In this document: positions 1 through 24,000 of the stretch, piece after piece
How the letters are laid out: each line of letters starts with the position of its first letter
Numbering within the stretch: position 1 is the first letter of the stretch
Source of the DNA: Acholeplasma brassicae
GTDB lineage: Bacteria > Bacillota_I > Bacilli_A > Acholeplasmatales > UBA5453
NCBI RefSeq assembly: GCF_000967915.1
Contig: NC_022549.1
Location: forward strand, 708,366-732,365
Reading direction: 5' to 3'
Length of the DNA: 24,000 nt
Made by a program: the position numbers and the translations under genes
The notes under the pieces: model-generated
The model's database searches: none
Told to the model about the DNA's origin: nothing
The model's input: only the letters and a program-made list of their open reading frames with translations

Positions 1-1910
1 AACGCTACGATGCATTTCGTAACAAACCAATGTCTGACCGTTCTAACTATGATGAGTTTAAAGCCACCATGGTTTCAAATGAAGCTAGAAAAGAACTCTT
101 TGGCAGTGACGTCGTCATTGATCACACACGTAAATACGAAGATGAACGTAAAAAAGAAACACAAATAGAGATACCATTTCAAAAGACCAAACAAGAACCA
201 GAGAATTTTGTTGATCAATATCGAAATGAGCCAGTCGTTGTGATGCCTAAAATAAGCTCTACGGATTTTAATTTAGAAAAAGAAGAGGTAATTCAAAAAC
301 CAACCATCGAAACAGCCAAAAAGACAGATTTGGTGTTTGAACGACGATTTAAACCCGAAGAAGTCCAAACCAGTGAGCAAACAAACATCAAAGAACCGGT
401 TGAGAAAAAGCCATTTCAAGCACATAAAGAAGAACCTAAGTTTACTAAACCAGAAACATTTGTTAATCAGCAGGTACAAAAGAAAGTCGTTTCAAAACCG
501 ACCTATCGCTTTCCAAATCCGCAGATGTTTTCTAAAATCACGCGTGATCAAAATGCAAGACCTGATTGGTTAGTCACACAAGAAGCTGTCGTCAACCAAA
601 CACTCGATTTGTTTGGTGTGCCAGGTAAAGTACATAACATCACAAAAGGACCAACCGTCACACGACACGAAGTCGAATTAGAGCCTGGTGTCAATGTCAA
701 AGAAATGACGCGAATTAAAGATAACCTGATGATGAATTTGGCTGCTAAAACGCTACGCATTGAAGCGCCAATTCCAGGCAAGAGTTTTGTCGGGATTGAG
801 ATACCAAATACCGTGCCAGAAATCGTTGCTTTCGGTAACGTTATTGACGATGAATCATTCTTAAACGATACTGACCATCCTCTAAAAGTTGCACTTGGTG
901 TGGACATTGATGGTAATAACATTTACGCAGACATTCAAAAAATGCCGCACGGGTTGATTGCTGGTGCGACCAATAGTGGTAAGAGCGTCTGTGTGAATAC
1001 AATCATCGTGAGTTTATTGTTAAAGAATCACCCTGACGATTTAAAGTTTATATTAATTGACCCTAAAATGGTTGAGCTTAGCATTTATGATGAACTGCCT
1101 CATTTATTGACGCCGGTAATCACAGATCCTAAAATGGCCGCAACTGCGCTTTCTTGGGCGGTTGAAGAAATGGATAAACGGTTTGTTAAGTTTGCAGCAA
1201 ACCGCGCGAAAGACTTAAACAGTTATAACCAAAAAGCGATTGAAAATCCATCAATTGAAAAAATGCCATACATCATCATCATCATAGATGAACTTGCTGA
1301 CTTAATGATGGTTTCAGCAAACGACGTTGAAGACGCGATTCAGCGCTTAACCCAAAAAGCCAGAGCCGCAGGCATCCATCTGTTAGTGGCCACACAACGT
1401 CCAACAACCGACGTGGTCAAAGGCACAATTAAAGCCAACATTCCAACGAGAATTGCATTTAAAGTGGCGTCTTTTACAGACTCAACGACAATACTTGATG
1501 GGGCAGGGGCAGAGCAGTTACTCGGTCGTGGGGATATGCTTTATAAAACGGCAGAGAGACCACTTCGTTTACAAGGCGCTTATTTAAAAGATAGCGAAAT
1601 CGAACGAGTGACTGATTTTATCCGTGAACAATTGCCGCCAAATTATGTGTTCGATCATGAATCATTAAAATCTTTCTCAATTAGTAAAGAAAAAATGGAA
1701 TCCGACGAATTATTAATGGACGTTGCACGCTTTGTTGTTAGTGAACAAAAAGCATCCATCAACGCCATCCAACAAAATTTTAACGTGGGATTTAACCGAG
1801 CACAACGATTAATGGAAATGCTTGAAAATAGCAATATTGTATCTAAAGGCGAAGGTAACAAACCAAGAGAAGTATTGGCATCGCTACAAGAATTGGAAAA
1901 TCTAATATGA
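1..1910 (+). CDS. ftsK: DNA translocase FtsK/SpoIIIE, 5'-partial (N-terminus off-window)
   Basis: The reading frame is open to the window edge, with no in-frame stop before the ATG at 30. The visible N-terminus is a K/E/P/Q-rich linker with no membrane domain. Motor domain has Walker A GATNSGKS and Walker B IIIIIDELADL. C-terminal winged-helix gamma domain (ASINAIQQNFNVGFNRAQRLMEMLE). Confidence 0.93.
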   Translation, partial: RYDAFRNKPMSDRSNYDEFKATMVSNEARKELFGSDVVIDHTRKYEDERKKETQIEIPFQKTKQEPENFVDQYRNEPVVVMPKISSTDFNLEKEEVIQKPTIETAKKTDLVFERRFKPEEVQTSEQTNIKEPVEKKPFQAHKEEPKFTKPETFVNQQVQKKVVSKPTYRFPNPQMFSKITRDQNARPDWLVTQEAVVNQTLDLFGVPGKVHNITKGPTVTRHEVELEPGVNVKEMTRIKDNLMMNLAAKTLRIEAPIPGKSFVGIEIPNTVPEIVAFGNVIDDESFLNDTDHPLKVALGVDIDGNNIYADIQKMPHGLIAGATNSGKSVCVNTIIVSLLLKNHPDDLKFILIDPKMVELSIYDELPHLLTPVITDPKMAATALSWAVEEMDKRFVKFAANRAKDLNSYNQKAIENPSIEKMPYIIIIIDELADLMMVSANDVEDAIQRLTQKARAAGIHLLVATQRPTTDVVKGTIKANIPTRIAFKVASFTDSTTILDGAGAEQLLGRGDMLYKTAERPLRLQGAYLKDSEIERVTDFIREQLPPNYVFDHESLKSFSISKEKMESDELLMDVARFVVSEQKASINAIQQNFNVGFNRAQRLMEMLENSNIVSKGEGNKPREVLASLQELENLI

Positions 1911-2710
1911 AATTAAAAAATGCATTAGAAGAATTAAAATTAAATGAAACCGAACAAGAAAGTGAAGCGATTAATGTCGTTTCTAAGACCATTGATAAAA
2001 AACTACGTCAACTATTAGTCTATTTAATTTTTGTCAGTGTCTTAACACTGTTATTTACGGTACTTGGATTTGGTTCATTTACCGATCAAAAATATAAAGT
2101 ACTAATCATCATTACAAGCGCACTACTTTCATTAATCGTCGCTTACTATTTGCCATCTAAAGAGGCTTTAGTAACTAAAGAGAGCACACTAAGTCGGTTT
2201 AAGCGAATCGATTTAATCCATTTCTTTTTATTATCAACCTATTTTGTGTTTATTCTAATATCGTTTGTTGTTCGAACAGCGGTAGTTGAAGGCACATCCA
2301 TGGAAACAACGCTTTTTGGTGGGGATAAAATCATCGCATACCACATGAATTATTCACCTAAACGAGACGACGTTGTGATTGTCGATATGAAAGAACATAA
2401 TTTCGAACAAATTTATTACGTTAAACGACTCATTGGGCTGCCAGGTGATAAAATACAGTTCGATCGTTTAAATGGGAAATTATACATAAACGATGAGCTC
2501 AAACAAGACGTACCACCAGAGTATCGAGAGTCACTTGCACAAACCCTAAACGGACTTTCGAATGACTTGATACCTAAAGGGTCTTATTTCATTCTAGGTG
2601 ACAATATTCAAACCTCGCTTGACTCAAGACGAATCGGTTTTATCAAAGAAGAACAATTGGTTGGAAAAGTATTGCTACGCTTTTCTCCCAAATTTGAGGT
2701 GATTTCATGA
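1907..2710 (+). CDS. lepB: Signal peptidase I (S26 family) with extended multi-TM N-terminus
   Basis: Catalytic Ser box VEGTSMETTL, catalytic Lys box YVKRLIGLPGD, and GDNIQTSLDSRRIGFI box. ATGA start/stop overlap with ftsK. Three hydrophobic segments precede the catalytic domain. Confidence 0.9.
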   Translation: MKLKNALEELKLNETEQESEAINVVSKTIDKKLRQLLVYLIFVSVLTLLFTVLGFGSFTDQKYKVLIIITSALLSLIVAYYLPSKEALVTKESTLSRFKRIDLIHFFLLSTYFVFILISFVVRTAVVEGTSMETTLFGGDKIIAYHMNYSPKRDDVVIVDMKEHNFEQIYYVKRLIGLPGDKIQFDRLNGKLYINDELKQDVPPEYRESLAQTLNGLSNDLIPKGSYFILGDNIQTSLDSRRIGFIKEEQLVGKVLLRFSPKFEVIS

Positions 2711-3558
2711 AGCAAGTACAATGGTTCCCTGGACATATGTCTAAAGCCTTAAGAGAAATAAAAGAGAATTTAAAAAAAGTCGACATCGTATTTATCTTAC
2801 TTGATGCAAGATTACCTGAGTCATCGATGAATCCAAAAATTAAAGAGATTATAGGAAATAAACCGGCATTAATATTGTTTAATAAATCGAGCTTAGCCGA
2901 TCAATCTGAACTCGATAAGTGGTTGAACTTCTATCAAAAAGAAGGCTTCAGTTCACTGAAAATTGATGCAATTACCGGAAAAAATATCCGTAAAATAAAA
3001 CCTTTATCGGATGAGATATTAAAACCACTACTTGAAAAAGAAAAAAAACGCGGCATGCAAAGAAGAGCCATTCGGACAATGATTATTGGTATTCCTAACG
3101 TAGGGAAATCGACGCTAATTAACACATTATCTCGTAAGAAAGCAACAAGAACAGGTAATACCCCTGGAGTTACTAAAGCCCAACAATGGGTTAAAATTTC
3201 AGAGGATTTTGAATTACTCGATACCCCAGGTGTGTTATGGCCAAAGTTTGAAGACGAGAAAGTTGGTTATCACTTAGCACTTTCTGGCGCGATTAAAGAT
3301 ACCATTTTACCAAATGAAGAAATTGCATTTTATGCCCATCATTTCCTAAAAACCTACTACAAAGAAGAACTCAAGAAACGTTACCAATTAAATGAGGTCT
3401 TAGAACCCATCGACACGTTTAGCGAAATTGGTCGAAAACGTGGTGCGTTAATTAAGGGTAACGAAGTGAACTATGACACAGTTTATGAGTTATTACTAAA
3501 AGACCTGCGTGATGGTAACTTAGGAGGAATTACATTTGACCGATATCAATCTTTATGA
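2707..3558 (+). CDS. rbgA: Ribosome biogenesis GTPase A (YlqF/RbgA, circularly permuted GTPase)
   Basis: N-terminal QWFPGHMSKA signature. Permuted motif order: G4-like NKSS, then G1 GIPNVGKST, then G3 DTPG. ATGA overlap with lepB. Conserved rbgA-rnhB adjacency. Confidence 0.93.
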   Translation: MKQVQWFPGHMSKALREIKENLKKVDIVFILLDARLPESSMNPKIKEIIGNKPALILFNKSSLADQSELDKWLNFYQKEGFSSLKIDAITGKNIRKIKPLSDEILKPLLEKEKKRGMQRRAIRTMIIGIPNVGKSTLINTLSRKKATRTGNTPGVTKAQQWVKISEDFELLDTPGVLWPKFEDEKVGYHLALSGAIKDTILPNEEIAFYAHHFLKTYYKEELKKRYQLNEVLEPIDTFSEIGRKRGALIKGNEVNYDTVYELLLKDLRDGNLGGITFDRYQSL

Positions 3559-4162
3559 ATTTGAAGACAAATTGAATAGCCACGGTTTCAATTTTGTTTG
3601 TGGCACAGATGAAGCAGGCAGAGGACCGCTTGCAGGTCCTGTGGTCGCTTGTGCAATCATCTTAAAAAAAGGTGCAAAACTACCTGGTGTGGATGACTCA
3701 AAAAAGCTAAGCGAAAAAAAACGAAATGCGCTCATCGGTTTGATTAAAGAACAAGCCCTTGCCATCAGTATTTCAATGGTTTCACCACAAGAAATTGACC
3801 AAGTTAATATCTATCGCTCGGCTAAAAATGCAATGATTTCAGCCATTAAAGGACTAAAGATAAAACCGGATTACGTCCTTGCTGATGCAATGATGCTTGA
3901 AGAAGAAATAGGGATTCCTACTGAATCACTGATTAAAGGCGATCAACGATCGATTAGCATCGCTGCGGCATCAATCATTGCTAAGGTAACTAGAGATCAA
4001 TACATGAAAGAAATGGATGAACTCTTTCCACAATACGGATTTCAAAAACACAAAGGATACCCAACGAAAGCCCACGTTGAAGCCATCAAAGAACATGGCA
4101 TTTGTCCGATTCACAGAAAAACATTTGAACCGATAAAGTCCATGCTTGGAGGCTTAAAGTGA
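3536..4162 (+). CDS. rnhB: Ribonuclease HII
   Basis: GTDEAGRGPLAGPVV and DDSKKLS active-site motifs. TTG start 8 nt after AGGAGG (3522-3527). Overlaps the rbgA 3' end by 23 nt. Confidence 0.92.
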   Translation: MTDINLYEFEDKLNSHGFNFVCGTDEAGRGPLAGPVVACAIILKKGAKLPGVDDSKKLSEKKRNALIGLIKEQALAISISMVSPQEIDQVNIYRSAKNAMISAIKGLKIKPDYVLADAMMLEEEIGIPTESLIKGDQRSISIAAASIIAKVTRDQYMKEMDELFPQYGFQKHKGYPTKAHVEAIKEHGICPIHRKTFEPIKSMLGGLK

Positions 4163-5220
4163 TCAAGAAAACCATCAAAATCCTAATCAGTTTTCTCTTG
4201 ATCACATTAATATCAATCGTGTTGTTGGATATTCTTCCTATTTCTCGCACCTACGACAAAGACAATACGTTCATCAGAAAAAATGAACGGCCACTCATTA
4301 TACCGCATGGTGGGGCCAAAGCACTTTACCCTGAAAATACGTTACATGCATTTAAAAATACGGATCAATACGACATGTTTGAAATTGATTTAACGCTAAC
4401 CAAAGATTTAGTATTGATTGCCCATCACGATTTAGACTTAAGACATGATTTAAATCGTTCTTTGTTTCAACCTGACCTACTAATCAAAAATCTAACCTAT
4501 CAAGAAATTGTGTCGATAATCAAAGATAACAACTACCCTTATGTTCGATCGTTTGTTAACATTGATGGACAAAAACCTTATGAAAATGAAATGGACCAAT
4601 CAATTCTTGACGAGCTGATTCCAGTCAAACTTGAAACGATTTTTTCACTTTATCCGAACAAATACTATATTTTAGAAATCAAAGACTTACAAGATGAAAC
4701 CACGCAGTTTGAAAAAGCTGTTGAGGCCTTGATGACGTTAATTACTAACTATGACATGAAAGATAACGTCATTGTCTCATCCTTTGATGATGAAGTAATC
4801 AAAGCATTTAAACGGTTGTCGAATAACGAAATTACAACCTCAACCGCCTCAAAAGAAACAATGAACTTTGTATTGTTTAGTGCATTTAGTCTAGACTTCT
4901 TTTATAAACCGACCGATGCCTTGCTAATCATACCCTTTGAAGATCAAGTCAGTGATTCACAAGTCAGTCTATTAAAGAAATTGCCAGGTTTTATTCGAAG
5001 TAAAATTGTTCGATACGATGAGGTTGAAGAACGATATTTAACCAATATTGCACAAAAGTCTCTCATCGAGGATGCAAGAGAAAAGAACTTAGCGGTCATT
5101 TTTTGGACAGTCAATGAAAAAGAAGATATGAGGTACCTCGTAGAGCTTGGTGTCGATGGCATCATCACGGATCGACCAGACTTATTAGAAGAAGTACTTA
5201 ATGAATATGAATTCAATTAA
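4159..5220 (+). CDS. Membrane-anchored glycerophosphodiester phosphodiesterase family protein
   Basis: N-terminal TM helix (ILISFLLITLISIVLLDILPI). GDPD motifs PHGGAKALYPENTLHAF, FEIDLTLTKDLVLIAHHD, WTVN and GVDGIITDRPDL. GTG start overlaps the rnhB stop (GTGA). Confidence 0.82.
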   Translation: MIKKTIKILISFLLITLISIVLLDILPISRTYDKDNTFIRKNERPLIIPHGGAKALYPENTLHAFKNTDQYDMFEIDLTLTKDLVLIAHHDLDLRHDLNRSLFQPDLLIKNLTYQEIVSIIKDNNYPYVRSFVNIDGQKPYENEMDQSILDELIPVKLETIFSLYPNKYYILEIKDLQDETTQFEKAVEALMTLITNYDMKDNVIVSSFDDEVIKAFKRLSNNEITTSTASKETMNFVLFSAFSLDFFYKPTDALLIIPFEDQVSDSQVSLLKKLPGFIRSKIVRYDEVEERYLTNIAQKSLIEDAREKNLAVIFWTVNEKEDMRYLVELGVDGIITDRPDLLEEVLNEYEFN

Positions 5221-5222
5221 TC

Positions 5223-5257
5223 GAAATCGCCTGTTTACTCTAGGCGATTTCTTTTTA
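5223..5257 (+). terminator. Rho-independent terminator of the ftsK-GDPD operon
   Basis: Perfect 9-bp stem gaaatcgcc (5223-5231) / ggcgatttc (5243-5251), an 11-nt loop, then TTTTT. Confidence 0.85.
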
Positions 5258-5344
5258 GAGTAAAAGAGGCGTTTCTAAGATAAATATAGTAATGGACAAA
5301 AAAAGATATATATAATATATAGAAAGAAACGCATTGTTTTTGGC

Positions 5345-5373
5345 TTGACACAAGAAAATTTCAACTATATAAT
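5345..5373 (+). promoter_or_regulatory. Consensus sigma-A promoter for topA
   Basis: TTGACA (5345-5350), a 17-bp spacer, then TATAAT (5368-5373). It lies 25 nt upstream of the topA ATG. Confidence 0.8.
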
Positions 5374-5398
5374 ATACAAATGCGAAAGAAGTGATTAA

Positions 5399-7216
5399 AT
5401 GAAAACAGTAATAATAGTAGAATCACCATCAAAATCAAAGACCATCGCTAACTACGTCGGTAACGATACCGTCGTTTTAGCAACCGTTGGTCATATCAGA
5501 GAATTAGCTACCTCAGGTACCTATGGTTTGGGTATAGATCTTGCAAATGATTTTAAACCTAATTATAAAGTATCTAAAGGCAAGGAAAAAGTAATCAAAG
5601 AATTAATCAAGCAAACTCAAAAGAGTAACGTCTTGATTGCAACCGACCCGGACCGTGAAGGTGAAGCAATCGCGTGGCACGTCGCAGACATTTTGAATTT
5701 AGACTTGGATCAAGATAACCGTATCACCTTTAACGAAGTAACAAAAGAGGCGGTTTTAAAGGCAGTAAGCGAGCCAAGAAAGATTGATCGCGACCTAGTC
5801 CATTCTCAAGAAGCAAGACGCATCTTAGACCGAATTATTGGTTTTAGACTTTCCAAGCTTTTACAACAAAAAATAGGTTCTAAATCCGCAGGGCGTGTTC
5901 AAAGCGTTGCCCTTAAAATGATCGTAGACCTAGAAAAAGAAATTCTTGCCTTTGTGCCACAAGAATATCACTTACTACATGCGAACTTTGATACGTTTAT
6001 CGCTGACTACTCACAAAATTCGAGTAAGTCAGTCAAAACGGAAATTGAAGCTCAAGCAATCATTAATAAGCTTCAAGGGCCATTTAGAGTAAAAGACATA
6101 CAAACCAAAAAACTCACACGCGCCTCGAACCCAGCCTACGTTACCTCGACACTACAACAAGACGGGATTAATAAACTTGGCTACAGTGGGTCACGTGTGA
6201 TGGGTATTGCACAAGGCCTGTATGAAGGTAAAGAAATCAAAGACGAAACCGTTGGTTTGATTACCTACATGAGAACAGACTCAACAAGACTATCGGATGA
6301 GTTTATCAAAGATGCATTCGGTGAAATCGCACGTTTGTATGGTAAAGAATACATTGGTAAACCAAAAGTTGGTAAGAAAAAAGCAAATCAACAAGACGCT
6401 CATGAAGCGATCAGACCAACCTCAATTAAACGCACACCAGAATTAATGAAACCGTATTTAACCGATCAAGAGTATAAAGTGTATAAACTGATTTATGAAC
6501 GAGCACTCTTCTCGCTAATGGCGGATGCGATTTATGAAGTGACGTCGGTTGAGCTAGAAAATCACGATGAAATATTCAAAGCGTCGGCATCAAAACTTGT
6601 CTTTGAAGGTCATCACAAGGCGAACAAAAACTATGAACCGGCCAAACAAACCCTACCAAAACTGGCCATTGGTGATGAATTAAATGCAACTGAAATCACT
6701 TCAGTTCAACAATTTACCAAACCAAAATCAAGGTATACAGAAGCAAGCCTAATTAAAGATTTAGAAGAACTCGGTGTTGGACGACCTTCAACTTACGCGG
6801 AAATCAATAAAACACTATTGGCACGCCAATACGTTGAAAAAACAAAAGGATCACTCATTCCGACAGAACAAGGCATCATTACATCCGAGGCACTTGATAA
6901 ATATTTCTCGTCAATTATTAACACAGAATATACGCAATTCATGGAAAATGAGTTAGATGAAATCTCGGTAGGGAAAAAAGTTTGGAACGTTGAATTAATG
7001 GACTTTTACAAACGTTTTGAGCCAATATTAGAAGAAGCATTTAAAGATATGGTTAAACTGCCACCAAAAGAAGTCGGCGAACTTTGTCCAAATTGTTTTC
7101 GATCACTGGTCATTAGAAACAATAAAAAAGGCCAAGCATTCATTGCATGTTCCGGGTTTACTCAAAAACCACAATGTACTTACACAAGAAGCATTGAAGA
7201 AAAGAAACCAGAATAA
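5399..7216 (+). CDS. topA: DNA topoisomerase I (type IA), short form with a single C-terminal zinc ribbon
   Basis: TOPRIM N-terminus VIIVESPSKSKTI and DPDREGEAIAWH. Active-site Tyr context ITYMRTDS. C-terminal CPNC...CSG...C zinc ribbon. Confidence 0.95.
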   Translation: MKTVIIVESPSKSKTIANYVGNDTVVLATVGHIRELATSGTYGLGIDLANDFKPNYKVSKGKEKVIKELIKQTQKSNVLIATDPDREGEAIAWHVADILNLDLDQDNRITFNEVTKEAVLKAVSEPRKIDRDLVHSQEARRILDRIIGFRLSKLLQQKIGSKSAGRVQSVALKMIVDLEKEILAFVPQEYHLLHANFDTFIADYSQNSSKSVKTEIEAQAIINKLQGPFRVKDIQTKKLTRASNPAYVTSTLQQDGINKLGYSGSRVMGIAQGLYEGKEIKDETVGLITYMRTDSTRLSDEFIKDAFGEIARLYGKEYIGKPKVGKKKANQQDAHEAIRPTSIKRTPELMKPYLTDQEYKVYKLIYERALFSLMADAIYEVTSVELENHDEIFKASASKLVFEGHHKANKNYEPAKQTLPKLAIGDELNATEITSVQQFTKPKSRYTEASLIKDLEELGVGRPSTYAEINKTLLARQYVEKTKGSLIPTEQGIITSEALDKYFSSIINTEYTQFMENELDEISVGKKVWNVELMDFYKRFEPILEEAFKDMVKLPPKEVGELCPNCFRSLVIRNNKKGQAFIACSGFTQKPQCTYTRSIEEKKPE

Positions 7217-7222
7217 ACTAGG

Positions 7223-7251
7223 AAAATCAGCTAAAAACAGCTGATTTTTTT
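7223..7251 (+). terminator. Rho-independent terminator of topA
   Basis: Stem atcagct (7226-7232) / agctgat (7239-7245), a 6-nt loop, and a T-tract running to 7251. Confidence 0.8.
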
Positions 7252-7311
7252 AATACATGGCACCTCAAAAAATGCCTCAACTTTAGAAAACTAAAAAACA
7301 CGATAAAACGC

Positions 7312-7340
7312 TTTACAAACGCTTACAAACGTGATAATAT
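7312..7340 (+). promoter_or_regulatory. Putative promoter of the orphan intergenic transcript
   Basis: -35 TTTACA (7312-7317), a 17-bp spacer, then extended -10 TGaTAATAT (7332-7340). The -35 is part of a tandem repeat TTACAAACG x2 (7313-7321 and 7323-7331). Confidence 0.5.
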
Positions 7341-7346
7341 AATAAT

Positions 7347-7452
7347 GCATCCGACAAAGGGTGCTACTTATCCCCTATTAAGTGTGAACTGATAACTCAC
7401 ACAATCCCCTTAATTATCCCCCGACTTTTACCCTCGGGGGAGATTTTTTTTT
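7347..7452 (+). ncRNA. Candidate C-rich small RNA (RsaE/RoxS-like architecture), about 106 nt
   Basis: No SD-led ORF. Hairpin 1 at 7347-7364 (gcatcc/gggtgc). Hairpin 2 at 7382-7402 (gtgtga/tcacac). Terminator stem tcccccga (7417-7424) / tcggggga (7434-7441) followed by T9 (7444-7452). Three AUCCCC motifs at 7370-7375, 7404-7409 and 7416-7422, plus ACCC in the terminator loop. Confidence 0.55.
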
Positions 7453-7604
7453 ATTTAAGCTAAATTTAACAAGTCGACGTTTGATCAAATACAGTTCAAC
7501 CAAATAAACTAAGTGCGTATCGTTTTTTATTTTAGCTGTAATTACATATAATAGTTTTGGAGGCATACTCAAAAAAAAACAAAAATGAGTATGAATAAAA
7601 ATCT

Positions 7605-8099
7605 ATGACAAAAACAATGAAAAATAATCCTATCGAGGTCATCGGAACGGTATTAAACGTTGGCGATAAGGCAAGCGACTTCACCTGTGTTGACCGTAGT
7701 TTAAACAAAGTATCACTTTCTGATTTTAATTCCAAGTACGTATTAATCAACGTCGTACCATCACTTGATACGGGTGTTTGTGACATGCAAACAAGACAAA
7801 TCAACGAAAAATTAGCTGATTTGAAAGACACAACCGTTTTAACAATTTCAAATGACTTACCTTTTGCCCAAGCCAGATGGTGTGGTGCCGCAGGTTTAGA
7901 TAATATCCTCACATTAAGTGATTATCAAACGCTTGATTTTGCGAACAAGTATGGTGTAAACATCGTTGGATTACGTTTACTTGCACGCTCAGTGTTTGTA
8001 TTAAATGAACAAAGAGAAGTCATCTATGTGGAGTATTTAAATGAAATGACGAATCACCCGAATTACAGCCAATTATTTGACTTTATCGAAACCCTATAA
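7605..8099 (+). CDS. tpx: Thiol peroxidase (atypical 2-Cys peroxiredoxin Tpx)
   Basis: Peroxidatic Cys box VVPSLDTGVCDMQ and resolving Cys box AQARWCGAAG. The 164-aa length matches Tpx. The start has no adjacent SD, so the ATG at 7617 is an alternative. Confidence 0.9.
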   Translation: MTKTMKNNPIEVIGTVLNVGDKASDFTCVDRSLNKVSLSDFNSKYVLINVVPSLDTGVCDMQTRQINEKLADLKDTTVLTISNDLPFAQARWCGAAGLDNILTLSDYQTLDFANKYGVNIVGLRLLARSVFVLNEQREVIYVEYLNEMTNHPNYSQLFDFIETL

Positions 8100-8128
8100 C
8101 CAAAAGTTTTCTTTTGGTTTTTTTTTTC
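8098..8128 (+). terminator. Rho-independent terminator of tpx
   Basis: 9-bp stem aaccaaaag (8098-8106) / cttttggtt (8111-8119), loop tttt, and a long T-tract. Confidence 0.88.
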
Positions 8129-8144
8129 ATCACTATGTGAAATA

Positions 8145-8153
8145 TGTTATAAT
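8145..8153 (+). promoter_or_regulatory. Extended -10 promoter element for ftsY-ylxM-ffh
   Basis: TGtTATAAT at 8145-8153, between the tpx terminator and the ftsY SD (AGGAGTGA, 8161-8168). No good -35. Confidence 0.5.
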
Positions 8154-8172
8154 GTATTTTAGGAGTGATTGT

Positions 8173-9138
8173 ATGGGATTGTTTAGCAAATTATTCAAAA
8201 AAAATAAAACGAAAAATGATAAATACAAATTAGGACTACATAAATCAAGAGAAACACTCGGTAATCTAAAGAAATTACTCGAGGAAAAGAAAACGATTGA
8301 TGAAGACTTATTTGATGAACTTGAAGAAATCTTAATTATGGCTGACATTGGGATTGATACCGTCTTGTCATTTATGGCCGATTTAAGAAAAGAAATCGAT
8401 GTGAAGTCAATTAAGGAACCCAAAGAACTTCAAGAGATTATCGTGGATGAAATGTTTAATCTCTACTTACAAGATGAAGTCGTGATTGCCGATTTAGACT
8501 ACAAAGAAAAAGAAGTCAATGTCTATTTATTTGTGGGTGTCAACGGCGTAGGGAAAACAACATCGATTGGCAAGTTAGCTTATCAGTTAAAAAAAGAAGG
8601 TAAAAAAGTGTTAATGGTTGCGGGTGATACCTTTAGAGCAGGGGCCATTGAACAGTTAAATGTTTGGGCAACAAGAGCGGGTGTCGATATCTTTAAAAAA
8701 GAACCGGGATCAGACCCTTCAAGTGTCATTTTTGATGCCATCGTTAAGGCGAAAAAAGAGCACTATGACGTTGTTTTAGCAGATACCGCTGGTAGACTAC
8801 AAAATAAAGTTAATTTGATGAAAGAACTTGAAAAAATGCATCGTGTGATCAAAAAAGAATTACCAGATCAACCAAGCGAAACACTACTTGTCATTGATGC
8901 AACCACCGGTCAAAATGGCTTAAAACAAGCCGAAGTATTTAAAGAAGCTACTGACGTTACTGGTGTCATACTAACCAAACTCGATGGGACTGCCAAAGGT
9001 GGAATCGTTTTAGCGATTCGTCACTTGTTTAAGCTGCCTATCAAGTACATTGGCTTAGGTGAAAAAATTGAGGATCTTGTTTTATTTGATATTGAGGATT
9101 ATATTTACGGATTATTCTCAGATTTCTTTGAGGCGTAA
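8173..9138 (+). CDS. ftsY: Signal recognition particle receptor FtsY
   Basis: SRP-GTPase motifs GVNGVGKTTSIGKLA, DTAGR and TKLDGTAKGG. I chose the ATG at 8173 because AGGAGTGA lies 4 nt upstream. The track start at 8077 lies inside tpx and its terminator. Confidence 0.93.
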   Translation: MGLFSKLFKKNKTKNDKYKLGLHKSRETLGNLKKLLEEKKTIDEDLFDELEEILIMADIGIDTVLSFMADLRKEIDVKSIKEPKELQEIIVDEMFNLYLQDEVVIADLDYKEKEVNVYLFVGVNGVGKTTSIGKLAYQLKKEGKKVLMVAGDTFRAGAIEQLNVWATRAGVDIFKKEPGSDPSSVIFDAIVKAKKEHYDVVLADTAGRLQNKVNLMKELEKMHRVIKKELPDQPSETLLVIDATTGQNGLKQAEVFKEATDVTGVILTKLDGTAKGGIVLAIRHLFKLPIKYIGLGEKIEDLVLFDIEDYIYGLFSDFFEA

Positions 9139-9458
9139 TGATGGACACGCTTGAGAAGAATCAACGATTGAATGCGTTATACTCAATTTATCAAGACCTA
9201 CTCACAGAAAAACAACGATTGTATTTTAACGCTTACTATTTAGATGATTACTCGCTACAAGAAGTAGCAACACTCTTTCAGGTAAGTCGTAATGCAGTAT
9301 TTGATCAATTGAAAAAAACAGAAGAACATCTAGTGAAATTTGAGGATGTCTTAAAATTAAATGAGCAAAAAGAAAAACGCAAAGCATATTTAACGAGTTA
9401 TTTTGAGACGAAAGACACGGATTATTTAATAAAACTAAAAGAAATGGATGAAATTTAA
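9138..9458 (+). CDS. ylxM: YlxM/UPF0122 small helix-turn-helix protein (sigma-70 region-4-like)
   Basis: HTH segment YSLQEVATLFQVSRNAVFDQLKK. Conserved Firmicute position between ftsY and ffh. TAATG overlaps on both sides. Confidence 0.85.
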   Translation: MMDTLEKNQRLNALYSIYQDLLTEKQRLYFNAYYLDDYSLQEVATLFQVSRNAVFDQLKKTEEHLVKFEDVLKLNEQKEKRKAYLTSYFETKDTDYLIKLKEMDEI

Positions 9459-10861
9459 TGGCATTTGATAGTTTAAGTAGTCGCTTACAAATGGCGATGC
9501 GTCGTTTAACCGGTAAAGGTAAACTGACAGAAACAGACATTGATGAGATGATGAGAGAAGTACGTTTGTCACTTCTTGAAGCAGACGTCAATTTAAAAGT
9601 AATTAAAACGTTTATCAATAATGTAAAAGAAAAAGCCGTCGGTCAAAAAATATTGTCTGGACTGAACCCAGGTCAGCAAGTCGTCAAAATTGTATTTGAT
9701 GAACTTAAACGTGTGATGGGTGATGAATCGGTTGGCATTTCCTATAAAATTAACGGCTTAACGGTCATTATGACGGTTGGTCTACAAGGTTCAGGTAAAA
9801 CAACAGCCATTGGTAAAATGGGTGCTTTTATACGTAAAACGGAAAAGAAAAAAGTCATGTTTATTGCGGCTGACATTTACCGCCCTGCGGCCATTGATCA
9901 GTTAAAAACCATCGGTAAGCAACTTGATATATTTGTCTATGATGAAGGTATGAATAAGGCACAAACCATTGTGAAAAATGGTCTTACATACGCCAAAGAA
10001 AATCAATACGACGTGGTCATCATTGACACGGCGGGTAGATTACATATCGATGAGGCGATGATGCAAGAACTTGTCGACGTTAAAGAAATCGCAAAACCAG
10101 ATGAAATCTTATTGACGGTAGATGCGATGACTGGGCAAGTGGCTGCTCAAGTGGCTGAGAGTTTTCATAATCAATTAAACACCACTGGTGCCATTGTAAC
10201 TAAACTTGATGGGGACACTAGGGGTGGTGCGGCGTTATCAATTAGAGAAATTTCACAAATTCCAATCAAATTTGCCTCAAGTGGTGAAAAAATGGATTCA
10301 TTTGAAGCCTTTCATCCGGAACGTATGGCCTCAAGAATTCTTGGCATGGGTGACATGCTGACCTTAATTGAAACAGCCACACAAAACATCGATGAAGACG
10401 AAGCTATGGGCATGATGGAAAAAATGATGTCTGATAATTTCAACTACAATGATTTATTAAAACAGTTTAAAATGATCAAACGAATGGGGTCTATTTCTAA
10501 AATCATGGGATTCATTCCTGGGATGGGAAAATATAAAGACCAGTTAAGTAACGTTGATGACAAACAGTTTGATAAAATGTCGGTGTTAATCCACTCAATG
10601 ACAGAAGAAGAAAGAAAAAATCCGAAACTCGTCGAGTCGTCTTCAAGAAGACGTCAACGCATTAGTAAGGGTTCAGGTATGCAAGTATCCGATTTAAATC
10701 GCTTGATACAAGCATTAGACCAACAAAAGAAACTAGCAAAACAAATGTCAGGCATGTCAGAAAGAGACATGAAGAACATACAACGAAATCCACAAAGCTT
10801 AATGCCTCAACAAAAGGTAAAAAAAGGCAAGGGTAAAAATAAAGGACAATTCCGATTTTAA
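9458..10861 (+). CDS. ffh: Signal recognition particle protein Ffh (SRP54)
   Basis: GLQGSGKTTAIGKM, DTAGR and TKLDGDTRGG motifs. Met-rich M domain and a basic C-terminal tail. Confidence 0.96.
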   Translation: MAFDSLSSRLQMAMRRLTGKGKLTETDIDEMMREVRLSLLEADVNLKVIKTFINNVKEKAVGQKILSGLNPGQQVVKIVFDELKRVMGDESVGISYKINGLTVIMTVGLQGSGKTTAIGKMGAFIRKTEKKKVMFIAADIYRPAAIDQLKTIGKQLDIFVYDEGMNKAQTIVKNGLTYAKENQYDVVIIDTAGRLHIDEAMMQELVDVKEIAKPDEILLTVDAMTGQVAAQVAESFHNQLNTTGAIVTKLDGDTRGGAALSIREISQIPIKFASSGEKMDSFEAFHPERMASRILGMGDMLTLIETATQNIDEDEAMGMMEKMMSDNFNYNDLLKQFKMIKRMGSISKIMGFIPGMGKYKDQLSNVDDKQFDKMSVLIHSMTEEERKNPKLVESSSRRRQRISKGSGMQVSDLNRLIQALDQQKKLAKQMSGMSERDMKNIQRNPQSLMPQQKVKKGKGKNKGQFRF

Positions 10862-10862
10862 T

Positions 10863-10885
10863 AAAGCCTCTAGGGGCTTTTTGTC
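10863..10885 (+). terminator. Probable weak intrinsic terminator after ffh
   Basis: Stem aaagcc (10863-10868) / ggcttt (10875-10880), followed by a short T run (tttttgt). Confidence 0.45.
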
Positions 10886-10969
10886 TTAAAAAAACACAGG
10901 TAATTACAGCCAAAATAAATGAGATTTGTCTCAAATTATGGTAAAATAAACCTAACTTAGGGGGTACTT

Positions 10970-13588
10970 ATGAAACGATTGGTATTAATAGATGGAAACT
11001 CGCTCTTTTTTAGAGCTTATTACGCAACAGCTTACCCTGGTGGTAATCTGATGAAAAACACTAAAGGCGTGTATACAAATGCCGTTTTTGCCTTTGTCAA
11101 TATGATAGAAAAAATACTAGAAAAACCATATTCTCATGCATTGATTGCGTTTGATACACCTAAAAAAACAAAACGACATGAGCAATACGAGGATTACAAG
11201 GCAGGTAGAGCACCAATGCCTGAAGAAATGCAAATGCAGATTCCTTTGATTCATGAATATCTAAGCGCTTTAAATGTGGCTGATTATGCACTTGAAGGGT
11301 ATGAGGCAGATGACATTATTGGTACGTTTTCCGTAATTGCTTCAAAGACGGATTATCAAGTGGATATTTATTCTTCAGACCGAGACTTACTTCAGTTAAT
11401 TGATCATAACGTGACCATTCATTTAATCAAAAAAGGGGTAACCGATATTGAAGCAATGAATCCAACCTCATTTTTAGAGAAATATGGCATCTCACATGAA
11501 TTGATGATTGACTTAAAGGCATTGATGGGTGATGCTTCAGATAACATTCCAGGGGTACCAGGTGTTGGTGAAAAAACAGCAGTTAAGTTATTGCAAACCT
11601 ATGGAACGTTAGATAAGATTTTAGAAAATAAAGAAGACATTAAAGGCAAGTTAGGCGAACGTATAAGAGAAAACGAGGATAAGGCTATTCTTTCAAAGGA
11701 ATTGGCAACCATTGATCTTGATGTACCTCTAACGATTACTTTTGAATCACTTGCCTATCAAAAATACGATTTTGATCGGTTGGTCTCTTTTTACAATGAA
11801 TGTGATTTTCACGCGTTCATCAAAAAATTAGATAAACCAAAAGAAGAACTAAAAGACTTTGATTACAAGCTTATTACGTCACATCAAGACATTAAAAAAA
11901 TATTAAAAACAAACATGGCAGTCCACTTAGAAATTTATGATTTCAATTATCATAAATCGGATTTGGTCGGTTTTTCACTTGCTGATGAGGATAGCACTTA
12001 CTTTATTCCTGTGAATGTCGCATTAGAGTCGATTGATTTTCAAATGTTCTTAAGCGACGATTCAATTGTCAAATACACCTTTGACTCCAAAGCCATGAAA
12101 GTTGCTTTATTATGGAAAGGACTCGATTTAAACGGGGTTTCATTTGACATGCTACTTGCAGCCTATTTGATCAATCAAAAGCTCGCAAAAGACGATTTTA
12201 AAGTGATTTGTATGGCGTTTGATTACGATCAAATCGACTATGATGAACAAATCTACGGCAAAGGTGCTAAAAAACAGCTTCCAGAGGAATCAATCTATCA
12301 AGTTCACGTTGCCAAAAAAGCACGTGCCATCTTTGATCTCAAAGACACCTTATTGAGTGAATTAAAAATCAACGAACAATTCGACCTGTATTCAGAAATC
12401 GAATTACCACTTTCAAGCGTACTTGCTCGTATGGAATATAACGGCATTAGTGTCGATCAAGAGGAACTTAAACATCAAAAAACAGAACTCAAAAAGCGAA
12501 TTGATGTGCTCGAAAAGTCAATTTATGAATCCGTTGGAAAAGAATTTAACATCGCTAGTCCAAAACAACTAGGCGAGGTGTTGTTTGTCGATTTAGGTCT
12601 TGAAACGTCCAAAAAAACCAAAGGTAAAAACTATTCGACGAACATCGATGTGTTAAACCATTTAATGGATAAACACCCGGTGATTCCAATGATTCTTGAA
12701 TATCGTCAATTAACCAAATTATATTCAACCTACATCGAAGGTCTTGAACAATCGGTATTTGAAGACGGAAAAGTCCACACCATTTATGCCCAAGCACTGA
12801 CCGCAACCGGTCGACTTTCGTCATTAGAACCAAACCTACAAAATATACCAGTCAGAACCGCTGAAGGCCGTGAAATTAGAAAATTGTTTGTGGCTAAAGA
12901 GCACAATTATCTACTGGCTGCGGACTATTCTCAAATTGAGTTACGGGTCTTAGCCGCAATGGCAAATGTGAAAAACTTGATTAAAGCATTTAACGAAAAC
13001 AAAGACATCCATGAACAAACAGCGAAAGAAGTGTTTGGTAGCGAAATGGTGAGTGCCGATGAAAGAAGAAAAGCCAAAGCCGTCAACTTTGGAATCATTT
13101 ATGGGATTGGTTCTTGGAGTTTAGCTGAGGATTTATCAGTCACGCCACGAGAAGCTCAAAATTTCATAGATAAATACCTTGAAGTTTACCCTGAAATTAA
13201 AACATACATGGATAACACAATCGAAACCGCGACCGAATTGGGGTATGTAAAGACATTGATGAACAGACGAAGATACATTAGCGAATTATCTAGTCCACTT
13301 TATCAAGTTAGAGAGTTCGGAAAAAGAACCGCCATGAACGCACCGATTCAAGGCAGTGCTGCGGATATCATAAAAATAGCCATGATTAAGCTTCAAAATT
13401 ACCTATTAAAGAATAAAAAGCGTAGTAAACTGTTATTACAGGTGCACGATGAATTAATCTTAGAAGTACCAGAAAAAGAACTCGAAGAGATGAAGCGAGT
13501 CGTACCTGAAATCATGGCCAATGCGGTTGATCTAACGGTTAGTTTAAAGACAAGTTGTGATGTAGGGACTAACTGGTTTGACTTGTAG
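10970..13588 (+). CDS. polA: DNA polymerase I
   Basis: 5' nuclease N-terminus LIDGNSLFFRAYYA. Motif A DYSQIELRVLA, motif B RRKAKAVNFGIIYG and motif C LQVHDELILE. SD GGGGG sits 5 nt upstream. TGgTAAAAT extended -10 at 10939-10947. Confidence 0.96.
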   Translation: MKRLVLIDGNSLFFRAYYATAYPGGNLMKNTKGVYTNAVFAFVNMIEKILEKPYSHALIAFDTPKKTKRHEQYEDYKAGRAPMPEEMQMQIPLIHEYLSALNVADYALEGYEADDIIGTFSVIASKTDYQVDIYSSDRDLLQLIDHNVTIHLIKKGVTDIEAMNPTSFLEKYGISHELMIDLKALMGDASDNIPGVPGVGEKTAVKLLQTYGTLDKILENKEDIKGKLGERIRENEDKAILSKELATIDLDVPLTITFESLAYQKYDFDRLVSFYNECDFHAFIKKLDKPKEELKDFDYKLITSHQDIKKILKTNMAVHLEIYDFNYHKSDLVGFSLADEDSTYFIPVNVALESIDFQMFLSDDSIVKYTFDSKAMKVALLWKGLDLNGVSFDMLLAAYLINQKLAKDDFKVICMAFDYDQIDYDEQIYGKGAKKQLPEESIYQVHVAKKARAIFDLKDTLLSELKINEQFDLYSEIELPLSSVLARMEYNGISVDQEELKHQKTELKKRIDVLEKSIYESVGKEFNIASPKQLGEVLFVDLGLETSKKTKGKNYSTNIDVLNHLMDKHPVIPMILEYRQLTKLYSTYIEGLEQSVFEDGKVHTIYAQALTATGRLSSLEPNLQNIPVRTAEGREIRKLFVAKEHNYLLAADYSQIELRVLAAMANVKNLIKAFNENKDIHEQTAKEVFGSEMVSADERRKAKAVNFGIIYGIGSWSLAEDLSVTPREAQNFIDKYLEVYPEIKTYMDNTIETATELGYVKTLMNRRRYISELSSPLYQVREFGKRTAMNAPIQGSAADIIKIAMIKLQNYLLKNKKRSKLLLQVHDELILEVPEKELEEMKRVVPEIMANAVDLTVSLKTSCDVGTNWFDL

Positions 13589-13650
13589 ATTCTAGATACT
13601 TAAACTCGCATCAATACAATAACTAATGCTTGAAGAAAGGAGCTCTAATC

Positions 13651-14454
13651 ATGCCAGAATTACCAGAAGTCGAAACGGTCAGACGAACCTTAGAAAATTT
13701 TGTGAAAAACAAACGAATTCGTCACGTGGATGTCTTTTACGAAAAAATGATTTCAAATGATGTTCAATCTGTTTTAATTGGAAAAACAATTGAGAAAATC
13801 GATCGATTGGGCAAATACCTAATTTTTAATTTAGGAAGTCATGATTTAATCGTTCATTTAAGAATGGAAGGCCGATTTTTTCTTAAACCATACGACGAAC
13901 CAAGAGATAAACACGAACACGTCATCTTTTATTTAGACGATTTTACAATGCGCTATCATGACACAAGAAAATTTGGTACCTTTGATTTAAGAATAAAAGA
14001 AGATACCTACAAAACACCACCGCTTTCCTTACTGGCGAAAGACCCATTTGAGATAGACGCTAACCTTTTTTACGAACGCATCAAGCGTAAGAACCAAGCA
14101 ATTAAGACCGTCCTTCTAGATCAAAAGATGATTTTAGGTCTAGGCAATATATATGCGGATGAAACACTCTTTAGGAGTAAGATACATCCGGCAAAAAAGG
14201 CATCAACCCTAACCAAAAAACAAACAAAATTAATCATCGAAAACGCGAAAGATATTTTAAGAGAGTCAATTGCTTTGGGTGGAACGACCATAAGAACTTA
14301 TACCTCAAGTCTCGGTGTTACTGGGCGCTTTCAGCATAGTTTAGGAGTTCATCAAAAATTGAATGAACCATGCCCGAACTGTCAAACGTTAATCGAAAAA
14401 CAAGTGATTAATGGAAGAAGCAGTTTTTACTGTAAGACCTGTCAAAAGAGGTGA
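13651..14454 (+). CDS. mutM: Formamidopyrimidine-DNA glycosylase (Fpg/MutM)
   Basis: The catalytic N-terminal Pro requires the MPELPEVE start at ATG 13651, which has SD AAAGGAG at 13636-13642. The track's TTG at 13630 is rejected. C-terminal zinc finger CPNC...CKTC. Confidence 0.93.
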   Translation: MPELPEVETVRRTLENFVKNKRIRHVDVFYEKMISNDVQSVLIGKTIEKIDRLGKYLIFNLGSHDLIVHLRMEGRFFLKPYDEPRDKHEHVIFYLDDFTMRYHDTRKFGTFDLRIKEDTYKTPPLSLLAKDPFEIDANLFYERIKRKNQAIKTVLLDQKMILGLGNIYADETLFRSKIHPAKKASTLTKKQTKLIIENAKDILRESIALGGTTIRTYTSSLGVTGRFQHSLGVHQKLNEPCPNCQTLIEKQVINGRSSFYCKTCQKR

Positions 14455-14458
14455 ACAT

Positions 14459-15046
14459 ATGATTGTATTAGGTTTAACAGGCGGTATCGCCTCTGGGAAG
14501 TCAACCGCAAGTCAGTGGTTTGTTAGTCAAGGCATCCGAGTTTTAGACGCCGATAAAATGAATCATCACCTATTGAACTTTAATCAAGAGGTAATCGATC
14601 AAATTTCGAAATCTTTTTCAAAAGATGTCATAAAAAATGGTAAAATAGATAGAGAAACCCTAGGAAAAATGGTTTTTAATGACCCAAACAAACGTAAACA
14701 GTTAGAGCAAATTGTTCATCCAATCATTAAATCGATGATTAAAGAAGAACTAAGTAGGCATCAAAATGAGCCACTCATTGTATTAGATGTCCCGCTCTTA
14801 TTTGAGACTGACTTTGATCAATTATGCCATCAAACCTTAGTGATATATGTTGATGAAAAAACACAAATCAGTCGTTTGATGACAAGAAATCACTTTTCAA
14901 AAGAAGAAAGTCTAAAACGAATCTCTGCTCAAATGTCTTTAACTGAGAAAGCAAAAAAAGCGACTTATGTCATTTCTAATGAAGGCACAAAAGAAGAAAT
15001 GTATGAACAGCTAAAACAATTATATGAACAACTAATAGGAGTGTAG
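14459..15046 (+). CDS. coaE: Dephospho-CoA kinase
   Basis: MIVLGLTGGIASGKST P-loop at the N-terminus. ATG 14459 has SD AGAGGTGA (14446-14453), which spans the mutM stop. The track start at 14411 lies inside mutM. Confidence 0.9.
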   Translation: MIVLGLTGGIASGKSTASQWFVSQGIRVLDADKMNHHLLNFNQEVIDQISKSFSKDVIKNGKIDRETLGKMVFNDPNKRKQLEQIVHPIIKSMIKEELSRHQNEPLIVLDVPLLFETDFDQLCHQTLVIYVDEKTQISRLMTRNHFSKEESLKRISAQMSLTEKAKKATYVISNEGTKEEMYEQLKQLYEQLIGV

Positions 15047-15050
15047 AATT

Positions 15051-15383
15051 ATGCCAATTTATCGTACCGCAGAAAATGCGAAAGACCCAAAAATCGTTAC
15101 AAGATGGTATCAAAGTGATTACAAAGAAGTAAGTAACGCCGTCTTATCCGTAACGAAACAATTTGGATTTAACCTGCTTCACCAAGACGACCAGTTCGGT
15201 GAATTCATTTTAGAGAAAAAACAAGCAACACTTGATGTTAAAATCATATCGATGAATCGTAGAGAAACAGCGGTTGATTTTACACTAAATGTGGCAAATA
15301 TTTTCGATTTTGGTCGATCTAAGACAATGATTTTTGAGATGTATCAACGTCTCGGAAAAATGTTAACTGAAAAGAAACGATAG
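15051..15383 (+). CDS. Hypothetical 110-aa cytoplasmic protein
   Basis: Clean ORF with SD AGGAGTG (15035-15041). Tightly packed between coaE (4-nt gap) and dnaB (8-nt gap). I recognise no motif, TM segment or signal peptide. Confidence 0.6.
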   Translation: MPIYRTAENAKDPKIVTRWYQSDYKEVSNAVLSVTKQFGFNLLHQDDQFGEFILEKKQATLDVKIISMNRRETAVDFTLNVANIFDFGRSKTMIFEMYQRLGKMLTEKKR

Positions 15384-15391
15384 GTGATTGA

Positions 15392-16597
15392 ATGAAAAAT
15401 GATTGCCTATGGATCATGAAAAACAGTGCAATCTCTGAAGAAGATCAAGCCGTATTAAGTTTGCTTTATCAACCACTCATTGGTACAGAAGCACATGGTC
15501 TTTATTTATTGCTATCTAACTTAACTGATAAGAAAAACCATCAATCGGAAATCGTTAGTTTTTCTTTTTTACTCGACCTTTTAAATATCAAAGAAAAGGC
15601 TTTTTTAAGTGCAAGGCAAAAACTTGAAGCGATTGGTTTGATTAACATCTATCAAAAAAAGGATATCTATTTATTCAAGCTTAATATGCCGCTTAGCCCA
15701 AAACAATTCTTTTTGGATGGCATCTTAGGCAGTTTTCTTCGTTCAGAAATCGGCGATAAAAACTTTAATATGTTGTTCGAGTTATTCTCTGTGCCAGAAG
15801 TAAGCAAAGATGGCTACGAAAATATCACTAAAACCTTTGATGAAGTATTCCAAGTCAATAACTTAGAAGCGTTAACGACAAACAAACATGTGTTTGGAAG
15901 AAAAAACGGAACAGGTGTTGTGATTAAAGACGAGTTTGATTTTGAAGTGCTCTATGAAGCACTACCGATCCGAATTAAGAAAAAACGTCTTTACACGGAA
16001 AAAATCAAGAGTCAAATTGCCTCAATCTTTTACGTTTATGGGTTTAGTATCGAAGAAATGGTGCGTATTCTAAGCGATTCGTACATTGAAGAAAACAAAT
16101 CGATTTTTTACGAAAAAATATCATTGAACGCAAAAATGTATAACGAACAAAAAAATGGGAATCATTCGATTGAAATTGACATGAAAGAACAGAAGTCAAC
16201 AAACCCGCTGGTCCTTTCAAAATTAAAGCCACAAGAGATTATTCGTGCTTATGGATCAAAGCTAACAAATCAATCGTTCGCCTTAGAAACGATAAGAAAT
16301 TTGGTTGAACGTAACGCGGTGGATATCGCAGTGATTAATGCAGTAATCATTGCCGCATTGCGTTCAAAGAATGATTTACCGAGCTTAAACTACTTAGAGA
16401 AGGTATTAAATGACTGGATCAAACGTGGGATTGATAATGAAGAAGCGGCTTATCACTACATTATGGGTGATTCTAGTGGGACTAAACCAAAAACAAACAA
16501 GACAAATTACGCATCTAATCGTGTGGTTAAACACGTACCTGATTGGGTAAATGACTTTATTGATTCGATGGAGACAGGAGAGACAAAGCATGATTAA
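15392..16597 (+). CDS. dnaB: Replication initiation/membrane attachment protein (Firmicute DnaB, DnaD-like domains; not the helicase)
   Basis: N-terminal LSLLYQPLIGTEAHGLYLLL pattern. C-terminal DnaD-like YLEKVLNDWIKRGI motif. Conserved position immediately upstream of dnaI. Confidence 0.8.
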   Translation: MKNDCLWIMKNSAISEEDQAVLSLLYQPLIGTEAHGLYLLLSNLTDKKNHQSEIVSFSFLLDLLNIKEKAFLSARQKLEAIGLINIYQKKDIYLFKLNMPLSPKQFFLDGILGSFLRSEIGDKNFNMLFELFSVPEVSKDGYENITKTFDEVFQVNNLEALTTNKHVFGRKNGTGVVIKDEFDFEVLYEALPIRIKKKRLYTEKIKSQIASIFYVYGFSIEEMVRILSDSYIEENKSIFYEKISLNAKMYNEQKNGNHSIEIDMKEQKSTNPLVLSKLKPQEIIRAYGSKLTNQSFALETIRNLVERNAVDIAVINAVIIAALRSKNDLPSLNYLEKVLNDWIKRGIDNEEAAYHYIMGDSSGTKPKTNKTNYASNRVVKHVPDWVNDFIDSMETGETKHD

Positions 16598-17411
16598 ATA
16601 CAGTGATTTAAGATTGATTGTTCAATCGTTTGAAGAAACAAAAAATCTTGACATTAAAGATCAAGATTTACCGATGGTTTGTCAGTACATTGAGTTGAAA
16701 AAAGACTTTGACCCAAACGATATTACCATACGATTTGAACCAGTTTTACGATTAGAACCGTACGTATTTATCGAATACATTCCTTCAAAAACGCATCAAG
16801 CGTACATGAAAGAAAAAGAAAAACTGAGTCACATCGATACGTTTTATCATAGTGATTACGTCATCGAAGCAACCTTTGAACAATTTGAACCATTTAATTC
16901 GGAGCGTAGGTTACTACTTGAAAAGGCGAAAAGTTTTTGTGAACGTTTTGAAAAAGGAAAGTTCATTAAAGGGTTATATATCTTTGGTCAATATCGAACG
17001 GGAAAAACGTATCTTTTAAGTGCAATCGTCAATGAACTTGCGAAAAAAGAAGTGAACAGTATTTTTGCTTATTTCCCAGATTTGATTCGCTATTTAAAGA
17101 GTGCGATCTCTGATCATTCACTTGAAGAGAAGGTTAAAGCACTCAAAACGTGTGACCTACTCGTGTTAGATGATTTAGGCAGTGAAAACATGACCCCTTG
17201 GTTTAGAGATGAAATCTTCGGACCAATTTTGCAACACCGCTTGAGTGTTGGTCTACCGTTACTTGTTTCATCGAATCTAAACATGAAAGCATTGATTAGC
17301 ACGTACGTTGATTCAGGAAATGAAACGGATCAATTAAAAGCCACTCGTTTGGTCTCAAGAATTTATGATTTGACCGAACCGGTCGAAATGAGCCAAAAAA
17401 GATACAAATAA
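16590..17411 (+). CDS. dnaI: Primosomal helicase loader DnaI (AAA+)
   Basis: Walker A GQYRTGKTYLLSAI and Walker B LLVLDDLGSE. I chose ATG 16590 because of SD CAGGAGAG (16576-16582). It overlaps the dnaB stop by 8 nt. Confidence 0.88.
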   Translation: MIKYSDLRLIVQSFEETKNLDIKDQDLPMVCQYIELKKDFDPNDITIRFEPVLRLEPYVFIEYIPSKTHQAYMKEKEKLSHIDTFYHSDYVIEATFEQFEPFNSERRLLLEKAKSFCERFEKGKFIKGLYIFGQYRTGKTYLLSAIVNELAKKEVNSIFAYFPDLIRYLKSAISDHSLEEKVKALKTCDLLVLDDLGSENMTPWFRDEIFGPILQHRLSVGLPLLVSSNLNMKALISTYVDSGNETDQLKATRLVSRIYDLTEPVEMSQKRYK

Positions 17412-17414
17412 TGA

Positions 17415-17442
17415 TTGACAACGAATCTTAAAGTGATATAAT
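17415..17442 (+). promoter_or_regulatory. Sigma-A promoter for the thrS leader
   Basis: TTGACA (17415-17420), a 16-bp spacer, then TGaTATAAT (17434-17442). Confidence 0.8.
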
Positions 17443-17448
17443 TTAATT

Positions 17449-17660
17449 TGAAATGTGATGATTAGGACATGATTATGATTAATCAAAAGCGATGTAGAAT
17501 GGTGAAAGCTACAAACAATCAATAATTACTCCCTATGAGCAAGCTGTGAAAACAGAAGTCGTATGTCTGCGTTAAAGGCATTTGAGCGCTAGTCTTTTGA
17601 CTAGAACTAAGGTGGTACCGCGATATTTTCGTCCTTAACTTTGTTAAGGGCTTTTTTTAT
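17449..17660 (+). promoter_or_regulatory. T-box riboswitch leader (threonyl-tRNA responsive)
   Basis: Canonical T-box sequence aactaaGGTGGTACCGCG (17605-17622), preceded by Stem III ctagtc/gactag. Stem I distal loop aaTGGTGAAAg, a GA (K-turn-like) motif gtgatga, and candidate specifier ACU (17528-17530). Terminator stem gtccttaa (17631-17638) / ttaagggc (17644-17651) followed by T7. Confidence 0.9.
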
Positions 17661-17682
17661 TTTTAATAGGAGGATATAACAC

Positions 17683-19605
17683 ATGAAATTATTTTTACCA
17701 GATGGAAAATTTTTAGAAGTCGCAAACAATAGCACAGCATTTGATGTGGCTAAAGGCATTTCAATGAGTCTAGCAAAAAAAGCCGTTGCTGCAATTTACG
17801 AAGGCCAAGTCATCGAATTGAACAAACCAATTAAGGCAGATGGCCACTTTAAAATCATAACTAAAGAAGACCCTGAAGCATTTGCTGTACTGAATCATTC
17901 AAGTGCGCATTTACTTGCACAAGCCATCAAATCGATCTACCCTAACGCTTGTTTTGGTGTAGGCCCTGCGATTGACGAAGGGTTTTACTATGACGTTGAC
18001 CTTGGAGATATTAAGTTTACAGACGAACTCTTACCAGCCATTGAAAAGAAAATGGTCGAACTTTCTAAACAAGGTTTTGATATTGTGGGCAAAGAAGTCA
18101 GTTACGAAGAAGCCAAACAAATTTTTAGCAATGACGTTTATAAATTAGAATTAATCGAAGGCTTAAAAGACGATGTTATTACGGTGTATCAACAAGGTGA
18201 CTTCATTGATTTATGCCGTGGTGGTCACGTGGCTAACACAAAAGAAATCAAACACTTCAAGTTATTGAATATTGCGGGTGCGTATTGGAGAGGTAATTCT
18301 TCGAACAAGCAATTAACGCGTGTTTATGGTGTCTCATTCTATTCTAAAGAAGATCTTGATAAGCACTTAGTGATGCTTGAAGAAAGAAAAGCAAGAGACC
18401 ACCGTAAGATTGGTAAAGAAATGGGCATCTTCATGATTACTAATGAAGCTGGTGCCGGTCTACCATTTTGGTTAAAGAATGGGGCAACCATCCGCCGAAT
18501 CATTGAAAGATACATTACCGATAAAGAAATTAGTCTGGGTTATGAACACGTCTATACCCCAATTTTGGCAAATGCTGATTTATATAAGACAAGTGGACAC
18601 TGGGATCACTACCAAGATTCAATGTTCCCACCAATGGATATGGGTGATGGTGAGAAATTGGTATTAAGACCAATGAACTGCCCACACCACATGCTTATTT
18701 TTAAGGACACACTTCACTCATACAAAGAATTACCAATTCGTATTGCTGAACTTGGTATGATGCACCGCTATGAAAAGTCAGGTGCACTCTCGGGTTTACA
18801 ACGCGTACGTGAAATGACACTAAATGATGCGCATATTTTTGTTAGACCGGATCAAATCAAAGAAGAATTCACAAGAACACTGAACCTACTTCTTGAAGTA
18901 TACAAGGATTTTAAAATTACAGATTACAAATTTAGACTTAGTTACCGCGACCCAGAAAACACAGAAAAATACTTTAAAGACGATCAAATGTGGGAAGAAG
19001 CTCAAAAAATGCTTAAAGAAGCAATGGATGAGTTGAATCTGAACTATTTTGAAGCCATTGGTGAAGCGGCCTTTTATGGTCCTAAATTGGATGTTCAAGT
19101 AAAAACAGCGCTTGGAAATGATGAAACACTATCAACCATTCAATTAGACTTCTTACTCCCTAGACGCTTTGAATTAACCTACGTTGGAGAAGATGGGAAA
19201 AACGATAACACGCCAGTGGTTATTCACCGTGGTATTGTTTCAACTATGGAGCGCTTTGTTGCCTACTTAATCGAAGAGTATAAAGGCGCATTTCCATTGT
19301 GGTTGGCACCTGTGCAATTAAAAGTAATTCCGGTCAATTTAAATTTCCACGAAGACTTTGCGGTTGAATTATCGGAGATGTTTAAAAAACGAGGCATTCG
19401 TGTGGAACTTGATTTAAGAAATGAAAAACTTGGCTATAAGATTAGAGAAGCTCAAACCAAGAAAATCCCATACCAATTGGTTATCGGGGATAAAGAGGTT
19501 GATAATCGTTCGGTCACTTATCGACGTTACGGTAAGATTGATCAAACGAGTGTAGCACTTGATGAATTTATCGAACTGATCGAAAACGAAATCAATCAAA
19601 AATAA
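17683..19605 (+). CDS. thrS: Threonine--tRNA ligase
   Basis: N-terminal TGS domain. Editing-domain [10 protein letters not shown]. Class II core RPMNCPHH and [25 protein letters not shown] at 17668-17673. Confidence 0.97.
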
Positions 19606-19612
19606 CCTAGAA

Positions 19613-19638
19613 AGAAGCGTTTAAACGCTTCTTTTTTA
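19613..19638 (+). terminator. Rho-independent terminator of thrS
   Basis: Palindrome agaagcgtt/aacgcttct (19613-19632) followed by TTTTT. Confidence 0.88.
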
Positions 19639-19705
19639 TTTCATAAGCAAAAGCATGTATTTCATAGAATTTTTATGAATTTTTTAAAATATTGATAAAA
19701 AAAGA

Positions 19706-19733
19706 TTGTATTTTTATTTTAATATGGTAATAT
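19706..19733 (+). promoter_or_regulatory. Putative promoter of the ABC transporter operon
   Basis: TTGTAT (19706-19711), a 16-bp spacer, then TGgTAATAT (19725-19733). Confidence 0.45.
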
Positions 19734-19752
19734 AGTTACTGAGGTGATTATT

Positions 19753-20655
19753 ATGTTAGAAGTAATTAATGTAAAGAAAAACTACGGAGAACTTACCGCA
19801 GTTAAAAAACTTTCATTTGAAATAAGACCTGGCGAAGTATTTGGATTGTTAGGAACTAATGGTGCTGGTAAAACAACAACATTCAAAATGATTCTAGGCT
19901 TATTAGAACCAACCGAAGGGGAAATCCTTTTTAACGGTAAGAAAGTCAGCTACGATGACGTGGATCAAATTGGTTACATGATTGAAGAACGTTCACTCTT
20001 AGTTAAGTTGACCGTTAAGCAATTGATGCTACACTATGGACAACTCAAAGGTTTGGATAAAGACACGATCTTAAAACGTCTAGACTACTGGTTGGACCGT
20101 TTTAACGTCAAAAACTACTTGGACAAAAAAATAAGTGAGTTGTCAAAAGGTAATCAGCAAAAAATACAATTTATTTCATCGATCATTAACAACCCAAAAT
20201 TGTTGGTGCTTGATGAGCCGTTTAGTGGACTTGACCCGCTAAATACGAATAAATTTGTTGAGGTCATCAGAGATTTTCAAAAGAAAGGAACGATGATTAT
20301 ATTTTCTACTCATCAAATCGACCACGTGGAATCATTTTGTGAGCAGTTAATCGTTTTAGAAAAAGGAAATGCCGTGTTAAGTGGTAAGATTTCAGACATT
20401 AAAAAAGATTTTAAACGTCACAACATTAAAATGATTGGTGATTTTGACAAAGATACCTTGCTTACCCTTCCAGGTGTTCTTGACGTCATTATTCAACCGA
20501 ATGAGTGGATTGTTAAAATTGAGGATGAAGTGTATTCTAACGACATATTTGATTACGTCAAAACATGTAGTAACGTAAGAAAATTTGATGTCGAACAAGC
20601 GACACTTTCTGAAATATTTATTGAAAAAGTAGGTGAATCATTTGAACAAGTTTAA
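19753..20655 (+). CDS. ABC transporter ATP-binding protein (ABC-2/NatA-YhaQ-like)
   Basis: Walker A GTNGAGKTT, signature LSKGNQQK, Walker B LLVLDEPFSGLD and H-loop STHQ. ATG 19753 sits 5 nt after GAGGTGA (19741-19747). The track's GTG at 19744 lies inside that SD. Confidence 0.9.
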   Translation: MLEVINVKKNYGELTAVKKLSFEIRPGEVFGLLGTNGAGKTTTFKMILGLLEPTEGEILFNGKKVSYDDVDQIGYMIEERSLLVKLTVKQLMLHYGQLKGLDKDTILKRLDYWLDRFNVKNYLDKKISELSKGNQQKIQFISSIINNPKLLVLDEPFSGLDPLNTNKFVEVIRDFQKKGTMIIFSTHQIDHVESFCEQLIVLEKGNAVLSGKISDIKKDFKRHNIKMIGDFDKDTLLTLPGVLDVIIQPNEWIVKIEDEVYSNDIFDYVKTCSNVRKFDVEQATLSEIFIEKVGESFEQV

Positions 20656-21967
20656 GTATCTCGTCAAATATGGCATCAAAAAACGACTTGGCACGAAAGC
20701 ATTTATTATTTCTAATGCGATTTTGTTTGTGTTGATGCTCGTTGTATTTAATATCCCAAACATTATAAAAGCGTTTGATGATGGCAAACCCAATGGGGAG
20801 TTAATCTTTGTAGTCAATCAGCTTGAGAATCGTTTTACAGACAATGAGTTAATTGATAGTTTAGATAATGTATCAAGCAACTACGAAGCTTTAATGATGG
20901 ATGCTGACGTTCGATTTGAAAATTTAGTCGAATTCGATGCCGAAAATATTAACTATTTTAATTCAGCAGGGATTTTAGTATTATCTTTAAATGGGGATCA
21001 TTTACAAGCGACGTTCTATGAAAAAGAACTCGATGTACTAAACAAACAAGTATTAGAATTGACGTTAACAGAAATTCGTACGACGATTTGGGCAGAAGGT
21101 AAAACACCAGAAGAGTTAGAATTGATTAATGAATTCTTGAAACCACTTGATTTTACCGTCATCACAGAATCAGAAGATACGTCTTTAAGAGATATGATAT
21201 TAGGTATTCTTGGTATGTTAGTTTCGATTCCTGTATTCATGTTGTTAGTTATGTCTGTACAATTCGTAGGTACTGACATTATTGAGGAAAAATCGACAAA
21301 AGCCATTGAGTTTGTTATGTCAACTGTGCCACCAAGAACACACTTTCTATCAAAAATTATTGCGTCATTCGCATTCTTAATTACACAAGCGCTCTTAGTC
21401 TTGATTTACACATTGTTGGCTGGATTCATTAGCACGACGCTCTTAGGTGCACAATCTGGTGGGTCTATGAATCTTTCAGAATTGATTGGTCAGTTCACGC
21501 AAACGGATTCTAAAATCATTTCAGAGGTTTTAAGTGTATTACCACAGGCGGTTGTTGTTATGTTGTTATTTACCATCGTTGGTGGGTTGATGTACATGAT
21601 CGTTATGGCGGTTTTAGCCTCCATGTCAACGACAATGGAAGATTTCCAACAATTCCAATCACCAATGATGATTGTCATGTTAATTGGTTTCTATGGAGCG
21701 ATTTTCAGTTTTACAACAGGACCAAATGTATTCTTAAAAATACTAGGCTACATTCCTTTATTCGCACCAACACTTGTACCAACACTATTCATGAGTGGCG
21801 CAATGTCATTGCTAGATACGATTATTTCACTAGTCATATTAATCGGATTTACGGTACTGGTTTATTATCTATTAACGCCAGTCTATAAGGCATCGATCTT
21901 AAGTTATGATAACTCACCGTTTATGAAACGCATTAAAAAATTATTTAAACGTTCGAAACACTTATAA
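20642..21967 (+). CDS. ABC-2 family transporter permease (NatB/YhaP-like topology)
   Basis: N-terminal TM helix, an extracytoplasmic domain of roughly 150 aa, then about five C-terminal TM helices. I prefer TTG 20642, which is 5 nt after AGGTGA (20631-20636). GTG 20633 from the track is the alternative. Overlaps the ATPase 3' end. Confidence 0.8.
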   Translation: MNKFKYLVKYGIKKRLGTKAFIISNAILFVLMLVVFNIPNIIKAFDDGKPNGELIFVVNQLENRFTDNELIDSLDNVSSNYEALMMDADVRFENLVEFDAENINYFNSAGILVLSLNGDHLQATFYEKELDVLNKQVLELTLTEIRTTIWAEGKTPEELELINEFLKPLDFTVITESEDTSLRDMILGILGMLVSIPVFMLLVMSVQFVGTDIIEEKSTKAIEFVMSTVPPRTHFLSKIIASFAFLITQALLVLIYTLLAGFISTTLLGAQSGGSMNLSELIGQFTQTDSKIISEVLSVLPQAVVVMLLFTIVGGLMYMIVMAVLASMSTTMEDFQQFQSPMMIVMLIGFYGAIFSFTTGPNVFLKILGYIPLFAPTLVPTLFMSGAMSLLDTIISLVILIGFTVLVYYLLTPVYKASILSYDNSPFMKRIKKLFKRSKHL

Positions 21968-21973
21968 TGAAAA

Positions 21974-22000
21974 GCCTCAATCTTTGATTGAGGTTTTTTT
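21974..22000 (+). terminator. Rho-independent terminator of the ABC operon
   Basis: Stem cctcaatc (21974-21981) / gattgagg (21985-21992) followed by T8. Confidence 0.8.
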
Positions 22001-22058
22001 TGCATATTTTAAGGGAAATTGTCCTTGTCATGTTATAATTATTATTGAGGTGTTATTA

Positions 22059-23057
22059 ATGGCGACATATGATGAATTAAGAAGTCGAATTGAGACTTTA
22101 GTAGATCCTGGCTTTAAAAAAACATTAAAAGAAGTTGACGGGATCAAAAAATTAACCGTTGGACCAACCGGCGTAGTTGAAGTAGAGCTATATTTTTCTA
22201 AACCTGGTGGACCAGAAGAACAAAAATTTAAAATTGATTTGATTAAACTGGTTAAAATCGAACTTGGTTTTCCAGGGATTAAGGTCATTTTTTCAAAAAG
22301 TGAATACGTCGATCAAGACGTTAAGCAAATCAAGTACCTAGGGATTGCCTCAGGTAAAGGTGGGGTTGGTAAATCGACCGTTACAGCGAATCTTGCGGTC
22401 GCTTTGACCCGTCTAGGGAAAAAAGTAGGGATTATTGATGCCGATATTTATGGGGCAAGTATTCCTCAAATTCTAAAGGTGGACATTAAACCACTTGGTG
22501 GAACAGAAGATGATTTAATGATTCCATTGATTGGTGAAGGCATTGAAGTTATATCAACTGAATTCTTTATGCCAAGAGATAAACCAATTATGTGGCGTGG
22601 ACCTATGTTAGGGAAAATGTTATCACACTATTTTGGTGGGGTTAAATGGGCAGATGATACAGACTATGTCTTAATTGACTTGCCACCTGGAACAGGGGAT
22701 GTTGCATTAGATATCAACAAGTTTGCACAACACACGAAAATGCTAATTGTAACAACACCGCATCCAAACGCCGCACACGTCGCGGTAAAGGCTGGACTGG
22801 GTGCCCAACAAATCGGTCACGATGTGGTTGGTGTGGTCGAAAACATGAGCTATTTCTTAAATAGCTGCAGCAATAAACGAGAGTATATATTTGGATCAGG
22901 TGGCGGAAATAGTGTTGCAAATACATTAGGTGTTCAATTATTGTCACAAATTCCAATTGGTCAACCAACAGAAGGTAAATACGTGTATCAAAAAAACGAA
23001 CCCGCTGGTATCATTTACGATAACTTAGCTTCACAAGTCATCGATTTACTCGATTAA
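22059..23057 (+). CDS. mrp: Mrp/SalA/ApbC-family P-loop ATPase with N-terminal DUF59-like domain
   Basis: Deviant Walker A GIASGKGGVGKSTVTANLA, plus the DLPPGTGD motif. ATG 22059 sits 6 nt after GAGGTG (22047-22052). TGtTATAAT at 22031-22039. The track start at 21984 lies in the upstream terminator. Confidence 0.88.
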   Translation: MATYDELRSRIETLVDPGFKKTLKEVDGIKKLTVGPTGVVEVELYFSKPGGPEEQKFKIDLIKLVKIELGFPGIKVIFSKSEYVDQDVKQIKYLGIASGKGGVGKSTVTANLAVALTRLGKKVGIIDADIYGASIPQILKVDIKPLGGTEDDLMIPLIGEGIEVISTEFFMPRDKPIMWRGPMLGKMLSHYFGGVKWADDTDYVLIDLPPGTGDVALDINKFAQHTKMLIVTTPHPNAAHVAVKAGLGAQQIGHDVVGVVENMSYFLNSCSNKREYIFGSGGGNSVANTLGVQLLSQIPIGQPTEGKYVYQKNEPAGIIYDNLASQVIDLLD

Positions 23058-23064
23058 TCTTCTT

Positions 23065-23093
23065 TTTACAAGATATTTACAAAGTCTTTACAA
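23065..23093. repeat. Three phased direct repeats TTTACAA (11-bp period), a probable response-regulator operator
   Basis: TTTACA at 23065-23070, 23076-23081 and 23087-23092, spaced exactly 11 bp apart. On the complementary strand this reads TGTAAA-N5-TGTAAA-N5-TGTAAA. Confidence 0.5.
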
Positions 23094-23122
23094 GACGCCC
23101 TTTATAGGTGTCTTGTTTTTTT
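23091..23122 (+). terminator. Rho-independent terminator after mrp
   Basis: Stem caagacgcc (23091-23099) / ggtgtcttg (23107-23115), which includes one G-U pair, followed by T7 (23116-23122). Confidence 0.7.
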
Positions 23123-23199
23123 GTATAATGAGTATAGATGCGAATCGGCTATGTTATTCTATTAGTGTCTATTAAAGGTTCGTAAAGAGGGGGTAAAAA

Positions 23200-23865
23200 A
23201 TGATCTATTTCATTGAAGACGACAAATCTATCGCTTACGTCATTAAAAAAACACTCGAAAATGCCTCATATCAATATCAGTGGTTTAGTGAGTCAAAAGC
23301 ATTTTATGAAGCACTTGAAAATCAAAAGCCTAACCTCATTTTGCTGGATTTAATGCTAGGCGAAGAAAATGGGCTTGATCTTTTAATGGATTTAAAGAAA
23401 AACCCACGTAACTCGGATATTCCTATCATTATTATATCCGCTTTATCGAGTGAAATGGATGTGGTTACCGGACTTGATTTAGGTGCCGATGATTATATCA
23501 AAAAACCATTTGGTGTGCTCGAATTACTCTCTAGAATAAATAATAAGCTCAGACATTTAAAAGAGAATGAACTTAAATATCATGATTTGGTATTAAAGCT
23601 GGATAAACGTATGGCTTTATTAAATGAACAAACGCTAAATTTAACCTATAAAGAATTTGAGATTGTTAAAATACTTGTTGAAAAACGAGACCAAGCCGTT
23701 TCAAGACAAGTTTTGTTAAACCAAGTATGGGGACTAGATTTGGCCTTAGAAACTAGAACGATTGACATGCACATAAAGTCGATTAGACAAAAAATGAGTG
23801 ATATCGGATCAAAAACTCAAATCATTAGTGTACGTTCGATTGGCTACCGGTTGACGCACGAATGA
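23200..23865 (+). CDS. OmpR/PhoB-family two-component response regulator
   Basis: Receiver domain with the EDD acidic pocket, phospho-acceptor context LILLDLML, and KKPF. Winged-helix output domain (LTYKEFEIVKIL, RTIDMHIKSIRQK, SIGYRL). SD AGAGGGGG ends 6 nt before the ATG. Confidence 0.92.
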   Translation: MIYFIEDDKSIAYVIKKTLENASYQYQWFSESKAFYEALENQKPNLILLDLMLGEENGLDLLMDLKKNPRNSDIPIIIISALSSEMDVVTGLDLGADDYIKKPFGVLELLSRINNKLRHLKENELKYHDLVLKLDKRMALLNEQTLNLTYKEFEIVKILVEKRDQAVSRQVLLNQVWGLDLALETRTIDMHIKSIRQKMSDIGSKTQIISVRSIGYRLTHE

Positions 23866-24000
23866 AAAAACAATTAAATTTAACATTTTTCATGGTGCTT
23901 TTATTTTCACTAAGCTTGGTATTTGGACTGAGTGTTTCTTTTAATCAGTACCAGGAAAAAAAACGAATTCGCTCCGCTATTGTTGAAATGAGTAAAGAAG
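23862..24000 (+). CDS. Probable sensor histidine kinase, 3'-partial (only the N-terminal 46 codons are in the window)
   Basis: An ATGA overlap with the regulator stop opens an ORF that runs to the window end and is absent from the ORF track. It translates as MKKQLNLTFFMVLLFSLSLVFGLSVSFNQYQEKKRIRSAIVEMSKE, with one N-terminal TM helix. The kinase identity is inferred from position only. Confidence 0.6.
   Translation, partial: MKKQLNLTFFMVLLFSLSLVFGLSVSFNQYQEKKRIRSAIVEMSKE

What the first reader, a model, noticed from the sequence alone, without database searches (positions are those of the whole stretch)
7312..7452. Orphan promoter-to-terminator unit encoding a C-rich sRNA candidate (RsaE/RoxS-like) between topA and tpx
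The 388-bp topA-tpx gap contains a complete transcription unit that belongs to neither gene. topA ends at its own terminator (7223-7251), and tpx has its own -10 box (7547-7552). The unit has a -35 TTTACA, a 17-bp spacer and a TGn-extended -10. Then come two short hairpins (7347-7364 and 7382-7402) and a strong terminator (8-bp G/C stem plus T9). No Shine-Dalgarno-led ORF is present. Three copies of AUCCCC (7370-7375, 7404-7409, 7416-7422) lie in the single-stranded linkers or the 5' arm of the terminator, and ACCC sits in the terminator loop. Multiple exposed C-rich regions plus a terminator is the defining layout of RsaE/RoxS in Bacillales. Those sRNAs pair with G-rich Shine-Dalgarno sequences and are controlled by the redox regulators SrrAB/ResDE and Rex. 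The second motif, AAUCCCCUU, resembles the RsaE UCCCCUUUG box as I remember it. Adjacency to the peroxiredoxin gene tpx fits a redox theme. The terminator loop UUUUACCC (7426-7433) is perfectly complementary to GGGUAAAA (23191-23198), which spans the SD and spacer of the response-regulator gene in this window. An 8-mer match could be chance. If this lineage lies outside Bacillales, the element would be undescribed there.
Basis: partly seen in the sequence, partly recalled or inferred. Interest (0 to 1): 0.7.

Follow-up and report, generated by a model that had tools for sequence, protein, structure and literature searches.

The report
Conserved C-rich small RNA after topA
The gap after the topoisomerase I gene holds a real, strongly conserved gene for a ~105-nt non-coding RNA found across Acholeplasma-type bacteria; it exposes two cytosine-rich stretches that probably pair with ribosome-binding sites, so it resembles RsaE/RoxS of Bacillus and Staphylococcus but is a separate family with no match in Rfam and no mention found in the searchable literature.

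Summary
There is a sigma-70 promoter (TTTACA-17-TGaTAATAT, 7312-7340), three hairpins and a U9 terminator. All three + strand ATCCCC copies in the 24 kb fall within 52 nt and are unpaired or in the terminator's 5' arm.

The host is an Acholeplasmatales-like Bacillota, not Bacillales. The unit is a genuine RNA gene:
- I recovered over 40 homologues, including Acholeplasma laidlawii, A. hippikon, Alteracholeplasma palmae and an Anaeroplasmataceae MAG.
- 26 of 28 informative metagenome copies sit directly 3' of topA, while the downstream gene varies.
- The three helices are 94.6% paired, and 16 of 21 pairs show compensatory changes.
- The two C-rich linkers are invariant in homologues found through proteins.
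- Promoter plus RNA is more conserved than the flanking coding sequence.
- A published A. laidlawii 5'-end dataset has a start site on the first base of the orthologue.

It is not an RsaE family member. No Rfam hit appeared even at E<=10. The CCCCUUUGUU duplication is absent, and so are a Rex box and any conserved upstream site. The tpx/redox link and the terminator-loop pairing are not conserved.

Best reading: a new family of C-rich, anti-Shine-Dalgarno trans-acting sRNA. Targets remain unproven. Window candidates are thrS, polA and a response regulator.

The parts
7223..7251 (+). Hairpin plus T-run at the end of topA (AAAATCAGCT..AGCTGATTTTTTT). It is a terminator-like element separate from the sRNA unit and is absent in most relatives.
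   Evidence: In A. laidlawii the sRNA -35 box starts 34 nt after the topA stop with no hairpin between them.
7312..7340 (+). Sigma-70 promoter: -35 TTTACA (7312-7317), 17-nt spacer, TG-extended -10 TGaTAATAT (7332-7340).
   Evidence: CTTTACA-17-(TGn)TAnAAT is kept in all homologues. The orthologous promoter fires in A. laidlawii.
7347..7452 (+). Predicted sRNA transcript of about 100-106 nt, from G7347 to the end of the U-tract.
   Evidence: The start is inferred from the published A. laidlawii TSS, which maps to the orthologous G of GCAUCC, 7 nt after the -10 box. The covariance model scores it 90.7 bits.
7347..7364 (+). Hairpin 1 (GCAUCC / GGGUGC).
   Evidence: Six pairs, 99.5% paired across 32 sequences, 4 pairs with double changes.
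7365..7381 (+). Single-stranded C-rich motif 1, UACUUAUCCCCUAUUAA (CCCC at 7372-7375); proposed seed.
   Evidence: Unpaired in all folds. CUACUUAUCCCCUAUU is invariant in the homologues retrieved through proteins: A. palmae, A. hippikon, A. laidlawii, the Anaeroplasmataceae MAG, L016 and L019.
7382..7402 (+). Hairpin 2 (GUGUGA / UCACAC).
   Evidence: 93.8% paired; the inner pairs covary (GUGUAC/GUACAC, GUGUAU/AUACAC, GUGCAU/AUGCAC).
7403..7416 (+). Single-stranded C-rich motif 2, AAUCCCCUUAAUUA (CCCC at 7406-7409); second proposed seed. It contains CCCCUU, the complement of the AAGGGG target motif reported for RsaE.
   Evidence: Unpaired. AAUCCCCUU is invariant in the protein-retrieved homologues. 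The RsaE motif is from PMC6158497.
7417..7452 (+). Intrinsic terminator: stem UCCCCCGA/UCGGGGGA (7417-7424 / 7434-7441), loop CUUUUACCC, then U9 (7444-7452). The third C-run lies in the 5' arm.
   Evidence: All 10 model pairs show double changes across the family. The loop ACCC and the C5 arm are clade-specific.
17663..17676 (+). Candidate target: thrS ribosome-binding region UUAAUAGGAGGAUA, which can pair with motif 1 over 13 bp with one bulged A. Prediction only.
   Evidence: Best of the 160 sRNA-versus-start-region duplexes computed (-15.2 kcal/mol). It lies downstream of a T-box leader at 17449-17639.
10958..10966 (+). Candidate target: polA SD UAGGGGGUA, which can pair 9 bp (one G.U) with motif 1. 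Prediction only.
   Evidence: GGGG is present in the polA SD of 4 of 7 genomes compared, the window included.
23188..23198 (+). Candidate target: response-regulator SD AGGGGGUAAAA. It can pair 9 bp with motif 1, or 8-10 bp with the non-conserved terminator loop. Prediction only.

Best explanation
This is a stand-alone gene for a ~105-nt trans-acting regulatory RNA, a new family confined so far to Acholeplasmataceae and one Anaeroplasmataceae MAG.

A strong housekeeping-type promoter starts transcription at G7347, and an intrinsic terminator ends it at the U-tract near 7452. The RNA folds into two short hairpins plus the terminator hairpin. These act as scaffolds that hold two near-duplicate C-rich segments single-stranded: UUAUCCCCUAUU and AAUCCCCUU(U)AAU.

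The segments most likely serve as seeds that base-pair with G-rich Shine-Dalgarno regions (AGGGG, or GGAGG with a bulged A) of a small set of mRNAs. Pairing would block 30S binding and/or expose the mRNA to RNases. That is the mechanism shown experimentally for RsaE/RoxS and other C-rich sRNAs of Bacillota.

Shown here: the gene, its structure, its selection, and promoter activity in a relative. Inferred: termination at the hairpin, the anti-SD mechanism, and every individual target.
For: Gene and conservation:
- Homologues lie in the same position in protein-anchored loci.
- A synteny-blind metagenome pattern scan gave 33 hits, 31 of them genuine.
- The covariance model finds one copy per locus at 80-114 bits.
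- 26 of 28 informative metagenome copies sit directly 3' of topA on the same strand.

Structure:
- On a MAFFT alignment of 32 distinct sequences, 94.6% of cells are paired, against 32-48% when the partners are slid.
- 16 of 21 pairs carry double changes, and 0 of 500 shuffles reach the observed values.

Selection:
- Promoter plus RNA is 95% and 89% identical to two relatives. The adjacent topA and tpx coding DNA is 80-81% and 65-68% identical, and the flanking spacers about 50%.
- The C-rich linkers are invariant and unpaired, while the stems covary.

Expression:
- Supplementary Table 1 of Fisunov et al. 2016 lists a + strand start site at 352882 in A. laidlawii PG-8A, with coverage 31/21 in control and 43/26 after heat shock.
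- With one offset that places six neighbouring published start sites on purines 6-7 nt after TATAAT boxes, this site falls on the G of GCAUCC of the orthologue. A separate start site for the next gene lies 149 nt further on.

Non-coding: there is no SD or ORF, and loop lengths vary out of frame.

Mechanistic plausibility:
- CCCC is very rare in this genome.
- GGGG-containing SDs occur in only 13 of 197 called genes.
- The only two GGGGG runs outside the sRNA in the window are the SDs of polA and the response regulator.
- RsaE/RoxS act through single-stranded CCCC motifs on SDs (PMC4409812, PMC6158497).
Against: - No target has been demonstrated. Predictions rest on 21 genes in the window and short flanks elsewhere, and duplex energies of -13 to -15 kcal/mol are not decisive.
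- The 3' end and the size of the transcript have not been measured.
- The A. laidlawii authors assigned the start site to the downstream gene ACL_0340.
- A 16-nt invariant stretch is longer than an SD seed needs. It could reflect a protein-binding site or one long conserved partner.
- The motif invariance in the 31 metagenome members was imposed by the search pattern. Only the roughly 7 protein-retrieved genomes are an unbiased sample.
Confidence: 0.65

Rival explanations
1. It is a true evolutionary orthologue of RsaE/RoxS, diverged beyond the reach of the Rfam model. It would then share that RNA's role in redox and central-metabolism control.
For: - Size is about 100 nt, and several unpaired C-runs precede a terminator.
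- Motif 2 contains CCCCUU(U), which is 6-7 nt of the RsaE repeat CCCCUUUGUU and the complement of the RsaE target motif AAGGGG.
- The two motifs form a loose duplication.
- In the short variant (L001, L002, L013, L020), one CCCC sits in a hairpin loop and one in the linker before the terminator.
- Acholeplasmatales branch within class Bacilli.
Against: - There is no RsaE hit at E<=10 in the window or in six relatives. The same kind of search recovered a sub-threshold T-box in the window.
- There is no CCCCUUUGUU, no Rex-like operator, and no conserved element upstream of -35.
- The linkage is to topA, a synteny of its own; the Bacillales rsaE locus was not compared here.
- Short C-rich anti-SD motifs are expected to arise convergently in AT-rich Bacillota.
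Confidence: 0.12
2. The C-rich segments bind a protein or another G-rich RNA rather than mRNA start regions. The RNA would then act as a sponge or decoy, for example one that mimics the 16S rRNA anti-SD sequence.
For: - The 16-nt invariance of CUACUUAUCCCCUAUU exceeds a typical SD seed.
- Some members carry AUCCUCC in the terminator arm, which resembles the 16S anti-SD.
- No conserved neighbouring gene shows complementarity.
Against: No protein partner or G-rich partner RNA is known or predicted. The arrangement of two exposed seeds between scaffold hairpins is the classical base-pairing sRNA design. Candidate SD partners do exist.
Confidence: 0.13
3. It has no function of its own. It is the 3' UTR and terminator of topA, or a 5' leader or attenuator of tpx or whichever gene lies downstream.
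For: - In most relatives topA has no separate terminator, so topA transcripts must end at this hairpin.
- The A. laidlawii start site was tagged to the downstream gene.
Against: - It has its own conserved promoter with a mapped start site.
- The downstream gene varies: tpx, ftsY, peptidase U32, ABC transporter, Flg_new protein.
- The downstream gene has its own promoter and start site.
- The unpaired motifs are conserved far beyond what a terminator needs, while the terminator sequence itself is free to vary.
- No alternative antiterminator pairing is evident in the folds.
Confidence: 0.06
4. It encodes a very small protein.
For: An ATG overlaps the start of hairpin 1 (7345-7347) and would open a 15-codon frame.
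Against: - The mapped start site is the G of that ATG, so the codon is not in the RNA.
- There is no SD.
- The ATG is GTG, TTG, TCG or ATA in relatives, and loop-length changes break the frame.
Confidence: 0.01

Closest known systems
RsaE / RoxS (Rfam RF01820; Staphylococcaceae and Bacillaceae)
   Same: It is a stand-alone RNA of about 100 nt with its own promoter and an intrinsic terminator. Several unpaired C-rich regions are arranged between hairpins. There are two related seeds. CCCCUU is the complement of the AAGGGG SD-like motif (PMC6158497, PMC4409812). The host is an AT-rich member of class Bacilli.
   Different: The Rfam model gives no match. The seeds are AUCCCCUAUU and AUCCCCUU(U)AAU, not the duplicated CCCCUUUGUU. 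No ResD/SrrA-type or Rex-type site is conserved. The gene is tied to the 3' end of topA. The host is Acholeplasmatales, a lineage I know to lack a TCA cycle and cytochromes, so the RsaE regulon logic need not apply.
Other C-rich sRNAs of Bacillota: the S. aureus Rsa class with UCCC motifs, and B. subtilis FsrA and CsfG
   Same: They use the same principle: C-runs in single-stranded regions or loops that pair with G-rich SDs (Durand et al. 2015, PMC4409812).
   Different: There is no sequence or structure match to any Rfam family. Those RNAs are genus- or family-specific. This one has its own architecture and its own phylogenetic range.
6C RNA of Actinobacteria and the csRNAs of Streptococcus (named from my own knowledge; neither was specifically tested here)
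   Same: Both are widely conserved small RNAs whose conserved C-rich or anti-SD stretches are presented by hairpins and target G-rich mRNA sites.
   Different: In 6C the C-runs are in hairpin loops, and csRNAs are CiaR-dependent. The phyla or orders, sequences and synteny all differ. Neither was reported among the Rfam matches.

Membership tests
RsaE/RoxS (RF01820) | Significant match to the family covariance model | tested here: not met
   cmscan against Rfam 15 found nothing at gathering scores in the window. It gave no RsaE hit at E<=10 on 7200-7620 or on six relatives' loci. The same kind of search recovered a sub-threshold T-box at 84.5 bits, so sensitivity was adequate.
RsaE/RoxS (RF01820) | Duplicated 10-nt seed CCCCUUUGUU (CRR1 and CRR3) | tested here: not met
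   The best match in the RNA is CCCCTTAATT, with 2 mismatches. The family consensus motifs are AUCCCCUAUU and AUCCCCUU(U)AAU. The feature definition comes from PMC4409812.
RsaE/RoxS (RF01820) | RNA of about 100 nt with several unpaired C-rich regions and a Rho-independent terminator | tested here: met
   The C-runs are unpaired or in the terminator 5' arm.
RsaE/RoxS (RF01820) | Promoter controlled by ResD/SrrA (conserved box near -65) and Rex | tested here: inconclusive
   No position upstream of -36 is conserved in 34 aligned promoters, though 8 of them were anchored a few nt off. There is no Rex-like TTGTGAA-N4-TTCACAA near the promoter. The ResD box sequence itself was not available to test. 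Whether the lineage encodes ResDE or Rex was not examined.
RsaE/RoxS (RF01820) | Conserved chromosomal context shared by rsaE and roxS | not tested
   Here the context is topA-sRNA-(tpx)-ftsY-ylxM-ffh. The Bacillales context could not be fetched for comparison.
C-rich anti-SD trans-acting sRNAs of Bacillota (functional class) | Independent transcription unit: own promoter with a mapped 5' end, and own terminator | tested here: met
   The promoter is conserved. The published A. laidlawii start site maps to the first base of the orthologue. The terminator hairpin with U-tract covaries. The 3' end has not been measured.
C-rich anti-SD trans-acting sRNAs of Bacillota (functional class) | Direct pairing of the C-rich seeds with SD regions, repressing translation or changing mRNA stability | not testable with these tools
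   Only in-silico candidates are available: thrS, polA and the response regulator. polA SDs carry GGGG in 4 of 7 genomes compared, the window included.
cis-regulatory leader (riboswitch or attenuator) of the downstream gene | Constant association with one downstream gene family and no intervening promoter | tested here: not met
   The downstream gene varies. The downstream genes have their own promoters and start site.

The most novel reading that the evidence does not exclude
The RNA is the Acholeplasmatales branch of an ancient RsaE/RoxS-type riboregulator lineage, or an independently evolved master regulator. Its fixed position behind topA would be functional: topA read-through and the RNA's own promoter together would set its level, coupling DNA-topology status to translation of a G-rich-SD regulon that includes DNA-metabolism genes such as polA.
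Probability: 0.12. Interest if true: 0.75.

Novelty: new member of a known kind. Interest (0 to 1): 0.55.

Why it matters
To my knowledge, almost no conserved trans-acting regulatory RNAs are known for Acholeplasma and its relatives, the wall-less, genome-reduced branch of Bacilli that leads towards phytoplasmas and mycoplasmas. This work defines one with a seed alignment, a covariance model, a mapped 5' end in a cultivable species (A. laidlawii PG-8A) and two invariant seed motifs, so genetic and biochemical tests can start at once.

It also shows that the design of C-rich seeds presented between hairpins extends beyond Bacillales. That sharpens the question of whether such RNAs share ancestry or arise repeatedly in AT-rich genomes.

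In practice, the family could be submitted to Rfam, and it explains a start site that a published study assigned to a neighbouring gene.

Tried and rejected
- Rfam at gathering and at E<=10, on the window and on relatives, gave only chance-level hits to terminator-like parts of unrelated families (STnc50, IS128, anti-hemB, CrcZ). I rejected these.
- Rex-box and RsaE-repeat searches returned only background.
- A search of the window for a long complement of either motif found nothing except the motifs themselves.
- Full-length duplex prediction gave unrealistically long hybrids and was discarded in favour of seed-only duplexes.
- I tested the idea that conserved neighbours (topA, tpx, ftsY, ylxM, ffh, rnhB, ylqF) are the targets. 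Their SDs almost never contain GGGG (0-1 per orthologue group) and show no conserved complementarity.
- I tested a link to a two-component system. In L038 the RNA follows an OmpR-type regulator and kinase, but that regulator is only 34% identical to the window's, so no orthology can be claimed.
- The short variant (L001, L002, L013, L020) scores only 19 bits with the model. I treat it as a probable, not proven, homologue on the basis of position, promoter, the GUGUGU/ACACAC stem and the AUCCCCU linker.
- Looking for A. laidlawii through Tpx failed. topA worked.
- Two metagenome pattern hits (L042, L049) were chance matches.
- The pattern is absent from viral contigs.
- Literature searches combining RsaE with Mollicutes, Acholeplasma or Tenericutes, and Acholeplasma with sRNA, found no description.

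Full report
**1. What is in the sequence**

- Promoter: a -35 TTTACA (7312-7317), a 17-nt spacer and a TG-extended -10, TGaTAATAT, ending at 7340.
- Fold: the RNA from 7347 to 7452 folds into GCAUCC/GGGUGC (7347-7364), GUGUGA/UCACAC (7382-7402) and an 8-bp G/C stem (7417-7424/7434-7441), followed by nine U. Energy is -30.9 kcal/mol, z = -4.9, and no shuffle folds as well.
- C-rich motifs: ATCCCC occurs on the + strand only three times in 24 kb, all within these 52 nt. CCCC occurs at only seven + strand sites in total.
- The promoter scan by itself is no better than chance (3 hits against 3.4 expected in shuffles). The case therefore has to rest on comparative and experimental evidence.

**2. 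Whose genome this is**

The gene content is ftsK, lepB, ylqF, rnhB, topA, tpx, ftsY, ylxM, ffh, polA, fpg, coaE, dnaB/dnaI, thrS. The best topA relatives are 58% identical and come from Acholeplasma MAGs. This places the window in an Acholeplasmatales-like lineage of class Bacilli, not in Bacillales. Two metagenome contigs (L031, L035) come from the same species.

**3. The unit is conserved**

Loci fetched through topA or Tpx, which is blind to the RNA, show the same unit in the same place.
- Three close relatives carry it (L016-L019; Tpx 76-86% identical).
- So do Alteracholeplasma palmae J233, Acholeplasma hippikon, A. laidlawii and one Anaeroplasmataceae MAG.
- In all of these the stretches CUACUUAUCCCCUAUU and AAUCCCCUU are identical, even though topA proteins are only about 50% identical.
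- Against L016 and L019, promoter plus RNA is 95% and 89% identical. The adjacent coding DNA is 80-81% and 65-68% identical, and the flanking spacers about 50%.

A shorter variant occupies the same slot in four other genomes (L001, L002, L013 and Paracholeplasma vituli). It has the same promoter, a GUGUGU/ACACAC hairpin with ACCCCG in its loop, an AUCCCCU linker and a CCCCCC terminator arm.

A synteny-blind scan of metagenome contigs with ACTTATCCCCTATT-N(10-40)-ATCCCCTT returned 33 loci, 31 of them genuine.
- In 26 of the 28 with enough flank, the RNA lies immediately 3' of topA on the same strand.
- The gene after it is usually tpx. It is ftsY in L004 and L045, peptidase U32 genes in A. hippikon and others, and ABC-transporter or Flg_new genes in A. 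laidlawii.
- So the conserved partner is topA, not tpx.
- The unit was not found next to topA in Anaeroplasma-type MAGs, a phytoplasma or an Erysipelotrichia MAG.

**4. Structure**

A MAFFT alignment of 32 distinct members gives the same three helices with RNAalifold.
- On that alignment, which was not fitted to the structure, 94.6% of cells form standard pairs. The figure drops to 32-48% when partners are slid by 1-3 columns.
- 16 of 21 pairs have changes on both sides, and no shuffle out of 500 reaches any of the five measures.
- All ten terminator pairs covary.
- A covariance model built from the alignment finds one copy per locus at 80-114 bits (55 bits for the expanded Anaeroplasmataceae version), and no second copy in the window.
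- One caution applies. The motif invariance among metagenome members was imposed by the search pattern, so only the protein-retrieved set is an unbiased witness for it.

**5. Expression**

Fisunov et al. 2016 (PMC5138195) mapped 5' ends in A. laidlawii PG-8A. Their Supplementary Table 1 lists + strand start sites at 346547, 350996, 352882, 353031, 355679 and 357257.
- An A. laidlawii contig (L062) carries the RNA at 6857-6955.
- A single offset of 346025 puts all six published sites on purines 6-7 nt downstream of TATAAT boxes in L062. The -10 match score peaks sharply there, at 35 against about 21 elsewhere.
- Under that mapping, 352882 is the G of GCAUCC, the first base of hairpin 1. Coverage is 31/21 in controls and 43/26 after heat shock.
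- 350996 is the topA start site, and 353031 is a separate start site for the next gene.
- The authors tagged 352882 to that next gene (ACL_0340).
- By homology the window's RNA starts at G7347, 7 nt after the -10 box.
- This shows the promoter fires in a relative. It does not show where the transcript ends.

**6. What it is not**

- Not coding. The only ATG is cut by the start site, it is not conserved, and loop-length changes break any frame.
- Not a leader of tpx. The downstream gene varies and has its own promoter.
- Not merely the topA terminator. The terminator sequence is free to vary, whereas the unpaired linkers are frozen.
- Not a member of any Rfam family. There was nothing at gathering thresholds and no RsaE hit at E<=10, either in the window or in six relatives. 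The same kind of search did recover a real but sub-threshold T-box upstream of thrS (84.5 bits).
- The RsaE/RoxS hallmark, a duplicated CCCCUUUGUU (PMC4409812), is absent.
- No Rex-like operator lies near the promoter.
- Nothing upstream of the -35 box is conserved across 34 promoters.

**7. How it probably works**

The design is two short scaffold hairpins and a terminator holding two near-duplicate C-rich segments single-stranded. That is the design of RsaE/RoxS and other C-rich sRNAs of Bacillota, which pair with G-rich Shine-Dalgarno sequences and block initiation or trigger RNase attack (PMC4409812, PMC6158497). Motif 2 contains CCCCUU, the exact complement of the AAGGGG motif enriched in RsaE targets.

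In these AT-rich genomes GGGG-type SDs are a small minority, 13 of 197 called genes. That would give such an RNA a restricted regulon.

Within the window, the only two GGGGG runs outside the RNA are the SDs of polA (UAGGGGGUA) and of an OmpR-type response regulator (AGGGGGUAA). Each can form 9 bp with UUAUCCCCUA. The thrS start region UUAAUAGGAGGAUA can form 13 bp with one bulged A. It is the best of the 160 seed-versus-start-region duplexes computed across all loci. polA SDs carry GGGG in 4 of 7 genomes compared, the window included.

These are leads only. The conserved neighbours topA, tpx, ftsY, ylxM, ffh, rnhB and ylqF show no complementarity.

**8. Comparison and novelty**

Functionally the closest known system is RsaE/RoxS. 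By the tests available it is not a member of that family but a separate family of the same kind.

I found no description in Rfam 15 or in the searchable literature. I rate it a new member of a known kind: a well-supported new sRNA family in a lineage where, to my knowledge, very few are known.

A distant common origin with RsaE remains possible but unsupported (about 0.12).

**9. Verdict**

- Confidence that this is a real, conserved, expressed RNA gene is about 0.9.
- Confidence in the anti-SD mechanism is about 0.6.

Noticed in passing
window 7561-7604 (also L016 2955-3000, L019 690-729): In the tpx 5' UTR the SD GGAGG lies about 40 nt before the ATG at 7605. A hairpin, CATACTCA/TGAGTATG, lies between them. 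The same layout with compensatory stems (CATACC/GGGTATG, CATACTT/AAGTATG) occurs in the two closest relatives, whereas more distant relatives have normal SD spacing. It may be a hairpin that brings the SD and the start codon together.
   Followed up: partly
window 17449-17639: A T-box leader lies upstream of thrS. It scores 84.5 bits (E = 4e-19), just under Rfam's gathering score of 93, so the default search missed it.
   Followed up: partly
window 7311-7331: The sRNA promoter contains a direct repeat, CTTTACAAACG followed by CTTACAAACG, spanning the -35 box and spacer. It is kept in the window's clade (L016-L019) but not in the wider family. It might be a clade-specific regulator site.
   Followed up: partly
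window 10960-10964 and 23189-23193: The only two GGGGG runs outside the sRNA in 24 kb are both Shine-Dalgarno sequences, of polA and of an OmpR-type response regulator. Each has the form AGGGGGUA.
   Followed up: partly
L038 1154-3510: In one metagenome member the sRNA is not behind topA. It follows an OmpR-type response regulator and a histidine kinase, then about 680 nt with no long ORF. The kinase SD is CAAGGGGAC. The regulator is only 34% identical to the window's.
   Followed up: partly
L043 3558-4575: A second exception to the topA linkage: here the sRNA follows a class II fructose-bisphosphate aldolase gene and a pfkB-family kinase gene.
   Followed up: no
L004 8094-8240: The Anaeroplasmataceae version is about 35 nt longer. 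It has an extra hairpin between the two motifs and another hairpin with a CCCCCC loop before a short C-rich terminator. tpx is absent, and ftsY follows directly.
   Followed up: partly
window 15051-15383: A 110-aa ORF between coaE and the dnaB-like gene has no Pfam match.
   Followed up: no
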